A program made the translations under genes and the position numbers. Shown here piece by piece: positions 1 to 64,000 of a stretch of 64,000 bases of DNA (positions within the stretch are counted from its first letter, which is position 1; each line of letters starts with the position of its first letter). This stretch comes from an uncultured Gammaproteobacteria bacterium (GTDB taxonomy: Bacteria; Patescibacteriota; Microgenomatia; UBA8517). The DNA lies in assembly GCA_964635715.1 (NCBI GenBank), contig CAZWNZ010000002.1, positions 10,100 to 74,099 of the forward strand. The letters are read 5' to 3'. The notes under the pieces are model-generated. The model did not search any database, was not told where the DNA came from, and saw only the letters and a list, made by a program, of their open reading frames with translations.

Positions 1-1
1 T

Positions 2-193
2 ATAAGAACTGCCATTCGCGAAGGTAAGACTCATCAGATAGAAAGTATTTTAGAGACCTCGCAGGAAACAGGAATGATGACTCTTGAAAAAACCCTTGCT
101 ACTCTTGTCAAAAATGGCGAAGTGACCTTGGAAGAGGCGGAAAGTTGGTCACTGCGCCCTGAAGAATTAATGAGATTGGTTCGTGGCGTATGA
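2..193 (+). CDS. pilT: Type IV pilus retraction ATPase PilT, C-terminal fragment (5' end outside window)
   Basis: Frame 2 translates to ...IRTAIREGKTHQIESILETSQETGMMTLEKTLATLVKNGEVTLEEAE..., which matches the conserved PilT/PilU C-terminus. Stop TGA at 191-193. The gene sits immediately upstream of pilC, as in pilT-pilC operons. Confidence 0.6.
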   Translation: MRTAIREGKTHQIESILETSQETGMMTLEKTLATLVKNGEVTLEEAESWSLRPEELMRLVRGV

Positions 194-258
194 AACGATT
201 TAACTATGAACTCAACCAAAAAGACAGAAGTGTTGAGTTCTAATTGCCGTGTCTGTAT

Positions 259-1464
259 ATGAAAAGGTTCAATTATAAAGCTAAAGATAAAGTAGGAAGA
301 ATAATAAAAGGTGAAGTTGAAGCTGTTGATATTAATGCTGCTGCCAAATTGGTGAGGAGCAAGGGGTTTTTTGTTATTTCTCTTAAATCCAAGATAGACT
401 CTCCCCTGGCTTTTATTAGGAAAAGAAAGGATAAAGTTAACTCTGCCGATATTGCTACTTTTACCAGACAACTTTCGACTATGATAAACGCAGGATTGCC
501 TATTACGGAAGCCCTTTTAATACTTCGTTCTCAATCAAAAAAAACAATGCAGGCGATTGTCGCACAGCTACTGGCCGATGTTGAGGCTGGCGAATCTTTT
601 TCATCGGCTCTTAGCAAACACCCGCAAATTTTTGGAAAAACTTACATTGCCCTTGTTAAATCAGGCGAAGTTGGGGGCGTACTCGACGCCGTTCTCGTCA
701 AACTTGCCGACAATTTGGAAAAACAGGCTGAATTCAGAAGTAAAGTAAAAGGAGCTTTGATTTATCCGGTCATTATCGTTGTAGCAATGATTGTTGTTGC
801 TGTCGTGATGATGATTTTTGTTATTCCTAAATTAATGTCTTTATATACAGATATGGATGCCGAACTTCCCGCACCAACAAGAATACTTATTGGAGTATCC
901 AGTTTTATGGCAAAGTATTGGTTTGTTTTTGCCGCACTGTTGTTTATCGGATATTATGTTTTCCGTCTCTACCGTTCCACACCTGAAGGTAGGCACAAGA
1001 TTGACGAGCTGTTGTTTAAGATTCCGATTTACGGACCATTACAGCAACAGATAATTCTTACGGATTTAACCAGAACCCTGTCCATGATGGTTGGTGCCGG
1101 TGTTTCAATTTTAGAGTCTCTCCATATAACTTCAGAAGTAGTTGGCAATACGGTAATTTCGGATGCAATTATTGATTCATCAAATCAGGTGGAAAAAGGT
1201 TTTCCTGTCGCCTTTGCTTTTTCGAAGCATCCCGAAGCCTTTCCTTTTATATTAAGCCAAATGGTGGCCGTTGGAGAAGAGACAGGTAAGATGGACGATA
1301 TTTTAGGTAAAATCAGCCGCATTTTTGAAGTTGAAAGCGATGAGAAGGTAAAAGGTTTAACTGCGGCTATTGAACCAATAGTTATGGTTGTTTTGGGAAT
1401 AGGTGTTGGTTTTATGGTTATTGCGGTTATTTTGCCAATCTATAGTTTGTCGAGTACTTTCTAA
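259..1464 (+). CDS. pilC: Type IV pilus inner-membrane platform protein PilC (GspF family)
   Basis: About 400 aa with two GspF-like repeats and three TM segments. ATG at 259 (MKRFNYKAKD...) is preferred over the TTG at 244 used by the ORF track. Confidence 0.85.
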   Translation: MKRFNYKAKDKVGRIIKGEVEAVDINAAAKLVRSKGFFVISLKSKIDSPLAFIRKRKDKVNSADIATFTRQLSTMINAGLPITEALLILRSQSKKTMQAIVAQLLADVEAGESFSSALSKHPQIFGKTYIALVKSGEVGGVLDAVLVKLADNLEKQAEFRSKVKGALIYPVIIVVAMIVVAVVMMIFVIPKLMSLYTDMDAELPAPTRILIGVSSFMAKYWFVFAALLFIGYYVFRLYRSTPEGRHKIDELLFKIPIYGPLQQQIILTDLTRTLSMMVGAGVSILESLHITSEVVGNTVISDAIIDSSNQVEKGFPVAFAFSKHPEAFPFILSQMVAVGEETGKMDDILGKISRIFEVESDEKVKGLTAAIEPIVMVVLGIGVGFMVIAVILPIYSLSSTF

Positions 1465-1492
1465 AGGGTCGAAAATAGCCTTAGATTGCCAC

Positions 1493-1521
1493 TTGACAAG
1501 GTTTTTGTGAGGATTGATACT
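1493..1521 (+). promoter_or_regulatory. Sigma70-type promoter upstream of the major pilin gene
   Basis: TTGACA at 1493-1498, a 17-nt spacer, then GATACT at 1516-1521, about 14 nt upstream of the pilin ATG. Confidence 0.45.
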
Positions 1522-1534
1522 GGATATAGAAGTT

Positions 1535-2080
1535 ATGAAAAACAAGACGGCTACCGGTTTTACATTAATTGAGCTTCTTATAGTTATCGCAGTTTTAGGA
1601 ATTTTAGCAGTCGCTGTTCTTTCTGCAATTAACCCCATTGAACAAATTAACAGAAGTAGAGATACGGGCAGCCGTTCGGATGCAGAGCAGCTTTTGAGTG
1701 CAATAGACAGATTTTATGCTTCAGCCGGTTATTATCCTTGGAAAGTTGGATCAACGGGTACAGATGCGTATGCTTGGACGGCAGTACCTAGTGTCACAGA
1801 TGGTACAACGCTAATGCTTACAAAATTGTCTGAAGCAGGTACGGGTGAGGTAAAAGCTTCATTTACGACAAGAATAAGTGAGTCTGATTATAATCCTTTA
1901 TACTTGTACAATCGTGGAACTCAGGGAGATAGCACATATATCTGCTTCTTACCAAAATCTGACTCTTTCCTTACAGAGGCTGCTAATAGGTGTGGGGGAA
2001 CTCTTGCGGCAGATTTTCCCGGTGATGCTTGCCCCACTGATTGCGCCACGTCAAAGACTTGTTTATCCTGTTTACCATAA
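1535..2080 (+). CDS. pilA: Type IV (pre)pilin, candidate major pilin
   Basis: N-terminus MKNKTATG|FTLIELLIVIAVLGILA is a class III signal with a Gly-Phe cleavage site and Glu5. It has its own promoter and is the first pilin after pilC. C-terminal Cys pairs are present. Confidence 0.8.
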   Translation: MKNKTATGFTLIELLIVIAVLGILAVAVLSAINPIEQINRSRDTGSRSDAEQLLSAIDRFYASAGYYPWKVGSTGTDAYAWTAVPSVTDGTTLMLTKLSEAGTGEVKASFTTRISESDYNPLYLYNRGTQGDSTYICFLPKSDSFLTEAANRCGGTLAADFPGDACPTDCATSKTCLSCLP

Positions 2081-2108
2081 AGTTCTCTTCTTCTGCTAAT
2101 ATTAAATT

Positions 2109-2888
2109 ATGATAGTGTTTGTGCTTTTTATTCTCGGGATTTGTTTTGGTTCTTTTGTTTCTGCGATGACTTGGAGAATTCCAAGGAATATTTCATTTGC
2201 AAAAGGTAGAAGTATTTGTCCGAACTGCAAACATAAGATATCTTGGTATGACAACATTCCATTGCTCTCATACTTGATTCTTAAAGGCAAATGCAGATAT
2301 TGCCATGGAAAGATTTCCCTCCGCTACCCTGCTATCGAACTTACTGCCGCAATCGGTTTTGTCACCATTTTTCTCTTCACCTTTAAAGGTCCGACCCTAC
2401 AAGGTGTATATAGTATTTTTACTCTAGTTACATTACTTTGCTATTTGACTGTTTTTGTAATCTTACTGTCTATTTTTGTTATTGATTTGGAAAATCAAAT
2501 AATCCCCGATTCCCTTGTTTTTTTCGGAATATTAATTGTCCTATCTTGTTTATTAATTACCAATCCTCACTCATTAATCATAAATCTGTTTTCCGGTCTT
2601 GTTGCTGCATCATTTTTGATGTTGATTCATTTGGCAACCCGCGGCCGTGGAATGGGTCTTGGAGACGTAAAATTTGCGTTACTTGGAGGCATGATTGTTG
2701 GTTCAAAATTACTGCCAATATGGCTTCTCTTATCTTTCTTGACAGGTGCGATATCAGGCTGCATACTGATTTTAGTTGGCCGGGCAAAATTGAAAACAAA
2801 AATAGCCTTTGGTCCGTTTTTGGTCGTTAGTGTAGCTCTGTCAATTATTTTTGGAGAGAAAATACTTAACCTCTTATTTTTAGTCTAA
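2109..2888 (+). CDS. pilD: Prepilin peptidase / N-methyltransferase (A24 family)
   Basis: Polytopic membrane protein. N-terminal CPNC...CRYC tetracysteine zinc motif and conserved Asp-containing loops typical of PilD. Confidence 0.85.
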   Translation: MIVFVLFILGICFGSFVSAMTWRIPRNISFAKGRSICPNCKHKISWYDNIPLLSYLILKGKCRYCHGKISLRYPAIELTAAIGFVTIFLFTFKGPTLQGVYSIFTLVTLLCYLTVFVILLSIFVIDLENQIIPDSLVFFGILIVLSCLLITNPHSLIINLFSGLVAASFLMLIHLATRGRGMGLGDVKFALLGGMIVGSKLLPIWLLLSFLTGAISGCILILVGRAKLKTKIAFGPFLVVSVALSIIFGEKILNLLFLV

Positions 2889-2892
2889 GCTT

Positions 2893-3477
2893 ATGATTAA
2901 AGCGAAAATATTTTCCAAAAGTGAAAAGATTTGTCTTATATCTGTTTTTCTGGTTTTAGTTGCCATTGCTGTCCCCAATTATATTGTCAGTTTGAGAAGA
3001 GCTCGTGATCAAGTAAGGCGCGATGATCTTGGCGCAGTCCTTCACTCAGTGGGAGAATATTATTCGGATTTTGGGTCCTTTCCATTATCTGCCCCTGACG
3101 GAAACATTATGGCATGTTTAAAAGATGGCGATGTCCCCTACCGGGGTGAAAAAGGACAGTGGATCATCAATCATATTTCCTGTTTTTGGGGAGTAAACGC
3201 TTTTGAAAATCCCGTTACAAAGACTGATTATATGGCCATTCTTCCCCGCGACCCACATTGGCAAGAAGGTGCCTCATATTTGTATATAAGTGATGGTGTG
3301 CGATGTCAGATATTTGCACACATGGAAGGAGATGATGAAGCTGAAGTAGACCCGAATGTTATTTCGAGAAACTTAATGTGCGGTAGCTATATATGCAATG
3401 TAGGTAGATCGTATAATTGTGATGTGAAGAAAAGCATAGAAACATGTGCGGAAGAAGCAGAGGCCGCTAAAAAGTAG
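2893..3477 (+). CDS. Atypical pilin-like protein (hydrophobic N-terminal helix, no canonical G-F-T-L-I-E motif)
   Basis: N-terminal segment LISVFLVLVAIAVPNYIVSLRRARDQVRRDDL resembles a mature pilin alpha1 helix but lacks the prepilin cleavage motif. Several Cys in the C-terminal half. Embedded in the pilin gene array. Confidence 0.4.
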   Translation: MIKAKIFSKSEKICLISVFLVLVAIAVPNYIVSLRRARDQVRRDDLGAVLHSVGEYYSDFGSFPLSAPDGNIMACLKDGDVPYRGEKGQWIINHISCFWGVNAFENPVTKTDYMAILPRDPHWQEGASYLYISDGVRCQIFAHMEGDDEAEVDPNVISRNLMCGSYICNVGRSYNCDVKKSIETCAEEAEAAKK

Positions 3478-3489
3478 TATTATTAAATT

Positions 3490-4008
3490 ATGTTTGCTGC
3501 TGCCAATAAAAAAAACAAACATGGCTTTACTTTGACGAAAGCAAAGCGTACGGAGAGTGGTTTCACTCTCATTGAACTTCTGGTGGTAATTTCAATTATT
3601 GGTGTACTTATTGGTATAGCAACTGTTTCCTTTACCGGCTCACAAAAAAAGGCACGGGACGCCAGAAGGAAATCAGATCTGAAATATTATCAAAGTGCTC
3701 TTGAATTTTATGCGAACAAGAAAAATGGATATTACCCGATGTACTATACGAATGTTCAGGCTTCCGGTATTCAGCTGTGTGAAGGAAGTCTTGATTTAAG
3801 TAACTGTCCGGAGGATCCAAAAAATAATGCGGATGAAACTATTTACTACCACTATCAATCAGACGGAACACAAAATTCAGGGCTAGCTACAGCGACTCGA
3901 TATATTTTATGGTCAATAAATGAAAACACGGGTAGCTATTGGGCAATTTGCTCATCCGGTTCGGTAGTGGAATCGGCCAGCAAGCCCACACTGTCGACTT
4001 GTCAATAA
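3490..4008 (+). CDS. Type IV pilin
   Basis: Contains SG|FTLIELLVVISIIGVL. An earlier GFTLT appears to be a degenerate duplicate of the motif. The start codon may lie downstream of 3490. Confidence 0.7.
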   Translation: MFAAANKKNKHGFTLTKAKRTESGFTLIELLVVISIIGVLIGIATVSFTGSQKKARDARRKSDLKYYQSALEFYANKKNGYYPMYYTNVQASGIQLCEGSLDLSNCPEDPKNNADETIYYHYQSDGTQNSGLATATRYILWSINENTGSYWAICSSGSVVESASKPTLSTCQ

Positions 4009-4009
4009 T

Positions 4010-4486
4010 ATGACTAAATCAAACCAAAATATTAAGACTGTTGGTCGCGAGGGTGCCTTTACTTTGATTGAACTTTTGGTGGTTATTTCAATAATGGGTC
4101 TTTTGCTTGCCTTATCCGTTTACGGTATACAAAGTGCAAGACGTGCTTCACACGATGCCAGAAGGAAGTCTGATTTGGAGCAAATCAGAAGCGGTTTGGA
4201 AATGTATAAGTCGGACTGCAACAGCTACCCTGCCACACTCGGATTAACATTAAAAGGAAATGGTAGCGGTACTAATTGTTCCACAAGTAACATTTATATA
4301 GATGAGGTTCCGACGGATCCTAAAAGTGATGGGGTTTACGATTATGATTACGTTTCTGACAACTCCTACACATTAAGAGCTTGTCTGGAAAGCTCGGATG
4401 ACTCGCAATGTGATACAAGCAGTGGCTCCATTGTGCAGTGTACATCAGGAGGATATACAGGATGTCGTTATACTGTTCACCAATAA
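4010..4486 (+). CDS. Type IV pilin
   Basis: REGA|FTLIELLVVISIMGLL prepilin motif. Cys-rich C-terminus. Confidence 0.75.
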   Translation: MTKSNQNIKTVGREGAFTLIELLVVISIMGLLLALSVYGIQSARRASHDARRKSDLEQIRSGLEMYKSDCNSYPATLGLTLKGNGSGTNCSTSNIYIDEVPTDPKSDGVYDYDYVSDNSYTLRACLESSDDSQCDTSSGSIVQCTSGGYTGCRYTVHQ

Positions 4487-5028
4487 TGAATAATGTACAT
4501 TTCCCTACCCATACCCCTAAAAAAATAGAGAATGCTTATACCCTTATCGAACTTCTGATTGTTATCATGATAATGAGTGTTCTCTTTACAATCGGATACA
4601 TAGGGTATCGTGATTATGCCAGGCGCCAAGTTGTAGCCGGTGTTGTCAAGCAGATACAAGGAGATCTAAGATTAACTCAGCAAATGGCTCTTTCCGGGCA
4701 AAAACCCAATGAAAAAGGTTGTGCAAATTATACGGGTTTGGCTTTAGACGGTGTGTATTTTGGTATTACAAATAACCCAAAGCCCTTATATAGAATAAGA
4801 GCAGTTTGTGGAAATGATCAAACTACCTACCCTATTATTAAGGAGGTTAATTTACCGGATGGTATTGTTTTTGATTTTAGTGATGTTACTTATAATCCAA
4901 TTGTTTTTAAAGTATTGGGTCAGGGCACAAGTATTCCGGCCGGAGAAACAGCTGTGATTACTCTAACCCAAACAGGCACGGAAAATGTTGGAACAATTTC
5001 AGTGAGTTCGGGAGGGGAAATCAAATGA
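4486..5028 (+). CDS. Pilin-like protein (minor pilin)
   Basis: ATG at 4486 overlaps the previous stop by 1 nt. MNNVHFPTHTPKKIENA|YTLIELLIVIMI motif. Confidence 0.65.
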   Translation: MNNVHFPTHTPKKIENAYTLIELLIVIMIMSVLFTIGYIGYRDYARRQVVAGVVKQIQGDLRLTQQMALSGQKPNEKGCANYTGLALDGVYFGITNNPKPLYRIRAVCGNDQTTYPIIKEVNLPDGIVFDFSDVTYNPIVFKVLGQGTSIPAGETAVITLTQTGTENVGTISVSSGGEIK

Positions 5029-5489
5029 AAAATACTCAAAAGAAACCGAATACCGAAAACGGACAATCTCTTTTTGAAGTTGTTGTAGCAATTGCACTAA
5101 GCGCATTAATTGTAACTGGAATTGTTGCAATGGGAGCCAATTCTATCCAAAATTCTTCATATTCAAGGGATAAAACTTTAGCTTCCAATTATGTTCAAGA
5201 GGCTCTCGAGTGGGTTCGGCAGGAAAGAGATCAAAATATGGATGTTTTTTTAGCAAAAGCTGTTCCCGGCACCACTTATTGTTTGAACTCTCTTGAGTGG
5301 CCCAAATCAGCCATTAAATGTTCAAATGGTAGTGTTATCGCTGACACTAAGTTTTCCAGAGAAATTATATTTCCATCTTGCGATGGTGTATGTCCGACAA
5401 GAGTTGTTGAAATAAAAGTTATTGTTTATTGGAATGACTCCAAGGGATATCACGAATCATCAAGTTTTACTGATTTATCTACAAGATGA
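5025..5489 (+). CDS. Minor pilin / pseudopilin-like (PilV-like)
   Basis: NGQS|LFEVVVAIALSALIV class III-like N-terminus. ATGA overlap with the upstream gene. Confidence 0.6.
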   Translation: MKNTQKKPNTENGQSLFEVVVAIALSALIVTGIVAMGANSIQNSSYSRDKTLASNYVQEALEWVRQERDQNMDVFLAKAVPGTTYCLNSLEWPKSAIKCSNGSVIADTKFSREIIFPSCDGVCPTRVVEIKVIVYWNDSKGYHESSSFTDLSTR

Positions 5490-6001
5490 AAATAAATAAG
5501 TTATATAAAAAATTTGAACAGGGATTGAGTCTTATTGAGATATTGGTTGTAGTTCTTATTTTTGCTGTTTTGGGAGTAATGATCTCAGCTTCGTTGATAC
5601 TGACCATCAATGGTACTAAAAAAGGTGAGTCAGTTATTAAAGTCAGAGAAAATGTCAATTATGCATTTTCAGTAATTGAAAGAAACTTAAGAAATGCTAA
5701 AGATATTGTGGATTGTACGGATAGTAATCAGATTGTTTATATCGACCAGTATGGTAATCAGTCCAGTTTTTCCTGTGTTAATGTCGGTCAGGAAAATTCT
5801 TATGTGGCATCCGGTTCGGGTTCATTGAGACTAACCTCAACAATGTTAAAGATAACTAACTGTTCTTTTACCTGTTTGCAACAAGAAGATCTTTCTCAAT
5901 CGCCTATTATTACAATAGATATTTCAGCCAAAGATGCTGAACTTTCGGGTGTACAAAGTTCCAGTGTTAATGCTCAGACAAAAGTATATTTAAGAAATTA
6001 G
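5486..6001 (+). CDS. Minor pilin / pseudopilin-like (PilW-like)
   Basis: EQGLS|LIEILVVVLIFAVLG N-terminus. Translationally coupled within the pilin array. Confidence 0.6.
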   Translation: MKINKLYKKFEQGLSLIEILVVVLIFAVLGVMISASLILTINGTKKGESVIKVRENVNYAFSVIERNLRNAKDIVDCTDSNQIVYIDQYGNQSSFSCVNVGQENSYVASGSGSLRLTSTMLKITNCSFTCLQQEDLSQSPIITIDISAKDAELSGVQSSSVNAQTKVYLRN

Positions 6002-6049
6002 AAACAACAAATTGCATTTAAATTATGTAGTTGCTAAACTAAAAATGCG

Positions 6050-6925
6050 ATGAAGAAATATGAATCTGGTCAGGCTTTGGTATTAATACTTCTTTCTCTT
6101 TCGGTTGTTTTAACGATAATTTTATATGTTTTGTCCCGCTCAGTCACAGATATCTCGATTTCCACTCAACAAAATGATTCTGTTAGGGCTTTTTCAGCTG
6201 CTGAGGCCGGAATAGAAAATGCTTTAATTACCGGGGTTGGTACGGGGGGTGATGTGACAATCGGTGATGCTACTTATTCGGTCGAAGTTTTAAATTCAGG
6301 CTCTACGACGTTTAATTATCCAGACTCTATGCTTTCCGGAGATACGATGACTTTATGGTTTGTTTCTCACAAAAGCGATGGTAGTTTAACTTGTGGCTCA
6401 GGGTATCCTGCATGTTTTACCGGAAATACTGTCAAAGTTTGTTGGGGAAAGTCGGGAACATCATCTTCCGGTACATCAACTCCGGCTCTTGAGGTTAGTG
6501 TTTATTACGAATCTATTCCAGGAGACCTTTCCAGTATAAAAGTTGTTCGATCTACATACGACCCGAATGCTTCCAGAATTTCCTCGAATTCTTTCGGGTC
6601 TGCAGTGACAAGTTTGTGTACAATAGACGGAATCGGTTATGCATTTCAAAATACAATAACTTTGTCGGAATTGGGAGGTGTGAGTTTTAACAATAATGGT
6701 TTATTGTTTGCAAAAATTAAAATGTTATATAACACCGATGTGGCACATCCTATCGGTTTTAGCGCTTCCGAAGCTCTTCCTTCTCAAGGGCTAGAGGTTG
6801 TTTCGACAGGAACTTCCGGTGCCGGAAGTAGTCAAAGCAATCGCAAAATTAGCGTATTTCAGGGTTGGGCGGAGTTTCCTCTCAGCGGTTTTTCACTTCT
6901 GGTTCCAGCTGGAATTACAAAATAG
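6050..6925 (+). CDS. PilX-like minor pilin / pilus tip-associated protein
   Basis: N-terminus MKKYESGQALVLILLSLSVVLTII followed by ...AFSAAEAGIENAL resembles the PilX N-terminal domain. About 290 aa. Confidence 0.45.
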   Translation: MKKYESGQALVLILLSLSVVLTIILYVLSRSVTDISISTQQNDSVRAFSAAEAGIENALITGVGTGGDVTIGDATYSVEVLNSGSTTFNYPDSMLSGDTMTLWFVSHKSDGSLTCGSGYPACFTGNTVKVCWGKSGTSSSGTSTPALEVSVYYESIPGDLSSIKVVRSTYDPNASRISSNSFGSAVTSLCTIDGIGYAFQNTITLSELGGVSFNNNGLLFAKIKMLYNTDVAHPIGFSASEALPSQGLEVVSTGTSGAGSSQSNRKISVFQGWAEFPLSGFSLLVPAGITK

Positions 6926-6985
6926 GATAGTTAGTTATCCTTGACGTTTAGGTGTTTTTTATTGTTAAATGAACTATATACTGCC

Positions 6986-7999
6986 ATGTTAGGAATAGAT
7001 ATCGGAAGTAAAACTATTAAGATTGTAGAACTTGAAAAAAACGGAGCTTCATATACGTTATCTGCTTCGGGAGTTGTTGGATATTCAGGTGTGAGTGTGG
7101 ACAAAATGACCATCGACAAAGAAATGTCGACTTTTGCTCAAGTGATTAAAAAACTGTGTACTGAGGCGCGTGTATCCACCAAAGAAGTTGTTCTTTCTAT
7201 CCCGGAATCACTAACGTTTACCCGTACAATTAAATTTCCTGCATTAACTGATAGTGAGATTGCCTCTGCTATAAAATGGGAAGCTGAACAATATATACCC
7301 ATTCCCGTTAATGAAGCAATTATTCAACATACTGTATTAAAACGGGATAGTTCGGGTGGGGCGAATTCCGGGGTAATAGTCCTTTTGGTTGCTGCCCCTC
7401 GGGTAATTGTTGAAAAATATGTTAAAGTTGCTCAATTGGCGGGTTTGACTCCTGTTGCGGTAGAGACAGAACTTATAGCTCTGACACGCTCACTTGCACC
7501 CATAGATAAGACTGTCCTTTTGGCTGATTTGGGAGGATCTTCGACAAATCTGGCGATTGTGAATCATGGTTTGTTATCATTTTCCCGATCTTTACCTGTA
7601 GCCGGAGACGCTTTCACCAGAGCTGTATCACAGGGTCTTGCAATTACTCCCCAACAAGCAGAGGAATATAAAAAAGCATACGGCATGTCCGCGAATCAAC
7701 TCGAAGGAAAAATTAAAAGTGCCTTAGATTCTGTGGTACGTATAGTGGCCGATGAAATTAAAAAAGCCGTTAATTATTATTTAACAGAAGAAAGAGGTGA
7801 AATGCCGACGTCTCTTATTATGTCTGGTGGTTCAAGTGGTATGCCTGAGATGATCTCAAATTTTACTCAAGTTGTTGGTATGGAAGTTTTAGTTGCCAAT
7901 CCCTTTGCTCGTGTTCATATGGATGCGGGATTGATGCAAAAACTAGCACCATTCGCACCACTTTATGGGGTAGCTGTAGGTTTGGCAATGCGTGAATAG
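6986..7999 (+). CDS. pilM: Type IV pilus assembly protein PilM (actin-like ATPase fold)
   Basis: MLGIDIGSKTIKIVEL... actin/FtsA-like phosphate-1 motif. ATG at 6986 is preferred over 6941. Confidence 0.8.
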   Translation: MLGIDIGSKTIKIVELEKNGASYTLSASGVVGYSGVSVDKMTIDKEMSTFAQVIKKLCTEARVSTKEVVLSIPESLTFTRTIKFPALTDSEIASAIKWEAEQYIPIPVNEAIIQHTVLKRDSSGGANSGVIVLLVAAPRVIVEKYVKVAQLAGLTPVAVETELIALTRSLAPIDKTVLLADLGGSSTNLAIVNHGLLSFSRSLPVAGDAFTRAVSQGLAITPQQAEEYKKAYGMSANQLEGKIKSALDSVVRIVADEIKKAVNYYLTEERGEMPTSLIMSGGSSGMPEMISNFTQVVGMEVLVANPFARVHMDAGLMQKLAPFAPLYGVAVGLAMRE

Positions 8000-8004
8000 T
8001 CAAT

Positions 8005-8544
8005 ATGCCTGTTAATCTCAATCTTTTACCACAGGACTTTCAAATAAGTAAAAGTGCCGGAAGTGCAATTAAAACAATGAAGGCACTAGGTGTTATATTG
8101 ATTGTGGTTTTTATAGTGTTTTGTTTAGGTCTTGGAGCCTTTTTCATTTATAGCAAACTTTCTTTAAATAAGCTTCAGACAACTGTGGATGGATTGAAGG
8201 TTCAGGTTAAAGCACAGGAGAAAAGTGAACAGCAATTGATATTGCTTAAAGATAGACTTAGTAAAATTGGTTCCGTTAGAGCTTCATCTGGGGCATTGTC
8301 AAATGTCAACAATATGGATTCTTTGATATCTAATATGTCATCCGTTTCAAATATCGATGAGGCCAGTATTAACATAAATAAAATGAACCTAATATTGAGT
8401 GTAAACTCTAACGAAGATCTGGTTACTTTTATGGACAACCTAAAAAAATCGACTGCTTTTACTTCGGTTAGTTTGGCGTCTTTTAACTACAATTCAAAAG
8501 GGTATTCGTTAGACGTTAATTTTACAAACTTAGATACTAAATAA
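8005..8544 (+). CDS. pilN: Type IV pilus assembly protein PilN
   Basis: MPVNLNLLPQD... (the INLLP motif), a single TM segment, then a coiled-coil periplasmic domain. Confidence 0.7.
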   Translation: MPVNLNLLPQDFQISKSAGSAIKTMKALGVILIVVFIVFCLGLGAFFIYSKLSLNKLQTTVDGLKVQVKAQEKSEQQLILLKDRLSKIGSVRASSGALSNVNNMDSLISNMSSVSNIDEASININKMNLILSVNSNEDLVTFMDNLKKSTAFTSVSLASFNYNSKGYSLDVNFTNLDTK

Positions 8545-8545
8545 A

Positions 8546-9232
8546 ATGGAAAAATTATCAGGCGGTATGACCGAGAAGGACAAACAAATTTTAAAAGCAG
8601 TAGCTCCGCTTTTTATAGTAATTATATTGTTTTTTGTGGTAGGAAAATTTGGGATATCTCAAATTAAAAATACGAGGCAACAAATTAACACAATTAAGAA
8701 AACGGAATCTGTTTTAACCGGAAAGTTAAAAATACTTCAATCTATTTCTGAAGTGTCTGCGTCAGGTGCGGATATATCACTAGTTGCCTTGCCTGAAAAC
8801 AACCCCGCTCTTTCTGTAATTTCTCAGATTAAATTTTTAGCTTTTACAAATTCAATTGTTATTGAAAGTATAAAATCGTCTACCCCCGGCGAGGTAGTTG
8901 ATTTGTCTTATGTAACAACATCATTCACTGCAATCGGAACAAAGGATTCAATATTGTCTTTTATCCGAGCCATAGACACAATTGCGCCAATTTCGGTTGT
9001 AGAAAAAATGGACATTTCAACAAATGCCGGATCCAGTGAGGCAAGTGTCTCCATGAGGACATATTTTGCGTCACTTCCAAAGACTATACCAACGATTACG
9101 CAAGCGATTACGGATCTAAATGCTTCGGAAAAAGAATTACTTTCCGACATATCCCTACTGACAGCACCGGTATTTGGAGAACCTTCATTCGCTTCAGCAA
9201 GCGCTATAAATCAAAACCCCTTTGGTCAGTAA
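8546..9232 (+). CDS. pilO: Type IV pilus assembly protein PilO-like
   Basis: Single-TM protein with a coiled-coil immediately after pilN. The call rests on position and architecture. Confidence 0.45.
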   Translation: MEKLSGGMTEKDKQILKAVAPLFIVIILFFVVGKFGISQIKNTRQQINTIKKTESVLTGKLKILQSISEVSASGADISLVALPENNPALSVISQIKFLAFTNSIVIESIKSSTPGEVVDLSYVTTSFTAIGTKDSILSFIRAIDTIAPISVVEKMDISTNAGSSEASVSMRTYFASLPKTIPTITQAITDLNASEKELLSDISLLTAPVFGEPSFASASAINQNPFGQ

Positions 9233-9245
9233 AGAAGAAAATTTT

Positions 9246-9473
9246 TTAACCCTCAACGTTTAGAGTAACTGCGGATTTTTCCAACGTGGCTCTAACTTTC
9301 AGTATATTTCGTAAAGATTTAATCATGCGACCTCCCTTTCCTATTATTAATCCTATATTTTCAGGATCAGTTTTAATTGTGTAGGAAATTCTACCGTCAT
9401 CTTGTGACTCAAGGATTTCGTATTTTTTCTCTCCGAGAATGTTATCGAGTAAAAAATTAAGTAAATCTGTCAT
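9246..9473 (-). CDS. KH-domain RNA-binding protein (YlqC/UPF0109-like)
   Basis: 75 aa with an IGKGGRMIKSLR GXXG KH motif. Adjacent to rpsP, as in many bacteria. Confidence 0.65.
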   Translation of the reverse strand: MTDLLNFLLDNILGEKKYEILESQDDGRISYTIKTDPENIGLIIGKGGRMIKSLRNILKVRATLEKSAVTLNVEG

Positions 9474-9476
9474 GTG

Positions 9477-9698
9477 TTATTTTTCGAGTATTTTTTTGAC
9501 GGAAGCACTCATTTGTGCTCCTGTTTTGGTCCACTTGCTGAGTTTTTCCTTGTCGATTTCCTTTATTTTTTTAATAGGATTCCAGGTTCCAATATATTCA
9601 ATAATACCGCCGGTTGTCTTTTTTCTTGAATCGGTAACAACAATCCTGTAAAAAGGAGCCTTTTTTCTACCGAATCTCGAAAGTCGAATTGTAACCAT
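9477..9698 (-). CDS. rpsP: 30S ribosomal protein S16
   Basis: MVTIRLSRFGRKKAPFYRIVVTDSRKKTTGGIIEYIGTWNP is the canonical S16 N-terminus. Confidence 0.9.
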   Translation of the reverse strand: MVTIRLSRFGRKKAPFYRIVVTDSRKKTTGGIIEYIGTWNPIKKIKEIDKEKLSKWTKTGAQMSASVKKILEK

Positions 9699-9705
9699 AT
9701 GGGGA

Positions 9706-10377
9706 CTATTGTACCTTTTTTGTTAGCACCTGGCAAGCAGCTTCCTGCTCGGCCGCACTTTTATTTTTACCCTCTCCCCTGCCCCAGGATTTTCCATTGA
9801 CAAGAACTTCTATAACAAACTTTTTGTTATGATCAGGTCCAGATTCCTCAACTACCTGATATTTAGGAGCACCATAGCCTTTAGCCTGCACTTCCTCCTG
9901 AAGTCTGCTTTTATAATCTTTTAGCGGTTTACTTGCTTTTTCAGAAGCACTTACAAGAATGTTTTCCTGGATAAACTTTTCCGCTTCTATAATCCCCTTA
10001 TCAATAAAAATTGAACCGATAATAGCTTCAATTGTGTCAGCCAACAGAGAAGGATTCGTTCTCCCTCCACCATCTTCCTCACCTTTTGACAAAAATAGGT
10101 AGGGTCCTATTTCCAGTTTGGTTGCAATTTCTGCAAGTGAAATAGTATTTACCAGATTTGCACGAAGCGCAGTGAGATATCCCTCTTCCTTTTCCGGATA
10201 TTGGTCATATATTGATTTTGAAACAACATATTCGAGAATTGCATCTCCCAAAAACTCCATTCTTTCATTGGAATTTCTTACACCTTTGTGCTCATTTACC
10301 CATGAACGATGCGTCAGTGCTTGATCAAACAGGTCAACGTTTTTGTAGGTAATTTTAAGTTTATCTATGTTTTTCAT
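9706..10377 (-). CDS. rnc: Ribonuclease III
   Basis: ERMEFLGDAILEYVVS RNase III signature plus a C-terminal dsRBD. Confidence 0.9.
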   Translation of the reverse strand: MKNIDKLKITYKNVDLFDQALTHRSWVNEHKGVRNSNERMEFLGDAILEYVVSKSIYDQYPEKEEGYLTALRANLVNTISLAEIATKLEIGPYLFLSKGEEDGGGRTNPSLLADTIEAIIGSIFIDKGIIEAEKFIQENILVSASEKASKPLKDYKSRLQEEVQAKGYGAPKYQVVEESGPDHNKKFVIEVLVNGKSWGRGEGKNKSAAEQEAACQVLTKKVQ

Positions 10378-10616
10378 TGTTGTTGGCTAAGTGAATCGAT
10401 AAGTTCGGAAAAAGTTTCTACCTCACTAAAATCTACACTTTCAGTGTCATAATTCTTGCTTGACAGTAATTGCATAAAATCAGTCAGATCAGATGCCTTC
10501 ATATGTAAGTCTTCAGTCAGTGAAAAATCATCTTCTATATCCTCAGGTTCTATTCCGAGAAAACCGGCAAGTATTTTTTTTACAGATTCTTTTAAATCGT
10601 TGTATTCCCTGTTCAT
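10374..10616 (-). CDS. Acyl carrier protein-like (PP-binding) small acidic protein
   Basis: 80 aa, acidic. The segment DLHMKASDLTDFMQLL resembles the ACP helix II phosphopantetheine attachment region. Overlaps nusB and rnc by 4 nt each. Confidence 0.45.
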   Translation of the reverse strand: MNREYNDLKESVKKILAGFLGIEPEDIEDDFSLTEDLHMKASDLTDFMQLLSSKNYDTESVDFSEVETFSELIDSLSQQQ

Positions 10617-10975
10617 GTTTCTTTTGGTTCCTCTTTGTATATTGTACCCAAAACTCCGTTGACAAAAGAAGGAGAAGATTCACTTCCAAATTCTTTTGCC
10701 AGTTCCACTGCCTCATCGATCACCACTTTAGGTGGGGTTTCTTCATTCTCAAGTTCATAAATTGCTAGCCAGAGAATTGCAAGATCTATTTTATTAAGCT
10801 TATCAACCGGCCATTGAGGTGCGGCTTTGGTAATAAGGCCATTTATGTTTTCCTTCTCCTTGAGTATTTTTTGAACCAATTCGGGAAGATTTGGTTGGGC
10901 GGTGTATGTTTCTGCAAACAACAACTTAATCGCCTCACGTCTTTTTAAATGTCGCGGATCGGTTGCGGTTTTCAT
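10613..10975 (-). CDS. nusB: Transcription antitermination factor NusB
   Basis: RRLAREA-like N-terminus (RREAIKLLFA) and a conserved NusB C-terminal helix set (VVIDEAVELAKEFGSESSPSFVNGVLG). Confidence 0.8.
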   Translation of the reverse strand: MKTATDPRHLKRREAIKLLFAETYTAQPNLPELVQKILKEKENINGLITKAAPQWPVDKLNKIDLAILWLAIYELENEETPPKVVIDEAVELAKEFGSESSPSFVNGVLGTIYKEEPKET

Positions 10976-11016
10976 GCACTAAGTATAGCTGTGACGAACT
11001 GTAAGTGGCAAGGGGA

Positions 11017-11175
11017 TTATTTGTATATACCGCAGTAGGGGCATGCACGATGGCTTTCTTTTAGTTTCTTGCAATTTGCACAAATACTCAAATTGCCAAG
11101 TTTTAATTTTGGCTGTCCTCCGCGCCTGATATTACTTCTACTCCTCGTGTGTTTTCTCTTTGGTAACGGTGTCAT
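11017..11175 (-). CDS. rpmF: 50S ribosomal protein L32 (not in the supplied ORF track; below its length cutoff)
   Basis: Hand translation of the minus strand gives MTPLPKRKHTRSRSNIRRGGQPKLKLGNLSICANCKKLKESHRACPYCGIYK*. This has the L32 N-terminus (P-K-R-K-x-S-R-S-R-R) and a C-x-x-C...C-x-x-C zinc ribbon. Confidence 0.8.
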   Translation of the reverse strand: MTPLPKRKHTRSRSNIRRGGQPKLKLGNLSICANCKKLKESHRACPYCGIYK

Positions 11176-11207
11176 AACGGTAATTATAATTTATATATTG
11201 AAAATTC

Positions 11208-13211
11208 TCAATTGGAAATTGTGTGTTCAATCATATGTTTTACCCAAGGGTATTTATTGGGGCTTTTAATGATATCGACAGCAGTGTTTTTTGCAGCCTT
11301 AATCAGTTCATAATTGTCCCAACTGGCGACTTTGAGTTCGGGGAATCCTGACTGTGCGTTTCCGAATATTTCTCCCGGCCCTCTTAGTTTTAAGTCAAGT
11401 TCAGACAGTTCAAAACCGGAGTATGTCTTTTCCATCGCTTTCAGCCTCGTGTACGCATGTCCAGAGTGGAAGTTACTAAAAAGTAGACAGTAAGACTGCA
11501 TATCACTCCTACCCACCCTACCGCGCAGCTGGTGAAGCCCAGCTAAGCCGAAGCGCTCTGCAGCCTCGATTACCATAATTGTTGCGTTTGGGATGTCAAT
11601 TCCCACTTCAACCACAGGTGTGGTGACCAAAATATCTATTTTTCTGCTTTTAAAATCGTCCAATACCTGATCCTTTTCTTGGGCTTTCATACGTCCGTGA
11701 AGAAGACCCAGCTTTTGATTTGCAAATGTAGATTTAAGGCGGTTAAATTCGGAAGTTACAGACTTTACATCCGCCAGTGTTTCGGATTCAGAATCTTCAA
11801 TTAGTGGGCAAACTATAAAAGCTTGAGCTTTTTGACCCACAATTTGTTTATTAATCCATTTATAAGCACCCGATCTTTTCTCTTCGGGAACAACCCAAGT
11901 TTTCACTTTTCTGCGGCCTTTAGGCATATCTTTGAGTATCGAAAGATCCATGTCCCCATATGAGGCAAGAGCAATGGTTCTGGGTATAGGAGTTGCCGTC
12001 ATTGTTAGTACGTGTGGTGTCCCCGATTTTTTAATTAGATGCTTTCTTTGTTCAACTCCAAAGCGATGCTGTTCATCAATTACTACGAAGGCAATGTTGT
12101 CAAAACTTACCTTGTCGTGTATTAATGAGTGCGTTCCTATAAAAATATCGCTTCTGCCGACCTCTATTTTTTTGACACTTCCGGTTATTAGTGAAATTCT
12201 AATGTTAAATTTAGCAAATATTTTTTTGAGAGTTTCATAGTGCTGATTGGCAAGTATTTGAGTCGGAGCCATGATGATACTTTGAAAACCGTTTGCAAAA
12301 GCCGCAAACATGCCGGCGGCCGCAACAACAGTTTTTCCGGAACCGACATCACCTTCAAGAAGTCTATTCATGGGCACATCCTTGACCATATCGGATAATA
12401 TTTCATTGATCGTTATTACCTGAGAATCCGTCAGTTTAAATGGCAAATCGCTTATGAACTTTTCCGTTAGTTTTTTATCAATTTTCAATTTATGGGCAAT
12501 TTTGTTTTTGTGCCAGTTAATTTTGCGGATCATGCTAGTTAACTCCAAATTCAAAAGTTCATTAAAAGCCAATCTTTTTTTACCTGTTTCCATATCGTCT
12601 ATTTTTTCCGGAAAATGAACGTTTTTAATGGAATCTCTGTAACCGGTTAGGGAATATTTAGTCAAAATGTCATTCAGCAAATATTCTTCTATAGTCGCAA
12701 TCGAAAAAGCGTCGCTGATTTTCCTGCGAATCCATTTTGATGAAAGTCCCGAGGTTTCGGGATAAACAGGTACGAGACGTCCTGTATGCATAGTGTTGTC
12801 TGTTTCCTCGACCATTAGTTCGTAATCGGGTGAAGTCAAACAAAGTTTTCTATTAAAAAATCCAACTTTTCCCGACAGAGATATTAAGCGTCCGGGATAT
12901 AATGTTTTAATTAGGAAGGGTTGGTTGAACCAAAGTACTGTGATTTTTCCAGTAGAATCCTCAACAGAACCAATTTGCATTTTTAGACCTCTTTTTGAAT
13001 AGATGTTTTTAAGAGAAACAACCTTGGCATGTATGGTGGATGTATCGCCTGCACGCAGATTTTTTATTGTAGTAATGTTTGAGTAGTCAAGATAGCGGCT
13101 GGGAACGTGATAGAACAGATCTTCAATAGTGGTAACACCAAGTTTCTCAAATTTTTTTGCAAAAACAGGACCAATATTCGGCAAATCGGAAATGCTCGAA
13201 TTTAAATCCAT
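11208..13211 (-). CDS. recG: ATP-dependent DNA helicase RecG
   Basis: Wedge domain followed by an SF2 helicase core (GDVGSGKT Walker A, DEQHRFG motif II). 667 aa. Confidence 0.9.
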   Translation of the reverse strand: MDLNSSISDLPNIGPVFAKKFEKLGVTTIEDLFYHVPSRYLDYSNITTIKNLRAGDTSTIHAKVVSLKNIYSKRGLKMQIGSVEDSTGKITVLWFNQPFLIKTLYPGRLISLSGKVGFFNRKLCLTSPDYELMVEETDNTMHTGRLVPVYPETSGLSSKWIRRKISDAFSIATIEEYLLNDILTKYSLTGYRDSIKNVHFPEKIDDMETGKKRLAFNELLNLELTSMIRKINWHKNKIAHKLKIDKKLTEKFISDLPFKLTDSQVITINEILSDMVKDVPMNRLLEGDVGSGKTVVAAAGMFAAFANGFQSIIMAPTQILANQHYETLKKIFAKFNIRISLITGSVKKIEVGRSDIFIGTHSLIHDKVSFDNIAFVVIDEQHRFGVEQRKHLIKKSGTPHVLTMTATPIPRTIALASYGDMDLSILKDMPKGRRKVKTWVVPEEKRSGAYKWINKQIVGQKAQAFIVCPLIEDSESETLADVKSVTSEFNRLKSTFANQKLGLLHGRMKAQEKDQVLDDFKSRKIDILVTTPVVEVGIDIPNATIMVIEAAERFGLAGLHQLRGRVGRSDMQSYCLLFSNFHSGHAYTRLKAMEKTYSGFELSELDLKLRGPGEIFGNAQSGFPELKVASWDNYELIKAAKNTAVDIIKSPNKYPWVKHMIEHTISN

Positions 13212-13216
13212 TTTAA

Positions 13217-13318
13217 TTAAGAGTAGATTATAAAAGGCAGGATTGCTCCCAGGATTAGTGCTATGCCTGCGATAATAATTACTACAGTAAATATTTTTTT
13301 ACCCTTTTTACTAATCAT
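13217..13318 (-). CDS. Possible 33-aa single-TM micro-protein (MISKKGKKIFTVVIIIAGIALILGAILPFIIYS)
   Basis: Its ATG overlaps the tyrS stop codon (ATGA), and its stop lies 6 nt before the recG ATG. The hydrophobic core is flanked by Lys residues. No homology assessed. Confidence 0.2.
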   Translation of the reverse strand: MISKKGKKIFTVVIIIAGIALILGAILPFIIYS

Positions 13319-14463
13319 TTTGCTTTTAGAAAAGTTCTGGAACCGACTTTTATTTCGTCTCCGGTTTTGACCTGATAGTTTGAATCATCGATCATTTTTC
13401 CATTTACGTCAACAGCTTTTTGTTTAATTAAACGTTTAGCCTCACTTTTGCTACCCTTCGAAGTGAAATCTACGATTGTATCTGTCAATGTTTTTCCGGC
13501 ATCTATTTTTATATTAAATTCAGGCTTTCTCTCCTGAAAAATATGCTCAAATTTACCCTGAGACTTAATTGCTGCGTCTTCTCCCCAAAGCAAACTAACT
13601 ACCTCGAGCGCCAGGTGTTTTTTCTCTGTCATCGGGTTTTTGTTTATCTTTTCCATGATTCCATCCAAAGGAAGTTCTGTGAGCAATTCAAAACCCAGTT
13701 TTATCACCTCATCGGGAAACGACATAATACCTGCGTAAAAATTTTCAGGCGTAGAGTCCAAAAATAGTGCGTTTCCTGTAGTTTTTCCGACTTTGTTTCC
13801 GTCTTTGTCTACTAGGAGCTTGGTTGTTAACACATACTTCTCCTTTTTGGCAACGGCATTCATCAGAGTTCTTCCTGCCATCATATTAAACATTTGATCA
13901 TTCCCCCCCACTTCCAGGTCCACTCCCATTTCGACAGAATCTTGGGCTTGAGCTACCGGATACAAAAATTCATGAAGATAAATTGGGGCATTGCTTTTGA
14001 GCCTATTTTGGAACATATCGCGTTCAATCATTTGTTGAACTGTGAAATTAGAGGTAATTTCGATAAGGTCTTTAAAAGAAATTTTATCTAGCCATTTGGA
14101 GTTAAATAATATTTTAGCGGGATTTTTTCCTTCAAAATCAAGAACCATGGCTGCCTGTTTTTTCCAGGCTTTGGCATTTTTCAAAACTTCCTTTCGAGTG
14201 AGTTTTTTTCTGGTGGCAAGTTTATCAGTCGGATCCCCTATCATTCCGGTAAAATCACCAACCAGGAAGATAACTTCGTGGCCTAACTTTTGGAATTGCC
14301 TAAGTTTCATTAAACCGACAAAATTTCCAAGGTGAAGTGAAGGAGCTGATGGATCAAATCCCTGGTAAAGTTTGATTTTTCTTTTAGACATCAAATTAGC
14401 CAGACCTTTTTTGTCAGGCAATACTTGTTGCACCCCTCTAGTTAAAACTTCATTGGTATCCAT
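13315..14463 (-). CDS. tyrS: Tyrosine--tRNA ligase
   Basis: HIGH-type motif (PSAPSLHLGN), KMSKS-like KVGKT, and a C-terminal S4 domain. Start is placed at MDTNEVL (14463) to avoid a 29-nt overlap with the downstream M20 gene. The ORF track extends to 14502. Confidence 0.85.
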   Translation of the reverse strand: MDTNEVLTRGVQQVLPDKKGLANLMSKRKIKLYQGFDPSAPSLHLGNFVGLMKLRQFQKLGHEVIFLVGDFTGMIGDPTDKLATRKKLTRKEVLKNAKAWKKQAAMVLDFEGKNPAKILFNSKWLDKISFKDLIEITSNFTVQQMIERDMFQNRLKSNAPIYLHEFLYPVAQAQDSVEMGVDLEVGGNDQMFNMMAGRTLMNAVAKKEKYVLTTKLLVDKDGNKVGKTTGNALFLDSTPENFYAGIMSFPDEVIKLGFELLTELPLDGIMEKINKNPMTEKKHLALEVVSLLWGEDAAIKSQGKFEHIFQERKPEFNIKIDAGKTLTDTIVDFTSKGSKSEAKRLIKQKAVDVNGKMIDDSNYQVKTGDEIKVGSRTFLKAK

Positions 14464-14473
14464 ATATTTGATT

Positions 14474-15577
14474 CTAATTGTTTGTTCCCATCTTATCAAC
14501 AAACAGCTTTAATCCATCACAGAACTTCAGACATGAACTAATGCTAATCCACTCATCTTCAGAATGGATTTCGCCACCAATTGGTTTAATCATTAAAATT
14601 GGAACCTTTTGCTTTCCAAAGTGGCTTGCATCAGAAGCTCCATATGTAGGCGTGATTAAAACCCTTGTTTTGTATGTTTTTTCTAAAGACTCAATAAAAT
14701 TTTTAACAATTTTTGAATTAGTATCGGTAAATGTAGGATCTGTCTGGGATAGAACATTGATAATAAGACAAGTGTCTGTTTCCTTTGCAAGTCTTTTAAC
14801 TGTGTTTGTAATGTTTTTTGCACTGTCAGTATCAGGGAATCTAAAATCAAGTTTCATACTTGCTTCATTACATACTTGATTGACAGATATTCCCCCATTG
14901 ATTTGGCCAATATTCATGGTTGTATTCCAATTCTCTTTTTTGCTGTTTTTTCCATAAATTTTGATTAGTTTACTAGCAAGAATTGTTAACGGTTCTATTG
15001 CATTTTTTCCCATCCATGGACGACTGGCGTGAGCTTGGGACCCTACTGATTTAATTTCCAACCAACAAACGCCCTTACTTTTGTTTACAAAATTTAAATT
15101 ATCGCCACCATCGGGAATAATTAGTGTTTTAGGTTTGAATCCAAGTTTTTCAACTAAGTAACCACATCCTTTACTTCCGTCAGTTTCTTCGTCGGTTGTT
15201 ATAACAAAAGCAAATGAAATATCAAATCTATTAGAAGCAACATAATTCACTAACTCAATTCCAATGGGAATTGAGAACTTCATGTCACTTACCCCGCGTC
15301 CATATATTTTGTCTTCTTTAACACATGTATCAAACATTTCGGGTTTTGCTGATACTACATCCATGTGGATCAAGTAACACAAATCTGGCGAAAGAATATC
15401 TTTATTGCCCGCAATAAGTATTTCAGTATCTTTATTTTGAAAACGCTTAATTAATAACTCTTTGGATAATAGTCTTTCAACAAAATCCAAAGCCTTAGAA
15501 TTTTCCTCTACATTTCCAGTAACTGTTTCAAATGCCACTAATTCTCTTAGTTGTTTTATAAAACTTTGTTTATTCAT
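14474..15577 (-). CDS. M20-family metallopeptidase (ArgE/DapE-like deacylase)
   Basis: H-x-D-V-V and GRGxxDxK metal-binding motifs, and an EETDGSKG catalytic region. N-terminus MNKQSFIKQLRELVAFETVT is typical. The ORF-track start at 15703 would translate a hairpin. Confidence 0.7.
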   Translation of the reverse strand: MNKQSFIKQLRELVAFETVTGNVEENSKALDFVERLLSKELLIKRFQNKDTEILIAGNKDILSPDLCYLIHMDVVSAKPEMFDTCVKEDKIYGRGVSDMKFSIPIGIELVNYVASNRFDISFAFVITTDEETDGSKGCGYLVEKLGFKPKTLIIPDGGDNLNFVNKSKGVCWLEIKSVGSQAHASRPWMGKNAIEPLTILASKLIKIYGKNSKKENWNTTMNIGQINGGISVNQVCNEASMKLDFRFPDTDSAKNITNTVKRLAKETDTCLIINVLSQTDPTFTDTNSKIVKNFIESLEKTYKTRVLITPTYGASDASHFGKQKVPILMIKPIGGEIHSEDEWISISSCLKFCDGLKLFVDKMGTNN

Positions 15578-15597
15578 ATTGTTAATGTCAACAAAAA

Positions 15598-15634
15598 ACC
15601 TCCTTGCGGAGGTTGATCTATTTTTCTTTTTTAA
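15598..15634. terminator. GC-rich hairpin (CCTCCTTGCGGAGG) flanked by T/A runs, between divergent genes
   Basis: aaaaaaCCTCCttgcGGAGGttgatctatttttctttttt. It looks like a bidirectional intrinsic terminator, yet lies between a minus-strand and a plus-strand gene start. Confidence 0.3.
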
Positions 15635-15774
15635 GCCACTAAATAGTCGCTCCGCGTTTGAGGAGGTCAAAATAGTGCCTGTACCAATTTTTCTGCATAA
15701 CATTTGTACTATAGCCTTTTGCCAACATATATGTCAAATTTGCCCATGTTTTCACAAGTTGGTACAATGAGGAC

Positions 15775-18369
15775 ATGTGGAAGGACAGAAGGAGAAAAAC
15801 TACTTGGAGAGATAGAAGAGTTTATGGAAAATCAGTGATTCGCAGCAGGAAATTTGCTAAATGGGCAAAAATAGCATTCTTTAGTGCAGTCGGCCTTTTT
15901 ATATTTCTTTTTTTTGTGCTTCCGCTTTTGGCATTTAACCTCCCCTCTCCTGACGAGATTGTAAGAACTGAAGGCTATTCGACTAAGATTTTAGATAGAA
16001 ACGGTAATTTGCTTTACGATATTTATGCTAGTCAAAACAGAACTCCGGTTAAGTTGGACAGTATTCCTCTATATTTGCGTCAAGCCACAATTGCTATTGA
16101 AGACAAGAATTTTTATAAACATCAAGGATTTGATCCAATTGGTATAGTCAGAGGTTTTTTGCGCATTTTTACTAAAGGTAGAATGGCCGGAGGTTCAACC
16201 ATTAGCCAGCAGCTGGTGAAAAATGTTTTATTGTCGAATGAAAGAACCATAATTCGTAAAGTTAAGGAATTTGTTTTAACTCTTCAGATAGAGAGAAAAT
16301 ATTCAAAAGATGAAATTTTACAGATGTACCTTAATGAAGCTCCTTATGGTGGTACTTCTTGGGGAGTTAGTGCGGCAGCGGAAACTTACTTTGATAAAGA
16401 TATTGTAGATTTGACATTGGTCGAATGTGCAATACTTGCCGGAATGCCACAATCCCCGTCAAGATATTCTCCATATTCATCAACACCGACCGCATACGTC
16501 GATCGTTCAACCGCTGTTTTGAGAAGGATGAGGGAGGATGGGTACATTACAGAAGAACAGGAGACAAGTGCAGTTGAGATGCTGCCCAATGTAGAGTTTA
16601 AAGAAAAAGGTGCTAGCCTTAATGCTCCCCATTTTGTTCAATATGTTGAAAATTTACTCATCGAAACCTATGGAGATGCCGTTGTCGAACAGGGAGGCCT
16701 TACTGTCACAACAACATTAGATTTAGATCTTCAGGAAGAATCTCAAAATATTATTGCGGAGGAAATAGCCAAAGTTGAATCGCAGCATATAACTAATGGC
16801 GCTGCTGTAGTTTTGAACCCTGAAACAGGAGAAATCTTGGCAATGGTCGGATCCAAAAATTTCTTTGCGGAAGATTACGATGGACAGGTAAACGTGACTA
16901 CATCTCTCAGACAACCGGGAAGTTCTTTTAAACCTTTTACTTACGTTACAGCTTTTAAGGAAGGTTACACACCGGCAACTTTATTAATGGATGTGCCTAC
17001 AAGTTTTCCGGGTGGAACAGACCAGAAAGACTACAATCCGGTAAATTACGATGGTAAATATGTGGGTCCTATCCAAATTCGCTACGCTTTGGCCAATTCG
17101 CGTAACGTTCCCGCTGTAAAAATGCTGGCAATGGTTGGAATTAAAGATGTTTTAGAAACCGCAACTGATCTAGGTATTACCACTCTTCCACCGACAGACG
17201 AGACTTTAAAAAGGGTTGGTTTATCCCTAACTCTTGGGGGCGGTGAAGTAAGATTGATTGATATGACTGCTGCCTACTCAGCTTTTGTTAACGGTGGTTA
17301 TCGCGTTGAACCTACGGCTATTCTTAAAGTGACTGATATAGACGGTAAAGTTTTGGAAGAAAACGAACCACAAAAAGGGAAAAGTGTGTTATCCGAAGGA
17401 GAGGCATTTCTTATAAGTAGCATTCTTTCTGACAATAATGCCCGTGCGGACACTTTTGGAGTCAATTCGTATTTGAATGTGGCCAATACTATGGCTAAAA
17501 CAGGTACTACAAACGATAAAAAAGATAATTGGACGATTGGAGGAAACGCGAACGCGATGGTTGGTGTTTGGGTTGGTAATAATGACAACAGTTCTATGTA
17601 TTCGGTAGCCTCCGGAATTAGTGGGGCGTCGCCAATTTGGCATAATGTTGTTTTGCAAGCATTAAAGGATAAAACGACCGTTTCTTTTTCTCCCCCAACC
17701 GATGTTGTACAGGCTACGGTTGACAGTGTTTCGGGCTATCCTGCCCATGATAATTTTGTTTCTAGGTCGGAATACTTTATTAAAGGTGCAGAACCTACCG
17801 GCACTGATCCGATCCATGTAATGTTGAAGGTTTGTAAAAGCGATGGAAAGTTGGCAACACCGAGTGATATTTCTTCAGGTAACTACGATAGCAAAGAGTA
17901 CTTTATTTTTAAAGAAGAAGACCCAACTTCCGGATCTTCCGGTCCCAATCGTTGGCAGGAAGCTATACTCAATTGGATGAATACACAGGTTGATTCTAAA
18001 TATCATCCTCCTACTGAATACTGCGGCACAAGCAATCCTTTGAGTGTCGAATTTAACGGTCCACATGATCATGACACTCTCTCTGTCGGAGACAAAACCG
18101 TCAGTTTTACTGCAAATTCTAATTCTGCAATTACTCAAGTGGAGTTAAAACTTAACGGCAGTAAGATTTGCTCGTTTAATAACGGGTCGAATAATTATTC
18201 ATGCAGTGTCAACTTTCCTTCAAACGGTATCTATACTTTGCAGGCTATAGCTATGGATTCGGCAAACCATCAGTCGGATAGAACTATTATAATCGGAGTC
18301 GGTCAAGCTTGGAATGCAACACCCACACCTTTGCTTACCCCAACCCCAACGCCTTCACCTACTCCTTGA
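15775..18369 (+). CDS. Class A penicillin-binding protein (PBP1A-type transglycosylase/transpeptidase) with a C-terminal extension
   Basis: GT51 motifs (EDKNFYKHQGFD, GGSTISQQLVKN) and a transpeptidase region (SSFKP-like SxxK, SRN, KTGT). About 200 extra C-terminal residues end in PTPLLTPTPTPSPTP. Confidence 0.85.
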   Translation: MWKDRRRKTTWRDRRVYGKSVIRSRKFAKWAKIAFFSAVGLFIFLFFVLPLLAFNLPSPDEIVRTEGYSTKILDRNGNLLYDIYASQNRTPVKLDSIPLYLRQATIAIEDKNFYKHQGFDPIGIVRGFLRIFTKGRMAGGSTISQQLVKNVLLSNERTIIRKVKEFVLTLQIERKYSKDEILQMYLNEAPYGGTSWGVSAAAETYFDKDIVDLTLVECAILAGMPQSPSRYSPYSSTPTAYVDRSTAVLRRMREDGYITEEQETSAVEMLPNVEFKEKGASLNAPHFVQYVENLLIETYGDAVVEQGGLTVTTTLDLDLQEESQNIIAEEIAKVESQHITNGAAVVLNPETGEILAMVGSKNFFAEDYDGQVNVTTSLRQPGSSFKPFTYVTAFKEGYTPATLLMDVPTSFPGGTDQKDYNPVNYDGKYVGPIQIRYALANSRNVPAVKMLAMVGIKDVLETATDLGITTLPPTDETLKRVGLSLTLGGGEVRLIDMTAAYSAFVNGGYRVEPTAILKVTDIDGKVLEENEPQKGKSVLSEGEAFLISSILSDNNARADTFGVNSYLNVANTMAKTGTTNDKKDNWTIGGNANAMVGVWVGNNDNSSMYSVASGISGASPIWHNVVLQALKDKTTVSFSPPTDVVQATVDSVSGYPAHDNFVSRSEYFIKGAEPTGTDPIHVMLKVCKSDGKLATPSDISSGNYDSKEYFIFKEEDPTSGSSGPNRWQEAILNWMNTQVDSKYHPPTEYCGTSNPLSVEFNGPHDHDTLSVGDKTVSFTANSNSAITQVELKLNGSKICSFNNGSNNYSCSVNFPSNGIYTLQAIAMDSANHQSDRTIIIGVGQAWNATPTPLLTPTPTPSPTP

Positions 18370-20317
18370 TTGAAGCCCCGAATTTGGATTTGGCGGAAGA
18401 AATTATTTCCTTTCGGATTTTTTCTACCTCAAGGTCAGTTAGAGTTTTTTCTGGATCATGATATTTAATGTGAAATGTGTAATTTCCATTGAATTCTCCA
18501 GTAAAACTAACTCCACTTATTCTGTTATTTAATGAACATATATAGCTAGTAACATCAATGATATGTGTACGATCAGGAATGTGTAGCGTTATATCCTCAT
18601 CTTGTGCCGGGTATTTTGAAATCGGTTTAAATGAAACAACCTTGGGGGAAATCTCCATAAGCTTCGTTATCTCAAACTCGTAGTATATTAGCTTATCCCC
18701 TTCAAGATATCCGATTTTGCCGATATATTTTCCTTTGGAATAAATGAATGCACAGCGGCTTGCGCCAAAACCTTTTGATTCTTCAGATTTAAATGTATAT
18801 TCAATATTAAATCTTTCCAGGAATCCTTCAATAACACCTTTGGCATCTCGATATTCATAACCACTGAAAATTCCCGCCAGCATATTTCTCTCTTCCGGTA
18901 AATCATTTACTTTTGGTAAATAAATATTAGCTATTTCGAACAAATGAAATTTATCTATTATTCCTAGATTTTCTTTTGCCGCCTTTGTCAATGAAGGCAT
19001 AAGAGACGTTCTCATGTATTCGGTCTCCGGTCCTAACGGATTTTTTAGTTTTACACTTTTACTATCAACTTCGTTGCCCGGCACAAGCGCTAATGTGTAA
19101 ACTTCGGTTCCGCCAAAGCCGGATATGATATTTTTAATTTCTTTTTCAAAAGCAAATTTAGGATCTTCCGGACGCTCCGGAATAGAACCTTCCATAATAT
19201 GGCTTGGAAGATTGTGATAGCCGTAAATTCTGGCTATTTCTTCAACAATATCCTCCTCGTTCTTAACATCCTTCGCTCTCCATGAAGGAACAGATGTCGT
19301 AAGAGTATTTCCTGACCAGCTGCATTCAAACCCGAGAGATTTAAGGTATTCCCCGATCTCTTTTTTACCAATCTCGATCCCAATTCTTGTTGCAATATAT
19401 TCAAGCGTAGTTTTAATATTGACTGTTTTATACGACGCACTATGCATATCCAAAACCTCCTTTGACACGCTCCCCCTTGTAAGCTTTTTGAATAGATCTA
19501 TGGCAGACAATATTGCGGGTGCAACCAGTTCTTCATCTATTCCCTTTTCAAAAATTGAAGCAGCCTGAGTTCTTTGGGAAAGAGTCATGGAAGTCTTTCT
19601 GATATTTACCGGGTTATATGTTTGTACGAAAAGAAGAACATTTTTGGTATTTTCATCAACCGCGCTTGATGCTCCGCCCATAATTCCCGCCAAATCAATA
19701 AGTCTACCCTCCTCATCTTCAATTACAATATCCCCTCCGGGCAGTGTAAATTCTTTTCCGTCAAGAGTTGTAATTTTTTCACCCTTCCTGCTTTCCCTCA
19801 AAATCATTTTTGCACCTATTATTTTATCGTAGTCAAAAGTGTGAACAGGCTGCCCCAACTCCAGCATTATGTAGTTGCTGATATCGACAATATTATTGAT
19901 CGGGCGGATGTCTGCTGACAAAAGTTTCCTTTTGACTATTTCAGGAGATTCTCCGATTTTGGCGTTTTTAATTAGTGCAGTGGTAAACCTCGAGCAAAGC
20001 TTTTTATCAACAGTTGCATTTATATAGTTGGTTTGTTTGGAAAAAACATATTCTTTGTTTTGCGACCTTATCGGCTTTAATTTTGCGGGGATATTGAATC
20101 TTGGCAAGATAGCTGCGGCTTCCCTGGCAATCCCGTAAACTGAGGCAGTGTCAATTCTATTTGTTGTTACTTCAATATGGTAAATATAGTCGTCTCCCGC
20201 TTTTTCCACTCTTTCAAAAGACGGACCGCACAAAGAAACGTATTTTGCAATCTCGGAAGGTTTTGCCGAGGTAATCAAAAATTCTCTAAGCCAAGAATCT
20301 AATATTTTGATATCCAT
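18359..20317 (-). CDS. pheT: Phenylalanine--tRNA ligase beta subunit (short form)
   Basis: B3/B4 and B5 domains plus a catalytic-like domain. 652 aa, lacking the N-terminal EMAP/tRNA-binding domain of the canonical bacterial PheT. Confidence 0.8.
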   Translation of the reverse strand: MDIKILDSWLREFLITSAKPSEIAKYVSLCGPSFERVEKAGDDYIYHIEVTTNRIDTASVYGIAREAAAILPRFNIPAKLKPIRSQNKEYVFSKQTNYINATVDKKLCSRFTTALIKNAKIGESPEIVKRKLLSADIRPINNIVDISNYIMLELGQPVHTFDYDKIIGAKMILRESRKGEKITTLDGKEFTLPGGDIVIEDEEGRLIDLAGIMGGASSAVDENTKNVLLFVQTYNPVNIRKTSMTLSQRTQAASIFEKGIDEELVAPAILSAIDLFKKLTRGSVSKEVLDMHSASYKTVNIKTTLEYIATRIGIEIGKKEIGEYLKSLGFECSWSGNTLTTSVPSWRAKDVKNEEDIVEEIARIYGYHNLPSHIMEGSIPERPEDPKFAFEKEIKNIISGFGGTEVYTLALVPGNEVDSKSVKLKNPLGPETEYMRTSLMPSLTKAAKENLGIIDKFHLFEIANIYLPKVNDLPEERNMLAGIFSGYEYRDAKGVIEGFLERFNIEYTFKSEESKGFGASRCAFIYSKGKYIGKIGYLEGDKLIYYEFEITKLMEISPKVVSFKPISKYPAQDEDITLHIPDRTHIIDVTSYICSLNNRISGVSFTGEFNGNYTFHIKYHDPEKTLTDLEVEKIRKEIISSAKSKFGASIKE

Positions 20318-20370
20318 TTTAGTTTATTTTTGTTTCACTACATTACTATATAGTAATGTAGTATTTACGT

Positions 20371-21396
20371 TCAAAATTGTGATAAATATCGCAAATCCGT
20401 ACTGTAAAGCTGCCTCAAATCTGGGATATTAAGCCCGTCTTTCATCATTAAAACTCTTTCTACTCCCCACCCGAAAGCAAATCCTGAATAGACTTTGGGA
20501 TCAATTTTACCGGCTTTCAAAACATTTGGATGGACCATTCCGGCACCTCCCAGCTCAAGCCAACCTTCCTTACAAACTCTGCATCCGCGTCCGCCACACA
20601 CGCCGCAACTGATATCTATTTCAAAAGAAGGCTCAGTGAACTGAAAGTGATAAGGCCTTAGTCTTGTTACTCTATCTTTACCATAGAAAGACTTAGCAAA
20701 ATAATCCAAGGTTCCCTTTAGATTCACAATTGAAATATTTTTATCGACAACCAATCCTTCAAACTGATGAAACATCGGAGTATGAGATATGTCTGATTGT
20801 CTCCGATAGCATTTCCCTATATTAATCATGCGAACCGGAGGTTTGCCGACTTTTAGCATTTCCCTCACCTGGCCGTTGCTTGTATGTGGAGTTAAAACAG
20901 TTTTTCCATATTCGGTATTTTCCGGTGCATCAATAAAAAAAGTTTCCCACTCGTCCCTTGCAGGGTGACTTTTGGGCATATTTAGAGCTTCAAATGCAAA
21001 GTAATCCCATTCAACCTCCGGGTATCTTGACCTCTCAAAACCGATTCTTCCGAAAATTCGGGATATTTCATCGATGGTCTTGGTGATTAAGTGTGTATGT
21101 CCTATTTCCGGCTTCTTCCCGGGGATTGTTGGATCAAACCATTCGCGGGCATTTTCTTTAAAACTATTTCTTTGATTACCCAGTAGTGTTTCAATAGATT
21201 TTTTGGCTTCATTAATAGTTTGGCCTATTTGCTTTCTTTCTTCCGGTTTAAAATTCTTTATATTTTTAACAAGTGTTGTGAATTTACCGTTTCTCCCAAG
21301 ATAGTCAATTCTGATCTGTTCGAGCTCGCTTGCAGTCTCTGCAGACATAATTTGTGCAACTGCCTGGTTTTTAATATTTAAAATATCTTCTTGCAT
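20371..21396 (-). CDS. pheS: Phenylalanine--tRNA ligase alpha subunit
   Basis: Class II aaRS core with HPARD... motif 2 and a Cys-rich segment. Adjacent to pheT. Confidence 0.85.
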   Translation of the reverse strand: MQEDILNIKNQAVAQIMSAETASELEQIRIDYLGRNGKFTTLVKNIKNFKPEERKQIGQTINEAKKSIETLLGNQRNSFKENAREWFDPTIPGKKPEIGHTHLITKTIDEISRIFGRIGFERSRYPEVEWDYFAFEALNMPKSHPARDEWETFFIDAPENTEYGKTVLTPHTSNGQVREMLKVGKPPVRMINIGKCYRRQSDISHTPMFHQFEGLVVDKNISIVNLKGTLDYFAKSFYGKDRVTRLRPYHFQFTEPSFEIDISCGVCGGRGCRVCKEGWLELGGAGMVHPNVLKAGKIDPKVYSGFAFGWGVERVLMMKDGLNIPDLRQLYSTDLRYLSQF

Positions 21397-21490
21397 ACTA
21401 TTGTTTAGCTAATGGCTAATAGTTCACCCATTTTACACTAAAAAAGCCTCCCTTTTGTAGGAGGCCAATTTAAATCAAAGCTTTACCTCC

Positions 21491-21841
21491 TTATTCAGAT
21501 TTGGTAAAGCCTGCTTCTTTCACTATTTTTTTGAAAGTTTCAGGATCTTTTGAGGCAATATCGGATAAGATTTTTCTATCAATCTCAATTTTCTCCTTCT
21601 TAAGGCCTGCTATAAACTTGCTGTAGGAAATGTCAAGAGATTTAACCGCCGCGTTGATTCTGGAAATCCATAAGGTTCTTAAATTTCTCTTCTTGAGTTT
21701 TCTGCCATGATAAGCATAGGCTCCGGCATGAAGGACAGCTTCTTTAGCAGTTTGAATTCTGCGGCCCCTTGCTTGCTTGTACCCTTTGGCTCTGGCCAAA
21801 ATTTTTCTATGTCTTATAGCTGAAACTGATTTAACTCTCAT
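21491..21841 (-). CDS. rplT: 50S ribosomal protein L20
   Basis: MRVKSVSAIRHRKILARAKGYKQARGRRIQTAKEAV... is the canonical L20. Confidence 0.9.
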   Translation of the reverse strand: MRVKSVSAIRHRKILARAKGYKQARGRRIQTAKEAVLHAGAYAYHGRKLKKRNLRTLWISRINAAVKSLDISYSKFIAGLKKEKIEIDRKILSDIASKDPETFKKIVKEAGFTKSE

Positions 21842-21844
21842 TGT

Positions 21845-21900
21845 GTTAGTAACTAGTAGTTAGTAGTTAGTAGTTAGGTTTTTTCCTAACTACTAGATTC
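21845..21900 (-). repeat. TAG-rich stop-codon repeat hairpin in the rpmI-rplT intergenic region
   Basis: gtaactagtagttagtagttagtagttagg-tttttt-cctaactactag forms an ~11-bp stem. It belongs to a motif family also present at 31790-31818 and 32367-32425. Confidence 0.5.
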
Positions 21901-21906
21901 TAATTT

Positions 21907-22131
21907 CTAACTTCTAGTTTGTGCTCCTTTCCTGGTTTTCTTTCCAACAGCCTTTTTTACCTTTTTGGCGTAAAAACCCTTTAATTCGATAGTCTTTTTA
22001 AGGTTTCTAAGCTGCTTGCTGCTTTTACTGCTTTTCAAATGTCTCCTAAAACCTTGACGACGCATAACCTTACCGGTTTTGGTAATCTTAAATCTGTTTG
22101 TTATTGATTTTCTGACTTTACGTTTATTCAT
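21907..22131 (-). CDS. rpmI: 50S ribosomal protein L35
   Basis: MNKRKVRKSITNRFKITKTGKVMRRQ... is the canonical L35. Confidence 0.85.
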   Translation of the reverse strand: MNKRKVRKSITNRFKITKTGKVMRRQGFRRHLKSSKSSKQLRNLKKTIELKGFYAKKVKKAVGKKTRKGAQTRS

Positions 22132-22163
22132 TACTTTTTTCTCCTTCGATTCACTTTGCTCGC

Positions 22164-22739
22164 TTAGGACTTCACTTCGTTCAACTTCTCTTTCTTTACT
22201 TCCTGTCTTTTGGCATTTACCTTATTTGTTGGCGAAATCACTGTAACCAAATGTTTGCCAAGAAACTTTGGTTCCATATCGGTGATAATTGTATCACCAA
22301 ATACTCCCTTAATTTTATTAATTACGTCGTACCCTGTGTGTTTGACCCTCATTTGAGGTCCCTTAAAAACAACAACAACTCTTACTTTATTTTTGTCTTC
22401 AAAAAATTCCCTGATCCTCTCGACCCTTGTATTAAAATCGTTCTCGGCTATAAAAGGACTAAAACGAATCTCCTTAACTTCCCCACCCTTTACTTTTTTA
22501 GCTTGTGTACGTGCTTTTTTCTCTTCTGCGTATCTAAATTTTCCAAAATCTACAATTTTTGCAACAGGTGGTGTGGCTCCTGGTGCAATTTCGACAAGTG
22601 TTAATCCTGCCTCTTTTGCTTTCGCAATTGCCTCATCCCGCTTCAATTCCCCAATCATTTTTCCTTCCGAATCGACAACCCTAAGAGAGGGAGCTCTGAT
22701 CTGAAAGTCTGTCCGCCAAAAAAGATTTTGTTTTCCCAA
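22164..22739 (-). CDS. infC: Translation initiation factor IF-3 (apparent TTG start)
   Basis: IF3 N- and C-domains (RAPSLRVVDSEGKMIGEL...; KEIRF...VKHTG). The first in-frame start after an upstream stop is TTG at 22739. IF3 genes characteristically use non-AUG starts. Confidence 0.85.
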   Translation of the reverse strand: MGKQNLFWRTDFQIRAPSLRVVDSEGKMIGELKRDEAIAKAKEAGLTLVEIAPGATPPVAKIVDFGKFRYAEEKKARTQAKKVKGGEVKEIRFSPFIAENDFNTRVERIREFFEDKNKVRVVVVFKGPQMRVKHTGYDVINKIKGVFGDTIITDMEPKFLGKHLVTVISPTNKVNAKRQEVKKEKLNEVKS

Positions 22740-22757
22740 TGTTTAACTTGTATGTGA

Positions 22758-22786
22758 ATTGTACCTAAAAAAGTAAATTTATTCAA
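22758..22786 (-). promoter_or_regulatory. Sigma70-type promoter for infC
   Basis: Minus strand TTGAAT, a 17-nt spacer, then TACAAT, about 18 nt upstream of the TTG start. Confidence 0.45.
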
Positions 22787-23032
22787 GAAGGTCGTTGATG
22801 CAATAAAAAACTAGGAAATTTGGCTATATCTTCCTGGTTTTAAAGGTTATATTTCAGGTCTGGGAATGATTTTACTGGTAATAACGAAAGCAGGGGAAAC
22901 GCATGCAACATTTTCTATCTGCGATGCAATTATTCTCGCGTTTTTGTTGTTTTTCAACGAAACAACGATGTTTGCAGTGTATTCTACACCAGTGGAAAGG
23001 TCTGAAACCATTATTTCTGAAATCTCAGATTT

Positions 23033-23116
23033 TCAGGGAACAGCCCATATAAGCTCTGCTACCCATTCCGGGTTGAACGAATATTTAACCCGGACGTAAA
23101 CAAATGTTTTTATCAT
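23033..23116 (-). CDS. Possible 27-aa micro-ORF with a strong Shine-Dalgarno site, in the thrS-infC gap
   Basis: Minus strand AAGGAGGcaaaATG encodes MIKTFVYVRVKYSFNPEWVAELIWAVP*. It is one of very few perfect SD sites in the window. Its function, if any, is unknown. Confidence 0.2.
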   Translation of the reverse strand: MIKTFVYVRVKYSFNPEWVAELIWAVP

Positions 23117-23245
23117 TTTGCCTCCTTGAGCAAATTGAGTTTGTTTTTAAACAGCAAGCTGACAATTTTTATTCCATTAACAAAAAACGCTTTGTTTTTT
23201 GACTGAGGCGATTTTATCCGAAAGTATGAGGGAAAGCAAGAAAAG

Positions 23246-24997
23246 TTAACTAATTATTTTTTCCTCAATCTCTTTTTTCAAAGCTTTAATGAAGTCATCT
23301 AAATCTTTACTTCCCAAGTCTTCCCCGTTTCTTTTTCTTACGGCAACTTTATTGGCTTCTGCCTCACGGTCGCCAACTACAAACATGTAAGCAACTTTTT
23401 CGTTTTGGGCGTTTCTGATTTTATTCCCAAGGGTCTCGTTTTTGTCATCAAGTTCGGCTCTAACTCCAGCCTTTTTTAGTTCAGCTAATACCTTTTTGGC
23501 GTAATCCAAATGGCGTTCAGCAATTGGCAATACTTTTACCTGAACCGGTGTTAGCCATGTTGGGAAATTGCCCCCAAAGTGTTCAATAAGAATCATTAAG
23601 AATCTTTCAGGAGATCCAACTATGGCTCTATGGATCATCACCGGCCTTTTCTCTTTTCCGTCAGAATCAATATAAGTCAGTTTAAATCTTTCAGGTAGGA
23701 AATAATCAATTTGAACAGTTGAAAGCTGCCACTCTCGTCCCAATGAATCCTTGGCAATTAAGTCCATCTTTGGTGCATAGAAAGCTGCTTCTCCAGGACC
23801 TTCAAAATATTCAATATTATTCCTCTTCATTATCTCCTCTGCCCACTTCTCTGTCTTGTCCCAGACTTTCGGGTCGCCTATATATTTATCCGGATTTTTA
23901 GGATCTCTTGTAGAAAGTCTGTATTTATAAGTAAGACCAAAGGTTTTCATTATTTCCTTGGTCATAGTGAGGGCGCGGTCCACTTCTTCATCCACCTGGT
24001 CTTCGCGGCAGAAAACATGGCAATCATCTTGAGAAAAGGCACGTACTCGGGCAAGTCCTGAAAGTTCGCCCGGTTTTTCATCTCGATAAAGCATCGCAAA
24101 ATCAGTTAAGCGAATTGGCAAATCCCGATAGCTTCTTGCCTGCGAGGCATAAATTTGGGTATGCTGAGGGCAATTCATGGGTTTTAGGTAAAATTCCTCA
24201 TCGGAATAACTGGACATCACTTTAAACATTGAATCTTTGTAATGGTCATAATGTCCGGAAGTTTTGAAAAGATCCGCTTTTGCAATCTGGGGAGTCCAAA
24301 CCTGGGTATAGTCTTCTTTTGATTGAACGGACTCAACGTAGTCATTCACAAGCCTTCTTAAAAGTGCTCCTTTTGGCGTATAAAGAGGAAGTCCTGCTCC
24401 TACAAGTTCGGAAAAGGTAAATAGATCTAATTCTTTCCCGAGTTTTCTATGATCGCGCTTTTTAGCTTCTTCCTTCATTGCAAGAAAATCGTTAAGTTCT
24501 TTATCTGTCGGAAAAATTGTGCCGTAAATTCTGGTTAACATCTTATTCTTCTCGTCTCCCCGCCAATAAGCACCTGCCACTGAAAGAAGTTTAAAATGTT
24601 TAAGTTCGGCAGAAGGATTTTCAATGTGTCCCCCGCGGCAAAGATCGCGGAAGTTTCCGGATTGGTAAACAGTCAGTTCATCGCTATCTTTTGAATGCTC
24701 GTTGATAAGTTCTTCTTTGTATTCATTTCCTTTAAACTCTTTCAAGGCTTCTTCTTTTGTCAAAACATTTTTCTCAAATGATTTCCATGATTTAACAATC
24801 TCGTGCATTTTTTCCTCAATCTTTGGAAACTCAGCTTCGGAAATTTTTGTCTCACCAAGGTCGATATCATAATAAAATCCGCTTTCGATTGCCGGACCAA
24901 GAGTTAATTTGGCTTTTGGCCACAAGTCCATTACGGCTGCGGCCATAAGGTGTGAACACGAATGCCTAAGAAATTCAAGATTCTTCAAATCTTTCAT
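23246..24997 (-). CDS. thrS: Threonine--tRNA ligase (lacks the N-terminal TGS domain)
   Basis: Starts in the second additional domain (HSCSHLMAAAV zinc/editing motif), then a class II core and anticodon-binding domain. 583 aa. Confidence 0.85.
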   Translation of the reverse strand: MKDLKNLEFLRHSCSHLMAAAVMDLWPKAKLTLGPAIESGFYYDIDLGETKISEAEFPKIEEKMHEIVKSWKSFEKNVLTKEEALKEFKGNEYKEELINEHSKDSDELTVYQSGNFRDLCRGGHIENPSAELKHFKLLSVAGAYWRGDEKNKMLTRIYGTIFPTDKELNDFLAMKEEAKKRDHRKLGKELDLFTFSELVGAGLPLYTPKGALLRRLVNDYVESVQSKEDYTQVWTPQIAKADLFKTSGHYDHYKDSMFKVMSSYSDEEFYLKPMNCPQHTQIYASQARSYRDLPIRLTDFAMLYRDEKPGELSGLARVRAFSQDDCHVFCREDQVDEEVDRALTMTKEIMKTFGLTYKYRLSTRDPKNPDKYIGDPKVWDKTEKWAEEIMKRNNIEYFEGPGEAAFYAPKMDLIAKDSLGREWQLSTVQIDYFLPERFKLTYIDSDGKEKRPVMIHRAIVGSPERFLMILIEHFGGNFPTWLTPVQVKVLPIAERHLDYAKKVLAELKKAGVRAELDDKNETLGNKIRNAQNEKVAYMFVVGDREAEANKVAVRKRNGEDLGSKDLDDFIKALKKEIEEKIIS

Positions 24998-25197
24998 AAA
25001 ATTACAAATTCTAAATGCTAAAATCTAAATTTAGTTTACATGAAGACGGGTCAAATTAGAAGATCCGTGGTTCCACTTCAATTTCCCTCGATTTCTCTCA
25101 GGACTCTTTGAGACTTCTTTCTACTCCGTAGTTGGTGAGTCTATTTCAACGTAGAAATGGTTTAACACTCATAATTTAAACTTTTACTAAATCAAAG

Positions 25198-27009
25198 TCA
25201 ATGTTTGGCTAGTTTAGCGGCTTTTCTTGCTTCAACTTCGTCCAGAATTACTTTTCTGATACGAACTGATTTTGGAGTTATCTCGACTAGCTCCGTATCA
25301 TCAATGTACTCCAATGCTTCCTCAAGTCCCATTCTGTGAGGAGCATTAAAATGCTCCATACAACCGTCTCCCTTACTTCTCATGTTACTTAGTTTCTTTT
25401 CCTTACAGGCATTGACTCTCAAGTCTCCTGCCCTACAACCTTGTCCAATAACTTGGCCTTTGTATATTTTTTCTGCGGGTCCAACAAAAAATTCTCCCTG
25501 ATCCTGAACCTGTGTCATCCCATAAAGTCTCGTTTCACCTGTTTCGTAGGCAACTAAACTTCCACGATCACGCTCGCGGGTAAACCCATCATCTGGTAAA
25601 AATTCATAGAAAGCTGCGTTCATTATTCCCAAGCCTTTGGTGTCGGTTATAAATTCACTTCTAAAACCAATAAGTTCTTTTGTGGCGACAGTAAACTCGA
25701 CATATGTAATCCCTTCTGTTGTTTCCAGATTGTCCATTTTGGCATGTCTTTGACCCATTTTTTGAATAACAATTCCGGAATATTCTTCGGGAACTTCAAC
25801 ATATACTTTTTCAAAAGGCGTCATTGTTTTTCCGTCTTCAATGTGAGTAATAACATGGGGGCGACTAACTGCAAATTCATAGCCCTCGCGCCTAATGCGC
25901 TCGATAAGTATGGCCAAATGAAGTTCTCCTCTGCCGGAAACAGTCCAAGTTCCGTCCGAATTATCCTCAACTTTTAAAGCAACATCGGTATCAAGCTCTT
26001 TATAAAGACGGGCTCTAATCTGACTACTGGTTTTGAATTCTCCCTCTTTTCCTCCAAAAGGAGAAGAGTTAACCATAAAAATCATTTTAACTGTGGGCTG
26101 CTCAATCTCGAGAAGAGGTAAAGCAATTGGCGTAATAGGATCGGCTATCGTTTCCCCAATATTGATATCGAGTATTCCGGTAACAGCCACAAGATCTCCC
26201 GCCATGGCCTCTGATTCTTCAATTTTCCCCAAACCCTTAAAAGTTGAAAGCGAAGTAATTTTGCACTTTTTAATTTGCCCATCGCGGTTTATATGAGCGA
26301 TATCTTGACCGTTTACTATTTTTCCGGAATGGATTTTGCCGATAGAAATTCTACCTTTATAGTTGTCGTAGCCAATGTTGCTGACAAGCATTTGCAATGG
26401 CTTTTGGTCATTAATTATTGGTTTAGGAATATATTCTAAAATGGCATCAAAAATTGGGCAAATGTCGGTCATTTTTTCTAATTCAGGTTCAAGCCCTGCT
26501 TTGCCGTCGCGTCCTGAGGCGTAAACTGTCGGGAAAAGGGCGGTTTCTTCGTTTGCACCAAGTTCACAGAAAAGATCAAAAGTTTTGCCTTGCACCCATT
26601 CAGGTCTGGCCCCTTTTTTATCAATCTTATTTACAATGACAATAATCTTAAGTCCCAATTTAAGAGCTTCTCTTAATACAAATCGAGTTTGAGGCATTGG
26701 GCCTTCCTTTGCATCAACTAATAAAAGAGCTCCATCAGCCATAGAAAGAACACGTTCTACTTCCCCGCCAAAATCAGCATGGCCTGGAGTATCAATAATA
26801 TTTATCTTTACGCCTTTCCATTCAACTGAAGCATTTTTGGAAAAAATAGTAATTCCACGCTCACGCTCCAGTTCGTTACTGTCAAGAATAGTATCTTGCT
26901 CGGCAACTTCCTTTTTCATTTCGGTGTGGCTTTGACGCAAAAGAGCGTCGACCAGAGTTGTTTTACCGTGGTCAACGTGAGCAATAATAGCAACATTTCG
27001 TATTTCCAT
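25198..27009 (-). CDS. typA: Translational GTPase TypA/BipA
   Basis: [18 protein letters not shown]1 motif, EF-G-like domains, and a BipA C-terminal domain. Confidence 0.9.
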
Positions 27010-27145
27010 AATCTAATAATTTATTCCTTAGGGAAACAAGCTTGGCTTATTTCCATATATTTAATAAGAAATCCCACTTCGCTGAAGCTTTACGGGATTA
27101 AACCTATAGCATTATTATACTCCCAATATTCAACAAATGCGAGAG

Positions 27146-27216
27146 TGGACTCGGCGGGAATTGGACCCGCTACTCTTCCATGCCATGGAAGCGTGTTACC
27201 GGTATACCACGAGCCC
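27146..27216 (-). tRNA. tRNA-Ala (anticodon GGC)
   Basis: Hand-folded cloverleaf GGGCTCG-TG-GTAT...CTTCC-ATGGCAT-GGAAG...GCGGG-TCCAATT-CCCGC-CGAGTCC-A. G3:U70 Ala identity pair is present. No encoded CCA. The T-loop is unusual (TCC instead of TTC). Confidence 0.6.
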
Positions 27217-27276
27217 TCATGGGCGTGATAATTATATCATCTTTAATCCTAATTCGGAATTCGATATACTGACCTC

Positions 27277-28062
27277 ATGAATCTTTTACATGTTTTTATT
27301 CTTTCTGTGGTTGAGGGTCTGACTGAATTTCTTCCTATCTCTTCAACCGGACATCTAATATTGGTATCTAAAATCTTGAATCTGGAATCTAGTGACTTTT
27401 TAAAAACTTTTGAGATTGTAATTCAACTTGGAGCGATTATGGCTGTAGTTGTTCTTTACACAAAAAAACTATTGAGTATCAAGTTTATTAAAAAACTTTT
27501 TGTGGCCTTTATCCCCACGGCAATTGTAGGCTTTACACTATATCCCATTATCAAAAATGTTTTGCTTGGAAGTTCCAGTATTACTCTGAATGCTTTGTTT
27601 TGGGGAGGTGTGGTTTTAATATTAATCGAATTAATACTAAAGAACTCAAAACTCAAAAATCAAAACTCAAAATTTACTGCAAGCATAGGTACAATAAGCT
27701 ATAAACAGGCATTTTTAATTGGATGCTTCCAGTGCCTTTCAGTAATTCCGGGAATGTCGAGGGCTGCATCAACAATTATTGGCGGTTTGGCGGTGAAACT
27801 CGACAGGTCTACCGCCACTGAGTTTTCATTTCTTTTGGCAGTTCCGACAATGGTGGCTGCAACCGGCTATGATTTGTTCAAATCGCGCGATCTTATTTCT
27901 CAAGGAGGATTTCTTACTCTAACCGTCGGAACTGTTCTTTCGTTTATCTTTGCAATGATTGCGATTAAATTTCTTATCGGCTACGTTAAAAAGCACGATT
28001 TTACCTGGTTCGGGGTGTATAGGATAATACTTGCCATCTTGTTTTGGATTTTTGTTGTATAA
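27277..28062 (+). CDS. uppP: Undecaprenyl-diphosphate phosphatase
   Basis: VVEGLTEFLPISSTGHLIL motif and an 8-TM BacA family fold. Contains a low-complexity insertion KNSKLKNQNSKF. Confidence 0.85.
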   Translation: MNLLHVFILSVVEGLTEFLPISSTGHLILVSKILNLESSDFLKTFEIVIQLGAIMAVVVLYTKKLLSIKFIKKLFVAFIPTAIVGFTLYPIIKNVLLGSSSITLNALFWGGVVLILIELILKNSKLKNQNSKFTASIGTISYKQAFLIGCFQCLSVIPGMSRAASTIIGGLAVKLDRSTATEFSFLLAVPTMVAATGYDLFKSRDLISQGGFLTLTVGTVLSFIFAMIAIKFLIGYVKKHDFTWFGVYRIILAILFWIFVV

Positions 28063-28096
28063 AAACAACCCCCGCTTTTTGGCGGGAGTTGTTTTG
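28063..28096 (+). terminator. Intrinsic terminator after uppP
   Basis: aacaacccccgc-tttttg-gcgggagttgtt hairpin followed by tt. Confidence 0.5.
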
Positions 28097-28208
28097 CCTA
28101 CATATTTTGCTCTCCTTTCTAATAATAATTACTATAAAGGTTAAATCTTAGAAGTTGCTTAATTTGGTATAATAAAGTGTGAATATTAAATACAAGAAAA
28201 AAATTGTC

Positions 28209-28349
28209 ATGCTTGCTTTGATAGTTGCCTGTATCGGCATTGCTTTGTTTTTACTTAGGCGCAATGAAGATGTGTGGATCTGTCAGGATGAAGTCTGGAT
28301 AAAGCACGGAAACCCCACGGCAACGATGCCTCCCACTCCCTGCAAATAG
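28209..28349 (+). CDS. Possible 46-aa membrane-anchored micro-protein
   Basis: MLALIVACIGIALFLLRRNEDVWICQDEVWIKHGNPTATMPPTPCK, preceded by an extended -10 element (TGgTATAAT) near 28155-28163. Confidence 0.2.
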   Translation: MLALIVACIGIALFLLRRNEDVWICQDEVWIKHGNPTATMPPTPCK

Positions 28350-28361
28350 TATAATTACCAC

Positions 28362-29321
28362 ATGTCGGATAATTTTTGGATAAATATTTCAAAACCATTT
28401 ACTGCTCTGGCCCCAATGGATGACGTTACGGATAATGTTTTTAGACAGGTTCTACTTTCTACGTATAGGCCGGATGTGTTTTTCACTGAATTTTCTAACG
28501 TGGACGGATTGATACATGGAGCCAATGGAATTCCTCTAAGAAAGCTTGATTACACTCAGGATCAGCATCCTATCGTTGCCCAAATTTGGGGCAATATTCC
28601 TGATAATTTTGAAAAAGCGGCAAAAATAGTGGAAAAATTGGGTTTTGACGGAATAGATATCAATATGGGTTGCCCTGTTCGCGATGTTGTTAAAAAAGGC
28701 TGTGGATCCGGGCTAATCGGTAACTATGAATTAGTTAAGGATATTATCAAATCAACCAAAAAAGGATCAGGTGGACTTCCTGTCAGTGTAAAAACCAGGC
28801 TTGGTATTAATAAAAATATTGCTGATGAATGGATAAAATTTTTACTTGATCAAAATCTTGCCTGTTTAACAATCCACGGCCGTTTAGCAAAGCAGATGTC
28901 TCATGGAGATGCCGATTGGGCTGAAATTGGTAAAATTTGTTTACTGCGCAGAGAAATTGCTCCTAAAACATTAATTATCGGCAATGGTGATGTTAAAAAC
29001 TATCAGGAAGTGCTGAAAAAGTACAACGAATATGGAGTAGATGGGGTTATGATTGGCAGAGGTGTTTTTAATAATCCTTGGGTGTTTGACAAAAACGATG
29101 GTAAAAATCACACAAAACAAGAATATTTTAAACTATTGCTTTATCACATTGATTTGTTTGAAAAAACCTGGGGCAAAACTAAAAATTTTGCTGTATTAAA
29201 GAAGTTTTTTAAGATATATGTAAAGGATTTTAAGGGTGCTAATTCTATAAGAATAAAATTGATGCAGACAGAAAATGCTGACCAGGCAATAAAAATAATC
29301 AATAGTCAATCAATAATTTGA
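28362..29321 (+). CDS. dus: tRNA-dihydrouridine synthase
   Basis: LAPMDDVTDNVFRQV motif, an FMN-binding TIM barrel (GIDINMGCP), and a catalytic Cys region. Confidence 0.75.
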   Translation: MSDNFWINISKPFTALAPMDDVTDNVFRQVLLSTYRPDVFFTEFSNVDGLIHGANGIPLRKLDYTQDQHPIVAQIWGNIPDNFEKAAKIVEKLGFDGIDINMGCPVRDVVKKGCGSGLIGNYELVKDIIKSTKKGSGGLPVSVKTRLGINKNIADEWIKFLLDQNLACLTIHGRLAKQMSHGDADWAEIGKICLLRREIAPKTLIIGNGDVKNYQEVLKKYNEYGVDGVMIGRGVFNNPWVFDKNDGKNHTKQEYFKLLLYHIDLFEKTWGKTKNFAVLKKFFKIYVKDFKGANSIRIKLMQTENADQAIKIINSQSII

Positions 29322-29911
29322 CACAATCTTTTTCTCGTGCATATAATGTCCTAGTGAAAAATAAGAAAATTGTTTTGATTGGAGTATTAATGGTGGTTGC
29401 GGTGGTTTTGGTGGTGCTATTTTTATTGAAAAAGAATAACTCAACATCTTCCACATCCTCAAACATCACTTCAGATGAGGAGTCCACATTTGCCGGTTCA
29501 ATGAAGGATCTTATAGCTAGTGGAAAGTCACAAAAATGCTCTTACACTAATGAGAGTGGAAGTGGCATGTTTTACATTTCTTCTGTGGGAGATTTCAGAG
29601 GAGACTTAACATCTGCAATTGAGGGAGTAAGCACAAATAGCCACATAATAGTAACCGACAACACTTCATACTATTGGTCGGATGGTCAATCTACAGGCAT
29701 GAAAATAGTTAGTGAAGATAATCAGATTGTAGAAACTGAAGATATCGACACAAATAGTTATTCTGTTACAGATATGGATAGTAGCTATACATATAAATGT
29801 AATGTTTGGATATTGGACTCTTCCAAATTTAACTTACCCGATGACGTTGATTTTCAATCGATTGATGAAATGATGGGTTCCTACGGCATAGAAATTCCTT
29901 CTTCAGAATAG
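29318..29911 (+). CDS. Hypothetical membrane-anchored Ser/Thr-rich protein
   Basis: N-terminal TM helix (IVLIGVLMVVAVVLVVLFLL), then an STSSTSSNITS linker and an acidic C-terminal domain. ATGA coupling with dus. Confidence 0.4.
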   Translation: MTQSFSRAYNVLVKNKKIVLIGVLMVVAVVLVVLFLLKKNNSTSSTSSNITSDEESTFAGSMKDLIASGKSQKCSYTNESGSGMFYISSVGDFRGDLTSAIEGVSTNSHIIVTDNTSYYWSDGQSTGMKIVSEDNQIVETEDIDTNSYSVTDMDSSYTYKCNVWILDSSKFNLPDDVDFQSIDEMMGSYGIEIPSSE

Positions 29912-29995
29912 GTTTTGAATTACCCGCACACTTCAGATATAATTGCAATGTAGTTTACGGACACTTACATCGCTTTGGATGAAGCGGTAGTATAC

Positions 29996-30069
29996 GGACG
30001 CTTAGCTCAGTTGGTTAGAGCGCATTCTTGACGTGAATGAGGTCAGGGGTTCGAGTCCCTTAGCGTCCA
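29996..30069 (+). tRNA. tRNA-Val (anticodon GAC)
   Basis: GGACGCT-TA-GCTC-AGTTGGTTA-GAGC-G-CATTC-TTGACGT-GAATG-AGGTC-AGGGG-TTCGAGT-CCCTT-AGCGTCC-A. Perfect acceptor stem. Confidence 0.85.
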
Positions 30070-30134
30070 CTCGCTTCGCTCGTTTCCGCTTCGGTTCTCG
30101 ATAGTGCTAGATAGGGAATTGGTGTTGTGCACAC

Positions 30135-30152
30135 GAGTTCCTTAGCGTCCAC
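30135..30152 (+). repeat. Partial copy of the tRNA-Val(GAC) 3' end
   Basis: GAGTTCCTTAGCGTCCAC versus the tRNA 3' end GAGTCCCTTAGCGTCCAC (17/18), 83 bp downstream. A 5'-end-like copy (TACGGACACTTA) lies at ~29958-29969. Confidence 0.6.
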
Positions 30153-30220
30153 ACATTCGACTCGTTTCTCTCGCTCAGTGCAAGCTTACAATAAGCCAAT
30201 TATTTAGTTATGATGAAAGT

Positions 30221-30850
30221 TTACCCAGCAGATCTTTGTGAATAACTTTCGGGATTAAGAAGAAAACTTGTACCCTTTTTGTGATATTGAGCCCAATAAT
30301 TTTTCTTTTCGGCCCTTTTGTTAGTGCTTTGAAGCCATGTGGCTGCCAAGTCAATCCTCTGTCTGAATGACTGTAAAAACTCCAAAAGATTGGTAAAAAA
30401 GTTTATATGGTAAATTCCGGGTTCAACCGGAGCGGAAACTGCTGCAGCTTTTGCCGCCTCGGCCAGTCCTTGTGTACCCTCAGCAACTTTTTGAATTTCC
30501 TGCATTATAGCCTGCAACTGTACTTTAAGCTCAGAGCTTTTTTCCTGAAAGACACGCTTTTCTTCATTAACCAAGTGCTTTTCCATAGAAATTTGCTTTT
30601 TCTCAGCTTGAACTTTTTCTTCTCTACCACTTAAAACATCGCTCATTTGCAATGTTTGTCCCTGATTCAACTCACCCGATCTTCTAGTGTTGGGCAAACC
30701 CAATCCTAAAAGTTCACGGAAAAAATCGTCAGAAGTATTTTTAAGAAGATCTCTTGTTTGAACTGAAGCACTTGTTCCTAAATCTTTAAGAGATTCAAGA
30801 ACATTTTGGCGGGTGATGTTGTTTTGATTTTTCTTTTTATTATCTGCCAT
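30221..30850 (-). CDS. Hypothetical coiled-coil protein
   Basis: 209 aa with a Lys-rich N-terminus and a central heptad-rich region (EKKQISMEKHLVNEEKRVFQEKSSELKVQLQAIMQEIQK). No recognisable catalytic motif. Confidence 0.4.
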   Translation of the reverse strand: MADNKKKNQNNITRQNVLESLKDLGTSASVQTRDLLKNTSDDFFRELLGLGLPNTRRSGELNQGQTLQMSDVLSGREEKVQAEKKQISMEKHLVNEEKRVFQEKSSELKVQLQAIMQEIQKVAEGTQGLAEAAKAAAVSAPVEPGIYHINFFTNLLEFLQSFRQRIDLAATWLQSTNKRAEKKNYWAQYHKKGTSFLLNPESYSQRSAG

Positions 30851-30861
30851 TTGGCCAGAGT

Positions 30862-31764
30862 CTAAATCAAATTAATAAGAAAATCCAGTGCAGCCCTGCG
30901 CCTCAAAATTGATTCTGTTAATCTTTTTCTGCTTTCAATCTCATCACCATCGACACTTTTGCCATTTTTGTTTATTTGTGACATAGCCAAAGCAGCTTCG
31001 ACTTCTTTTTCATCTATTTTTATGTTTTCCGTTTTGGCAACTTCGCTAAGTATTAAATCGAGAGAAATGGCATCTTTTGCCTGTTTTGCATAATCTGCAC
31101 GAAGATCTTCTGCTTTTTTACCAATTGAAGCTAAATATCCTTCTAAGGCCAAACCCAGTTTTTCAAGGCGTTCCAAAAGAGCTGAAAGGCGACTATCCGC
31201 CTCTTCCTCAATCAGTATTTGAGGTATATTTATTTTAACGTTATCGAGAATTGTTTTTAAAACCACTTGTTCCTTTTCTTCATGAGTCGGTTCTTTCTTT
31301 TCATCCGGTTTGCCCTTGTCGGGAGTCCAAAGATTGGATGCATTAGAAGCTCCAACTATTTCCTTTTTGTAGTCACCAAGATCAACTTTAGGTAACTCAC
31401 AAGTTATAGCTCTTATTTGCCAGGCTTCACCCTCTTTGGCATTAACCAATTCAAATTTTGGGTATATTGCAATTTGAAGTTTGTTTTCAGTTATGGCGGT
31501 AGCTAAAGCCTCTGGCAGCAAGTGACTTAGGGAATGTTCGATAAGTGTGTTTTGAGGAATTTTAGCCTCAACTTTATCCAAAGGAGCCATTCCCTTTCTG
31601 AATCCCGGAATCTCCACATCTTTAGCAAATTCCTTTATTACACTAGCTTGAGCATTTTTGATTTCGGCAAATGGAATAGTAAAAGTAATCTGAATATTGC
31701 CATTATCTTCGCGCGCAACCACCGATGTTATTTTGTCCCCTGAAAGGTTTTTTTGATCAGCCAT
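30862..31764 (-). CDS. tig: Trigger factor-like chaperone (short form)
   Basis: N-terminal ribosome-binding domain with EIPGFRKGMAPL (GFRxGxxP signature). About 300 aa, apparently lacking a full PPIase domain. Start is at MADQKN (31764); the ORF track gives 31785. Confidence 0.65.
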   Translation of the reverse strand: MADQKNLSGDKITSVVAREDNGNIQITFTIPFAEIKNAQASVIKEFAKDVEIPGFRKGMAPLDKVEAKIPQNTLIEHSLSHLLPEALATAITENKLQIAIYPKFELVNAKEGEAWQIRAITCELPKVDLGDYKKEIVGASNASNLWTPDKGKPDEKKEPTHEEKEQVVLKTILDNVKINIPQILIEEEADSRLSALLERLEKLGLALEGYLASIGKKAEDLRADYAKQAKDAISLDLILSEVAKTENIKIDEKEVEAALAMSQINKNGKSVDGDEIESRKRLTESILRRRAALDFLINLI

Positions 31765-31789
31765 GAAGGTATTATACTTCAGCAAGTAA

Positions 31790-31818
31790 ATTCTAGCTAC
31801 TAGTAACTAGCTACTTGC
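31790..31818. repeat. TAG-rich stop-codon repeat motif (tagctac-tagtaac-tagctac)
   Basis: Intergenic between tig and a small ORF. It shares AGTAACTAG/CTAGCTAC words with 21845-21900 and 32367-32425. Confidence 0.45.
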
Positions 31819-32029
31819 CCCCAGAAGGCCCGCCTTTGTGTTGGGTGTGGAAAGTAGCCTGATTAAATTTTGCTCCAGGTGAGCCTTTGGGTACAAATCC
31901 CTTATTTCCTGAAAACATAGATTGTTTTTTGAAGCCAAAACCCATTGACGGCAATTTATTTTTTTGTGTTTTATCGTTGTTATTTGTCATTTGTACATAA
32001 ATATTATATACTATACACAGAGTTTTCAA
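31811..32029 (-). CDS. Hypothetical small Gly/Lys-rich protein
   Basis: 72-aa ORF (...MGFGFKKQSMFSGNKGFVPKGSPGAKFNQATFHTQHKGGPSGGK), low complexity. May be spurious. Confidence 0.2.
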   Translation of the reverse strand: MKTLCIVYNIYVQMTNNNDKTQKNKLPSMGFGFKKQSMFSGNKGFVPKGSPGAKFNQATFHTQHKGGPSGGK

Positions 32030-32105
32030 GGGAGAGATGCTTCGATTTTTAAGCCTCAGCCTTTGTTCAGACTTCGATTAAAAGGAGGTGAAAATTTAAA
32101 TAAAA

Positions 32106-32366
32106 ATGCAATCCAAGCTATTTGTTGGTAATTTAGCGTGGGAAGTAACCGCAGAAGATCTTAAAGCCCTTTTTGCAGAAGCAGGAACTGTTGCTGATGC
32201 CGCTGTCATTTCTGATAGAATGACTGGCAGAAGCAGAGGTTTTGGTTTTGTAACTATGGGTAGTGATGCTGAAGCGCAGGCAGCTGTTGAGAAATTTAAT
32301 CAATACGAGCTTAAAGGCCGCAAGATTAATGTCAATATTGCCAGACCCATGGAACCAAGACAGTAA
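32106..32366 (+). CDS. RRM-type RNA-binding protein
   Basis: RNP2 KLFVGNL and RNP1 RGFGFVTM motifs. 86 aa. Confidence 0.8.
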   Translation: MQSKLFVGNLAWEVTAEDLKALFAEAGTVADAAVISDRMTGRSRGFGFVTMGSDAEAQAAVEKFNQYELKGRKINVNIARPMEPRQ

Positions 32367-32425
32367 CTAGTAGCTTGTAGCTAGTAGTTAGTAGATAGGT
32401 TCGGAAGATAGTTAGTAGTAGGTTC
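32367..32425. repeat. TAG-rich stop-codon repeat motif downstream of the RRM gene
   Basis: ctagtagcttgtagctagtagttagtagataggttcggaagatagttagtagtagg. A GCCGCAAGGCGG hairpin follows at ~32453-32464. Confidence 0.45.
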
Positions 32426-32494
32426 GATAAAGGGACTTAGTACGTACGAATAAGCCGCAAGGCGGATTTTGAAAGAGTTAGCTATCTTTTTAAC

Positions 32495-33550
32495 TCAATG
32501 GATATTCTTTCTGAAGAACTCCAAATTGTTTTCTACGACCATATCCCAATTTGGTCTCATGTTGTGATCCGTCCCTGAATATTTCATATAGACTGCTGAG
32601 ACCGTCGCCTCTTCAAGTTTTTTATTTAAATTATCGCTGTGCCAGTATGGTACTGCAGTATCGATAGTTCCCTGGTTTAGTTGGATTGGTGCTTTAATAA
32701 AACTTAAATAGTTCGTGAGCGAAAATTTTTCAGCATCATATGTATTTTCAAAATCTGCCGTTTCTTCTATCAGAAATTTTCCCCCATCTTCAGCCTCGTC
32801 AATATAATAAAGAATAGATGCGGGGAATCTCATTGAAACAGGTGCCCAAAGAACTGTCGGGTAGTTTACACCTGTAATTTCAAGTGTAGTTAAGGCAACC
32901 TGTCCTCCATTACTATGTCCCCAAATAAATATATTTTTACTATCCCACTTTTCTAATGAATTAACTGATTTCAGTGTGACTGCAGCAGTTACCCATGTTT
33001 GGAATCGTGACTCGAATATGTCAGTAGCTTCTTTATCGCTTTCTCCATATCCCATAAAGTCAGGCGCCACTGTTATGTAGCCATTTTGGGCAAACACTTT
33101 CGCCGATGGTTGAGTGCCCGCACCCATCACGTAAGTCTCCTGACTGACAAAACCTCTAAACATCACGACAACCGGAAACGTCCCGTTGCTTTTTGGAATA
33201 TTGATTACTCCGGAAACGGTTTTTAGGTTTCCCGAAAGGTCGGGGCTAAACTGCATGGAGTATTTGTATGTCGAATAGTCGTCAGTTTCCGAGATCAAAT
33301 CCCCTATTTCAATTTTATTTTCAGGAAAATTTACTTTAGAGAGATTCTCTATGGAGTATTTGTAAAGCGGGGTAGGTTTAATTTGCGAGACCACCTCAGT
33401 AACTTTATTTGTTTCCTTGGGAAGAGTGTAAAGAATCCTTCCAAACCAGCCGATGGAGATAAAAACAGTAGTTAGTATCAAGTAGTAAGTAGCTTGTTTA
33501 AATTTGTGCATGTTTAATTTTAACATGTGTTGTCCCATACAATTTATCAT
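32495..33550 (-). CDS. Secreted alpha/beta-hydrolase (S9/dienelactone-hydrolase-like)
   Basis: N-terminal TM/signal anchor and a GHSNGG nucleophile elbow (G-x-S-x-G). Confidence 0.5.
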   Translation of the reverse strand: MINCMGQHMLKLNMHKFKQATYYLILTTVFISIGWFGRILYTLPKETNKVTEVVSQIKPTPLYKYSIENLSKVNFPENKIEIGDLISETDDYSTYKYSMQFSPDLSGNLKTVSGVINIPKSNGTFPVVVMFRGFVSQETYVMGAGTQPSAKVFAQNGYITVAPDFMGYGESDKEATDIFESRFQTWVTAAVTLKSVNSLEKWDSKNIFIWGHSNGGQVALTTLEITGVNYPTVLWAPVSMRFPASILYYIDEAEDGGKFLIEETADFENTYDAEKFSLTNYLSFIKAPIQLNQGTIDTAVPYWHSDNLNKKLEEATVSAVYMKYSGTDHNMRPNWDMVVENNLEFFRKNIH

Positions 33551-33660
33551 TCGCCTTTTACAGAACTATCCGTTCACGGCTCGTGCTACATTTTGTACGG
33601 GACTGCGCATTATTGATATAGTTTTTGGTGCTTGATTCGTATTTTCTTCGGGTTGATAAT

Positions 33661-33673
33661 AGTACAAAGTACT
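33661..33673 (+). promoter_or_regulatory. Candidate SOS operator (AGTAC-N3-GTACT palindrome)
   Basis: tAGTACaaaGTACTtggtac lies 17 nt upstream of the small ORF preceding the Y-family polymerase gene. It matches the cyanobacterial-type LexA box RGTAC-N3-DGTWCB. Confidence 0.3.
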
Positions 33674-33689
33674 TGGTACATAGAAAAAG

Positions 33690-33917
33690 ATGAAAATTGA
33701 TGAAAAAGTTGAGGTTGGGTTTAATGGTTATCCCAGATGGGTAAAATGGAAAAATAAGGTATACAAAGTTGAAAAACTAGGGCTCCACCACACTTATCAT
33801 GAGGGAAAAATCCTTTATCACGTCTTTTCAGTAGCCACAAAAACTCTTTTTATGAGATTGATTTTAGATACTGATATTTTAAGTTGGAAATTAACTGATA
33901 TTGAAAATGGAATTTAA
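33690..33917 (+). CDS. Hypothetical 75-aa protein translationally coupled to the Y-family polymerase gene
   Basis: MKIDEKVEVGFNGYPRWVKWKNKVYKVEKLGLHHTYHEGKILYHVFSV... overlaps the polymerase gene start by ~10-17 nt. Confidence 0.4.
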   Translation: MKIDEKVEVGFNGYPRWVKWKNKVYKVEKLGLHHTYHEGKILYHVFSVATKTLFMRLILDTDILSWKLTDIENGI

Positions 33918-35151
33918 TTCTGCCCCGAGCAATTGCCTGCATTTAGACCTAAATTCCTGCTTTGCTTCCATCGAACAGCAGGCCAATCCCTTTCTGCGTG
34001 GCAAACCTTTGGTTGTTGCGGCTTTTAATTCATATAAAGGTTGTATTTTGGCTTCATCAATCGAGGCAAAGCGCTTGGGTATAAAAACCGGTATGTGGGT
34101 TGGTGAAGCTCAAAAAATCTATCCCAAGCTCAAAGTTCTCACCCCTGATCCTTGGAAATACAGAAATGTCCATTTAAAGTTAAGGAAACTTATTTCAGAA
34201 TACACAAACGATTTTTCTCCCAAATCAATTGATGAATTTGTACTCAATCTGGAAAACTACAATGCACTGTCAGCAGGTAGCATGCAGCAAGTAGCAAGGG
34301 AAATAAAAGATAGGATAAAAAGTGAAATTGGGGAATGGCTCACTGTTTCTATCGGCATTGCCCCTAACAGATATTTGGCGAAAATCGGTGCGGGGTTACA
34401 TAAGCCTGATGGTCTAGATGAAATAAATAAAGATAATTTCAAAGAAATCTATTCAAAACTAAAGTTGACAGATTTAACAGGTATAAAAGAGCGAAACGCT
34501 GCACGACTGGCTTCTTTGGGCATTTATTCAGTCTTAGACTTTTATGAAGCTCCGATTTGGAGGCTAAAAGCTGCATTTCATTCAATTGCAGGACTTTATT
34601 GGCATATGAGACTTTCCGGTTATGAAATCGACAATTTTGAAAGCCGGAGGAGCAGTTTTGGCAATTCGGTAGCAATAGGCAAAAATATAGCAAATATTGA
34701 AGAACTTTCCCCCATCCTTGCTAGGCTTACGGAGAAGACCTGTAGCAGGTTGAGAAGCGCCGGTTTTACAGCCGGTGGAATTCACTTAACGTTGGTTTAT
34801 AAAGATGGCTCATTTTGGCATAAGGGAAGGCGACTTTCTGAAAACAGATTTGACACACGTGATATTTATAAAGCTGCTTATAGACTGTTAATCGAAGCCA
34901 AACCTCAAACTCCGGTACTTAATATTGCGATTTCTTGTTTTGATTTGAGTACTGGTAGCAAGCTTCAGTTGGGACTTTTTGAGAATGAAGCCAAAAAAGA
35001 AAAATTGGTCAAGTCTGAAGATTTAATTAATCGCCGTTATGGAGATTTTACTGTGGCTTCAGCCAAAAGTTTTGGTGGAGCAAAGATTGTTCTTGATAGA
35101 ATTGCTTTTGGTGGAGTGAGAGAGTTGGAAGAATTCAGTTTAAATTCCTGA
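33907..35151 (+). CDS. dinB: Y-family DNA polymerase (DinB/Pol IV-like)
   Basis: LHLDLNSCFASIEQ (D-x-D/N-CFFA-like catalytic motif), then SIEAKRLGIKTGM and little-finger domains. About 415 aa. Confidence 0.8.
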   Translation: MEFNSAPSNCLHLDLNSCFASIEQQANPFLRGKPLVVAAFNSYKGCILASSIEAKRLGIKTGMWVGEAQKIYPKLKVLTPDPWKYRNVHLKLRKLISEYTNDFSPKSIDEFVLNLENYNALSAGSMQQVAREIKDRIKSEIGEWLTVSIGIAPNRYLAKIGAGLHKPDGLDEINKDNFKEIYSKLKLTDLTGIKERNAARLASLGIYSVLDFYEAPIWRLKAAFHSIAGLYWHMRLSGYEIDNFESRRSSFGNSVAIGKNIANIEELSPILARLTEKTCSRLRSAGFTAGGIHLTLVYKDGSFWHKGRRLSENRFDTRDIYKAAYRLLIEAKPQTPVLNIAISCFDLSTGSKLQLGLFENEAKKEKLVKSEDLINRRYGDFTVASAKSFGGAKIVLDRIAFGGVRELEEFSLNS

Positions 35152-35637
35152 AACAGTAACAGAATCCCCAACTTTTATAGAATTAGAATCAGAAAAACCT
35201 GCATTAACTTCCAAAACAAAATCAACTGGTTTACCGGCAGAGTATGTCTTTAAATTTTTATCGGATGCGTTTTCAGCCGGAACTGCGACGTTTTTATCGA
35301 TTCTTACAATTTTATTATTGTCAATCCAAATAATATCGATAGGAATTAGCATTCCTTTCATCCAAAACACGGGGGTGTCGGTTTCGTCGTAAAAAACAAA
35401 AAGCATTCCGTTATTCTCACCAAGAGAAGATCTTTCCGAAAGGCCTCCGGCTCTTTCTTCTTTAGTTTTTGCAAGTTCTACATTGATATTCTTATCGTTA
35501 ATGGTTACAACTGTTCCTGCTGCTGTGGGTTCTTCAGTTGGGATTGGTTTAAAAGTAGAACCTTTTTTAATAAACATCCCTACGGCTGCAATAAAAACTG
35601 CTGTTGCAACAAGAGAAATAATTATCTTTTTTGTCAT
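35140..35637 (-). CDS. DUF192-domain secreted protein
   Basis: GMLFVF...PVFWMKGMLIPIDIIWID...VDFVLEVNAG matches the DUF192 (COG1430) signature. N-terminal TM anchor. Confidence 0.6.
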   Translation of the reverse strand: MTKKIIISLVATAVFIAAVGMFIKKGSTFKPIPTEEPTAAGTVVTINDKNINVELAKTKEERAGGLSERSSLGENNGMLFVFYDETDTPVFWMKGMLIPIDIIWIDNNKIVRIDKNVAVPAENASDKNLKTYSAGKPVDFVLEVNAGFSDSNSIKVGDSVTVSGI

Positions 35638-35782
35638 TGTTGAAGTTTAACAATAATAATAAAAGTAAGCAAAAATATAAAAATTGGAATTGTCATGAAT
35701 ATAATATTTTTAACAGAAGTTTTGTGGTTTTTATGTATATGAAGCTTTTCTAGGTCCATAAGCTTATATTAGCACAAATAGG

Positions 35783-35864
35783 TGCCCTCGAGAGGATTTG
35801 AACCTCTAATCCGTAAGGAATACGCTCCTAAAGCGTACGCGTATGCCAATTCCGCCACGAGGGC
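35783..35864 (-). tRNA. tRNA-Leu (anticodon TAG)
   Basis: GCCCTCG-TG-GCG-GAATTGGCATA-CGC-G-TACGC-TTTAGGA-GCGTA, a long variable arm, then AGAGG-TTCAAAT-CCTCT-CGAGGGC-A. Confidence 0.8.
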
Positions 35865-35878
35865 TAGTGGAAGTTAGA

Positions 35879-36400
35879 TTATATATCAAAATCCAAAGGT
35901 AGTGTGTCGATTTTATTGACAAAGAAAGACACGTTTTTTCCCCAGGTTTTTGATGGAGGAGCATAAACACGGGCTATTTCAGAAATAGAATCTACTCCCC
36001 TGTCAAAATACTTTGTTTTAAGCACGCTTGAGACATGAGAAATAGAGTTTTCCCAGGATGTAAAAGTATATTCTCCATTTGACCATCCATAGGCATTATA
36101 TGAATCATTAGGAATGTGTTTTCCGAATGTTGATTCCACACCTGCAATAGCAGGAATAAGTCTGTAATCGAGGTTGTTGTCATCCGCATAGGTAACAAAC
36201 TCTTCAGCATACTCGGCCAAAGGCGAGTTGTATTTTAATAAAAATTTTCTCAAATTTTCCACACGATAGTCAAAGCTTTCATTGTCATTTAAAGTATTTA
36301 ATACTGCTGATTGCTCGGCAATGGTTTGTGCACGCAAATCTTTCGCGCATGAAAAAACAAGCACGATAACAAATAGTAATGTAAGAATAATTTTTCTCAT
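35879..36400 (-). CDS. Secreted lysozyme-like / lytic-transglycosylase-like protein (paralog 1)
   Basis: Signal/TM N-terminus (MRKIILTLLFVIVLVF) and an RLIPAIAGVESTFGK...NAYGW motif (catalytic Glu-Ser as in SLT/GH23-like folds). Paralogous to 36569-37204. Confidence 0.45.
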   Translation of the reverse strand: MRKIILTLLFVIVLVFSCAKDLRAQTIAEQSAVLNTLNDNESFDYRVENLRKFLLKYNSPLAEYAEEFVTYADDNNLDYRLIPAIAGVESTFGKHIPNDSYNAYGWSNGEYTFTSWENSISHVSSVLKTKYFDRGVDSISEIARVYAPPSKTWGKNVSFFVNKIDTLPLDFDI

Positions 36401-36414
36401 AGTTATTTTATTTA

Positions 36415-36449
36415 GTAAAAAAGAAGGGGGATACCTTTCGGTACCCCCC
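36415..36449 (-). terminator. Hairpin plus U-run between the two lysozyme-like paralogs
   Basis: Minus strand GGGGGGTACCGAAAGGTATCCCCC followed by TTCTTTTTT. A TTGACA-N17-TATAGT promoter-like element lies upstream on the minus strand at ~36500-36530. Confidence 0.4.
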
Positions 36450-36568
36450 AAATATAATCCCAACGCCGAGATCATGTTTCCATGCCTAAGCCTCGGAATG
36501 TGTAAGTACTATAGCATAGTACTACAGGATTGTCAAGCTTATAGATAGATAATCTATAGTTAATGAAG

Positions 36569-37204
36569 TTATTGCATATCTTGCATAAAAGCACTTACGC
36601 CGTTGGCCCAGGAACCATTGCTCAAAGGAGTGTATTTGGACATAATTTCTTCAATAGTTGAATAACCTTTATTTAAATATTCTTCTCTTAGACCGTAACT
36701 AACGGTTTCTATGCCTTCACTAAATGACTCAAAACCAAGGGTTCCTTTGCTGTGTATTCCCCACCCCCAACAATTATACGAATCTACAGGAATAATCTTA
36801 CACAAGTTACTTTCTTGCTGAGCAATAGCTGTTACAAGACGAAAATCAATTGAATACTTGTCAGCAGTTTCGACAATAAATTCAGCATAAGGTACAAGTG
36901 GTGAGTTGTATCTTTCCAGATACTGCTTGACTATTTGAGGTCTGGCATCCGCCGATTCGATTGAAGAAGACACACTTGGAATATTAGAAGGAAGTGAGGC
37001 GTAAACACTGATTCCTGATTTGGGTGAAACTACAAGATTTGTTGTATTAAATTTCTTCTCCAAGACATCGTTTTTCTCCAAAGAAAAAAGCGAAAAAAGA
37101 CTAACACCTATGGTTAACGGAGTAATTGCAAAAAAAACTGCTATAAGAACAATGTTTTTCCAAAAACCAAAATCTTCTTGCCCAATTTGTGAGTACCCTT
37201 TCAT
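36569..37204 (-). CDS. Secreted lysozyme-like / lytic-transglycosylase-like protein (paralog 2)
   Basis: N-terminal TM, then NSPLVPYAEFIVETADKYSIDFRLVTAIAQQESNLCK...NCWGWGI, which parallels paralog 1 (AIAQQES motif). Confidence 0.45.
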   Translation of the reverse strand: MKGYSQIGQEDFGFWKNIVLIAVFFAITPLTIGVSLFSLFSLEKNDVLEKKFNTTNLVVSPKSGISVYASLPSNIPSVSSSIESADARPQIVKQYLERYNSPLVPYAEFIVETADKYSIDFRLVTAIAQQESNLCKIIPVDSYNCWGWGIHSKGTLGFESFSEGIETVSYGLREEYLNKGYSTIEEIMSKYTPLSNGSWANGVSAFMQDMQ

Positions 37205-37284
37205 CTAATCAGGATGACACGAAATAGGAGACGAAGTCAAGTTTGTGAGCCATTGTCAAACCCGATCCGGTGCAAACGCAAGTG

Positions 37285-37356
37285 AGCGGCGGAGCGGATT
37301 TGAACCGCCGACCTTCTCCTTGGCAAGGAGACATTCTACCACTGAACTACCGCCGC
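37285..37356 (-). tRNA. tRNA-Gly (anticodon GCC)
   Basis: GCGGCGG-TA-GTTC-AGTGGTA-GAAT-G-TCTCC-TTGCCAA-GGAGA-AGGTC-GGCGG-TTCAAAT-CCGCT-CCGCCGC-T. Perfect acceptor stem and U73. Confidence 0.85.
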
Positions 37357-37398
37357 AAGCATTTATGCGAGCAAAGTCTTTCGGTGGCCAAGCTTTGC

Positions 37399-37420
37399 TT
37401 ACCACTGAACTACCGCCGCA
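37399..37420 (-). repeat. Partial copy of the tRNA-Gly(GCC) 5' end (22 nt)
   Basis: Minus strand TGCGGCGGTAGTTCAGTGGTAA sits 43 nt upstream of the intact tRNA, followed by an unrelated GCAAAG...CTTTGC hairpin. No T-arm follows. Confidence 0.6.
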
Positions 37421-37513
37421 AACAACCAATTGACAGACTCAATTTTACACTAGCTTTAAAAAAAACTCTACTCCACTGTTTGATATTTTTATTTGTAATG
37501 AAATTTAACTATA

Positions 37514-38857
37514 ATGAAATTAAATATGAAGAAAATTACAGAAATCGCAACACCACCTCCGAAGGATTTAGATCTGGAAGAAGCACTCCTTCAGGAGAAC
37601 TTACTTTTGAAAAATTCTGCGGTTCCAATTTTAACCGTTTCAGCAACCTTCAGAAAAGAACTGGCAGATAAATATCATAGTGAGATACACAGCTCGTCTC
37701 CAGATGTTGTTTTCAGCAGGGCACATTATTCCATGGCTGAAGCCGTACGTTATATGGCTGAGGAAATGAAGTTGAAGGCCCAAATGTCAGACCCAACAAA
37801 CTATGTAAGTGTAAAAAACTGGAAAAATGTAGAGTTTGTTGAGACAAGTGGGCAAATGGTTGCTAGGATCAAACTACTGAAATGGCTAAAAGATAAAGTT
37901 GATACATTTGTGAGAGGAAAACTCCCTGTTGCCGAAGCCATTCAGGAGCCTTTAGATTATTTGACTAGTGAGATTGTAAAACCAGTAGTATCCTTACATT
38001 ATGAGGTTGGAAACATATTGGCAAAGAATGGAAAAAAAGTTGTTCAAGTCGTAACCGATCCCCATGTCCGCCCTCAGTATTTAGATTGTTTACCCTCCGA
38101 CAATATTACATATGCTTTATTTGATGAAGAAACAAAAATGGATTTTGTGGCTGAGTCCAAACGTCAAAATAAAACGCTCGGAGAAAATCAGTTGATAGTT
38201 ACCGGCCCTCCGGTGGATCCTAGAATATGTAGGGTTGGAATGAACAAAAAGGTCATGAAAAAAGAAGAACCTGTCAATTTGGCAATCTGCACGGGTGGCC
38301 TTGGAACGAATTTATCTGAAATAAGAAAAGCATTGGATATACTTTCCCCTCTTCTTAAACCGCCCGAGAAAATAAGACTTTTTCTTTATGCGGGTACCCA
38401 TAAAGATTTTCGTTACTTTTTTGAAGAATTTGCCGAAAAACAAAATATTCGAGTTGGTAATTTGGATGATGAAACTGCGAGGATAAGAATTCTTTGTGAA
38501 GACTCAATTATTGATGCAAACAACAACCTTATTAAATATATGTTCCCCTGGGCTCATGGCGTTATGACTAAACCTTCAGGAGATATGGCATATGATGCGG
38601 CTGCAGCCGGGTGTTTTATGTTTTTCCTTCAGCCGTGGGGTGAATGGGAAGAAAATATCCAGAAAAGGTTTGCTAAAATGGAGATAGGTTTTGATATCGA
38701 TTTAGATAACGATGTAAAGTTTTTATTGTCAGATTGGTCTAGTAATCCGAAATTAATTCAGGCATTGGAAAATGCTCACAATTTGCCAAAACTATTCAGA
38801 GAAGGAACGAAAAATATTGTTAATCTTCAACAAAAAATTTTGAAGGAAGAATACTAA
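37514..38857 (+). CDS. GT-B glycosyltransferase, MGDG-synthase/UgtP-like (GT28 family)
   Basis: C-terminal VMTKPSGDMAYDAAAAGCFMFFLQPWGEWEENIQ parallels the UgtP/MGDG synthase ITKPGG...G.QE..NA motif. A Gly-rich ICTGGLGTN segment is in the N-terminal half. Confidence 0.45.
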   Translation: MKLNMKKITEIATPPPKDLDLEEALLQENLLLKNSAVPILTVSATFRKELADKYHSEIHSSSPDVVFSRAHYSMAEAVRYMAEEMKLKAQMSDPTNYVSVKNWKNVEFVETSGQMVARIKLLKWLKDKVDTFVRGKLPVAEAIQEPLDYLTSEIVKPVVSLHYEVGNILAKNGKKVVQVVTDPHVRPQYLDCLPSDNITYALFDEETKMDFVAESKRQNKTLGENQLIVTGPPVDPRICRVGMNKKVMKKEEPVNLAICTGGLGTNLSEIRKALDILSPLLKPPEKIRLFLYAGTHKDFRYFFEEFAEKQNIRVGNLDDETARIRILCEDSIIDANNNLIKYMFPWAHGVMTKPSGDMAYDAAAAGCFMFFLQPWGEWEENIQKRFAKMEIGFDIDLDNDVKFLLSDWSSNPKLIQALENAHNLPKLFREGTKNIVNLQQKILKEEY

Positions 38858-38881
38858 AGTGCCACGTAGCTTTAACGTAGT

Positions 38882-38957
38882 GGTGCTGAGAGTGTGAGTC
38901 GAACACACATTTGACGCTCTTCAGGCGCCCGCCGTGACCACCTTGGCTATCTCAGCG
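38882..38957 (-). tRNA. tRNA-Phe (anticodon GAA), CCA encoded
   Basis: GCTGAGA-TA-GCC...GGC-G-GGCGC-CTGAAGA-GCGTC-AAAT-GTGTG-TTCGACT-CACAC-TCTCAGC-A-CCA. The D-arm is atypical (3-bp stem, long loop). Confidence 0.65.
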
Positions 38958-39114
38958 CGAATAATCGTGAGCGATGAGAAAAGCTTTGCTTATCTCATCG
39001 CGTCGAAATGGATTTCGCTTTTAAGTTTATCGCATTAGCTTAAACTTTTCCGCTCCATCATTTCTCCTCTCAAAATTACAAAAGTAATTTTGTAATAAAC
39101 ACAATAAAAACTTG

Positions 39115-39188
39115 TGGATCCAGTAGGGTTCGAACCTACGACCTTACGGATGTAAACCGTACGCTCTAACCAACTGAGCTATGGATCC
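39115..39188 (-). tRNA. tRNA-Val (anticodon TAC)
   Basis: GGATCCA-TA-GCTC-AGTTGGTTA-GAGC-G-TACGG-TTTACAT-CCGTA-AGGTC-GTAGG-TTCGAAC-CCTAC-TGGATCC-A. Confidence 0.85.
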
Positions 39189-39195
39189 ATGTGTG

Positions 39196-39276
39196 TGCGC
39201 GGGACAGGAGTTGAACCTGCATGAGAAACCTCACACGCTCCTTAGGCGTGCGCGTATACCATTCCGCCACCCGCGC
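39196..39276 (-). tRNA. tRNA-Leu (hand-folded anticodon AAG, unusual A34)
   Basis: GCGCGGG-TG-GCG-GAATGGTATA-CGC-G-CACGC-CTAAGGA-GCGTG, a long variable arm TGAGGTTTCTCAT, then GCAGG-TTCAACT-CCTGT-CCCGCGC-A. Positions 34-36 read AAG. Confidence 0.65.
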
Positions 39277-39286
39277 CTGTAACTTG

Positions 39287-39370
39287 TGCCGGGGGCGGGA
39301 GTTGAACCCGCACGCTCTTGCGAGCACACGCTCCTGAAGCGTGCCTGTCTGCCAATTCCAGCACTCCGGC
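39287..39370 (-). tRNA. tRNA-Leu (anticodon CAG)
   Basis: GCCGGAG-TG-CTG-GAATTGGCAGA-CAG-G-CACGC-TTCAGGA-GCGTG, long variable arm, then GCGGG-TTCAACT-CCCGC-CCCCGGC-A. One A6:C67 acceptor mismatch. Confidence 0.7.
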
Positions 39371-39429
39371 AATTATATCAAATTTATGACCTTAGACTGC
39401 AACGATTCGACCAAGGATATGATTTCTTG

Positions 39430-39501
39430 TGACCTTGGGAAGAATCGAACTTCCATCTCATCCTTAGAAGGGATTTGCTCTATCCGTTGAGCTACAAGGC
39501 C
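39430..39501 (-). tRNA. tRNA-Arg (anticodon TCT)
   Basis: GGCCTTG-TA-GCTC-AACGGATA-GAGC-A-AATCC-CTTCTAA-GGATG-AGAT-GGAAG-TTCGATT-CTTCC-CAAGGTC-A. Confidence 0.75.
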
Positions 39502-39542
39502 AAGTGTAATAAGGCATTGGAGCCAACCGACAAGGTATTACC

Positions 39543-39564
39543 TTATCCGTTGAGCTACAAGGCC
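39543..39564 (-). repeat. Partial copy of the tRNA-Arg(TCT) 5' end (~22-24 nt), no T-arm
   Basis: Minus strand GGCCTTGTAGCTCAACGGATAA lies 42 nt upstream of the intact tRNA. A weaker 3'-end-like fragment (tgaccttagactgcaacgattcgaccaagg) is at ~39386-39420. Confidence 0.55.
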
Positions 39565-39647
39565 AGTTTATAGGTGACTTATTTTATCACGAGGCACGCT
39601 CTTTTGCTAAACGGATTACACTTAGATAAAAAAATGAAGTCAAAAAA

Positions 39648-39965
39648 TTAAATAAATTTGTTTAATTTAATCTCGCTAAGGATTTTGCATGGCTCAACGA
39701 TTTTAGGATCAGCTAGTTTATAAAAAATATTCTTTCCATCTCTTCTGGCTTCAACGATGCCTACATATCTAAGATAAGCAAGGTGTTGGGATGTGTTTGA
39801 TTTCCTAGTTCCGAGTTCTTTTGAAATATCATTAACTGTAACTTCCTTATCTTTGATAATATTCAGGATTTCAAGTCTTTTAGGATTAGACATCACTTTG
39901 AATAGTTCGGAGCATTTTCTGTAGAAATCTTTACTGTGTGATTTTTTGGTTATATTTTTTGCCAT
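39648..39965 (-). CDS. ArsR/SmtB-family HTH transcriptional regulator
   Basis: LFKVMSNPKRLEILNIIKDKEVTVNDISKELGTRKSNTSQHLAYLRYVGIV is a winged HTH of the ArsR type. Start chosen at MAKNITKK (39965); the ORF track gives 40013. Confidence 0.7.
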   Translation of the reverse strand: MAKNITKKSHSKDFYRKCSELFKVMSNPKRLEILNIIKDKEVTVNDISKELGTRKSNTSQHLAYLRYVGIVEARRDGKNIFYKLADPKIVEPCKILSEIKLNKFI

Positions 39966-40036
39966 ATTTAAGTCTGTAAAAATACATTCTAATACTCTTT
40001 CAAATTTTGTCAAATGCCTGATAGAATGAATTACTC

Positions 40037-41437
40037 ATGAAAAAAATTTTTGGATTTATTTTATACATATTTATAATTTTACTTTCACCAGACTGTGTTT
40101 TTGCTGAGAACAAACCTCTTGAGGTTCAGAATAACATTTTTGGTATACATATAACTAACGAAAATGATCTAAAGGAGGCGGCTATTCTAGTTAACTCATC
40201 CGGTGGTGATTGGGGTTATGTGACATTTGTGATAACAGAGTCGGAACGCGATTATAATCGCTGGCAAAATGCATTTGATGAGGCCAGGCGTCTTCATTTA
40301 ATTCCAATCGTTAGAATTGCATCTAAATTAGACGGCGGAAACTGGGCTATTCCCCAATATGAGGAAATAAACAATTGGGTAGCCTTTTTAAATTCTCTAA
40401 ACTGGGTGATTGAAAACAGATATGTAATAATTGGAAATGAACCAAATCATGCGAAAGAATGGGGCGGAAATGTCGATCCTGAAGCTTATGCCACATATTT
40501 ATCATCCTTTTCCCAAAAACTAAATGAAGCTTCTCCTGAGTTTTTTGTTCTACCTGCCGGAATGGATGCTTCCTGCGGAAATACAAAATTAACAATGGAA
40601 GAAGGTGTTTTTATCAGAAAAATGATTCTTGCGGAACCCAATCTTTTTGAAAATCTGGACGGTTGGACATCTCATTCCTACCCTAACCCGGATTTTGCCG
40701 GCGAGGCTACTGATACAGGAAAAGGTTCAATATCCACATTTATATGGGAACTCGATCTCTTGCATTCGCTAGGAATCTATAAAGAGCTACCTGTTTTTAT
40801 TACGGAAACGGGGTGGTCAGTTAAGAATGTTGATCCTGAGAAAATTGCAGATATGTATGAATATGCATTCCAAAATGTATGGAATGATAAACGTATAGTT
40901 GCCGTAACACCATTTATTTTAAATTACAAAGATGACCTTTTTTCTGAATTTTCCTGGAAAAAAGACGACAATTCGTACCATTCATTTTATGAAAAATATA
41001 AAAACATTTCTAAAACTGCAGGCAAACCGATTCAAAAAGAGAGCGGACAAATTATTGGTGCTTTGGCACAACCTGTCGTTTTTACAAAATCAGACTTTAT
41101 CGGTGCTGTTTGGGCTAGAAATACAGGACAAACTATTTGGAGCACAAATAATATAAGGTTGACGAGCGATAACTTGGACTTAAATTTTAAAAATAATCTG
41201 CTTTTTGATATCGAACCGATTAAAACAGGCTTAATCGTCTTTAAGGCCACTTCAGAACAAGACAAAGGCGTTTTACTGAAATCAATATACATAGCAAATA
41301 GTGACGGTGAAAGAATTACCAATAGTTTTCCTATTGAGTTTTTAATAGTTAAAGGAGACAAGACTCAAATGCAGAGCGCTGTTGTTAAGTTTGGAGAATA
41401 CTTGCAAAATTCATTTAATCTAAACTTTAGTGAGTGA
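40037..41437 (+). CDS. Secreted glycoside hydrolase, clan GH-A (GH5-like TIM barrel) with a C-terminal beta-rich domain
   Basis: Signal peptide, IIGNEPN (acid/base Glu) and FITETGW (nucleophile Glu) motifs. About 466 aa. Confidence 0.5.
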   Translation: MKKIFGFILYIFIILLSPDCVFAENKPLEVQNNIFGIHITNENDLKEAAILVNSSGGDWGYVTFVITESERDYNRWQNAFDEARRLHLIPIVRIASKLDGGNWAIPQYEEINNWVAFLNSLNWVIENRYVIIGNEPNHAKEWGGNVDPEAYATYLSSFSQKLNEASPEFFVLPAGMDASCGNTKLTMEEGVFIRKMILAEPNLFENLDGWTSHSYPNPDFAGEATDTGKGSISTFIWELDLLHSLGIYKELPVFITETGWSVKNVDPEKIADMYEYAFQNVWNDKRIVAVTPFILNYKDDLFSEFSWKKDDNSYHSFYEKYKNISKTAGKPIQKESGQIIGALAQPVVFTKSDFIGAVWARNTGQTIWSTNNIRLTSDNLDLNFKNNLLFDIEPIKTGLIVFKATSEQDKGVLLKSIYIANSDGERITNSFPIEFLIVKGDKTQMQSAVVKFGEYLQNSFNLNFSE

Positions 41438-41506
41438 GCCCAGATGGATTCGAACCATCGACCTTTTCCTTAAGAGGGAATTGCTCTACCGCTGAGCTAT
41501 GGGCCC
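41435..41506 (-). tRNA. tRNA-Lys (anticodon CTT)
   Basis: GGGCCCA-TA-GCTC-AGCGGTA-GAGC-A-ATTCC-CTCTTAA-GGAAA-AGGTC-GATGG-TTCGAAT-CCATC-TGGGCTC-A. The 3' end abuts the GH gene stop codon. Confidence 0.8.
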
Positions 41507-41535
41507 TAGAATAGGCATATTCTAACACTTTTGGA

Positions 41536-42378
41536 TTACTTACTCCACCTCGCCCAGATGCCGGTGGAAAGAAGACGGCCGCCTGAGGTTTCTTTTAGAG
41601 TTAATTCTCCATTTTCAATATTGCCTCCAAACGATCCGAAATAATCATTTAAAGTATTTGCAAGAGTGATTGAGGAGCTTGAAATTGCATAGGCATTGGC
41701 CAAGACAAAAAGAGGGCTATCCGACATTAGCTTTTGGCAATTGGTAAGAAGTTTGGGGAAATCGCGGTTAAAATCCCAAACTTCACCTGTTGGTCCGTGT
41801 CCATATGCAGGCGGATCCATGATAATAGCATCATATTTGATTCCTCTTTTGATCTCTCTTTGAGTAAATTTCAAAGCATCGTCTATTATCCATCTGATTG
41901 GCCAATTTTCATCGTTTAGTGCACGATTTTCATTTGCCCAAGTAATTGCCGGTTTACTGGAGTCAACGTGAGTTACTTTTGCGCCAGCCTTTGCCGCAAA
42001 AAGACTTGCAATTCCTGTGTAACCAAAAAGATTAAGAACAGTTATTGGTCTTTGGTTATTGGTTATTTGGATATTGATATAATCCCATTGAGTTGCCTGT
42101 TCGGGGAAAATCCCCGTATGTTTAAAGGGAGTCAGCTTGGCATAAAATTTAGTTCCTTCATGGTTTAAAACCCATTTTTCCGGAATCTTGCTTTTTACAT
42201 TCCATGTTCCTTTATCTTCCGTAATCCTTTTAAAATACGCGTCAGCTTTTTGCCAATCGGCTTCCGGCAAAATCTTTTTCCAAATGATTTGGGGGTCCGG
42301 TCTATCTAAAACATAACTACCCCAACGTTCCAAACGCCTTCCTCCGCCACTATCCATTAATTCATAGAAATTATTCAT
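41536..42378 (-). CDS. Class I SAM-dependent RNA methyltransferase (RlmI/RlmK-like)
   Basis: Rossmann fold with FGYTGIASLFAAKAGAKVTHVD (motif I) and IIMDPPAY (motif IV, DPPY-type). Confidence 0.55.
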   Translation of the reverse strand: MNNFYELMDSGGGRRLERWGSYVLDRPDPQIIWKKILPEADWQKADAYFKRITEDKGTWNVKSKIPEKWVLNHEGTKFYAKLTPFKHTGIFPEQATQWDYINIQITNNQRPITVLNLFGYTGIASLFAAKAGAKVTHVDSSKPAITWANENRALNDENWPIRWIIDDALKFTQREIKRGIKYDAIIMDPPAYGHGPTGEVWDFNRDFPKLLTNCQKLMSDSPLFVLANAYAISSSSITLANTLNDYFGSFGGNIENGELTLKETSGGRLLSTGIWARWSK

Positions 42379-42385
42379 ATAGTAT

Positions 42386-43462
42386 TTATAAGAACCTTAT
42401 TTGCATCCCTTCCTGAATTTTTGTATCAAACGACATTTCCTGGCCGGGAAACTTAGCACCCGTTCCCCAAATTTTAACAACCTTTTTGCTAGCAGCAAAA
42501 TCCGGACCGATTTTTTCTGCGACATTTTTTAATGTATCCCCTTCTTTCATTATAATCGGACTTCCTTTTCCGATTTCCTCCTCCGGTTTAACTAAGTAAA
42601 CTGTAACAAACCTCAGAGCTTTCCACATCTCCTTAATTAATTCATCGATTCCGACGCCTTTGTCTGCACTAATTGCTACATATTCTCCGTCGATCTGATC
42701 TTTATAGTTTGGTTCCTCATCAACTTTATTTACTACCCAAATTGTCGGAATATACGCACGATTTTGACTAAATGCATCAAAAAGCCTTTCCATTGTAATA
42801 TTTTCCTGTAGAGTAATGGTTCCATTATTAATGCCGTATTCACGGGCAATATCTTTTATCGTTTCCTTATCTATATCCTGTTTGATATTTGAAAATACAT
42901 CAAGTCCCCCGCTTATTTTTTTCTCAATGATAACTTTAGGAGGTTCTTCATTAATCCTAATTCCTGCTCCAATAAGTTCATTCACCATACCGGCAAAGGC
43001 AGGCACTCTTTTAACATCGGTCATAACAATTAGAAGATCAGCACCTCTGGCAACTGACAAAACTTCCTTTCCTCTTCCTTTTCCTTCTTTGGCACCGGTA
43101 ATAAGACCCGGGATGTCCAAAATCTGAATATATGCTTCGTTGTATTTAAGCATGCCCGGAATAACTGTAACGGTAGTAAATGCGTAAGGTGCAACCTTGC
43201 TTTCAGCATTAGTTAACTTATTTATTAAAGTAGATTTTCCCGCTGAAGGTGGACCTATCAGAACAACTGTGGCGTCTCCCTGTTTCTTAACTTGATAACC
43301 ACCTCCCCCACCACCTTTTTTCCCAGCCTGTTCGATTTCGCGATCCTTCAGCCTTGAAATTTTGGCACGCATGGCTCCAATAAAACCGTTTGTGGCCTTA
43401 TGGTGAGGAGTTTTTCTTAATGTCTCTTCAATTTGTTCAATTTGTTCGTCAATCGTCATCAT
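42386..43462 (-). CDS. DRG-family (Obg-like, archaeo-eukaryotic type) GTPase with a C-terminal TGS domain
   Basis: ...KKGGGGGGYQVKKQGDATVVLIGPPSAGKSTLINKLT... matches the DRG/Rbg1 glycine-rich G1 region. A TGS-like C-terminus follows (GDTLKNVAEKIGPDFAASKKVVKIWG). Confidence 0.65.
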   Translation of the reverse strand: MMTIDEQIEQIEETLRKTPHHKATNGFIGAMRAKISRLKDREIEQAGKKGGGGGGYQVKKQGDATVVLIGPPSAGKSTLINKLTNAESKVAPYAFTTVTVIPGMLKYNEAYIQILDIPGLITGAKEGKGRGKEVLSVARGADLLIVMTDVKRVPAFAGMVNELIGAGIRINEEPPKVIIEKKISGGLDVFSNIKQDIDKETIKDIAREYGINNGTITLQENITMERLFDAFSQNRAYIPTIWVVNKVDEEPNYKDQIDGEYVAISADKGVGIDELIKEMWKALRFVTVYLVKPEEEIGKGSPIIMKEGDTLKNVAEKIGPDFAASKKVVKIWGTGAKFPGQEMSFDTKIQEGMQIRFL

Positions 43463-43497
43463 TTCGAGTATAATTATACCTGAATTCGAAACAATTC

Positions 43498-43571
43498 GCG
43501 CCTGTGGCCTAACGGATAGGGCACCAGTCTTCGGAACTGGGTTTGTAGAGGTTCGATTCCTCTCAGGCGCA
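43498..43571 (+). tRNA. tRNA-Arg (anticodon TCG)
   Basis: GCGCCTG-TG-GCCT-AACGGATA-GGGC-A-CCAGT-CTTCGGA-ACTGG-GTTTGT-AGAGG-TTCGATT-CCTCT-CAGGCGC-A. Confidence 0.75.
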
Positions 43572-43626
43572 CAACAATTTAACCATTGACACCCCTTCCC
43601 TTAAGTGTGATATAAAGAGTTCCAAG

Positions 43627-45231
43627 GTGAAGTATATTATTGTTTCCGGCGGTGTTCTTTCCGGCCTTGGCAAAGGCATCACTGCTGCCTCTCTCGGACT
43701 TCTTCTTCAGTCTCGCGGCTACAAAGTAACAATTATGAAATGTGATATGTACCTCAATATTGATGCCGGTACTATGAACCCTCTAGAACATGGTGAAGTT
43801 TTTGTTACAGGAGATGGATTGGAAACTGATCAGGACCTGGGACATTATGAAAGATTTTTGAATATTGACTTGACCCGTGCCAATTACATGACCAATGGGC
43901 AAATTTATCAATATGTTTTAGATAAAGAAAGGGCTTTGGAATACGGTGGAAAATGTGTTGAACCATATCATCATATTCCTCCTGAGATTATTAATCGTTG
44001 GGAGGAGGCAGGTCATGCACACAATGCTGACATTACGATTGTTGAATTTGGCGGGACTGTGGGAGAATATGAAGGTCTTTTGTTTTTTGAGGCTTTCAGG
44101 CGTTTAAAACTTACTAAACCAAAGGATGTTATTTTAATTCATGTTGGATATCTCCCTGCACCGGGAAACATCGGAGAACTTAAAAGTAAACCAATTCAGC
44201 AATCAATCTCTACTCTTAATTCCTTGGGTATTATGCCCGACTTTGTTGTAGGACGTGCCGAAAAACCAGTTGATGACAAAAGAAAAGAAAAAATAGCACT
44301 AGCTTCCGGTTTACCAATAGAAAATATAATTAGTAATCCTGATTTGGATTCGGTTTATAAGGTTCCGCTATTTCTTGCAAAAGAAAGACTTGATATCAAA
44401 GTTCTCAAAAAACTTGGATTAAAAACAAACAAACTCAATATCGATAAATGGAAAGACATGGTTGCCAAAGTTAATAAAAATAAAGACAGAACTATAAAAA
44501 TCGCGATTGTCGGCAAATATCAGAAAAGCGGTGACTATATACTCCAAGATTCATATGTAAGCGTTGTAGAGGCATTAAGACATGCCTCAGCACATTCAGG
44601 AATTGGTGTCGAGATAAGCTGGATTGATTCTGAGGATCCAAAAATGGACCTTTCTGAAATGGATGGGATTCTTGTTCCCCAAGGCTGGGGAAAGCGTGGA
44701 ATAAATGGAAAAGTACGTGCCATTAAATACGCACGTGAGCACAATATTCCCTATCTTGGACTATGTTTTGGTATGCAAATGGCTGTGATTGAATTTGCAA
44801 GAGATGTTTTGGGCTTCAAAGATGCTAATACTGAAGAAGCAGAAGACGGTACAAAACACCCCGTGATTCACACAATGGACTATCAAAAAGAACTTATTAA
44901 AAATAAACAATTTGGTGGAACTATACGTTTAGGCGCCTGGCCTTTAAAGATTAAAAAAGGTTCAAAACTTGAAAAGATTTATGGCAAAGATTTAGTTTTG
45001 ACCGAACGTCACAGGCATAGATATGAATTCAATAATAAATATAGGGAGATTTTTGAAAAACACGGACTCAAAGTTGCAGGTACTTCACCCGATGGAAAAT
45101 TGGTCGAAGCAATTGAAATTCCAACTCTTAAATTCTTTATTGGAACACAATATCATCCTGAGTATATTAGCCGTGCTCTCAAGCCTCATCCTATTTTTGT
45201 AGAATTTCTTAAGGCTGCTACAAATAAATAA
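43627..45231 (+). CDS. pyrG: CTP synthase
   Basis: MKYIIVSGGVLSGLGKGITAASLG synthetase domain and a GATase domain with GLCFGMQ. Confidence 0.9.
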   Translation: MKYIIVSGGVLSGLGKGITAASLGLLLQSRGYKVTIMKCDMYLNIDAGTMNPLEHGEVFVTGDGLETDQDLGHYERFLNIDLTRANYMTNGQIYQYVLDKERALEYGGKCVEPYHHIPPEIINRWEEAGHAHNADITIVEFGGTVGEYEGLLFFEAFRRLKLTKPKDVILIHVGYLPAPGNIGELKSKPIQQSISTLNSLGIMPDFVVGRAEKPVDDKRKEKIALASGLPIENIISNPDLDSVYKVPLFLAKERLDIKVLKKLGLKTNKLNIDKWKDMVAKVNKNKDRTIKIAIVGKYQKSGDYILQDSYVSVVEALRHASAHSGIGVEISWIDSEDPKMDLSEMDGILVPQGWGKRGINGKVRAIKYAREHNIPYLGLCFGMQMAVIEFARDVLGFKDANTEEAEDGTKHPVIHTMDYQKELIKNKQFGGTIRLGAWPLKIKKGSKLEKIYGKDLVLTERHRHRYEFNNKYREIFEKHGLKVAGTSPDGKLVEAIEIPTLKFFIGTQYHPEYISRALKPHPIFVEFLKAATNK

Positions 45232-45232
45232 G

Positions 45233-45305
45233 TCGGAGTGCCCGGATTCGAACCGGGGACCTCCACGTCCCAAACGTGGCGCTCTACCATCTGAGCCACA
45301 CTCCG
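45233..45305 (-). tRNA. tRNA-Pro (anticodon TGG)
   Basis: CGGAGTG-TG-GCTC-AGATGGTA-GAGC-G-CCACG-TTTGGGA-CGTGG-AGGTC-CCCGG-TTCGAAT-CCGGG-CACTCCG-A. C1:G72 fits Pro. Confidence 0.85.
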
Positions 45306-45392
45306 TGGTGCCGAGGGCGGGACTCGGACCCGCATGAGTTATGCACTCGAGGGCTCTTAAGGCCCTTGCGTATACCATTTCGCCACCTCGGC
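45306..45392 (-). tRNA. tRNA-Leu (anticodon TAA), CCA encoded
   Basis: GCCGAGG-TG-GCG-AAATGGTATA-CGC-A-AGGGC-CTTAAGA-GCCCT, long variable arm, then GCGGG-TCCGAGT-CCCGC-CCTCGGC-A-CCA. Its 3' CCA abuts the tRNA-Pro 5' end with no spacer. Confidence 0.7.
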
Positions 45393-45435
45393 TTAACATG
45401 TGTATTTTAACATTTTTTTGATATAATTTACTTTG

Positions 45436-45506
45436 TATTTGAAAAGCGGGATTAGTTAATCGGCTTAACGACAGCTTTCCAAGCTGTGAAGAGGGGTTCG
45501 ACTCCC
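45436..45506 (+). tRNA. tRNA-Gly (anticodon TCC)
   Basis: GCGGGAT-TA-GTTA-ATCGGCT-TAAC-G-ACAGC-TTTCCAA-GCTGT-GAAG-AGGGG-TTCGACT-CCCCT-ATCCCGC-T. Confidence 0.8.
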
Positions 45507-45524
45507 CTATCCCGCTCTGAACGA

Positions 45525-45603
45525 AGTGAAGAGTGGGAATGAACGCAGCGATTATCCCGCTCCAAGTCATCGAGGAGCAAGGGAATGAGCGCAGCGATTA
45601 TCC
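45525..45603. repeat. Two ~33-nt direct repeats (46-bp period) downstream of tRNA-Gly(TCC)
   Basis: GGGAATGAACGCAGCGATTATCCCGCTCCAAGT and GGGAATGAGCGCAGCGATTATCCTACTCCAAGT. Both contain the word TTATCCCGCT/TTATCCTACT, which resembles the tRNA-Gly 3' end (CTATCCCGCT). Confidence 0.5.
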
Positions 45604-45620
45604 TACTCCAAGTTTATATG

Positions 45621-46331
45621 TTACTCTGCTTTTGAAGAACCAACTACGATTTGTATATCTGTAGTTGAAGAAGAAGAGAGAGTTTGACTATCCCCCACCA
45701 CATAATTTTCTGAAAGGGCATCTTTTAACTTTTCTATTACGGCACTGTCTATACTGGCTTTGGCTTTAATTATGGTCTTTGTGTAATCATAAGTAGCCGC
45801 ATTGCCTGTTGATACTACATTGAACCCCGCATCCTCAAGTAATTTCTTAACAACACCAGCCTCTCCTGCAGTTCCTGATCCGTTATATACAGCTACATCG
45901 AATTCAGAGACATCAACTTCCGATTTGGGAGTAGGTGTTGGTGTCGATACTGGATTCAATGAGGACACAGGGGTTGGTGTAGGCTCAACATCTATAGTAT
46001 TAACACCTTTCTGATAAAAGACGATGCCTCCCAAAATTGCACCTAAAATAAAAATTCCGGGTATTAGGATCCAAGCAACCGGAGAACCAGGTTTTTTAAT
46101 TTCAGTCGGTCTTTCAATAAACGAGGACGTTTTTTCTGGCTCTTTAATAGTTTCTTGAGTGTCTTCACCTCCAGAAGTTTTAATGCCTTCATTTAGGATT
46201 TCAGGTTGGGGTGTTTCCTCCATCATTTTTTCTTTGGCAATCGAAGATTCAGACGCGGAAACCGTATTTGGGATTTCTATCTCTTCAACAACCATTCTAT
46301 GTCTTGAGGCAGAGTCTTCTTTGTTCGGCAT
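45621..46331 (-). CDS. LytR_C-domain membrane protein
   Basis: Acidic N-terminal region, one TM helix, a PTPTPVSSLNPVSTPTPTP linker, and a C-terminal VAVYNGSGTAGEAGVVKKLLEDAGFNVVSTGNAATYDYTKTII LytR_C signature. Confidence 0.55.
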   Translation of the reverse strand: MPNKEDSASRHRMVVEEIEIPNTVSASESSIAKEKMMEETPQPEILNEGIKTSGGEDTQETIKEPEKTSSFIERPTEIKKPGSPVAWILIPGIFILGAILGGIVFYQKGVNTIDVEPTPTPVSSLNPVSTPTPTPKSEVDVSEFDVAVYNGSGTAGEAGVVKKLLEDAGFNVVSTGNAATYDYTKTIIKAKASIDSAVIEKLKDALSENYVVGDSQTLSSSSTTDIQIVVGSSKAE

Positions 46332-46374
46332 TGAATAAGTATTAGATATTTTTGTAAAAATATCAAGAATGAAA

Positions 46375-46420
46375 GATAAAAAAAGCGCCGTCTTTATCTT
46401 TTTTATAGATTGTTGACGGC
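46375..46420 (-). terminator. Intrinsic terminator downstream of the small ORF at 46476-46703
   Basis: Minus strand GCGCCGTC ... GACGGCGC (8-bp stem, long loop) followed by TTTTTTT. Confidence 0.4.
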
Positions 46421-46475
46421 GCGTATGATCGATTTAATTGTGATTTATGTTCTTAGAGCAAATTTCTAAGTTATA

Positions 46476-46703
46476 TTATTTGGTACTGGAATATTGTTTA
46501 AAAGAACCTTGTTCTATTGCCAATCTCCGCATACGGCGATTGTTTCGAAAATTCCCAAATTCCTCTGGTGCAATCAAAAGCATCACATCAACTGATACTT
46601 CCAATCCACTCAATTCAGGATCTCGAACTGTAATAAAACTTGGGTTGTTATCAAACTCCCATTGGGCACGATCAGACATCTCACTTTCGGACAGTGTTGG
46701 CAT
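46476..46703 (-). CDS. Hypothetical 75-aa acidic protein with a strong SD site
   Basis: Minus strand AAAAGGAGGcttgATG gives MPTLSESEMSDRAQWEFDNNPSFITVRDPELSGLEVSVDVMLLIAPEEFGNFRNNRRMRRLAIEQG... A terminator lies downstream. This is one of the few genes here with a canonical SD. Confidence 0.45.
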   Translation of the reverse strand: MPTLSESEMSDRAQWEFDNNPSFITVRDPELSGLEVSVDVMLLIAPEEFGNFRNNRRMRRLAIEQGSFKQYSSTK

Positions 46704-46811
46704 CAAGCCTCCTTTTCTGTTTATAACCTACAAAAAGTAAGTTGTTTGCATATTATCATAAGTGATTTTAGTAATCAATGTTATAGGTCTTCAAATAGTA
46801 AGAGTTTTTTA

Positions 46812-49190
46812 TTAGAAGCATATTTTCCAAATACAAAAATGTTTTTTTGTGGTATTGGAATTAATAATTGGAGTAGGACTAGTTGGTGGCTGTGTGTCTA
46901 CATCTTGTATTTGAACCTTGGGCATATCCAAATTCACGGAGGAAGATCCTAAAACAACGTGCGGCATCTTTGTATTTTTATACACGATTGAATTTCCTTT
47001 TGCTCTAACCGATACAACATTACTCCATTTACCGGTCGCACATCCGTTACCTGAACGAACCTTAAAATAGTATGTAATTTCAGGATTAAGACAATCTATT
47101 TCAAAACTAAGCACACCCGGTGAGTAACCTTGTTCAAAAGACACTCCATAACCTTCAGAACTCGACGATTGCCCATAAGCAATATAATAATAGGTTGTTT
47201 TATCCATTACCGGACTGAAAAACAATTTAACTTTACCCAAAGAAGTGTTTATTTGAAAAAGATCGGGAGTGCCTGTGGGATAAGTATCACCGCAACTATT
47301 TGGCCCGGCATTACTAATACCTGTATTTTGATTGGAATCATTATTATTTCCAGGTTCCGCATTGTCTGTACCACTACCGAATGTGGTAATTTCGCTATAC
47401 GAATAGTACTGAATTCTATGATTTTTAGAATCTGCAATATAAACGGTGTCGTGACCATCGACAGTAAGACCTCTAGGTAAATTAAAGTGGCTGTTATCCA
47501 TACCCCAACTTCCAAATTCAGCCTGTAAATTACCACTGGTATCAAACATCTTTACTTTTTTGATATTGGAGTCAAGAATGTAGATGTTATCACTGGAATC
47601 TATAGCGATATCTGCATTTGATCCGTATGTACTGTTATCAAAAGTTACACCAGACCAGTTATTGCTAGTATCAATGATGTAGGAAAAAACACCTGTTTTT
47701 GTATATTTAGAAATAGCATCATTATCATCACTTACATATAAATTATCGCTACTGTCAAAAGCTAACCCCATGGGTGTATAAGAATAACTTATGGTTCCCT
47801 TAAATTCCCCTGTAGAGTCAAACATTTGGACACCATAACTATCGCTAACAAAAAAATTGTCAGATGAATCGACAGCGACACGGTTTGGGCTATAAAGTGA
47901 CCCACTTAAATCTGAAAACTGAGAAATAGTTTGTAGCAATGTCCCATTTGTGCTGTATTTATAAACAGAATCATCGTACTGTACAACGATATAGATATTG
48001 TCATTACTATCAATGGCAATACCCTGATTGTAATAATAATAGCCAGATGAGAGACTTGATAACGTCCATTGGTTTACATATTCATTATTCTCATTAAATA
48101 CTTGTACCCTGTTATTAAAATGATCCAAAACATAGCGATTGCCATTTGAGTCTACCGCAATATCTTCGGGATAATAAAATTGACCATTTCCTGTTCCTGC
48201 GCTTCTCCACACATCAATTACAGTTGTCCCATCTAAGGAAAATTTTCTAATTTGTAATTCAAGGCAATCGTAACTACAACTGTCCGGTTTAGATAGACCA
48301 TCTAAAACATAAATATATCCATCTGATGAAATATTAATATCCTGACCAGATGAGAATTGACCGGAGGCCCACAAACCAATATATGCCCAGGAAGAATCGT
48401 ATTTTCTTACTTCAGTTCCCCCTTTAAACACATAGAAATTACCACTGGAATCTTCAACAACATTTCTAACCGTACCAACACCAGTAATGGTACTTATCAA
48501 AACACCTTCTTGTGTATATCTTCTAATATTTCCACTATCCATCAAGTCTATCGTACCGGTAGACTCCACACTGATTCCATAAATGGAGGATGTGTATGTT
48601 GGGACATCAAAAGCTGTTTGAAGGTTTCCCAGATAGTCAAACTTTTCAACTTTTGGTTTACTGGTTGTAGTGTTGTAACCAACGCTAAAAACATAGTCAC
48701 CCTGAGTTGCTAAATGATAATAATATCTACCGTCTCCAACCGTATTCCAACGAGCCAAAAAAGTCCCGTCCTGACTAAAACTTTGGATCTGAGAAGTTAT
48801 TGTAGCACCTCTAACTTTATCAACATCTCGATCTAAAACAAACACATAATTATCACTCACAGACACGGCAGTGGCATATTGAAACTCACCATCACCTGTC
48901 CCTTTTTCGCCCCATTGTTCAACAAAATCTCCATTGCTACCAAATTTGTAAACTTTGGGGCCTAATTCCTCAACAACATACATGTTTCCATCTGGGTCCA
49001 GACCGAATCTACCAGTGTCATTAAATGAAGCATAGTGTTCGTCTCCTGAGACACGAATGGTACCTCGATAAGTTGGTGCATCTACAGCCAAAACTTTGGA
49101 AGAAAATATAGAAAGAAATGAAATCAGAACAATAATCAATATCAACAGGTTTTTACCTCTTAAAATTTGGATTTTTATCTCATTCATCAA
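46812..49190 (-). CDS. Secreted NHL-repeat beta-propeller protein with a C-terminal FN3-like domain
   Basis: Signal/TM N-terminus and multiple NHL-type repeats (e.g. NLPRGLTVDGHDTVYIADSKNHRIQYY; YYPEDIAVDSNGNRYVLDHFNNRVQVF). C-terminal ...ITYYFKVRSGNGCATGKWSNVVSVRAKG. 792 aa. Confidence 0.65.
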   Translation of the reverse strand: MMNEIKIQILRGKNLLILIIVLISFLSIFSSKVLAVDAPTYRGTIRVSGDEHYASFNDTGRFGLDPDGNMYVVEELGPKVYKFGSNGDFVEQWGEKGTGDGEFQYATAVSVSDNYVFVLDRDVDKVRGATITSQIQSFSQDGTFLARWNTVGDGRYYYHLATQGDYVFSVGYNTTTSKPKVEKFDYLGNLQTAFDVPTYTSSIYGISVESTGTIDLMDSGNIRRYTQEGVLISTITGVGTVRNVVEDSSGNFYVFKGGTEVRKYDSSWAYIGLWASGQFSSGQDINISSDGYIYVLDGLSKPDSCSYDCLELQIRKFSLDGTTVIDVWRSAGTGNGQFYYPEDIAVDSNGNRYVLDHFNNRVQVFNENNEYVNQWTLSSLSSGYYYYNQGIAIDSNDNIYIVVQYDDSVYKYSTNGTLLQTISQFSDLSGSLYSPNRVAVDSSDNFFVSDSYGVQMFDSTGEFKGTISYSYTPMGLAFDSSDNLYVSDDNDAISKYTKTGVFSYIIDTSNNWSGVTFDNSTYGSNADIAIDSSDNIYILDSNIKKVKMFDTSGNLQAEFGSWGMDNSHFNLPRGLTVDGHDTVYIADSKNHRIQYYSYSEITTFGSGTDNAEPGNNNDSNQNTGISNAGPNSCGDTYPTGTPDLFQINTSLGKVKLFFSPVMDKTTYYYIAYGQSSSSEGYGVSFEQGYSPGVLSFEIDCLNPEITYYFKVRSGNGCATGKWSNVVSVRAKGNSIVYKNTKMPHVVLGSSSVNLDMPKVQIQDVDTQPPTSPTPIINSNTTKKHFCIWKICF

Positions 49191-49363
49191 CCCAATAAGT
49201 ATCAGCTATAGGAGTAAAGATGTCAATTACCTCAAGTGTACGAAACAAAGCATGAGTCGGTTGGTAGACTTATTTAGAACCAGACAAGTTAAGAGTATTC
49301 AACCCTCGTCTATTTTTTAAAAAGACTGTTTACTTTCTAACGTCTGAGATATAATCTTTTCTG

Positions 49364-50107
49364 ATGACATACAAATCCGATGAAATAAAAAAAGTTGTAG
49401 AAGAAGGTTATGCAAATATCGCTTCTTCTTCCGGTTGCTGCGGTGGCTGTGCCTGTGGCTCAAACAGATATGCACAAAAACAATCTGGACAATTTGGTTA
49501 TTCAGATAAAGAGATGGATGAAGTTCCTGCCGGTTCAAACTTGGGTCTTGGTTGTGGCAATCCTACAGCCATAGCTTCCCTGAAACTTGGTCAAACTGTT
49601 CTAGATTTAGGTTCCGGCGCCGGTTTTGATGCCTTTTTAGCTGCTAATCAGGTAGGTAAAACTGGAAAAGTCATTGGTGTAGACATGACAGATGAGATGC
49701 TTAAACTAGCTAGTGAAAACGCAATCAAAAATAATTATAAAAATGTAGAATTCAGAAAAGGTGACATAGAAAAACTACCTGTTGATGACAATTCGATAGA
49801 CGTAATAATTTCTAACTGTGTAATTAACCTGGCCCCTAACAAACTCAAAGTTTTTAAAGAAGCTTACCGTGTTTTAAAAAACGGTGGTAAATTAATGGTT
49901 TCTGATGTTGTTTTGGCCAAAAACTTACCGGAAAATATAAAGAACGATAAGGAATTACTTGTTGGGTGTATCAGTGGAGCGATCCTTAAACAGGATTATT
50001 TGAATTTATTAAACAAAGTTGGATTTAATGACATTACAATTCTTAAGGAAGTTCCTGCGTTTTTAAAAGATTATGGTCTCAGCATAACTTATTCTGCGAC
50101 TAAATAG
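49364..50107 (+). CDS. arsM: SAM-dependent methyltransferase, arsenite methyltransferase (ArsM)-like
   Basis: N-terminal Cys-rich [13 protein letters not shown], then class I MTase motifs [11 protein letters not shown] and [10 protein letters not shown]. 247 aa. Confidence 0.65.
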
Positions 50108-50212
50108 CATTAATTACTTCCACCCGACTTTTACCCGCAGGGCTTAGGTTTCTTTTTGCTCTCTTTTTAATCCAACCGGCCGGCATATATTTATGTTATT
50201 TATTATTTATTA

Positions 50213-50270
50213 CTTGCAGGGTCGGACCCTGCAAGGTGTATATAGTATATATAGTGTATTAGTATTTTTG
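50213..50270 (+). repeat. Palindrome plus AT-rich/T-run element that shares ~29 nt with the pilD coding sequence
   Basis: CTTGCAGGGTCGGACCCTGCAAG palindrome (50213-50235), then gtgtatatagtat...tagtattttt. 50220-50248 matches pilD 2388-2416 (ggtcCgaccctAcaaggtgtatatagtat) at 27/29 positions. Confidence 0.5.
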
Positions 50271-50279
50271 GGGTATTGG

Positions 50280-50333
50280 GGTGGTCGACGCGAGTCGAAC
50301 GCGCAAACCCCCCGCCCTGGCGGGGTGCTCTAA
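50280..50333 (-). other. 3' half of a split tRNA-like element (variable, T-arm, acceptor 3' strand, C73), preceded by a palindromic direct repeat
   Basis: Minus strand TTAGAGCACCCCGCCAGGGCGGGG-GGTTT-GCGCG-TTCGACT-CGCGT-CGACCAC-C. The acceptor 3' strand is perfectly complementary to the 5' half at 50684-50725. Confidence 0.55.
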
Positions 50334-50575
50334 CTTAGACCTAATAATTTTTTGAAAGCGTTTCCTCCTTTATATGATTTAATCAGATATTCTCTTTTAG
50401 AGGCTAATTGTCTAGATTCAAACTCTTCCGAATAAATCAGTTTATATGGTCCTTTGTTTCTTGTAGAGATATTCTTACCATGGTTATGTTCAATTAATCT
50501 ACGTTGTATGTCTGAAGTTGACCCAATATAATATCTACCATTTTTAATACTCTGAAGAATATATACATAAAACAT
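50330..50575 (-). CDS. Small GIY-YIG nuclease-superfamily protein (YhbQ/UPF0213-like)
   Basis: MFYVYILQSIKNGRYYIGSTSDIQRRLIEHNHGK...KGPYKLIYSEEFESRQLASKREYLIKSYKGGN shows GIY...YIG, R, E and N core residues. The ORF-track N-terminal extension is a translation of tRNA-His. Confidence 0.7.
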   Translation of the reverse strand: MFYVYILQSIKNGRYYIGSTSDIQRRLIEHNHGKNISTRNKGPYKLIYSEEFESRQLASKREYLIKSYKGGNAFKKLLGLS

Positions 50576-50585
50576 ATTTGGTGTG

Positions 50586-50659
50586 GGTGGGTGAGCGGAT
50601 TCGAACCGCCAACCTCCTGCTCCACAGGCAGGCGCTCTAACCATTGAGCTACACCCACC
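50586..50659 (-). tRNA. tRNA-His (anticodon GTG) with encoded G-1
   Basis: G-GTGGGTG-TA-GCTC-AATGGTTA-GAGC-G-CCTGC-CTGTGGA-GCAGG-AGGTT-GGCGG-TTCGAAT-CCGCT-CACCCAC-C. G-1:C73 is His-specific. Confidence 0.85.
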
Positions 50660-50683
50660 AAATAAGTATTACGAAGCAACCAC

Positions 50684-50725
50684 CCCGCCATGGCGGGGTG
50701 CTCTAACCATTGAGCTACGACCACC
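50684..50725 (-). other. 5' half of a split tRNA-like element (G-1, acceptor 5' strand, D-arm) ending in the palindromic direct repeat
   Basis: Minus strand G-GTGGTCG-TA-GCTC-AATGGTTA-GAGC-A-CCCCGCCATGGCGGGG. The D-arm is nearly identical to that of tRNA-His. No T-arm follows. Confidence 0.55.
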
Positions 50726-50796
50726 AAGTCAACATGAGTATTTTATCATTTTTGCTTCAAAATGGCTAAGCTTGATTATTACACGCCGAATTCCAA

Positions 50797-52122
50797 TTAT
50801 CTTCTGGAAACTGAATAAGTAATTGGGTAATAGAGGAAGGCTGCAGGCGAATCTTCAACCAAAAATCTCTGAAAATCCATATATATTTTCTTGCGTGAAG
50901 TGAGGTCAATCTCACTTCTTCCATCCTCAAGAAGTTTATCAATTCTTACATCTTCATAGTGAGTTATATTTGTTGAGGTCTGAGTGGAATGCCACAACGA
51001 ATATTGATCGGGGTCGTCAGGAATATTAAGTATTGCGAGGAAAGCCTGATATTCGGTAGGAGTAATTGTTACAACCTGCAAATTAACATTTATACCCACT
51101 ACACGCCAGTTTTCGGCTATTATTTCAGCTTTATCCAAAAGAAGCGAAGGTGTAGCAAGGTTTATAGTAATATCTGTTTGTTTGCTTGTTTCTTTATAAT
51201 CTTTAATCATTTCCTTCGCTTTCTCGGGATCGTAATTGTATTGTTTAACCTGGGAATTATAAGCCCATGAATTAATGGCTATGGGGCTTATGGCTCGTGA
51301 GCCGCCTAGTTTTTCTTTGTCTATTGCATAAGTTAAAGCTTGGCGCATTTCCTTTTCGGCCAATATGCCGTCTTGCGTATTAAAGAAAACTGCAACAAAC
51401 TCATCAAAATTGGAGGAACTGCTGATTTTTATCTTTTTCCACTCATCAAATGGACTTATGCCAAAAAGATCCTCCATCCGGTCGACCTCACCAAGCTCAA
51501 AAGCAATCTTTAAGCTTTCTTCTGTCGGGTAGAACTTATATGTTAAATTACCATTTTCTTCAGAGCTTAAATTTATTTCTTCGACGAAAGAACCATTTAA
51601 CGAAATATCTTCCACTTTCCATTCACCTGTTCCCAAAAGACCGGATTTAAATGTAGGTTTCGAAACTACGGAAGGGAAAGCAGAATATGTATTATCAAGT
51701 TTAAAAATAATTGTTTTTTCATCGGGTTTTTCTACCAATACATCAGAAAATTGATAATTAATACTCTCACTGGTAACTTTGTCTCCATCCTGCCAAACCA
51801 CATCATTTTTGAGAGTGAAAATCCATGTCTTTCCTTTATCAGTAGTTTCCCAAGAAGAAGCAAGATCAGGAATAACACTACCTTCAGAGTCAACCTGAGT
51901 TAATCCGTTACTAACTAATCTTAAAATTGAGTTGGGTAGATCACTAACAGTATATCTGCCCGTCTGACCGATTTTTAGATTATTTTTAAAATTAAGAGTG
52001 GGTATTAAAAATCTGAGCAGAAAGAAGATAAACACACCCAAACCTATTCCAAGAAAAATGAGAATTCTGAATCTTGAAAAAAAAGCTCCAACCAGCCTAA
52101 AAATGTATCGGAGATTTAGCAT
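50797..52122 (-). CDS. ABC-transporter substrate-binding protein (family 5, peptide/nickel type), membrane-anchored
   Basis: N-terminal TM anchor and a ~400-aa bilobal extracytoplasmic domain. Its size and layout fit the SBP_bac_5 family. Confidence 0.45.
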   Translation of the reverse strand: MLNLRYIFRLVGAFFSRFRILIFLGIGLGVFIFFLLRFLIPTLNFKNNLKIGQTGRYTVSDLPNSILRLVSNGLTQVDSEGSVIPDLASSWETTDKGKTWIFTLKNDVVWQDGDKVTSESINYQFSDVLVEKPDEKTIIFKLDNTYSAFPSVVSKPTFKSGLLGTGEWKVEDISLNGSFVEEINLSSEENGNLTYKFYPTEESLKIAFELGEVDRMEDLFGISPFDEWKKIKISSSSNFDEFVAVFFNTQDGILAEKEMRQALTYAIDKEKLGGSRAISPIAINSWAYNSQVKQYNYDPEKAKEMIKDYKETSKQTDITINLATPSLLLDKAEIIAENWRVVGINVNLQVVTITPTEYQAFLAILNIPDDPDQYSLWHSTQTSTNITHYEDVRIDKLLEDGRSEIDLTSRKKIYMDFQRFLVEDSPAAFLYYPITYSVSRR

Positions 52123-52128
52123 TGATTG

Positions 52129-52341
52129 TTAAAAAACCAGGCGTAGGGTGGATATCGCAACAAACAAAAAAGCTGTCACAAAAGTCAGCTTAAAAACCAA
52201 TTTCTCCAAACCTCTTCGGGTAAACGAAGATCCGCCATAAGCACCCGATCTTCCAAATCCGGTTCCTCTTGCCTGTATTAATATCAATACAATAAGTGCT
52301 ACGGATATTACTATTTGGGCTACTGTCAAAAATTGATACAT
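52129..52341 (-). CDS. secG: Preprotein translocase subunit SecG
   Basis: 70 aa, two TM helices with a Gly-rich loop (ARGTGFGRSGAYGGSS). Confidence 0.7.
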   Translation of the reverse strand: MYQFLTVAQIVISVALIVLILIQARGTGFGRSGAYGGSSFTRRGLEKLVFKLTFVTAFLFVAISTLRLVF

Positions 52342-52367
52342 TTTACGTTGTAATTATATCACTTCGC

Positions 52368-52769
52368 CTATTTTAATAACCAATCAAGAATTGATGAAGT
52401 AATGGAAATAACAAACGAAAATACTATTAAGGCAACAATTCCATGTAAAGAAATCGCAGGTATACTTATCCAGTAAGAATTGAATCCGGCAAAAACGAAA
52501 TCCAGAACTTTGAACCCGGGAACAATTAGTGTGACAATATAAAGCGCAACAGCATAACCAACCCATCTGAATAGTCCAAAAGTTATTAGGTTCAAGGGTA
52601 AAATCAAGAGGTTAATGACAGGCTTAATAATTAAGGATGTTAACCCTAGAACAATACCTGTTAAAACGATCGTCTCAGCTCCTTTTTCAAAAAATAAGCC
52701 TGTAACAATCAGCGAAACCAAATATAAGGTTACCGAATTGACTACAAAATATTTTATAGCCTTTCTCAT
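52368..52769 (-). CDS. DUF360 / phage-holin-family-4-like 4-TM membrane protein
   Basis: ...IIKPVINLLILPLNLITFGLFRWVGYAVALYIVTLIVPGFKV... matches the PF04020-type pattern. Confidence 0.5.
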   Translation of the reverse strand: MRKAIKYFVVNSVTLYLVSLIVTGLFFEKGAETIVLTGIVLGLTSLIIKPVINLLILPLNLITFGLFRWVGYAVALYIVTLIVPGFKVLDFVFAGFNSYWISIPAISLHGIVALIVFSFVISITSSILDWLLK

Positions 52770-52793
52770 TCTTTAAGTATAGATTGCCGCAGC

Positions 52794-54140
52794 TTAGTTT
52801 TCAAATAATGAACGTTTGAACAGTTTGTGGTGATAAACCCTTGCAAATCTATGAGCTTCATCCCTCAATCTTCCGACGAGATTTAGGGAAGGCCCACTCT
52901 TTAAGATCCATTCTTTGAAAGATAAAGTCTTTCCAATAAATGATGGAATAACTAATGTTTCCAATCTTTTCGAAAGACCGATAATTGGAATATGTTCGCC
53001 GTCAAATTCTCTTAAGAAAACTGAAAGCTGTCCTTTTCCGCCGTCAACAATTATTAAATCAGGGACGCCCCAATCTTTCAAATGTTTCTTTCTTCGTCTG
53101 GCAACCTCTTTCATGGAAGCATAGTCATCCCCACCATTTTTCTGATATATTTTAAAATGCCTGTAATAATTTTTATCGGGCGTTCCATCGACAAACGTAA
53201 CCATAGATGCTGTAGCATTTTGGCCGTGTAGATGGGCAATATCATAGCACTCCATACGATTCAAGTTTTTAATTTTCAATTTGCAATTTACAAGTATTTT
53301 TTTAAGCTCGTCCATTTCTTTTTTCCTGATATCTTCAAACAAATTAGGATTTTCGAGATATGAATCAATTGAAATCTTGGAACTGGTAATGTATTCCAAC
53401 CCCCGAATTTTGTTTCGCAAACCTGCAGCGGTCTCAAAATATTCATTATTTGAAGCGACTTTCATTTCTTTTTCCAAGTTACTCTTAACACTTTCGATTT
53501 TTCCATCAAGCACTGCCTTAATGTGTTTTATATTTTGTTTGTACCTTTTTGTTTGCATAATTCTTAATTCATGGTTCTTAATTCCATTTATCTCATTCGG
53601 GCAAGGATTACATAAACCAATTTGGGAATAAAGACAGGCTTTTTTGCCGATTTTATGATCAGAGTAAGGAAAAATTTTTCTAAGCATACCAAGAACAGAT
53701 TTGACATTAGTAGATGAAGGAAATGGCCCATATTTAGCTAATAGCCTTTGGTTATCAGCAATTAGTTTTCGGGCAGATAAAATTCTGGGGAAATCTTCTT
53801 TTGTTATCACTATATAGAGAGGGTGTTTATCATCTTTAGAAACAATGTTGTATTTGGGCATGTAATACCTTATGAGTTTTGCCTCCAGAAGCAAAGCCTC
53901 AAGCTCACTGGTCACGCGGATATAAGAAATTTCATCAGCCTCACCTATCATCTTTTTTATCTTGTTTTCTAGTTCCAAGCGAAAGTATGAAGCAACCCTT
54001 TTTCTTAAATTAATAGCCTTACCTACATATATCGGATTTCCCTTTTTAAAATAAATATAAACTCCTGGGCTTTCGGGAAATACAGAATAAACCTTAGGAG
54101 ATATTTGTATTCGGCGGAGTTTGGGTATTGGATTTATCAT
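52794..54140 (-). CDS. uvrC: Excinuclease ABC subunit C (short form lacking the C-terminal HhH2)
   Basis: N-terminal GIY-YIG domain (PGVYIYFKKGNPIYVGKAINLRKRVASYF), a UvrBC-interaction region, and an RNase H-like endonuclease domain. 448 aa. Confidence 0.8.
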   Translation of the reverse strand: MINPIPKLRRIQISPKVYSVFPESPGVYIYFKKGNPIYVGKAINLRKRVASYFRLELENKIKKMIGEADEISYIRVTSELEALLLEAKLIRYYMPKYNIVSKDDKHPLYIVITKEDFPRILSARKLIADNQRLLAKYGPFPSSTNVKSVLGMLRKIFPYSDHKIGKKACLYSQIGLCNPCPNEINGIKNHELRIMQTKRYKQNIKHIKAVLDGKIESVKSNLEKEMKVASNNEYFETAAGLRNKIRGLEYITSSKISIDSYLENPNLFEDIRKKEMDELKKILVNCKLKIKNLNRMECYDIAHLHGQNATASMVTFVDGTPDKNYYRHFKIYQKNGGDDYASMKEVARRRKKHLKDWGVPDLIIVDGGKGQLSVFLREFDGEHIPIIGLSKRLETLVIPSFIGKTLSFKEWILKSGPSLNLVGRLRDEAHRFARVYHHKLFKRSLFEN

Positions 54141-56001
54141 TAGATTTATTTTTGTGAAAGCCTATTTTATCAAAAAAAGCAAATACTTTTATTTTACGGG
54201 CTTTAATGTAAATGAATGACATTATTATCAATAGAAAAACGGAAATAATAACCAAACTATTAATGACAATTTGTTTTTTATTCGTAAGTATTTGGGATTC
54301 ACTGGAACCCACAATCACCTTAATAACACCAGGCATATCTTTACCTAAAAAACTGTGTGTCAAGGTTACCTGAATTTGCTTATTTGCGTATGGTGGCAAT
54401 ACATTAATAACGTCACGCGTCTTTTCAACAGAATCATAATAAATTGAAGGATAAACAGAATATAAAGCTGCGGGTCCCGGATTTGAAACAGTGACTTTAT
54501 AAATACTACTGAAGAATGGTAAAACTCTGTATGGTTCAATTGCAACAGAAGGAGTGCTTATTTTATTTTCCGGCAGTTGACCAAATGAAACATAAACATC
54601 CTTTTGAGGATTTGGACCAAGTTTGTATGAACCAGGCGGGTAAGGTTCCCGTGCGTTTGCGCCATGGATAACAAATGCAAAATGTCTAAGATCTAATTTG
54701 TTGAAATAATCAACACCGCTGGTAGAACCCCATGTAGGATCGATGGGAATCCATACACCTTTATCTTTGTCATAGTATTCAGGCCATGCATGTAAAACGT
54801 CAGCCACTAGACCAAGCGGCTGTATGTCTGAATTTTCCGTATAGGCATACCCGTTTATTTCTCTGGCAGGAATACCAGCAGCCCTGGCAATTGCAATAAA
54901 AAGATCAGTAAATTCCATACATATCGCAGTATTTGGAGACTCGAGTGCAGCTGAAGCGCCCATTCTTTGCACATTTTGCTGTACCCTTTCAGTGTCATAA
55001 TTTAAAGTCCTGGCTACATACGAATAAATAGCCTGAGGCGTCTTAAGTTCTTCCGCCAATTTTTGAATTTGTGGATTGCTTGTTTGCCAGTATTCAGTTT
55101 CTATTAAATTATTACTAAGCGTTTCAGTTGACGGCTTAGGGAAAGATCGATAACTGGCAAATATTTGAACCGCTCCAAACACAGACACATCAATTCTTTC
55201 TCTGGGAGACAGGTCAAAAGTTGCAATCCAATTACCATCGGAGTCGACTGAAACATTTGTCGGTACGGGTTCAATTTTTTGTATGTAAACTTTCTGGAAA
55301 GCTGTATCCGGAGGAAGAGCAATATCAGTTGTAGTATTTCTGGAAAGCGGGTTTTCAAGGTGATAAGAAAGATTAAAAGAGAAAACCTGAAATTGTCCAA
55401 AGCCGGCACTAATACCTGTCTGGAGAAGATCGGTTTTATTGAATCTATAAATATATCTATCATCGGCGATTTCCTGTGACGTAGCCTGCGGTGAAATATA
55501 AGCTTCATATCCGAACGATGTTGGGACCCTAAGTATTAATTGATAATCTCTGAAATTATTATCTTGCCCGAGTCTTGGAATAGAGATTTCCCAAACCTCC
55601 CCCGTTCTTACGGCAAAACCGGAATTTTCATAGGATACAATAAAATGCCGTTGGACACCTTTTCCAACGCTCGCATCTGTAAAACTTACTTTAATATTTG
55701 TAATATCTCCCGTTTTTGTTACATCGACGGGGAAAGCTGTGCCCAAATCGCTGTGGGCGGCTACATTTGTTACATCAATATTTTCAAGGCTAAGAGTGTA
55801 GGTTGTTGCGTAAATATCGGAAAAATTGTTTTCCAGTGTAATTTCATGAGTTATCAACGACTTACCACTTTGCTGAATATCATATGTTACGATAGCGTCT
55901 ACTGAAAATTCATTCGCAGCACATATATGTTGAGGTAAAAGGTAAAGGGTAAGGGGTAAAAGAAATATAAAGATAAATACTAGCTTCTTCCAAAATCTCA
56001 T
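54094..56001 (-). CDS. Secreted transglutaminase-like protein
   Basis: Signal peptide. Transglutaminase core NTAICMEFTDLFIAIARAAGIPAR with a catalytic Cys. C-terminal TM helix and a Ser/Thr/Asn-rich tail. Confidence 0.65.
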   Translation of the reverse strand: MRFWKKLVFIFIFLLPLTLYLLPQHICAANEFSVDAIVTYDIQQSGKSLITHEITLENNFSDIYATTYTLSLENIDVTNVAAHSDLGTAFPVDVTKTGDITNIKVSFTDASVGKGVQRHFIVSYENSGFAVRTGEVWEISIPRLGQDNNFRDYQLILRVPTSFGYEAYISPQATSQEIADDRYIYRFNKTDLLQTGISAGFGQFQVFSFNLSYHLENPLSRNTTTDIALPPDTAFQKVYIQKIEPVPTNVSVDSDGNWIATFDLSPRERIDVSVFGAVQIFASYRSFPKPSTETLSNNLIETEYWQTSNPQIQKLAEELKTPQAIYSYVARTLNYDTERVQQNVQRMGASAALESPNTAICMEFTDLFIAIARAAGIPAREINGYAYTENSDIQPLGLVADVLHAWPEYYDKDKGVWIPIDPTWGSTSGVDYFNKLDLRHFAFVIHGANAREPYPPGSYKLGPNPQKDVYVSFGQLPENKISTPSVAIEPYRVLPFFSSIYKVTVSNPGPAALYSVYPSIYYDSVEKTRDVINVLPPYANKQIQVTLTHSFLGKDMPGVIKVIVGSSESQILTNKKQIVINSLVIISVFLLIIMSFIYIKARKIKVFAFFDKIGFHKNKSNDKSNTQTPPNTNIS

Positions 56002-56052
56002 GTAATTAGTATAGCGTAAAAAACTGTACTACCGTAACATTACAGCAGTCAC

Positions 56053-58968
56053 CTACTTTAAATATTCTCCCGTATATGAAGATTTGTTTTTAACTATATC
56101 CGAGGGGCGTCCAGTTGCTACAATTTCTCCCCCTCCATCTCCCCCCTCAGGTCCCAAATCAATTATCCAATCAGAATTTTTAATAACATCAATATTGTGT
56201 TCAATTACAAAAACTGAGTTACCTTTTTGCACGAGTAGTTTTAGTACTCTAAGAAGCCTCTCAACATCAGCAAAATGAAGCCCTGTTGTGGGTTCATCTA
56301 AAATATAAACAGTTCTACCTGTGGCTTTACGGGAAAGTTCTGTGGCCAATTTTACTCTTTGGGCTTCTCCTCCGGAAAGAGTGGTGGCCGGCTGACCTAA
56401 TTCCATGTATCCTAAGCCGACCAGGGAAAGTGTTTCAAGTTTTTGTTCAATTTGAGGATGGGCGTGAAAAAATTCCAAAGCCTCATCAACCGTCATACCC
56501 AGTACTTCAGCAATATTTTTGCCCCGATAGGCAACTTCTAAAGTTTGAGCGTTATAACGTTTTCCGTGACAAACATCGCAAGTCACCCAAATATCACTCA
56601 TAAACTGCATTTCTATCTTTATTTGCCCTTGTCCCTCACATGCTTCACAGCGTCCACCGCGTACGTTAAAAGAAAACCTTCCCTTTTTAAATCCGAGGGT
56701 CTTTGCTTCGCGTGTGGCTGTAAAAACGTCCCTGATTGGATCAAACAATCCCGTATATGTTGCTGGATTACTTCTCGGAGTTCTTCCGATCGGGCTCTGG
56801 TCTATTAAAATTGCCTTATCTACAAAATCCAAACCCTCAATTCTTTTATATCCGCCTGTTTCACCTCGGTAGAGAGGATTTAACTCCTTTTGCAGTGCCG
56901 GGTAAAGTGTATCAACAAGCAAAGTGGATTTACCTGATCCCGAAACGCCGGTAATTGAAACCAATTTTCCAAGGGGAAATTCAACCTCTATATCTTTAAG
57001 ATTAAATCTATTTGCCCCGATTATTCTTAATGTTTCTTTTTTGTCATCAATTTTTAATTGTAAATGTCCCAACTCAATTTTCTTCTTGCCTGATAAATAT
57101 TTGCCGGTTAGTGATTTGGGATTCTTATTAATCTCTTCAGGAGTACCCTCAGCCATGACTTCGCCTCCATGTTTACCTGCTCCCGGCCCAAAATCGATAA
57201 TCCAATCGCTTTCTTTCATCATTGTGGCATCGTGTTCAACAACTACTACACTGTTGCCCAGATCCCTAAGTTTTTTTAATGTATCTATAAGTTTCTGATC
57301 ATCTCTCGGGTGAAGCCCGATTGTTGGTTCATCGAGTACATATAAAACACCCGTTAAGCCGGAACCTATCTGTGAAGCAAGTCTTATTCTTTGAGCTTCA
57401 CCTCCCGATAAAGAACCTGCAACTCTATTAAGAGTTAGATATTCCAATCCCACGTCCAATAAAAATTTTAATCTTCCCTCCAATTCCTTAATTATCAATT
57501 TTCCAATTTCCTTTTCCCTTTCGTTTGTTCTATCGTTACATAACAGTGATACAGTCCAATCAATTGCATGGTCTATAGAAAATGTCGTAACATCAGCAAT
57601 AGACAATCCGCCGATTGTGATTCCCAAAGATTCTTTTTTGAGTCTTGCTCCATTACAATCCGGGCAAACTTTTTCCCTCATGTACTTTTTAATCTCATCT
57701 CTCACCCAGTCGCTTTCGGATTCCTGATATTTTCTTTCAAGTTCCGAAACAATACCTTTGAATTCCTGATAAATGTAGGTTTCTTTTCCGAACCTATTCG
57801 TCCCGTAAACTTTATAAAGTCTGTCAGCTGTTCCGTTTAACAAAATATCAATTTTTTCCTGTGACAAATCTTTAATTGGCGTTCTCATATCAATTCCGTT
57901 TTCTTCGCACATTTGCTTAATTATTCGCCCGTACCATGTTTCATGCTCAAAAGTGTTGACATAAGGAAGAATTCCGCCCTCATTGATCGTCAGCTCAGGA
58001 GAAAAAATGAGATCGGGTTCAACTTTTAGAATTTTTCCTAAACCCGTACAGGTAGGACACGCACCTTCAGGGGAATTAAAAGAAAATGTTCTGGGTTCAA
58101 TTTCTGGTAAAGATATATTATCAACGGGACAGGCAAAACGCTCGGAAAAGATGTGGTCCTCAATCTTTTTGGGATAAACCGGCATTGTAAATTCCTTGTC
58201 CTGCACTTCGCCAAGAACCATCAAGCCTTCAGCCAGATTCAAAGCTTGCTGAATTGAGTCTGTAAGCCTATTTTTAAGCTCGGATTTTGTCGCCTGGTCT
58301 TTGAAAGTAGTATTTGTAACGGCAATTCTGTCAATCACGGCATGGATTGAATGTTTATTGGTTTTAATAAGCACTAAATCTTCGGACAAATCATGAATAT
58401 ATCCGTCAATTCTGGCTTGTCTGTAACCCTTGCTTTTTAAATTTTCAAAGAGCTGGGAAAACTCACCTTTTCTGTCATGAACCATCGGGGAAAGCACCAA
58501 AAACCAGGCTTTTTTGTTCATTTTTGCTTTGCTCTCAATCAGTTCCATCGCAGCTTCGACTATCTGATCGAGCGTCTGATGGGAAATTTCCCGGCCGCAT
58601 ATCGGACAGTGAGGATGCCCGATTCTGGCAAAAAGAAGCCTTAGGTAGTCGTAAATTTCAGTTACAGTTCCGACTGTACTTCGAGGGTTATGCGAAGTCG
58701 TTTTTTGGTCTATAGATATTGCCGGAGAAAGGCCTTCTATGGAATCAGCATCAGGTTTCTCCATGATGCCCAAGAATTGACGAGCATAGGAAGAAAGACT
58801 TTCAACATATCTTCTTTGTCCTTCGGCATAGAGCGTATCGAATGCCAAAGAGCTTTTTCCTGACCCAGAAACACCCGTAAGAACTACAAGTTTATTTTTG
58901 GGAATATCCAAATCAACATTCTTTAAATTATGCTGCCTGGCACCTTTAATTTTAATGTTATTTTCCAT
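56053..58968 (-). CDS. uvrA: Excinuclease ABC subunit A
   Basis: Two ABC ATPase modules (GVSGSGKSSLAFDTLYAEGQRRY; ITGVSGSGKSTL) and zinc-finger Cys clusters. 971 aa. Confidence 0.95.
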   Translation of the reverse strand: MENNIKIKGARQHNLKNVDLDIPKNKLVVLTGVSGSGKSSLAFDTLYAEGQRRYVESLSSYARQFLGIMEKPDADSIEGLSPAISIDQKTTSHNPRSTVGTVTEIYDYLRLLFARIGHPHCPICGREISHQTLDQIVEAAMELIESKAKMNKKAWFLVLSPMVHDRKGEFSQLFENLKSKGYRQARIDGYIHDLSEDLVLIKTNKHSIHAVIDRIAVTNTTFKDQATKSELKNRLTDSIQQALNLAEGLMVLGEVQDKEFTMPVYPKKIEDHIFSERFACPVDNISLPEIEPRTFSFNSPEGACPTCTGLGKILKVEPDLIFSPELTINEGGILPYVNTFEHETWYGRIIKQMCEENGIDMRTPIKDLSQEKIDILLNGTADRLYKVYGTNRFGKETYIYQEFKGIVSELERKYQESESDWVRDEIKKYMREKVCPDCNGARLKKESLGITIGGLSIADVTTFSIDHAIDWTVSLLCNDRTNEREKEIGKLIIKELEGRLKFLLDVGLEYLTLNRVAGSLSGGEAQRIRLASQIGSGLTGVLYVLDEPTIGLHPRDDQKLIDTLKKLRDLGNSVVVVEHDATMMKESDWIIDFGPGAGKHGGEVMAEGTPEEINKNPKSLTGKYLSGKKKIELGHLQLKIDDKKETLRIIGANRFNLKDIEVEFPLGKLVSITGVSGSGKSTLLVDTLYPALQKELNPLYRGETGGYKRIEGLDFVDKAILIDQSPIGRTPRSNPATYTGLFDPIRDVFTATREAKTLGFKKGRFSFNVRGGRCEACEGQGQIKIEMQFMSDIWVTCDVCHGKRYNAQTLEVAYRGKNIAEVLGMTVDEALEFFHAHPQIEQKLETLSLVGLGYMELGQPATTLSGGEAQRVKLATELSRKATGRTVYILDEPTTGLHFADVERLLRVLKLLVQKGNSVFVIEHNIDVIKNSDWIIDLGPEGGDGGGEIVATGRPSDIVKNKSSYTGEYLK

Positions 58969-59062
58969 AGCAAATGCCCGCCGGTTCCATCCGGTGGTGG
59001 CAAAATTATATCACAAATGGTATGATTCGCGACGGGTTGACATTTTAGTGTATTATAAATAT

Positions 59063-59371
59063 ATGAAGAAACTTCCCCAGAAAATACAAGTCAAAGTAAT
59101 TAAAAATCGTAAAACAGGCGTATATCTTGCCGAACTCCCGGATTTTGATATTTTTACAGAATCGGATAGTTTTAGTGGTTTAGTTTTTCAGGTAAACGAT
59201 TTGATTTACACATATTTTGATATTCCTGAGAAGAATCACGGAGAAATTTGGTATATGCCTCCGCAGGTACCCTCATTAACTGAACAACAAAATCCTCCAG
59301 TTGATCCAATTTTATTCCACATACTAACTTCGGATGGCAATTTCTCTTCATGCCTAAATGGGAAAGTATAA
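59063..59371 (+). CDS. hicB: HicB-like antitoxin (UPF0150 fold, no appended DNA-binding domain)
   Basis: MKKLPQKIQVKVIKNRKTGVYLAELPDFDIFTESDSFSGLVFQVNDLIYTYF matches the HicB N-domain pattern (..Y.A.VP.LPG....G.T.EEAL). Overlaps hicA by 14 nt. Confidence 0.55.
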   Translation: MKKLPQKIQVKVIKNRKTGVYLAELPDFDIFTESDSFSGLVFQVNDLIYTYFDIPEKNHGEIWYMPPQVPSLTEQQNPPVDPILFHILTSDGNFSSCLNGKV

Positions 59372-59612
59372 TTTTGGTTCAAGGGATCTTTGTAAATTTT
59401 TGACCAGTCGAAAATTTGTTTCTAACAAAGTAAATGGTTCTAGTCATCAAAAATATAATTTACCTAAAAATGTGCAGTGTCCTTCAGGGTTTAGACCTTT
59501 TATAATTGTGACATTAGGTAGGAAACAATATGATCCACACACTTCATCTAGTTACATTAGACAATTAAAAAACCTTGGTATTACAGATGAAGAACTGAAA
59601 GATTTGGTTTAA
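59358..59612 (+). CDS. hicA: HicA-like mRNA interferase toxin (YcfA family)
   Basis: ...VNGSSHQKYNLPKN...FIIVTLGRKQYDPHTSSSYIRQLKNLGITDEELKDLV shows the GSHH and helix motifs of HicA. Confidence 0.55.
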   Translation: MGKYNFGSRDLCKFLTSRKFVSNKVNGSSHQKYNLPKNVQCPSGFRPFIIVTLGRKQYDPHTSSSYIRQLKNLGITDEELKDLV

Positions 59613-61627
59613 CCAATCTCTTTAATTTTGTCCCTAATATCCGCTGCAAGTTCAAAATTTAGGTCTTGGGCGGCGAGGCGCATTTCGGTGGTCAGGTTTT
59701 TCACCAAGCGCTTTTTCTCCATAGGCGTCATGGCGTCTAAGTCCAAATGAGGCAGGCTTTCAAACATCGGTTCTTTACTGCCAAAAACCCAGGGGGCTTT
59801 TTCACCCTCGGTTCTATCTATTAGCTTCTCACGAATGGGCTTACTTATACTCTTTGGAGTGATTTTGTGCTTTTTGTTGTAGGCCAACTGGTATTCACGC
59901 CTGCGCTTGACCTCGCTCAGGGCTCTTTCCATGGAGCCGGTGATTCTATCGGCATACATAATTACGCGTCCCTCAACGTGTCTGGCGGCCCTACCCATCG
60001 TCTGAATGAGCGTTACGTCGGATCTTAAGAATCCTTCTTTATCCGCATCAAGTATGGCTACCAGGCTCACCTCGGGAAGGTCTAAACCCTCACGAAGCAG
60101 GTTAATTCCGACCAAAACATCATATTTTCCGGCTCTAAGATCATCCAGAATATCTCCTCTATCAAGCGTGGCCACATCCGAGTGTAAATACTGTACTTTC
60201 AAGCCCTGTTCATTTAAGTAAGCAGTCAAATCCTCAGCCGTGCGCTTTGTCATGGTTGTCACAAGTGTTCTTTGTTTTTTGGCTACAACCTTTTTAATTT
60301 CGGTAATTACATCCGCCACCTGATTTTTAATCGGTTTAATTTCAACTAGAGGGTCAGGAATACCTGTCGGACGTACCAATATTTCGGTGGTTTTGCCTCC
60401 ACTCATGCTTATTTCCCAATCGTTTGGAGTGGCTGAGCTAGCTATAAAATTCGGGACTCTCCTCATAAATTCATCAAATTTTAGAGGTCGATTATCCAAG
60501 GCCGAGGGAAGCCGAAATCCATAATCAATAAGTGTCTGTTTTCTGGCCAAATCCCCATTAAACATGCCTCGGATTTGAGGAAAAGTCATGTGGGACTCGT
60601 CTACCATAAGCATCCAATCGTTGCCGTAAGGCTCGTTAAAGTAGTCGAGTAAGGAAAAAGGAGCGTCCCCGGGAGATCTTCCGTCAAAATATCTGGAATA
60701 ATTTTCAATTCCTTTTACATAACCAACCTCCTTAATCATTTCAATATCGTAAGTAACTTTTTGGGCCAAACGGTGTGCCTCAAGCATTTTTCCTTCTTTT
60801 TTTAACTCTTTTACGCGAATATCAAGGTCATTCATCATTGCGGCAAAAGCGTCGTCATAGCTTTCAGGATCTGTCATAAAATGCTTGGCAGGGTATAAAA
60901 CAAAGTTTCCATTTGCCAGTTGCCAGTTATCAGTTAATTCACCAGTTAATGAATTAATTGCAGTCACCGATTTTATTGAATCCTCGTTAAACTCAATTCT
61001 GACGGCATCATCCATGTAGGCCGGATAAATATCAATTGAGTCTCCGCGAACTCTGAATGTTCCCCTATCGAATCCAAATTCGCTTCTCTCGTACTGTAAA
61101 TCCACAATTCTGTCGATAATTTGCTGGCGCTTTATCTTCATTCCGGAAGTAATTTCCAGAACAAACTTACCGTATTTTTTGGGAGAGCCAATGTTGTAAA
61201 TACATGAAACTGAGGCTACAACTATTGAGTCACGGCGCGTTAAAAGATTAGCGGTTGCCGCGAGCCTAAGCTTATCAATTGTCTCGTTGATGTCTGCGTC
61301 TTTTTCGATATATGTATCTGTGGAAGGAATATATGCTTCAGGCTGGTAGTAATCATAGTATGAAACAAAGTAGCTGACTGCGTTTTCAGGGAAAAGATCC
61401 CTCATTTCCTGGTAGAGTTGAGCTGCTAAGGTTTTGTTGTGGGAGATAATAAGAGTTGGTCGTTGAACTTTTTCAATCATATTAGCCATAGTAAAAGTCT
61501 TTCCAGAGCCGGTTACACCAAGAAGTGTCTGATATTTATTACCACGCTCAAGTTCCCCGGAAAGCGAGGCAACAGCACGCTCCTGATCAGGAATCATTTT
61601 GTAATTTGTCTGAAGTTTAAATTTCAC
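59609..61627 (-). CDS. uvrB: Excinuclease ABC subunit B
   Basis: MKFKLQTNY...QTLLGVTGSGKTFTMANMI Walker A, a beta-hairpin region, helicase motifs, and a C-terminal UVR domain. Confidence 0.95.
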   Translation of the reverse strand: MKFKLQTNYKMIPDQERAVASLSGELERGNKYQTLLGVTGSGKTFTMANMIEKVQRPTLIISHNKTLAAQLYQEMRDLFPENAVSYFVSYYDYYQPEAYIPSTDTYIEKDADINETIDKLRLAATANLLTRRDSIVVASVSCIYNIGSPKKYGKFVLEITSGMKIKRQQIIDRIVDLQYERSEFGFDRGTFRVRGDSIDIYPAYMDDAVRIEFNEDSIKSVTAINSLTGELTDNWQLANGNFVLYPAKHFMTDPESYDDAFAAMMNDLDIRVKELKKEGKMLEAHRLAQKVTYDIEMIKEVGYVKGIENYSRYFDGRSPGDAPFSLLDYFNEPYGNDWMLMVDESHMTFPQIRGMFNGDLARKQTLIDYGFRLPSALDNRPLKFDEFMRRVPNFIASSATPNDWEISMSGGKTTEILVRPTGIPDPLVEIKPIKNQVADVITEIKKVVAKKQRTLVTTMTKRTAEDLTAYLNEQGLKVQYLHSDVATLDRGDILDDLRAGKYDVLVGINLLREGLDLPEVSLVAILDADKEGFLRSDVTLIQTMGRAARHVEGRVIMYADRITGSMERALSEVKRRREYQLAYNKKHKITPKSISKPIREKLIDRTEGEKAPWVFGSKEPMFESLPHLDLDAMTPMEKKRLVKNLTTEMRLAAQDLNFELAADIRDKIKEIG

Positions 61628-61763
61628 CCATATATTTTATCACGAATTTTTACTTGTGTATTTGGGATATGTTCGGGTTTGTATGACTAAGATGTAGTTG
61701 ACGTCTTCGGGTAATGTTTGTAAATTGACTATAACATCTCATAACTACAATAACTTGTGGTGA

Positions 61764-62408
61764 GTGAGTGAAACGAATCGAATCATGGCACTAATAGTCT
61801 ATAGCAAGCAAAGACAAATTTTGGGATTTATCAAACAATATATTGAACTTAATGGCTCTGCGCCTACACTAAAGAAAATTGCGGAAGCCATTGGTGTTTC
61901 TTCTTTAGCAACTGTTCACGAACATCTCCAAGCTCTGGAGGCAAAAGGGCTTATTAAAAGAAAACAAGGAAAGGCACGTTCGATAGAACTTATTGAAGGA
62001 GATACGGATTTAATAAAAGCCGAGAATTTCAATGCTCCAATCCTTGGATTTATTGCTGCAGGTATGCCAATCGAACCCTATACAGATCCGAATGCTTCGA
62101 TGAATATTCCGGCAGCTTTTGTGACGGGCGTCAAAAGAACATACGTTTTACAGGTTAGAGGTGAAAGTATGATAGAAGACGGCATTATGGATGGAGATAA
62201 TGTTATTGTTGAGCAGACCGACAGTGCCCATGATGGTGATGTTGTGGTTGCACTTCTCGATAATGGAATGGCTACACTTAAAAGATTTTATAAAGAAGCC
62301 ACACGTATTCGTTTGCAGCCGGCAAATTCCACAATGCAGCCTATTTTTGTTAAAAATGTCAGGATTCAAGGCAAAGTGGTCGGACTTGTAAGAAAGTACA
62401 AAAACTGA
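61764..62408 (+). CDS. lexA: LexA repressor (S24 peptidase)
   Basis: N-terminal winged HTH (TLKKIAEAIGVSSLATVHEHLQALEAKGLIKR), an A-G cleavage-region analog, GESM Ser nucleophile, and Lys in ...TLKRFYKE. Confidence 0.85.
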   Translation: MSETNRIMALIVYSKQRQILGFIKQYIELNGSAPTLKKIAEAIGVSSLATVHEHLQALEAKGLIKRKQGKARSIELIEGDTDLIKAENFNAPILGFIAAGMPIEPYTDPNASMNIPAAFVTGVKRTYVLQVRGESMIEDGIMDGDNVIVEQTDSAHDGDVVVALLDNGMATLKRFYKEATRIRLQPANSTMQPIFVKNVRIQGKVVGLVRKYKN

Positions 62409-62417
62409 TTTCTTCGA

Positions 62418-63026
62418 TTAATTTTCCTTACCCTTTTTCAAATGCTTCCAAATGTAAACTACTGCAAGAATAATAAATATCCCGACAATAACATATTGGA
62501 ATTTTCTAAAAAACGGTTCTATCACGTGCCAGTTTTGGCCGAGTTTAAGGCCTGCAAAGGCTAAAATCCCCGACCAGATCAGAGATCCGACAAAAGTAAA
62601 CAAACTAAATAGTTTAAGATTCATTTTGGCAATACCTGCAGGAAGACTGATAAAAGTCCTCACAATAGGCAAAAGACGGCTACCAAAGGCAATTCCCTGC
62701 CCATATTTATCAAACCAAAAAAGAGCCTTATCAAAATCTTTTTCATGGACAAGAATCCATTTTCCCCATTTTCTAATAGCTTTTCTAATCCAGTCTTCAC
62801 CCATTTTGACTCCTAGCCAATAAGCCAGAAGTGATCCGATTAAATTTCCAAAAGCTCCCACCAATGAAGCAACCCAAACATTCATTGTACCGAGTCCTGA
62901 CATAAATCCTGCAAAAACCATTGTTACTTCAGAAGGGATCGGAATCAGACAGCTTTCCAAGGTCATGAATAGAAAAACAGCAAAATAACCGTAGGATGAA
63001 ATAAAATCTGTTAGTAATTCAGCCAT
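62418..63026 (-). CDS. DedA/TVP38-family membrane protein
   Basis: Polytopic protein with a DedA signature region (FGNLIGSLLAYWLG...RLLPIVRTFISLPAG). Confidence 0.6.
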   Translation of the reverse strand: MAELLTDFISSYGYFAVFLFMTLESCLIPIPSEVTMVFAGFMSGLGTMNVWVASLVGAFGNLIGSLLAYWLGVKMGEDWIRKAIRKWGKWILVHEKDFDKALFWFDKYGQGIAFGSRLLPIVRTFISLPAGIAKMNLKLFSLFTFVGSLIWSGILAFAGLKLGQNWHVIEPFFRKFQYVIVGIFIILAVVYIWKHLKKGKEN

Positions 63027-63067
63027 AGATAAAAAGTATACAGGCCATAAACTAAGTTGTGAACCAC

Positions 63068-64000
63068 CTAAATTTCCAGTCCACCAAGAAGATTCCTTCC
63101 GGTCATATTCGTGGGGACATTCAAACCAAGCAATTTCAAAACAGTCGGCGCCACATCTGCTAATATTCCGGCAGAAAGTGTCATAGATTTACTCATTAAT
63201 TTTTGAGAAGCTACTATAAACGGAACAGGATTTTTACTATGCTCTGTATCAATAGCTCCAGTAGACAAATTAATCATTTCCTCAATGTTTCCATGATCGG
63301 CAGTAACCACTAAATACCCGCCATAAGCCAGAATAAAATTCAGAAGTTTACCGACACACTCATCAACAACTTCAGCAGCTTTAACTGCAGGCCCAATACT
63401 ACCGGTATGTCCAACCATGTCAGGACTGGCATAATTTATTAAAACAAACTGGTACTTTCCAAGTGTTTTTATATTTGAAAGAACATTTTCAGTAATTTCC
63501 CTAGAACTCATTTCCGGTTTTAGATCATAGGTCGCAACTTTGGGAGACGGTATAATTATCCGGTCTTCACGATCAAAAGCGGCCTCCTGCTGACCATTAA
63601 AGTAAAAGGTTACAAAACGTTCTTTTTCAGTTTCGGCCACACGAAGCTGATTGTAGCCTGCGTCTGCAATGACAGAACCAATAGGTATTTTTACATTCTC
63701 CGGGCTAAAGGCTACTTTTGCCCCACTTTCAACAATGGCTTTTTCAAATTGAGTCATAGTGGCAAAATATAGGTTTTTAAGTTTAGAACCTCTTTTAAAA
63801 GGCTCCGTTAGAACAGAGGTTGTCGGAACTTGATATCCTTTTTTGTATTTTTCAAGGTAAGGATCGAATCCCACAGGCAAATTTGCTTTAGAAAAATCAG
63901 TAAAAGTGAATGCACGTGTTAATTGCCTTGGCCTGTCTATTCTAAAATTGAAAAATATTACTGCATCATTATCTTTGACTGTGGCAACGGGATTGCCTGC
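63068..64000 (-). CDS. gpmI: 2,3-bisphosphoglycerate-independent phosphoglycerate mutase, C-terminal ~310 codons (5' end beyond window)
   Basis: The frame is open to 64000: ...DNDAVIFFNFRIDRPRQLTRAFTFTDF...PVGFDPY... then SPDMVGHTG and VTADHGN metal-binding motifs. Confidence 0.85.
   Translation of the reverse strand, partial: AGNPVATVKDNDAVIFFNFRIDRPRQLTRAFTFTDFSKANLPVGFDPYLEKYKKGYQVPTTSVLTEPFKRGSKLKNLYFATMTQFEKAIVESGAKVAFSPENVKIPIGSVIADAGYNQLRVAETEKERFVTFYFNGQQEAAFDREDRIIIPSPKVATYDLKPEMSSREITENVLSNIKTLGKYQFVLINYASPDMVGHTGSIGPAVKAAEVVDECVGKLLNFILAYGGYLVVTADHGNIEEMINLSTGAIDTEHSKNPVPFIVASQKLMSKSMTLSAGILADVAPTVLKLLGLNVPTNMTGRNLLGGLEI

What the first reader, a model, noticed from the sequence alone, without database searches (positions are those of the whole stretch)
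2388..2420. A ~29-nt stretch of the pilD coding sequence is nearly identical to an intergenic palindrome/T-run element 48 kb away
pilD 2388-2416 (ggtccgaccctacaaggtgtatatagtat, encoding KGPTLQGVYSI) matches 50220-50248 (ggtcggaccctgcaaggtgtatatagtat) at 27/29 positions. Both are followed by a T-run; the intergenic copy carries a 17-nt internal duplication. In the intergenic copy the word is part of a perfect palindrome, CTTGCAGGGTCGGACCCTGCAAG. A chance 27/29 match in 64 kb is very unlikely. Possible readings: a small mobile or recombination element inserted in-frame into pilD; or a trans-acting antisense RNA, if the intergenic copy is transcribed from the minus strand with the downstream tRNA/GIY-YIG unit, which would then pair with pilD mRNA.
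Basis: seen in the sequence. Interest (0 to 1): 0.55.

Follow-up and report, generated by a model that had tools for sequence, protein, structure and literature searches.

The report
Transposase-linked hairpin repeat embedded in pilD
The 29-base match is real: both sites are copies of a small hairpin-plus-tail DNA repeat that, in related uncultured (Woesebacteria-type) bacteria, flanks a domesticated-looking IS200-type transposase gene and also sits in frame inside essential genes such as pilD and radA.

Summary
Observation confirmed. 2388-2416 and 50220-50248 match at 27/29, the only such pair in the window and absent from simulated windows.

The match is part of a ~38-nt element: an imperfect 27-nt hairpin (ACCTTTAARGG-N4-ACCYTRCAAGGT) plus a tail (GTGTATATAGTAT). 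The pilD copy spans 2379-2416 and the intergenic copy 50211-50248.

A metagenome scan found the same element outside pilD in 7 of 10 loci. In four genomes it lies just 5' of the start, inside the coding sequence, and (tail-bearing in three of the four) just 3' of the stop of a Y1_Tnp (IS200-like, RAYT-like) gene. It is also in frame in many Woesebacteria RadA genes.

In PilD it encodes TFKGPTLQGVYSI. The hairpin-coded part is the lowest-confidence helix-connecting loop. It is a clean 27-nt indel between close homologs, and its codons are far more conserved than elsewhere in the gene (0.88 vs 0.52, p=0.002).

In one genome the pilD, radA and three transposase-linked copies share the loop GGAACAACC. 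Copies in the other transposase-carrying genomes have different loops, which suggests concerted evolution.

Best reading: a REP/RAYT-like repeat family tolerated in coding sequence, a new variant of a known kind. The antisense-RNA idea has no support. No transposase gene lies in this window.

The parts
2109..2888 (+). pilD (prepilin peptidase, 259 aa), the host gene of copy 1
   Evidence: ORF; PF06750+PF01478 and 3523 homologs; AlphaFold model pLDDT 87
2379..2405 (+). Copy 1, hairpin part: ACCTTTAAAGGTCCGACCCTACAAGGT. Imperfect palindrome, encodes T91-G99 (TFKGPTLQG) of PilD.
   Evidence: nhmmer E 7.7e-7 against the family profile; ssDNA fold -5.4 kcal/mol, z -2.3; residues 93-100 are the loop between helices 72-92 and 101-129, and 95-98 is the only segment with pLDDT<50; 27-nt indel L104 vs L105
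2404..2416 (+). Copy 1, tail GTGTATATAGTAT (codons of G-V-Y-S-I), followed by the T run 2416-2420
   Evidence: Identical tail in the intergenic copy, in 6 of the 7 non-pilD metagenome hits (GTGAATATAGTAT in L096) and 3' of the transposase genes; codons GGT/TAT/AGT/ATT (nearly) invariant in 8 pilD genes
50211..50237 (+). Copy 2, hairpin part: TACTTGCAGGGTCGGACCCTGCAAGGT. Contains the perfect 23-nt palindrome 50213-50235. The centre is flipped (CGG) relative to copy 1 (CCG).
   Evidence: ssDNA fold -12 kcal/mol, z -5.8
50236..50248 (+). Copy 2, tail GTGTATATAGTAT
50254..50265 (+). Imperfect tandem duplicate of the tail (GTGTATTAGTAT), followed by the T run ending at 50269
   Evidence: read from sequence
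49364..50107 (+). SAM-dependent methyltransferase gene. Its stop is 104 nt upstream of copy 2, and it converges on the minus-strand tRNA/GIY-YIG unit.
50278..50340 (-). 3' part of a split tRNA-His-like gene. Its 3' end lies about 30 nt from the tail of copy 2. Context only.

Best explanation
Both sites are copies of one ~38-nt repeat family of Woesebacteria/Microgenomates-type CPR bacteria. The element is an imperfect 27-nt hairpin (ACCTTTAARGG-N4-ACCYTRCAAGGT) plus a conserved 13-nt tail (GTGTATATAGTAT). It is the cognate repeat of a clade of IS200-like Y1 (HUH) tyrosine transposase genes that resemble REP-associated transposases (RAYTs). In four genomes that gene carries one copy directly 5' of its start codon (the arm supplies the AAAGGT ribosome-binding-like sequence), one copy inside its own coding sequence, and one copy directly 3' of its stop; that last copy carries the tail in three of the four (L096, L097, L106) and also in the partial locus L102, but not in L103. 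Other tail-bearing copies lie at gene ends or in frame inside genes. Each arm is a self-complementary 12-mer, so the element reads T-[FL]-[KQ]-G-x-T-[FL]-[KQ]-G in one frame on either strand, usually without a stop codon. It can therefore persist inside coding sequence. In pilD it encodes TFKGPTLQGVYSI; the hairpin-coded part forms a loop between two predicted helices (hydrophobic stretches I take to be transmembrane), just before the helix that carries the first conserved Asp. The intergenic copy lies between convergent transcription units. Shown: the family, its link to the transposase gene, the in-frame copies in PilD, RadA and the transposase, the frozen synonymous sites, and loops shared within a genome. 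Inferred by analogy with REP/RAYT and IS200/IS605: the transposase recognises the folded hairpin plus tail on single-stranded DNA and cuts and rejoins there, which disperses copies and/or homogenises them (a gene-conversion-like effect). Also inferred: the pilD copy is an old, tolerated passenger kept uniform by that process rather than a part PilD needs.
For: (1) Metagenome scan with ACCYTRCAAGGTGNNTATAGTAT gave 10 loci. Three are pilD. The other 7 lie outside pilD and all share the extended motif ACCTTTAARGG-N4-ACCYTRCAAGGT plus the tail, canonical in 6 and GTGAATATAGTAT in L096. (2) L096, L097, L103 and L106 each have a Y1_Tnp gene (PF01797, E 3e-11 and 2e-12 for the two tested) with three copies: 5' of the start, internal, and 3' of the stop. 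L102 has the same tail-bearing 3' copy. The only NCBIfam hit is the REP-associated tyrosine transposase model. (3) 104 of the 120 best homologs of that transposase contain the internal LQGxxFKG. More distant homologs have other palindromes next to them, the same one on both sides in L032 and L033. (4) pilD: 41 of 120 homologs carry the motif, and the inter-helix segment is 38-48 aa in most motif-bearing homologs against 27-35 aa in most without. L104 vs L105 shows a clean 27-nt indel. (5) Codon identity at invariant residues in 8 pilD genes is 0.88 in the motif vs 0.52 elsewhere, Mann-Whitney p=0.002. (6) Genome A: the pilD copy (L081/L082) and the three transposase copies (L103) lie on one contig. 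Together with the radA copy (L109/L110, same two samples, same GC) they all have the loop GGAACAACC. L097 copies have GGACTGACC and L096 copies have GGGTCCGACC or AGGTCCGACC. (7) RadA carries the element at one fixed position in many Woesebacteria. (8) In the PilD model the hairpin-coded residues form the lowest-confidence loop. (9) The element has open frames on both strands.
Against: No Y1 transposase homolog lies in the 64-kb window (tblastn), and the rest of this genome could not be reached. Copy density is low: 2 in 64 kb, and outside pilD none in about 1.4 Mb of loci from other species. That is far below classical REPs. Base-pair covariation in the hairpin is not significant (covariation score reached by 52 of 500 shuffles; only pair 9-19 switches A-T/G-C). 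A double-stranded reading as two adjacent 12-bp palindromes therefore cannot be excluded. The copies in PilD, RadA and the transposase sit at fixed positions across deep divergence, and in RadA the net length change is only +3 aa against a solved RadA. Simple repeated insertion therefore does not explain them. The assignment of the radA contig to genome A rests only on sample and GC. The metagenome scan required the tail, so how general the tail is among solo copies is biased by ascertainment.
Confidence: 0.72

Rival explanations
1. The element is a double-stranded regulatory site. Two adjacent 12-bp palindromes (ACCTTTAAAGGT, ACCYTGCAAGGT) would be bound by a dimeric regulator, next to a -10-like TATAGT. 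It would mark a regulon that includes pilD and downstream pilins, radA and the transposase gene. The transposase link would then be co-regulation, not mobility.
For: Each arm is itself a perfect or near-perfect 12-bp palindrome. Hairpin covariation is weak. The tail contains TATAGT. pilD and radA are both genes used in DNA uptake and recombination (established knowledge). The copies keep fixed positions over long divergence.
Against: No sigma-70-like promoter is called at either window copy. The copies lie inside genes, right after stop codons and in both orientations, not in a consistent position upstream of genes. G9 always co-occurs with C19, which fits the long hairpin and not the two short palindromes. 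Loops that vary between genomes but are uniform within one fit repeat turnover better than an operator. Y1 transposases are known to bind folded single-stranded hairpins (PMC3479197, PMC6006769).
Confidence: 0.12
2. The segment is simply a conserved PilD peptide loop under protein-level selection. The intergenic match would be a decayed fragment of a pilD-like gene.
For: In frame, the intergenic copy reads YYLQGRTLQGVYSIYSVL, which resembles PilD homologs.
Against: Similarity stops abruptly at the element borders on both sides. The same DNA lies after stop codons, 5' of unrelated genes, in RadA and around the transposase genes. Synonymous sites are frozen. Many PilD homologs lack the segment, and it is the least confident part of the model.
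Confidence: 0.03
3. One reading: the intergenic copy is transcribed from the minus strand with the tRNA/GIY-YIG unit and acts as an antisense RNA on pilD mRNA.
For: 27/29 complementarity would exist if the minus strand is transcribed through 50248-50220. The copy lies just downstream of a minus-strand tRNA-like 3' end.
Against: The pairing follows automatically from two copies of one repeat. In other genomes the copies sit in unrelated places, so no conserved pilD-specific partner exists. There is no Rfam match and no promoter-like site.
Confidence: 0.03
4. Chance similarity of two AT-rich stretches.
For: Many windows were scanned and a rare match will sometimes occur.
Against: 0 of 100 shuffles and 0 of 40 simulated windows give such a match. 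Independent copies turn up in other genomes.
Confidence: 0.01

Closest known systems
REP sequences with their REP-associated tyrosine transposase (RAYT; 'REPtron'), as in Escherichia and Pseudomonas
   Same: A Y1/HUH transposase homolog flanked by short imperfect palindromes. A conserved tag lies on the 5' side of the hairpin when read in the sense of the transposase gene. The transposase gene has the same glycosyltransferase neighbour in three genomes at about 70% protein identity, which points to vertical inheritance. Solo copies lie at gene ends. The repeat sequence changes with the transposase lineage. Background: PMC5581495, PMC3479197.
   Different: Low copy density. The tag is an 11-13-nt ATACTATATAC(AC), not GTAG or CGTC. 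No REP doublets (REPINs) were seen. Copies lie inside coding sequences, including the transposase's own gene, at positions conserved over deep divergence. The protein scores 40-45 bits against the NCBIfam RAYT model, whose cut-off is 80, and it carries about 70 extra C-terminal residues.
IS200/IS605-family insertion sequences and their small hairpin derivatives
   Same: PF01797 transposase with similar subterminal hairpins at both ends in the same orientation. The hairpin upstream of the start codon overlaps the ribosome-binding sequence, as is known for IS200 (my knowledge). No terminal inverted repeats.
   Different: Conserved gene neighbours argue against a freely hopping insertion sequence. 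No identical multi-copy elements were seen. Solo units are only about 38 nt long.
Rickettsia palindromic elements (RPEs)
   Same: Palindromic repeats that sit in frame within essential protein-coding genes as well as between genes. They are shared at the same gene positions by related species and lie in tolerant surface or loop regions (background: PMC10969869, PMC1779305).
   Different: RPEs are about 100-150 bp, unrelated in sequence, have no known dedicated transposase, and decay with time. Here the unit is 27-38 nt, is linked to a Y1 transposase, and is kept uniform at synonymous sites.

Membership tests
REP/RAYT system | A Y1 (HUH) tyrosine transposase homolog is associated with the repeat | tested here: met
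   PF01797 hits. Repeat copies lie 5' of, inside and 3' of the gene in L096, L097, L103 and L106. None in the window itself.
REP/RAYT system | The protein passes the curated RAYT model | tested here: not met
   NF047646 is the only hit, but at 40-45 bits against a cut-off of 80.
REP/RAYT system | The transposase gene is single-copy and vertically inherited | tested here: inconclusive
   L096 and L097 share both neighbours (short-chain dehydrogenase and glycosyltransferase genes), and L106 shares the glycosyltransferase, at about 70-72% identity. Copy number per genome could not be counted.
REP/RAYT system | The flanking repeat is highly over-represented in extragenic space (tens to hundreds per genome) | tested here: not met
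   2 copies in 64 kb. One to three copies per 6-20-kb locus in the genomes that carry it, and none in other lineages' loci. Several copies are intragenic. Whole genomes were not available.
REP/RAYT system | A conserved GTAG or CGTC tetranucleotide at the foot of the hairpin | tested here: not met
   The tag here is ATACTATATAC(AC).
REP/RAYT system | The transposase binds and cleaves the single-stranded hairpin | not testable with these tools
   Needs biochemistry.
IS200/IS605 insertion sequence | Subterminal hairpins at both ends of a tnpA gene, without inverted terminal repeats | tested here: met
IS200/IS605 insertion sequence | Several near-identical full copies per genome, at variable locations | tested here: inconclusive
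   Conserved neighbours argue against it. No whole genomes available.
Rickettsia palindromic elements | Sequence membership in the RPE families (about 100-150 bp, Rickettsia) | tested here: not met
   27-38 nt, different sequence, CPR host. Only the in-frame behaviour is shared.
Intrinsic terminator | G+C-rich stem directly followed by a T run | tested here: not met
   No terminator-like site is called at either copy. The T run starts 13 nt (pilD copy) or 30 nt (intergenic copy) after the stem.
Known RNA families (Rfam) | Match to a curated covariance model | tested here: not met
   Only tRNAs pass the gathering thresholds. Nothing meaningful at 50050-50750 with E up to 10.

The most novel reading that the evidence does not exclude
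A domesticated Y1 transposase in Woesebacteria actively keeps identical hairpins inside essential genes (pilD, radA and its own gene) by a single-strand cut-and-rejoin or gene-conversion process. These intragenic hairpins are functional handles, for example coupling the DNA-uptake pilus, RadA-driven recombination and the HUH enzyme, rather than passive passengers.
Probability: 0.15. Interest if true: 0.8.

Novelty: new variant of a known kind. Interest (0 to 1): 0.6.

Why it matters
REP/RAYT systems are regarded as extragenic and have been described mainly in Proteobacteria. I found no report for CPR/Patescibacteria in the searchable literature. Here a related hairpin-transposase pair appears in tiny CPR genomes. 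Its hairpins are written into the reading frames of housekeeping genes at positions conserved over deep divergence, yet they are kept uniform at the nucleotide level within a genome. If confirmed, this gives a tractable case of selfish or domesticated DNA shaping protein sequence. It also gives a natural test of whether Y1 transposases homogenise their repeats. Finally, it is a practical warning: peptides of the type TFKGxTLQG in CPR proteins reflect a DNA element, not protein function.

Tried and rejected
1. Prophage or island bounded by the two direct repeats: rejected. The DNA right of the pilD copy is the native pilin operon, syntenic with other genomes.
2. pilD pseudogene fragment at 50.2 kb: similarity ends at the element borders.
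3. Exact-pattern scan of GTDB species representatives: 0 hits. The viral-contig scan with the tail pattern gave 0 hits. The palindrome-only pattern gave 4 hits in an unrelated 52%-GC phage sequence, which I take as coincidence.
4. Promoter, terminator and Rfam scans at both copies: nothing.
5. Attempts to reach the rest of the source genome failed: PilD is 'not on record', and the cluster look-up gave no accession.
6. Hairpin covariation test: not significant.
7. NJ tree of 111 PilD homologs with the loop masked: at least 20 presence/absence changes. The tree is too poorly resolved to separate gains from losses, so I do not rely on it.
8. Group I intron or homing explanation for the nearby GIY-YIG/tRNA arrangement: no Rfam support.

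Full report
**Observation.** The two stretches are as described. 2388-2416 (inside pilD, 2109-2888, +) and 50220-50248 (intergenic) match at 27 of 29 bases on the same strand. The degenerate 29-mer occurs twice in the window and never in 100 dinucleotide shuffles. An all-against-all search shows this is the only pair of 29-mers with two or fewer mismatches in the window, on either strand, and 40 second-order Markov simulations gave none. The 23-nt perfect palindrome (50213-50235), the T runs and an imperfect tandem duplication of the tail in the intergenic copy are all present. The match is really longer on the left. The pilD copy begins at 2379 with ACCTTTAAAGGT, a degenerate version of the left arm of the palindrome.

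**What the pilD segment is at protein level.** The window PilD has 3523 homologs. Those named by their sources, and the best matches among species representatives, are Woesebacteria/Microgenomates-type CPR bacteria. In an alignment of 35 homologs, the segment T-[FL]-[KQ]-G-x-x-L-Q-G-V-Y-S-[IV] is present in many sequences and replaced by a gap in others. Among 120 homologs, 41 have a recognisable motif. The stretch between the two flanking helices is 38-48 aa in most motif-bearing homologs and 27-35 aa in most of those without it. Two close homologs differ by a clean 27-nt indel: L104 has ...CTT|GGT GCT TAC AGT..., and L105 has ...CTT|TCT ACC TTT AAA GGA TCA ACC TTT CAA|GGT GTA TAT AGT.... In an AlphaFold model (pLDDT 87), residues 93-100 form the loop between helices 72-92 and 101-129, and 95-98 is the only segment below pLDDT 50.

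**It is a DNA element, not only a peptide.** In eight pilD genes, I compared codons at residues that are invariant. Codon identity is 0.88 within the motif and 0.52 elsewhere (Mann-Whitney p=0.002). For example ACC, CAA, GGT, AGT and ATT are identical in all eight, whereas flanking invariant residues use two to five codons. In L083 the pilD DNA is the perfect palindrome ACCTTGCAGGGTCCGACCCTGCAAGGT.

A scan of JGI metagenome contigs with ACCYTRCAAGGTGNNTATAGTAT returned ten loci. Only three are pilD. The other seven share the full motif ACCTTTAARGG-N4-ACCYTRCAAGGT plus the tail GTGTATATAGTAT (GTGAATATAGTAT in L096), and they lie in other contexts:
- directly after or overlapping the stop codon of an upstream gene (L093, L096, L097, L098);
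- just 5' of a gene on the other strand, where the arm supplies AAAGGTG six bases before the ATG (L095);
- in frame inside RadA (L094);
- twice in L102, once just 3' of a partial transposase gene and once about 700 nt away.

The window pilD copy (ACCTTTAAAGGTCCGACCCTACAAGGTGTATATAGTAT) is a canonical member. The intergenic copy is a variant whose left arm has been made perfectly complementary.

**Link to a Y1 transposase.** In L096 and L097 the element flanks a 227-aa ORF that matches Pfam Y1_Tnp (IS200-like; E 3e-11 and 2e-12). Its only NCBIfam hit is the REP-associated tyrosine transposase model, below the cut-off (40-45 vs 80 bits). Each gene has three copies:
- one ending 10-11 nt before the ATG;
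- one inside the coding sequence, encoding LQGxxFKG;
- one with the tail directly after the stop.

Two further genes of the family, fetched through the protein rather than through the motif, show the same three positions (L103; L106). The 3' copy carries the tail in L106 but not in L103. L102 shows the tail-bearing 3' copy. 104 of the 120 best homologs contain the internal LQGxxFKG. More distant homologs in other Microgenomates have different palindromes next to them, the same one on both sides in L032 and L033. L096 and L097 share both neighbouring genes, and L106 shares the glycosyltransferase neighbour, at about 70-72% protein identity. This looks like a vertically inherited gene rather than a hopping insertion sequence. 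No homolog lies in the window, and the rest of the source genome could not be reached.

**Other host genes and concerted evolution.** RadA of many Woesebacteria carries the element at one fixed position, as (D/N)-T-I-x-T-[FL]-[KQ]-G-x-x-[LF]-[KQ]-G. That is 19 of 120 by a strict pattern, with many degenerate forms and two sequences with an enlarged segment holding extra motif-like repeats. Against a solved S. pneumoniae RadA the net change is only +3 aa.

In one genome, pilD (L081/L082) and the transposase gene (L103) lie on the same contig. The pilD copy and all three transposase-linked copies there have the loop GGAACAACC. A radA contig from the same two samples, with the same GC content, also has GGAACAACC. 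Its assignment to that genome is an inference. The three L097 copies share GGACTGACC, the L096 copies have GGGTCCGACC or AGGTCCGACC, and the window copies have GGTCCGACC and GGTCGGACC. Uniform loops within a genome and different loops between the transposase-carrying genomes are the signature of concerted evolution. (The pilD genes L001 and L101, from other genomes, also read GGAACAACC, so the loop is not unique to that genome.) Relative to the tail, the loop is flipped between the radA and pilD copies and between the two window copies.

**Why it survives in genes.** Each arm is a self-complementary 12-mer. The element therefore reads T-[FL]-[KQ]-G-x-T-[FL]-[KQ]-G in the matching frame on both strands, and in all but one of ten strand/copy translations tested that frame has no stop codon.

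**Structure.** As single-stranded DNA the intergenic copy folds at -12 kcal/mol (z -5.8) and the pilD copy at -5.4 kcal/mol (z -2.3). In 20 distinct copies, 77% of cells pair in the long hairpin, against 18-62% when the partners are slid. Covariation is not significant, however, and only pair 9-19 switches between A-T and G-C. Most copies keep a 2x2 internal mismatch. A double-stranded reading as two adjacent 12-bp palindromes cannot be excluded on these data. The hairpin is preferred because Y1 transposases bind folded single strands (PMC3479197, PMC6006769).

**Mechanism (inferred).** By analogy with REP/RAYT and IS200/IS605, the transposase would recognise hairpin plus tail on single-stranded DNA and cut and rejoin there, dispersing or homogenising the copies. 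The copy upstream of its own start codon could occlude the ribosome-binding sequence, as in IS200 (my knowledge). The pilD copy is most simply an old passenger in a permissive loop. The intergenic copy lies between a methyltransferase gene (+) and a tRNA/GIY-YIG unit (-), a typical REP location. Neither copy matches a sigma-70-type promoter or a canonical terminator, and Rfam has nothing there.

**Comparison and novelty.** The closest known systems are REP/RAYT, IS200/IS605 ends, and, for the in-frame behaviour, Rickettsia palindromic elements (PMC5581495, PMC10969869). This element differs from REPs in several ways:
- low copy number;
- a long tag instead of GTAG;
- no doublets seen;
- intragenic copies at conserved positions, including one in the transposase gene itself.

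It differs from RPEs in size, in having a linked transposase, and in nucleotide-level uniformity. Full-text searches found no description of such a system in CPR bacteria. I rate it a new variant of a known kind.

**Verdict.** The 'small element in frame' reading is supported, and the antisense-RNA reading is not. The main gaps are the unseen transposase gene of this particular genome, the lack of whole-genome copy counts, and the absence of biochemical evidence.

Noticed in passing
window 2739-2767 (+), inside the 3' part of pilD: TTGACA-17 nt-CATACT promoter-like site (10 of 12 matches). The codons TTC TTG ACA, and ATA and ATT a few residues on, are identical in all 8 pilD genes compared. 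This may be a conserved internal promoter for the pilin-like genes that start at 2893.
   Followed up: partly
window 50278-50727 (-): A tRNA-His-like gene (encoded G-1, acceptor GTGGTCG/CGACCAC, discriminator C, CCA) is split into a 5' part (50727-50680) and a 3' part (50340-50278). Between them lie an intact tRNA-His(GTG) (50585-50658) and an 81-aa GIY-YIG ORF (50330-50575). Both parts end or begin with a ~25-nt direct repeat GTTAGAGCACCCCGCCAKGGCGGGG. Joined in silico, the halves give a cloverleaf with a 6-nt anticodon loop. Standard ARAGORN and Rfam runs do not call it.
   Followed up: partly
window 50167-50185: CCAACCGGCCGG, about 30 nt upstream of the intergenic copy, resembles the hairpin CCAACCGGGCCGGTTGG that flanks a distant homolog of the Y1 transposase in L033. 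It may be a remnant of a second repeat type or a chance match.
   Followed up: no
L085 2259-3038 (closest PilD homolog found, 73% identity): Here the element is rearranged and enlarged (TFKGPYVQGQTLYVVYSI; ACC TTT AAA GGC CCA TAC GTA CAA GGT CAG ACC TTG TAC GTT GTA TAT AGT). The copy is therefore decaying or duplicating in the nearest relative.
   Followed up: no
RadA homologs P0258 and P0298: The RadA segment is enlarged to 50 and 59 aa with extra motif-like repeats (for example TFKGSSFKG...LQGISLKG), which suggests repeated insertion or duplication at the same site.
   Followed up: no
L103 8892-10684: In the genome of pilD L081, the Y1 transposase gene lies next to pilM, about 6.5 kb from the nearest gene of the pilin operon (further from pilD itself). 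In L096, L097 and L106 it lies next to glycosyltransferase genes.
   Followed up: no
window 27145-50658: 15 tRNA genes lie within about 24 kb, including a run of four at 39114-39501.
   Followed up: no

What the first reader, a model, noticed from the sequence alone, without database searches (positions are those of the whole stretch)
21845..21900. Family of TAG-rich, all-frame stop-codon repeat elements in three intergenic sites
The words AGTAACTAGTAG, CTAGTAGTTAGTAG and TAGCTAC recur at three sites: 21845-21900 (rpmI-rplT spacer, forming an 11-bp hairpin with a T6 loop), 31790-31818 (upstream of tig) and 32367-32425 (after the RRM gene). All three place stop codons in every frame on both strands. 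All three abut translation or chaperone genes. The organism uses the standard code (TGA ends recG and tyrS), so these are not recoding artefacts. Candidate roles are transcript-processing or stability hairpins, a translational-coupling barrier, or a protein/L20-binding regulatory site in the r-protein operon. This looks like a lineage-specific intergenic element family.
Basis: seen in the sequence. Interest (0 to 1): 0.5.

Follow-up and report, generated by a model that had tools for sequence, protein, structure and literature searches.

The report
TAG-rich heptamer repeats between genes
Several short gene spacers in this Woesebacteria-like (candidate phyla radiation) bacterium are filled with tandem 7-base repeats rich in the stop codon TAG; this is an already described kind of bacterial simple-sequence repeat and is absent from the nearest relatives, although one copy folds into a hairpin that may couple translation of two ribosomal-protein genes.

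Summary
Three sites (21842-21916, 31782-31818, 32364-32399) are the only strong TAG/CTA clusters in the window and far exceed shuffled expectation. They are period-7 tandem arrays (TAGTAGT / TTAGTAG / TAGCTAG). With a 7-nt period, TAG falls in all three frames. Each array starts at or just before the stop codon of the upstream gene (rpmI, a conserved 59-aa ORF, the RRM gene). A fourth array abuts the thrS start codon.

They are not a conserved lineage-specific element. The closest relatives (L20 82-90% identical) have overlapping or short rpmI-rplT junctions with no array. Other relatives carry different heptamers in the same spacers. Near-identical TAG/CTA arrays and hairpins occur inside operons of unrelated, high-GC bacteria.

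Heptamer simple-sequence repeats in bacterial intergenic DNA are already described. The closest match is the TAACTGA repeats, which also sit just before SD-less start codons in ribosomal-protein operons.

Best reading: slippage-derived heptamer arrays, tolerated at gene ends because they terminate any frame. The rpmI-rplT copy is a stable spacer-spanning hairpin (-25.8 kcal/mol) that plausibly enforces RNA-unfolding translational coupling, as known for E. coli rpmI-rplT. I found no support for L20 binding or terminator roles.

Verdict: new member of a known kind, modest interest.

The parts
21885..21916 (-). Site 1, 5' arm in mRNA sense: CTAGAAG TTAGAAA TTAGAAT CTAGTAG TTAGG. This is (TAGNNNN)x5. 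It overlaps the last three rpmI codons, and the rpmI stop codon is TAG at 21907-21909.
   Evidence: Sequence. TRF period 7 at 21898-21920. Inverted repeat I16. Fold.
21879..21884 (-). Site 1 loop: A6 in the mRNA, T6 on the + strand.
21842..21878 (-). Site 1, 3' arm in mRNA sense: CC TAACTAC TAACTAC TAACTAC TAGTTAC TAACACA, in register with and ending at the rplT ATG (21839-21841). It is G-poor and has no Shine-Dalgarno. On the + strand it reads (TAGTAGT)n, TRF period 7, 4.7 copies.
   Evidence: Predicted pairing ends 9 nt before the AUG.
21491..22131 (-). rpmI (21907-22131) and rplT (21491-21841), the genes flanking site 1. A canonical intrinsic terminator follows rplT at 21445-21466.
   Evidence: Pfam L35p and L20. 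Terminator scan.
31782..31818 (-). Site 2. The TAG stop of the conserved 59-aa ORF (31811-31813) is followed by CTAG TTAC TAGTAGC TAGAATT. The site lies inside an imperfect hairpin GCAAGTA...TACTTGC, directly upstream of a TATAAT box that sits 6 nt before the tig ATG (31762-31764).
   Evidence: (fold z only -1.7).
32364..32399 (+). Site 3 array. The RRM-gene stop TAA is followed by CTAGTAG CTTGTAG CTAGTAG TTAGTAG ATAGG (TRF period 7, 5.3 copies), on the sense strand of the RRM gene, between convergent genes.
   Evidence: A degenerate homologue occurs only in L010, and the block is absent in L004 and L005.
32405..32489 (+). Conserved 3'-UTR / intergenic element (AAGATAG ... GCGGATTTTGAAAGAGTTAGCTATCTTT) that includes the RRM terminator-like hairpin. 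It is not a repeat array.
   Evidence: Alignment A1 with L004, L010 and L005..
24998..25029 (-). Fourth array, not in the finding: TTTAGAT TTTAGCA TTTAGAA TTTGTAA TTTT. It abuts the thrS ATG (24995-24997), downstream of a T-box-like leader, and has no SD.
   Evidence: L003 and L010 carry (ATTAGAA)n at the same place. L004, L005 and L006 have an SD instead.
6923..6937 (+). Mini TAG cluster TAGGATAGTTAGTTA, starting at the TAG stop of an unannotated gene and preceding pilM.

Best explanation
The sites are heptanucleotide simple-sequence-repeat arrays. The units are TAGTAGT / TTAGTAG / TAGCTAG, with complement CTAACTA / TAACTAC. They are species-specific and turn over fast.

Inferred origin: replication slippage of 7-nt units. 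For site 1 there was also an inverted duplication that made the two arms.

Shown anatomy: a 7-nt period that contains TAG (and TAA on the other strand) puts a stop in every frame. Such an array can therefore grow right up to, or over, the 3' end of a gene, and the ORF simply ends at the first in-frame TAG. This is why all three arrays start at the stop codon of the upstream gene, and why TAGTTAG arrays were never found inside ORFs.

Consequences, inferred:
(a) Any ribosome leaving the upstream gene, in any frame, terminates within about 12 nt.
(b) At rpmI-rplT the two complementary arms form a stable hairpin. Its 5' arm contains the rpmI stop. Its 3' arm is the G-poor, SD-less leader of rplT. 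A ribosome finishing rpmI must melt the outer stem, and that exposes the rplT start region. This is RNA-unfolding translational coupling, as established for the +52-nt rpmI-rplT spacer of E. coli.

Sites 2, 3 and the thrS array are most likely near-neutral spacer filler. Their side effects are frame closure and A/U-rich, SD-independent start regions.
For: Period-7 arrays:
- TRF finds period 7 at 21845-21877 (4.7 copies) and 32362-32398 (5.3 copies).
- The arrays begin at the stop codons.

Not conserved at site 1:
- The rpmI-rplT junction overlaps in L204, L205 (L20 90% identical) and L208 (86%).
- It is 4-6 nt in L004 and L010, and 32-36 nt without an array in L003 and L005.

Turnover at the other sites:
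- The small ORF-tig spacer carries (AATTTAC)n in L005 and L010.
- The thrS 5' end carries (ATTAGAA)n in L003 and L010, but an SD in L004, L005 and L006.
- The site-3 block exists only in degenerate form in L010.

The same class occurs elsewhere. In thrS-anchored loci that were not chosen for repeats:
- TAG-heptamer arrays begin at the stop codon in L035 (13.7 copies), L076 (8.4 copies, followed by a terminator) and L027.
- One lies just after the stop in L041.
- In L013 an array fills the whole spacer between convergent genes.

The metagenome scan gives arrays and hairpins with a TAG-rich 5' arm and a CTA-rich 3' arm inside operons of organisms with 58-66% GC.

Six-frame closure restricts location: 0 of 29 viral TAGTTAG arrays lie inside ORFs, against 9 of 22 for TGATTGA.

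Literature: heptameric SSRs are over-represented in bacterial intergenic DNA and are attributed to polymerase slippage (PMC4692102). TAACTGA heptamers end about 1 nt before RBS-less start codons, include r-protein operons, and overlap ORF ends by no more than 18 nt (PMC4679880).

Coupling at site 1:
- The hairpin is -25.8 kcal/mol, z = -5.3, or z = -8.2 against mononucleotide shuffles.
- rplT has neither an SD nor a usable -10 box, whereas rpmI has GAAGGAG.
- A non-homologous spacer-spanning hairpin occurs in L206 (-28.9 kcal/mol), and TAG/CTA arms occur in L024.
- E. coli precedent: PMC12548453.
Against: - No copy-number polymorphism could be shown. The only other assemblies of this organism are 99.9-100% identical, so slippage is inferred, not observed.
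- Three arrays with closely related units within 11 kb, and an 88% match over 34 nt, fit poorly with fully independent origins. Some sequence preference or copying process is implied.
- The bias towards a TAG-rich 5' arm and a CTA-rich 3' arm in hairpins (13 loci against 3) is not predicted by pure neutrality. Neither is the sense-strand bias after stop codons (about 30 against 9 over; crude gene calls).
- Long rpmI-rplT spacers are not always structured. L013 has MFE 0, and L009 and L019 are unremarkable. A hairpin is therefore not required for rplT expression.
- Structure directly after a stop codon has been reported to reduce coupling in E. coli libraries (PMC12548453).
- In the window's intergenic DNA as a whole there is no period-7 signal.
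Confidence: 0.55

Rival explanations
1. Selected 'stop-and-restart' modules. The TAG-rich 5' arm is maintained by selection as a three-frame fail-safe terminator. The complementary CTA/TAA-rich, G-poor 3' arm is maintained as an SD-independent landing pad. The hairpin enforces coupling or insulates neighbouring cistrons. The module has arisen convergently, or spread, in many phyla.
For: - The arrays start at stop codons, with TAG on the sense strand, in the window and in L027, L035, L041, L076 and L013.
- Hairpins show a 13:3 polarity bias towards a TAG-rich 5' arm.
- In organisms with 58-66% GC the hairpins span the whole spacer from stop to SD or start inside operons. From the flanking protein sequences I read these as pdhB-pdhC, sufC-sufB and a spacer upstream of rplD.
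- Arrays replace the SD before thrS and rplT.
- TAGTTAG 21-mers are about 2-2.6 times commoner in viral contigs than composition-matched stop-free units.
Against: - The element is absent from the nearest relatives, which manage with overlapping or short junctions.
- TAG is not the most efficient stop codon, and TAA would be expected under selection for termination (my own background knowledge).
- The 2-fold excess is small, and the 14-mer scan of a very large collection is expected to return many chance hits and hits from unrelated SSRs.
- Copy numbers up to 13.7 (L035) far exceed what frame closure needs.
Confidence: 0.17
2. Sequence-specific cis-regulatory sites. The repeated UAG / CUA words are binding sites for a protein (L20, the neighbouring RRM protein, S1 or a CspA-like protein) or for an sRNA, forming a small post-transcriptional regulon of translation and chaperone genes.
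For: - Related words occur at three or four sites next to rpmI/rplT, tig, the RRM gene and thrS.
- One array lies in the RRM gene's own 3' UTR, next to a conserved structured element.
- The analogous proposal (S1, Csp or CsrA binding) was made for the TAACTGA repeats (PMC4679880).
Against: - The sites are not conserved in relatives that keep the same genes and synteny, including a 94%-identical RRM protein.
- No Rfam L20-leader or other family match was found.
- The same arrays flank unrelated genes elsewhere, and flank pilM in the window.
- The orientation relative to transcription differs between sites.
Confidence: 0.1
3. RNA-processing, stability or termination hairpins. The structures would be RNase III sites separating cistrons, 3'-end stabilisers, or terminators or insulators (including for antisense transcription).
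For: - Site 1 forms about 27 bp of interrupted duplex.
- RNase III is encoded in the window at 9706-10377.
- The + strand of site 1 matches a loose terminator pattern.
- In high-GC contigs the arrays often sit between a stop codon and a GC-rich terminator.
Against: - On the sense strand no U-tract follows the hairpins at site 1 or site 2.
- Canonical GC-rich terminators exist separately after rplT (21445-21466) and after the RRM gene.
- The site 2 fold is not better than shuffles (z = -1.7).
- Terminator-like matches in the region are not above the shuffled expectation (10 against 10.8).
- Arrays such as the one in L013 are completely unstructured.
Confidence: 0.1
4. Miniature mobile palindromic elements (REP-, BIME- or MITE-like) that insert at gene ends and carry stops in all frames.
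For: - Presence or absence varies between close relatives.
- Site 1 has a palindromic architecture.
- Similar 40-60-nt TAG/CTA hairpins occur in unrelated genomes.
- Sites 1 and 3 are 88% identical over 34 nt.
Against: - There are no target-site duplications or defined conserved termini.
- The copies differ in length and architecture: one hairpin, one imperfect hairpin, one direct array.
- The similarity between copies is what two arrays of the same 7-mer give by construction.
- I saw no transposase or RAYT-type gene among the window genes I annotated, but I annotated only about 20 of the 67 ORFs.
- The site-3 block aligns with a diverged block of similar length in L010. That suggests in-place evolution rather than insertion.
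Confidence: 0.07
5. A chance aggregation of TAG-rich low-complexity sequence in AT-rich spacers.
For: The genome is 38% GC, and intergenic DNA is enriched in stop trinucleotides.
Against: 0 of 100 and 0 of 200 shuffles reach the observed values. There is a clear 7-nt register over 4-5 units.
Confidence: 0.01

Closest known systems
TAACTGA heptamer direct repeats of marine Beggiatoaceae, cyanobacteria and some Bacteroidetes (MacGregor 2015, PMC4679880)
   Same: - Tandem 7-nt units, 2-6 copies per set, and intergenic.
- The 'forward' orientation ends at or within a few nt of a start codon that lacks an RBS.
- They are found inside ribosomal-protein and translation operons (pheS, fusA, S1, L3, S4).
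- The forward strand has stops in all frames, so they can overlap ORF ends only slightly.
- Sets are interrupted by related 7-mers.
- Distribution is patchy and non-phylogenetic.
- The sense-strand unit before rplT (TAACTAC) matches TAACTGA at 5 of 7 positions.
   Different: - The unit sequence differs: TAG-based rather than TAA + TGA.
- The host lineage differs (Patescibacteria / Woesebacteria-like).
- Here the arrays are anchored at stop codons as much as at start codons.
- One copy is an inverted pair forming a stable hairpin, whereas TAACTGA repeats are predicted to be unstructured and only one inverted case was reported.
- Genome-wide abundance is unknown here, against 169 sets in BOGUAY.
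Over-represented intergenic heptameric SSRs: cyanobacterial STRR heptamers, and GGGAATC / GGGGAYT repeats of Xanthomonas and Nostoc (Rehm et al. 2015, PMC4692102, citing Mrazek et al. 2007)
   Same: - Period-7 tandem arrays confined to intergenic DNA.
- Each genome has its own favoured unit.
- Length and sequence vary extensively between close relatives at the same spacer.
- Occasional inverted pairs can form stem-loops.
- Polymerase slippage is the proposed origin.
   Different: Those units are G-rich and can form G-quadruplexes. The units here are A/T-rich, built on stop codons, and closed in six frames.
RNA-unfolding translational coupling of E. coli rpmI-rplT (reviewed in PMC12548453)
   Same: - The same gene pair, with a long spacer (+52 nt in E. 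coli, +65 nt here).
- Secondary structure involves the end of rpmI and the region upstream of rplT.
- The downstream gene has weak independent initiation signals.
   Different: - There is no sequence homology.
- In E. coli the inhibitory pairing and the L20-binding pseudoknot are experimentally defined. Here everything is predicted.
- The structure is absent from the nearest relatives, whose genes overlap.
REP / BIME / MITE-type intergenic palindromic repeats
   Same: Short palindromic intergenic sequences located after stop codons, with presence or absence varying between relatives.
   Different: There are no conserved termini or target duplications, the internal structure is a 7-nt tandem repeat, and the copies are heterogeneous.
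Tandem or additional 3' stop codons ('fail-safe' termination, out-of-frame 'ambush' stops)
   Same: Several stops in all frames immediately downstream of the authentic stop.
   Different: Those concepts concern single extra codons and weak statistical trends. Here there are regular repeat arrays of up to 8 TAGs, almost exclusively TAG, extending well beyond what fail-safe termination needs.

Membership tests
Intergenic heptanucleotide SSR arrays (generic class) | Head-to-tail repeats of a 7-nt unit, at least 3 copies | tested here: met
   TRF: 21845-21877 period 7, 4.7 copies, 84% matches. 32362-32398 period 7, 5.3 copies. 25006-25031 period 7, 3.7 copies. Site 2 shows only about 3 irregular units.
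Intergenic heptanucleotide SSR arrays (generic class) | Confined to non-coding DNA | tested here: met
   The coding fraction is 0-0.14 for the three arrays, and only the outer unit of site 1 overlaps 3 codons of rpmI. 0 of 29 viral TAGTTAG arrays lie inside ORFs.
Intergenic heptanucleotide SSR arrays (generic class) | Rapid turnover or copy-number variation between related genomes | tested here: met
   Orthologous spacers in L003, L004, L005, L010, L204, L205 and L208 lack the arrays or carry other heptamers. Within-population copy-number variation could not be tested because L001, L002 and L203 are identical.
TAACTGA repeat family (PMC4679880) | The unit sequence is TAACTGA | tested here: not met
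   The units are TAGTAGT / TTAGTAG / TAGCTAG. The sense-strand unit before rplT is TAACTAC, 5 of 7 identical.
TAACTGA repeat family (PMC4679880) | Forward orientation ending within a few nt of a start codon that lacks an RBS | tested here: met
   The rplT array is in register up to the ATG with no SD. The thrS array abuts the ATG with no SD. This is not met for site 3 (convergent genes) or site 2 (28 nt upstream, with a promoter in between).
TAACTGA repeat family (PMC4679880) | Many sets per genome (about 170) with one dominant unit | not testable with these tools
   Only 64 kb of this genome is available. It holds 4-5 arrays with two related unit types.
Rho-independent terminator | GC-rich stem followed by a U-tract on the transcribed strand | tested here: not met
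   On the sense strand the site-1 hairpin is followed by ACUAACACAAUG and the site-2 hairpin by UGAAGUAUAAU. The scan flags only the antisense strand of site 1, and the total number of hits is not above shuffles. True terminators lie at 21445-21466 and about 32450-32470.
L20 autoregulatory leader (Rfam L20_leader) / L20-binding mimic of 23S rRNA | Match to the covariance model or a conserved L20-binding structure | tested here: not met
   There is no hit at the gathering threshold over the whole window, nor at E<=5 over 21400-25300. The spacer is not conserved.
RNA-unfolding translational coupling element | Structure that includes the 3' end of the upstream ORF and sequesters the region upstream of the downstream start | tested here: met
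   The predicted stem starts 10 nt before the rpmI stop codon and ends 9 nt before the rplT AUG, so positions -38 to -10 are paired. This is a prediction only.
RNA-unfolding translational coupling element | Downstream translation depends on upstream translation | not testable with these tools
   This needs a reporter or in-vitro translation experiment.
REP / MITE-like mobile palindromes | Conserved termini, target-site duplication, many near-identical copies | tested here: not met
   No direct repeats flank the sites and the copies are heterogeneous. Genome-wide copy number is not testable.

The most novel reading that the evidence does not exclude
TAG-heptamer / CTA-heptamer hairpins are a widespread, convergently selected class of intercistronic 'terminate-then-restart' modules.

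In this reading the UAG-rich 5' arm releases ribosomes in any frame. Melting of that arm by the terminating ribosome exposes a G-poor, SD-independent 3' arm that loads the next initiation. Such modules would allow SD-poor, leaderless-type organisms such as CPR bacteria to keep stoichiometric coupling across long spacers.

The 13:3 arm polarity, the sense-strand anchoring at stop codons, and the replacement of SD sequences by arrays would then be signatures of function rather than of slippage.
Probability: 0.12. Interest if true: 0.6.

Novelty: new member of a known kind. Interest (0 to 1): 0.3.

Why it matters
If the ordinary reading is right, the value is mainly practical. Conspicuous TAG-rich, six-frame-closed stretches at gene ends in CPR and other genomes should be annotated as heptamer simple-sequence repeats. 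They should not be treated as conserved regulatory RNAs, recoding signals or assembly errors. They can also redefine the C-terminus of the upstream protein, as in L35 here.

The finding adds a CPR example, and a TAG-based unit, to the little-studied excess of heptameric SSRs in bacteria.

The rpmI-rplT copy offers a compact natural test case for RNA-unfolding coupling in an organism that mostly lacks Shine-Dalgarno sequences. If the arm polarity and stop-codon anchoring turned out to be selected, it would point to a simple, evolvable way of building intercistronic insulators.

Tried and rejected
- Rfam at gathering threshold over the whole window, and at E<=5 around all sites. Results were tRNAs only, a sub-threshold T-box upstream of thrS, and a meaningless mir-268 hit on the site-1 hairpin.
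- An own promoter for rplT inside the array. No hexamer with A2/T6 lies 5-8 nt before the ATG, unlike many other genes in the window. Rejected.
- The terminator reading. See the membership test.
- A global 7-nt periodicity of intergenic DNA. None was found in the window, in the relatives or in the controls, so the phenomenon is local arrays only. The many low-score period-7 TRF rows inside coding DNA were not pursued, and part of that excess may come from the simple Markov null.
- The fourth 'copy' at 33466-33499 is coding sequence.
- Strain-level copy-number variation. The only other assemblies of this organism are identical.
- Special abundance of TAGTTAG compared with composition-matched heptamers. 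In viral contigs the counts were 29 against 22 (TGATTGA), 14 and 11, which is only about a 2-fold excess. Among 25 period-7 arrays in the thrS-anchored loci, 8 contain TAG or CTA against roughly 22% expected, which is not significant.
- Literature search for the exact word TAGTTAGTAG returned only primers.
- The hypothesis that long rpmI-rplT spacers always form hairpins. This is true for the window, L206 and weakly L024, but not for L013, L009, L019, L003 or L005.
- The cross-phylum identity of the 14-mer is not evidence of horizontal transfer.
Full report
**Where we are.** The window is 38% GC and uses the standard genetic code: 67 crude ORF calls cover 90% of it, with stops TAA 35, TAG 17, TGA 15. 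Its genes are most similar to Candidatus Woesebacteria / Microgenomates MAGs, with thrS up to 83% identical. Pfam confirms, on the minus strand, thrS, infC, rpmI (21907-22131), rplT (21491-21841), pheS and pheT. It also confirms a PPIase-less tig (ATG at 31764), an RRM protein (32106-32366, +) and an alpha/beta-hydrolase convergent with it. A 59-aa ORF (31811-31990, -) just upstream of tig has no Pfam match but is conserved in four relatives.

**Checking the observation.**
TAGCTAC also occurs elsewhere, so it is not diagnostic.
- In 40-nt windows the three sites reach 10, 8 and 10 TAG/CTA trinucleotides, and nothing else exceeds 6.
- In 200 Markov shuffles the maximum never reached 10 and reached 8 or more in 9%.
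- TAGTTAGTAG with up to 1 mismatch gives 10 hits against 2.8 expected.
- Sites 1 and 3 share 30 of 34 nt.
- Site 1 has a 12-bp perfect stem with a T6 loop inside 32-nt arms that are 75% complementary.
- As RNA on the gene strand, site 1 folds at -25.8 kcal/mol, z = -5.3.
- All six frames are closed at sites 1 and 2. Five of six are closed at site 3.
- Independent Logan assemblies from two runs carry identical sequences.
- A weaker 'copy' at 33466-33499 encodes a transmembrane segment and is chance.

**Anatomy.** The sites are period-7 tandem arrays. On the gene strand, site 1 reads:

...ACU AGA AGU UAG | AAAT TAGAATC TAGTAGT TAGG | A6 | CC TAACTAC TAACTAC TAACTAC TAGTTAC TAACACA | ATG

- The 5' arm of site 1 is (TAGNNNN)x5. 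It starts inside the last three rpmI codons and supplies the rpmI stop.
- The 3' arm of site 1 is a G-poor (TAACTAC)n array in register with the rplT ATG. That ATG has no Shine-Dalgarno and no usable -10 box, whereas rpmI has GAAGGAG.
- Site 2 starts with the TAG stop of the 59-aa ORF, followed by CTAG TTAC TAGTAGC TAGAATT. It ends just before a TATAAT that lies 6 nt upstream of the tig ATG. This leaderless-type arrangement is seen at many genes here and is conserved at tig in L003, L004 and L006. The fold of site 2 is not significant (z = -1.7).
- Site 3 starts with the RRM stop: TAA CTAGTAG CTTGTAG CTAGTAG TTAGTAG ATAGG.
- A fourth array, TTTAGAT TTTAGCA TTTAGAA TTTGTAA TTTT, abuts the thrS ATG (24998-25029).
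- A mini-cluster follows a TAG stop before pilM (6923-6937).
- Because 7 mod 3 = 1, a TAG repeated every 7 nt occupies all three frames. The complement CTAACTA does the same with TAA.

**Conservation.** Synteny with L003, L004, L005, L006 and L010 is intact across all sites, so orthologous spacers can be compared directly.
- *rpmI-rplT.* The junction overlaps (TAAATAATG) in L204 and L205 (L20 90% identical) and in L208 (86%). It is 4-6 nt in L004 and L010, and 32-36 nt without an array in L003 and L005. The 65-nt hairpin is therefore specific to this species.
- *Small ORF-tig.* L005 and L010 carry (AATTTAC)n, which amounts to tandem TACAAT boxes. L003, L004 and L006 carry no array.
- *RRM 3' end.* The 20-nt TAG block is missing in L004 and L005 and aligns with a degenerate block in L010. 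From 32405 onward the sequence (AAGATAG...GCGGATTTTGAAAGAGTTAGCTATCTTT) is conserved in all.
- *thrS 5' end.* L003 and L010 have (ATTAGAA)n abutting the ATG. L004, L005 and L006 have an AAGGAGG-type SD instead.
- In short, the spacers are hot spots for heptamer arrays whose unit and presence turn over quickly. Intergenic DNA as a whole has no 7-nt periodicity.

**Elsewhere.** The thrS-anchored loci were not chosen for repeats, so they are an unbiased sample. Among them:
- TAG-containing heptamer arrays begin at the stop codon of the upstream gene in L035 (Patescibacteria, 13.7 copies), L076 (Alphaproteobacteria, 8.4 copies, followed by a terminator) and L027 (Bacteroidales).
- One lies 18 nt after a stop and before a terminator in L041 (Elusimicrobia).
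- In L013 (Shapirobacteria) an array fills the whole spacer between convergent genes. L013 also has an unstructured (ACTATTT)n array in its own rpmI-rplT spacer.

Even so, many hits are extended arrays or hairpins with a TAG-rich 5' arm and a CTA-rich 3' arm. These lie in contigs of 58-66% GC and span whole intra-operon spacers. From the N-terminal sequences of the flanking ORFs I identified these as pdhB-pdhC, sufC-sufB, a spacer upstream of rplD, and nap- and mevalonate-pathway genes; I did not confirm these identifications by a family search. Arm polarity is biased 13 loci to 3.

In viral contigs, three-unit 21-mers occur 29 times (TAGTTAG), 22 times (TGATTGA), 14 times (TTGGATA) and 11 times (TGGTATA). 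All are far above chance, with only about a 2-fold preference for the TAG unit. TAGTTAG arrays are never inside ORFs, whereas 9 of 22 TGATTGA arrays are, in antisense.

**What is known.** Heptameric SSRs are reported as over-represented in bacterial intergenic DNA, are variable between close relatives, and are attributed to polymerase slippage. Examples are the cyanobacterial STRR repeats and the GGGAATC repeats of Xanthomonas (PMC4692102). The closest description is the TAACTGA repeats of Beggiatoaceae, cyanobacteria and Bacteroidetes (PMC4679880):
- 2-6 tandem copies, mostly ending about 1 nt before start codons that lack an RBS;
- presence inside ribosomal-protein and translation operons;
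- stops in all forward frames, so that they overlap ORF ends by at most 18 nt;
- a patchy phylogenetic distribution with no known spreading mechanism.

The arrays here share all of these properties except the unit sequence (TAACTAC / TAGTAGT), the host lineage, and the hairpin arrangement at site 1. No paper in the library mentions the TAG unit.

**Mechanism.** *Shown:* the period-7 arrays, their anchoring at stop and start codons, six-frame closure, a stable predicted hairpin at site 1, lack of conservation, and recurrence of the class in other phyla.

*Inferred:*
- The arrays arise by slippage of 7-nt units. They persist only where any reading frame may be closed, so they expand until they meet the functional end of a gene and then define its stop codon.
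- At rpmI-rplT the hairpin pairs positions -38 to -10 of rplT with a stretch that includes the rpmI stop. A ribosome terminating on rpmI must open the outer stem. The E. coli rpmI-rplT pair (+52 nt) is the textbook case of such RNA-unfolding coupling (PMC12548453).
- A non-homologous spacer-spanning hairpin in L206 (-28.9 kcal/mol) and TAG/CTA arms in L024 fit the idea that long spacers at this junction tend to be bridged. L013, L009 and L019 show that this is not obligatory.

*Rivals:*
- selected stop-and-restart modules;
- protein- or sRNA-binding sites;
- RNase III, stability or terminator hairpins (RNase III is encoded at 9706-10377);
- mobile palindromes;
- chance.

The details and my confidence in each are in the rival-explanations section. 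The first rival is the most interesting reading the evidence does not exclude. It is favoured by the arm polarity and the sense-strand bias. It is disfavoured by the absence from close relatives, by the choice of TAG over TAA, and by copy numbers far beyond what frame closure needs.

**Verdict.** The interpretation as a lineage-specific regulatory family is only partly supported. These are TAG-based heptanucleotide repeat arrays, a new member of a known kind. One copy probably acts as a coupling hairpin. Interest is modest.

Noticed in passing
window 25039-25257 (-): A T-box-like leader lies upstream of thrS. The Rfam RF00230 hit scores 27.3 bits, well below the gathering score of 93, with E = 0.0025. 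The core AAGUGGAACCACG is conserved in L004, L005 and L006. L003 and L010 have a different leader at the same place. This looks like a divergent CPR T-box that the Rfam threshold misses.
   Followed up: partly
window 32405-32489 (+), with orthologues in L004, L010, L003 and L005: A conserved element lies between the convergent RRM and hydrolase genes. AAGATAG and GCGGATTTTGAAAGAGTYRRCTATCTTT are invariant in the aligned Woesebacteria, with a possible long-range helix AAGATAG/CTATCTT. L003 carries an insertion inside it. There is no Rfam match. It could be a 3'-UTR regulatory structure of the RRM gene or a bidirectional terminator.
   Followed up: partly
window, many gene starts (e.g. 31765-31776, 9699-9715, 28345-28361, 52342-52362): TATAAT-, TACAAT- or TATACT-like hexamers lie 5-8 nt upstream of many ATG codons, with no Shine-Dalgarno. 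This suggests that leaderless mRNAs are common in this organism. rpmI and the RRM gene are exceptions with GGAG-type motifs.
   Followed up: no
L005 4282-4313 and the orthologous spacer of L010: (AATTTAC)n heptamer arrays lie directly before the tig ATG. Each unit contains a TACAAT -10-like box, so the array amounts to tandemly duplicated promoter boxes. L044 (Elusimicrobia) has (AATTTAT)n in a similar position.
   Followed up: no
window 31811-31990 (-): A 59-aa Gly/Lys-rich ORF (MTNNNDKTQKNK...HKGGPSGGK) lies upstream of tig. It is conserved in L003, L004, L005 and L010 (55-77% identity) and has no Pfam family.
   Followed up: partly
window 50303-50334 / 50676-50707 and 50631-50661 / 50697-50727; also 2381-2445 / 50213-50277: Duplicated segments lie next to tRNA-His, including a partial copy of the tRNA 3' half. 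A 65-nt repeat (CTTGCAGGGTCGGACCCTGCAAGGTGTATATAGTA...) is shared with a site 48 kb away, also in inverted form.
   Followed up: no
window 45535-45567 / 45581-45613: A tandem pair of a 33-nt motif (GGGAATGARCGCAGCGATTATCC...), 91% identical and spaced 46 nt apart, lies beside a tRNA cluster.
   Followed up: no
L206 5380-5443 (Logan SRR27710318): A relative with 84% L20 identity has a 60-nt rpmI-rplT spacer of unrelated sequence. It also folds into a spacer-spanning hairpin (-28.9 kcal/mol, z = -4.7).
   Followed up: yes
L089, L091, L097, L106, L114, L115, L126, L129, L160, L161, L164, L169, L178, L181 (mostly sample Ga0307507): About 15 AT-rich contigs share a conserved element of about 130 nt (AATAAATTATTCTATATTAGATAGGAGTCC...CTAGTAGTTAGTAGGT...). 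It contains the searched 14-mer. It appears to be a dispersed repeat of some other organism, possibly eukaryotic or organellar, and is unrelated to the bacterial arrays.
   Followed up: no
L107 1855-2051: In a contig of 61% GC, one spacer holds a TAG-heptamer array after a stop codon, then a GC-rich hairpin, then a second heptamer array (CTCCTAA)n.
   Followed up: no

What the first reader, a model, noticed from the sequence alone, without database searches (positions are those of the whole stretch)
29950..30160. tRNA-Val(GAC) flanked on both sides by partial copies of its own 5' and 3' ends
An 18-nt copy of the tRNA 3' end lies 83 bp downstream of the gene (GAGTTCCTTAGCGTCCAC, 17/18). A 5'-end-like word (TACGGACACTTA versus TACGGACGCTTA) lies ~30 bp upstream. 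A displaced direct repeat of a tRNA 3' end is the classical signature of site-specific integration or excision at tRNA genes (attL/attR). Here the repeats are only tens of bp apart and no integrase is nearby. That suggests an excision scar, a decayed tandem tRNA array, or a recombination hotspot.
Basis: seen in the sequence. Interest (0 to 1): 0.5.

Follow-up and report, generated by a model that had tools for sequence, protein, structure and literature searches.

The report
Hairpin repeats copying tRNA gene ends
The tRNA-Val gene of this Woesebacteria (candidate phyla radiation) genome is bracketed by short hairpin-forming inserts, each carrying an exact copy and an inverted copy of the adjoining tRNA end; they belong to an apparently undescribed repeat family found at many tRNA genes in this group and are not the scar of an integrated virus.

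Summary
tRNA-Val(GAC) lies at 29996-30070. It is preceded by an 18-nt near-copy of its leader plus 5' end (29950-29967, 16/18). It is followed, 63 nt on, by a 19-nt copy of its nt 56-74 (30134-30152, 18/19). Neither is expected by chance.

It is not a lone att scar. In this and related Woesebacteria the same anatomy recurs at nine tRNA species:
- an exact outer copy of the tRNA end;
- an imperfect inverted copy next to it, specific to the cognate tRNA in permutation tests;
- a short conserved core, so the unit folds as a hairpin in the leader or trailer.

The 3' duplication is 19 nt (C56-C74) at five tRNA species. Module families are shared between different tRNAs (Val/Leu-TAG 79% identical; Gly/Leu-GAG). 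The spacer is not a decayed tRNA. Conspecific assemblies differ by clean 60-72-nt unit indels.

The locus is still a rearrangement hotspot. The tRNA cassette is inverted in one relative, and a prophage with recombinases abuts the same tRNA in another.

Best reading: small target-duplicating modules that form co-transcribed tRNA-end hairpins. Mechanism and function are unproven. No match was found in Rfam or the searched literature.

The parts
29915..29943 (+). Sigma-70-like promoter, TTGAAT-17 nt-TATAAT. The predicted transcription start near 29950 is the first base of the upstream repeat.
   Evidence: 10/12 matches. The same TGATATAAT-type box precedes the 5' copy in L130, L002 and L134. Transcription itself is inferred.
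29950..29967 (+). Outer 5' repeat. It holds 9 nt of leader plus GGACACTTA (29959-29967), a copy of tRNA nt 1-9 with one mismatch.
   Evidence: Orthologous copies occur in L130 and L002 (GGACGCTTA). In L134 the copy (GGACACTTA) equals that genome's own variant tRNA 5' end.
29968..29995 (+). 5' module. It contains the small hairpin CGCTT-TGGATG-AAGCG (29971-29986), a degenerate acceptor-3'-like arm AGCGGTA, and the proximal leader GTAGTATAC.
   Evidence: The hairpin is identical in L130, where the arm AGCGGCC pairs 6/7 with GGACGCT.
29996..30070 (+). tRNA-Val(GAC). CCA is not encoded beyond C74.
   Evidence: ARAGORN; Rfam RF00005, 66.1 bits.
30071..30086 (+). Trailer prefix of the 3' module (TCGCTTCGCTCGTTTC).
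   Evidence: Conserved in the Val units of L127 and L061 and in the Leu-TAG unit of L138.
30087..30100 (+). Inverted arm H' (CGCTTCGGTTCTCG), an imperfect complement of tRNA nt 56-69 and of the outer copy.
   Evidence: MFE pairs CGCU/AGCG, GG/CC and CUCG/CGAG. Cognate duplex -14.3 kcal/mol versus a non-cognate mean of -7.7. Covariation at positions 57 and 59 across tRNA species.
30101..30133 (+). Conserved core of the 3' module (ATAGTGCT...TGCACA), with an internal GTGC/GCAC stem.
   Evidence: In the Woesebacteria loci the motif GATAGTGC...TGCAC occurs only just downstream of tRNAs in the tRNA's orientation, apart from one coding-region chance hit.
30134..30152 (+). Outer 3' copy H, matching tRNA nt 56-74 (C56 of the T loop to C74) at 18/19.
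   Evidence: L127 carries the same C-to-T variant. The L002 copy is identical to L002's own tRNA, which differs from the window tRNA at two positions.
30153..30168 (+). Prefix-like sequence after the outer copy (ACATTCGACTCGTTTC, 11/16 to 30071-30086). It extends the direct repeat to 35 nt.
37367..37419 (-). Family member: 5' hairpin unit of tRNA-Gly(GCC). An exact copy of nt 1-20, the loop UAAGCAAAGCUUGG and an inverted arm.
   Evidence: A homologous unit is polymorphic in L138.
39513..39564 (-). Family member: 5' hairpin unit of tRNA-Arg(TCT). An exact copy of nt 1-21 plus an inverted arm; -26 to -27 kcal/mol.
   Evidence: An orthologous unit is present once or twice in tandem in L138-L141.
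50672..50725 (-). Family member: 5' unit of tRNA-His(GTG). A D-arm copy followed by a GC hairpin.
38971..39001 (-). Family member: 5' hairpin of tRNA-Phe. An acceptor-like 9-bp stem with the loop UAAGCAAAGCUUU.
   Evidence: L002 has the orthologous hairpin with a compensating stem difference.
45518..45608 (+). Variant family: two tandem ~45-nt trailer units of tRNA-Gly(TCC). Each ends in a 9-10-nt copy of the acceptor 3' strand.
   Evidence: unit 1 hairpin, -13 kcal/mol.

Best explanation
The partial copies around tRNA-Val(GAC) are two members of families of short 'tRNA-end hairpin units' that sit in the leaders and trailers of many tRNA genes in Woesebacteria.

Anatomy (shown). Each unit leaves the tRNA end in a direct-inverted-direct arrangement. 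The tRNA's own end (X) lies next to an imperfect inverted copy (X'). Beyond that come a short conserved core or loop and an exact outer copy of X. At the 3' side X is always nt 56-74, which is 19 nt. At the 5' side X is nt 1-9 or nt 1-21, plus a few leader bases.

Origin and turnover (inferred).
- Units arise by insertion of a small non-coding module that duplicates its target. This resembles a MITE-like element with a ruler-like 19-bp target duplication anchored in the T loop.
- Units are lost or amplified by slippage between the direct repeats.

Role in the transcript (inferred).
- The units lie between the promoter and the tRNA, or just after it, so they would be transcribed as part of the pre-tRNA.
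- The outer copy and X' fold into an acceptor/T-arm-like hairpin.
- By sequestering X', the outer copy keeps X' from pairing with the tRNA's own end. This would explain why the outer copy stays exact while X' decays.

The units are not attL/attR sites and not a tRNA pseudogene.
For: (1) Recurrence.
- In the window, cognate partial copies flank Val-GAC, Gly-GCC, Arg-TCT, His-GTG, Phe and Gly-TCC.
- In relatives they also flank Ala-GGC (L004), Leu-GAG and Leu-TAG.
- Across 115 tRNA calls, 25 have a 3' copy downstream and 9 have a 5' copy upstream. Wrong-side and wrong-strand controls give 0-6.

(2) Fixed geometry. The 3' copy is exactly C56-C74 (19 nt) for Val, Arg, Leu-GAG, Gly and Leu-TAG.

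(3) The module is a family, not local decay.
- The window Val module versus the L138 Leu-TAG module is 48/61 identical, z=14.6. This is closer than to the L002 Val module.
- Gly versus Leu-GAG is 39/48, z=9.9.
- No module resembles a tRNA more than shuffled sequence does.

(4) Cognate inverted arm.
- Anchored Watson-Crick pairs are 6.6/9 for cognate pairs versus 4.25/9 for non-cognate pairs. Four different pair types occur at position 59.
- Duplex energy is -13.4 versus -7.7 kcal/mol, and the cognate assignment is the best of 120 permutations.
- For 5' units only 4 of 720 permutations reach the cognate assignment.
- Seven of eight 3' units share one long-hairpin topology.

(5) Clean presence/absence.
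- Conspecific contigs L138-L141 differ by precise 60-, 71- and 72-nt unit indels bounded by the repeats.
- The L002 Gly-GCC trailer equals the L138 sequence that follows the outer copy, so it is an empty site.

(6) The outer copy tracks its own tRNA.
- The window and L002 tRNA-Val differ at two T-arm positions, and each 3' copy follows its own tRNA.
- In L134 the 5' copy follows that genome's variant acceptor stem.

(7) Position and strand.
- The promoter lies immediately upstream of the 5' copy.
- The sense strand folds better than the antisense strand in 13 of 17 units, with 28 versus 7 G-U pairs.

(8) No Rfam family matches. No paper describing this was found.
Against: - No transposase, reverse transcriptase, Cas1 or other partner protein has been identified.
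- The modules have no terminal inverted repeats.
- A purely generic mobile module should not contain a cognate inverted arm. The insertion process would have to copy the target in both orientations, or the arm would have to be shaped by selection afterwards.
- Indels bounded by direct repeats can arise by deletion alone, so active insertion is not shown.
- Single-sequence fold z-scores are weak (-0.9 to +0.4), except Leu-GAG at -3.8. RNAalifold on the raw MAFFT alignment gave almost no consensus structure.
- Transcription and folding are inferred; no RNA data were available.
- Units are absent from many close relatives (L142-L145, L130, L133, L003), so they are dispensable.
- The window's own units are partly decayed. 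The 5' copy has a mismatch that breaks pairing, and its inverted arm is weak (cognate duplex only -1.5 kcal/mol).
- The sample is small: about 8 distinct 3' units and 11 distinct 5' units, several of them orthologous.
Confidence: 0.5

Rival explanations
1. Functional processing signal. The units are tRNA 'top-half' (acceptor/T-arm minihelix) mimics kept because RNase P, RNase Z or the CCA-adding enzyme recognise them. Cleavage at the mimic would release or trim the pre-tRNA leader or trailer. This would work like the mascRNA tRNA-like structure at the MALAT1 3' end, or like stem-loops that replace tRNAs as punctuation in mitochondria. It is not exclusive of a mobile origin.
For: - The hairpins end at position 72 and leave N73+C74 as a 3' overhang, like an acceptor end. 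The left arm differs from the true 5' strand by changes that keep pairing; for Arg, G2-to-A and C3-to-U are read from the sequences.
- Cognate-specific complementarity.
- More G-U pairs on the sense strand.
- Four of the five 3' units in L141 follow the last tRNA of a transcription unit (read).
- Conserved loop motifs occur across tRNA species: UAAGCAAAGCUUG and AUAGUGC..GCACA.
Against: - The units are dispensable. They are absent in many relatives and polymorphic within a species.
- A processing mimic has no need to be identical to the neighbouring tRNA.
- The Leu-GAG unit sits between two tRNAs that are adjacent in the empty allele.
- The acceptor-like stem is only 4 bp in the window's Val unit.
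- No enzymology can be tested here.
Confidence: 0.2
2. By-product of replication. Fork stalling at highly transcribed, structured tRNA genes causes two template switches, which leave a local direct-inverted-direct triplication. The units would be neutral footprints with no mobility and no function.
For: - The X - X' - X order at both tRNA ends is what fold-back or template-switch events produce.
- Junctions fall at the most conserved tRNA positions: U8-A9, A21 and U55/C56.
- Unit borders coincide with rearrangement breakpoints. Examples are the inverted Val cassette and the window Gly-GCC inner leader, which resembles the Phe-Gly spacer of L138.
Against: - This does not explain the non-templated conserved cores shared by different tRNAs and genomes.
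- It does not explain the constant 19-nt length.
- It does not explain why the outer copy is exact while the inverted copy is only about 70-80% complementary.
Confidence: 0.15
3. Integrase scar. The 19-nt copy is the displaced attR core of a former prophage or island that integrated in the T loop of tRNA-Val, and the 63-nt spacer is what remains of the element.
For: - An identity block running from the T loop to the 3' end is the classical layout for T-loop-targeting tyrosine integrases (established knowledge; tRNA gene fragments from integration are reviewed in PMC9897764).
- L133 shows a prophage with serine and tyrosine recombinases abutting the same tRNA.
- In L061 the spacer plus copy abuts the SLT gene exactly where the real tRNA does in L135, with no tRNA in the 273 nt upstream.
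Against: - The same module and geometry occur at five tRNA species. Conservative site-specific recombination into a new tRNA would replace its 3' end with a foreign one, yet both copies are always cognate.
- The spacer is homologous end to end in four lineages and starts exactly at the tRNA end.
- No integrase lies within about 6 kb.
- The junction sequence is absent from 2.9 million viral contigs, and the core motifs occur there only as chance hits away from tRNAs.
- L133 has no second copy within 14.9 kb.
Confidence: 0.07
4. Decayed tandem tRNA-Val. The 82 nt after the gene are a second tRNA-Val that has degenerated except for its 3' end.
For: - Unit lengths (70-82 nt) are close to tRNA length.
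- The Val prefix TCGCTTCGCTCGTTT resembles tRNA nt 3-17 (12/15, by eye). L002 shares an 11-mer with the D arm.
Against: - Local alignment scores of modules against all tRNAs do not exceed shuffles.
- The tRNA covariance model gives no hit at E<=10.
- The same module follows tRNA-Leu(TAG).
- Uniform decay cannot leave 18-19/19 identity next to about 50% identity.
Confidence: 0.03

Closest known systems
attL/attR direct repeats left by integrative elements at tRNA genes (T-loop-targeting tyrosine integrases; tRNA gene fragments, PMC9897764)
   Same: A direct repeat of the tRNA 3' segment, starting in the T loop and running to the gene end, while the tRNA itself stays intact. The same tRNA is used by a prophage in a relative (L133).
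   Different: - Only 52-63 nt lie between the repeats, with no cargo and no integrase.
- The same module occurs at several tRNA species, always with cognate repeats.
- An inverted cognate arm lies inside the unit.
- A mirror-image version exists at 5' ends.
Casposon integration at the tRNA-Pro 3' end (Aciduliprofundum boonei casposase, PMC5137440)
   Same: Target-duplicating insertion at the 3' end of a tRNA gene, with the T-psi-C-loop segment as part of the recognised target and a ruler-like fixed duplication.
   Different: - The casposon duplication is 15 bp and overlaps the tRNA by only 5 bp; here it is 19 nt, all inside the tRNA.
- Casposons have terminal inverted repeats and encode Cas1 and PolB. 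No such repeats or genes are seen here, and the host is bacterial CPR rather than archaeal.
MITEs and REP-type small hairpin repeats in prokaryotes (e.g. PMC11602168)
   Same: Short, non-coding, hairpin-forming intergenic repeats. They occur in several copies per genome, are polymorphic between strains, and are flanked by direct repeats.
   Different: Here one arm of the hairpin and the flanking repeat are copies of the local target (the tRNA end) rather than element sequence. Insertion is restricted to tRNA ends. The duplication is unusually long.
tRNA-like structures used as RNA processing signals (MALAT1 mascRNA, PMC8457004; mitochondrial tRNA punctuation)
   Same: An acceptor/T-arm-like helix next to a transcript end that RNase P or RNase Z could recognise.
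   Different: Those are single conserved elements with demonstrated cleavage. Here cleavage is untested, the mimic copies its neighbour tRNA, and the units are dispensable.
Three-segment alternative-pairing leaders (attenuator logic, 1:2 versus 2:3)
   Same: X, X' and the tRNA's own X can form mutually exclusive pairings. The outer copy can act as an anti-'anti-tRNA' segment.
   Different: No sensor, terminator or regulated outcome is known. This is an analogy only.

Membership tests
Integrase att sites (attL/attR at a tRNA gene) | Direct repeat of the tRNA 3' segment, with the tRNA restored | tested here: met
   30052-30070 versus 30134-30152, 18/19.
Integrase att sites (attL/attR at a tRNA gene) | Integrase and/or cargo between or beside the repeats | tested here: not met
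   63 nt with no ORF. Pfam scans of the ten ORFs between 23.2 and 35.6 kb show no recombinase.
Integrase att sites (attL/attR at a tRNA gene) | One element family tied to one att core sequence | tested here: not met
   Homologous modules occur at Val and Leu-TAG, and at Gly and Leu-GAG, each with cognate repeats.
Integrase att sites (attL/attR at a tRNA gene) | Relatives with an occupied site (element between the tRNA and the displaced copy) | tested here: inconclusive
   The L133 prophage abuts the tRNA, but the contig holds no second copy. In L061 the unit lies at least 273 nt from any tRNA, but that contig is only 1.1 kb.
Transposon / MITE with target-site duplication | Same element at several loci | tested here: met
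   Homology groups A and B. The motif is found only next to tRNAs.
Transposon / MITE with target-site duplication | Duplication of constant length flanking the insert | tested here: met
   19 nt (C56-C74) at five tRNA species.
Transposon / MITE with target-site duplication | Empty versus occupied sites in close relatives | tested here: met
   L140 versus L138, L139 and L141. L002 versus L138 at Gly-GCC.
Transposon / MITE with target-site duplication | Terminal inverted repeats of the element | tested here: not met
   None is seen at the module ends (alignment A2). The only inverted repeat is the target-derived arm.
Transposon / MITE with target-site duplication | Autonomous partner encoding a transposase | not tested
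   Whole genomes could not be scanned. Viral-contig scans for the core motifs gave only chance hits.
Casposon | Cas1 casposase, PolB, terminal inverted repeats and a 14-15-bp duplication | tested here: not met
   The duplication is 19 nt, there are no terminal inverted repeats, and the insert holds no ORF. The comparator values are from PMC5137440.
tRNA pseudogene / tandem tRNA array | Spacer recognisably homologous to a tRNA | tested here: not met
   Smith-Waterman scores do not exceed the shuffle null. No RF00005 hit at E<=10.
Intrinsic terminator | GC-rich hairpin followed by a U tract | tested here: not met
   0 terminator-like sites in 29800-30300. The tails after the units are A-rich.
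Any curated RNA family (Rfam 15) | Covariance-model match | tested here: not met
   Only tRNAs reach significance in the window and in L141.
tRNA-like processing element (minihelix substrate of RNase P / RNase Z) | Coaxial acceptor/T-like helix with a 3' single-stranded end | tested here: inconclusive
   The topology is present in 7 of 8 units, but the stems are irregular and the outer (acceptor-like) stem is only 4 bp in the window unit.
tRNA-like processing element (minihelix substrate of RNase P / RNase Z) | Cleavage by the enzyme at the mimic | not testable with these tools
   This needs enzymology or RNA end-mapping.

The most novel reading that the evidence does not exclude
Woesebacteria, and perhaps other CPR bacteria, harbour an undescribed class of tRNA-end-copying elements. 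These are small modules that insert at the T loop/3' end or at the U8-A9/D-loop 5' region of any tRNA gene. Each insertion generates both a direct copy and an inverted copy of the target. This could occur through a new target-templated or guide-directed integration chemistry. The resulting three-part RNA switches (X, X', X) could affect pre-tRNA folding or maturation.
Probability: 0.3. Interest if true: 0.8.

Novelty: new variant of a known kind. Interest (0 to 1): 0.62.

Why it matters
If the units are mobile, they point to an integration mechanism with three properties. It recognises tRNA genes generically. It measures a fixed 19-bp duplication from the T loop. It copies the target in both orientations. 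No known bacterial transposon family does all three; the nearest analogue is Cas1-type integration.

If the units act at the RNA level, they would be the first cognate 'self-mimic' hairpins in bacterial pre-tRNA leaders and trailers. They would bear on how CPR bacteria, with reduced RNase sets, mature tRNAs.

Practical consequences:
- Such partial tRNA copies can be mistaken for att sites in genomic-island and prophage prediction.
- They mark rearrangement breakpoints in CPR genomes.
- They give strain-level markers, because units are gained and lost as clean blocks.

Tried and rejected
- Chance: rejected.
- Assembly artefact: rejected. The independent assembly L001 is identical, and the units recur in four separate assemblies.
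- Decayed tRNA: at first I read the spacer as a degenerate tRNA-Val by eye. Alignment against all tRNAs with shuffle controls did not support this, and the same module follows tRNA-Leu(TAG).
- Whole-locus structured RNA: folding 29945-30175 gave z=-0.62.
- RNAalifold on the MAFFT alignment of units gave an almost empty consensus. The arms are not in register in that alignment, so I used anchored pair counts, duplex energies and permutation controls instead.
- Metagenome scan with the spacer motif: about 120 hits. All but three were chance matches in unrelated high-GC contigs. The three real hits were L047, L085 and L061.
- Viral-contig scans:
  - the junction sequence gave 0 hits;
  - the tRNA 3' end gave one provirus, L133;
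  - the core motifs gave only chance hits, none near a tRNA.
- Control set of unrelated metagenome contigs: only 6 tRNAs, so it was uninformative.
- The last two contig look-ups (P0005, P0008) gave loci without tRNA-Val.
- IS91 (GTTC target), IS200/IS605 (TTGAT target), integron attC, DGR, retron, bridge-RNA and guide-RNA analogies were considered from memory. They were dropped because the boundaries, sizes or defining motifs do not fit. None was formally tested.
- Literature searches found no description of the units. The library is incomplete, so absence is weak evidence.
Full report
**What is there.** The window is a piece of a Woesebacteria (Patescibacteria/CPR) chromosome. Its trigger factor is 63-69% identical to those of two Candidatus Woesebacteria MAGs and one Patescibacteria MAG. 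Neighbouring genes are ThrRS, BipA, BacA, Dus, DUF5660 and trigger factor. The window carries 15 tRNA genes.

tRNA-Val(GAC) lies at 29996-30070.
- The last 19 nt of the gene (30052-30070) recur at 30134-30152 with one mismatch. The similarity runs on to 35 nt.
- An 18-nt block made of 9 leader bases and tRNA nt 1-9 (29987-30004) recurs at 29950-29967 with two mismatches.
- Each pattern has exactly two hits in 64 kb with up to three mismatches, and none in shuffled sequence.
- An independent assembly (L001) is identical.
- A TTGAAT-17-TATAAT promoter ends at 29943, so the upstream copy would be the first thing transcribed.

**The pattern is not unique to this tRNA.** A scan of every tRNA in the window found similar features elsewhere.
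- Gly-GCC, Arg-TCT and His-GTG have 20-22-nt copies of their own 5' part about 60 nt upstream.
- Phe has an acceptor-like hairpin upstream.
- Gly-TCC has two tandem trailer units, each ending in a copy of its acceptor 3' strand.

I fetched related loci through the flanking trigger-factor gene and through DUF5660 homologues. In contigs L138-L141 (a species represented by GCA_000995865.1), five of nine tRNAs are each followed by a 51-61-nt module and then an exact copy of their last 19 nt. These are Arg-TCT, Leu-GAG, Gly-GCC, Leu-TAG and Val-GAC. The copy always runs from C56 of the T loop to C74.

Over 115 tRNA calls, 25 had such a downstream 3' copy and 9 had an upstream 5' copy. Wrong-side and wrong-strand controls gave 0-6. 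Lineages L142-L145 had none.

**Anatomy of the units.** The 3' unit has four segments:
- a prefix (TCGCTTCRCTCGT...);
- an arm H' that is an imperfect complement of tRNA nt 56-72;
- a core (ATAGTGCY...GCACA) with its own small stem;
- the exact copy H.

The arm is specific to its cognate tRNA.
- With the pairing anchored at C56, cognate arm/copy pairs make 6.6 of 9 Watson-Crick pairs, against 4.25 for non-cognate combinations.
- G-C, C-G, A-U and U-A all occur at position 59.
- The cognate assignment is the best of 120 permutations.
- Duplex energies agree: -13.4 versus -7.7 kcal/mol, again best of 120.
- Seven of eight units fold into the same long irregular hairpin, which ends at position 72 and leaves N73-C74 unpaired.

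The 5' units mirror this. They hold an exact copy of nt 1-9 or nt 1-21, a small loop (often UAAGCAAAGCUUG) and an imperfect complement. They fold at -10 to -27 kcal/mol, and only 4 of 720 permutations reach the cognate assignment.

So each decorated tRNA end shows a direct-inverted-direct arrangement with the exact copy outermost. The sense strand folds better than the antisense strand in 13 of 17 units and has four times as many G-U pairs. This fits a transcribed hairpin but does not prove one.

**The modules are families shared between tRNAs.**
- The window's Val module is 79% identical (48/61, z=14.6) to the Leu-TAG module of L138. That is closer than to the Val module of L002.
- The Gly and Leu-GAG modules form a second group (39/48, z=9.9).
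- Arg stands apart.
- No module resembles any tRNA more than shuffled sequence does. The tRNA covariance model and the rest of Rfam find nothing.

This removes the 'decayed tandem tRNA' reading.

**Turnover.** Four conspecific assemblies are otherwise nearly identical, yet they differ by precise indels, all bounded by the direct repeats:
- an extra 60-nt 5' unit in L141;
- a missing 71-nt Arg unit in L140;
- a missing 72-nt Leu-GAG unit in L140.

The Gly-GCC trailer of L002 equals the sequence that follows the outer copy in L138, so it is a clean empty site. The window's Gly-GCC trailer retains a truncated remnant.

The outer copies follow their own tRNA when tRNAs differ between lineages. This holds at two T-arm positions in window versus L002, and for the A5/U68 acceptor variant in L134. 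Tracking is imperfect: the window's 3' copy shares one C-to-T change with L127, and the window's 5' copy has a mismatch.

The locus is a hotspot.
- ORF197 and DUF5660 flank the tRNA in both the window and L130, but the promoter-copy-tRNA cassette is inverted in L130.
- Other relatives carry different genes between DUF5660 and BacA.
- In provirus contig L133 a large serine recombinase gene overlaps the 3' end of a near-identical tRNA-Val(GAC). A tyrosine integrase and a terminase lie downstream. The contig holds no second repeat.
- In L061 the module plus copy abuts the stop codon of an SLT-like gene exactly where the real tRNA does in L135, with no tRNA in the 273 nt upstream.

So integration and rearrangement do occur at this tRNA. 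The short repeats in the window are not explained by them. Conservative recombination into a different tRNA would replace its 3' end, whereas both copies are always cognate at five tRNA species.

**Most likely explanation.**
- *Shown:* recurrence, fixed geometry, cognate inverted arms, shared module families and clean indels.
- *Inferred:* the units arise by a target-duplicating insertion of small non-coding modules, are lost or amplified by slippage between the repeats, and are co-transcribed as acceptor/T-arm-like hairpins.
- *Speculative:* the idea that the outer exact copy neutralises the inverted arm, which could otherwise pair with the tRNA's own end. It accounts for the asymmetry between exact outer copies and decayed inverted arms, but it is untested.

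Rivals that remain open are a processing-signal function (a minihelix for RNase P or RNase Z) and neutral template-switch footprints.

The closest known mechanism is casposase integration at the tRNA-Pro 3' end. That mechanism has a 15-bp duplication overlapping the tRNA by 5 bp, and the T-psi-C-loop segment is part of the recognised target (PMC5137440). Here the duplication length, the lack of terminal repeats, the lack of any coding capacity and the inverted cognate arm all differ.

**Limits.**
- The sample is small and partly orthologous.
- No RNA data, whole-genome census or candidate enzyme was available.
- Collection scans were capped.
- Literature searches found no description but cover only open-access text.

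Noticed in passing
window ~38995-39090 (minus strand; motif TTTTGAGAGGAGAA at 39062-39075); L127 ~3390-3475; L130 ~12255-12336: A conserved structured leader element sits directly upstream of three different tRNAs in three genomes: Phe in the window, Val-GAC in L127 and Ala-GGC in L130. It reads hairpin + UUUUGAGAGGAGAA ... GUUCAAGC..GGUGAAC ... UUCGACG. The consensus fold is -22 kcal/mol, and 7 of 19 pairs show compensatory changes. There is no Rfam match. In the window it ends exactly where the outer Phe 5' copy begins.
   Followed up: partly
L133 1-14943 (IMG/VR UViG_3300014208_000518): A prophage-like contig. A 509-aa large serine recombinase gene (113-1642, minus strand) overlaps the last 11 nt of tRNA-Val(GAC) (49-123). 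A tyrosine integrase lies at 5322-6476 and a terminase at 13282-14100. This shows that the tRNA is an integration target in related CPR bacteria.
   Followed up: partly
window 29915-30070 versus L130 10640-10788: The promoter-leader-tRNA-Val cassette is inverted between two genomes whose flanking genes (ORF197/ORF188 and DUF5660) keep their order and orientation.
   Followed up: yes
L061 1-1110 (Ga0172363_10279013): A complete Val-type 3' unit abuts the stop codon of an SLT-like gene with no tRNA in the 273 nt upstream. That upstream stretch is full of GC-rich perfect hairpins (e.g. AGGGCGGCGGCTG...CAGCCGCCGCCCT) and ends in a decayed copy of the tRNA 3' end (AGAGCCCAC).
   Followed up: partly
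L141 2600-2720: Two identical tandem 60-nt 5' units lie upstream of tRNA-Arg(TCT). Each ends in TTTATAAT immediately before the (copy of the) tRNA 5' end. The other three conspecific contigs have one unit.
   Followed up: yes
window 45518-45608: The tRNA-Gly(TCC) trailer has two tandem ~45-nt units with a different core (GGGAATGARCGCAGCGATT). Each ends in a 9-10-nt copy of the acceptor 3' strand. Unit 1 folds as a hairpin at -13 kcal/mol.
   Followed up: partly
window 37245-37283 (minus strand): The trailer of tRNA-Gly(GCC) looks like a truncated remnant of the 3' unit seen intact in L138 (GGGTTTGACAATGGCTCAC versus GGGTTTGATAGTGCC...GCAC). It lacks the outer copy.
   Followed up: no
window 27145-50658: All 15 tRNA genes in the 64-kb window lie within a 24-kb stretch. 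Most have their own TGnTATAAT-type promoter 8-25 nt upstream. Most do not encode CCA; only Phe and Leu-TAA end in CCA in the gene.
   Followed up: no
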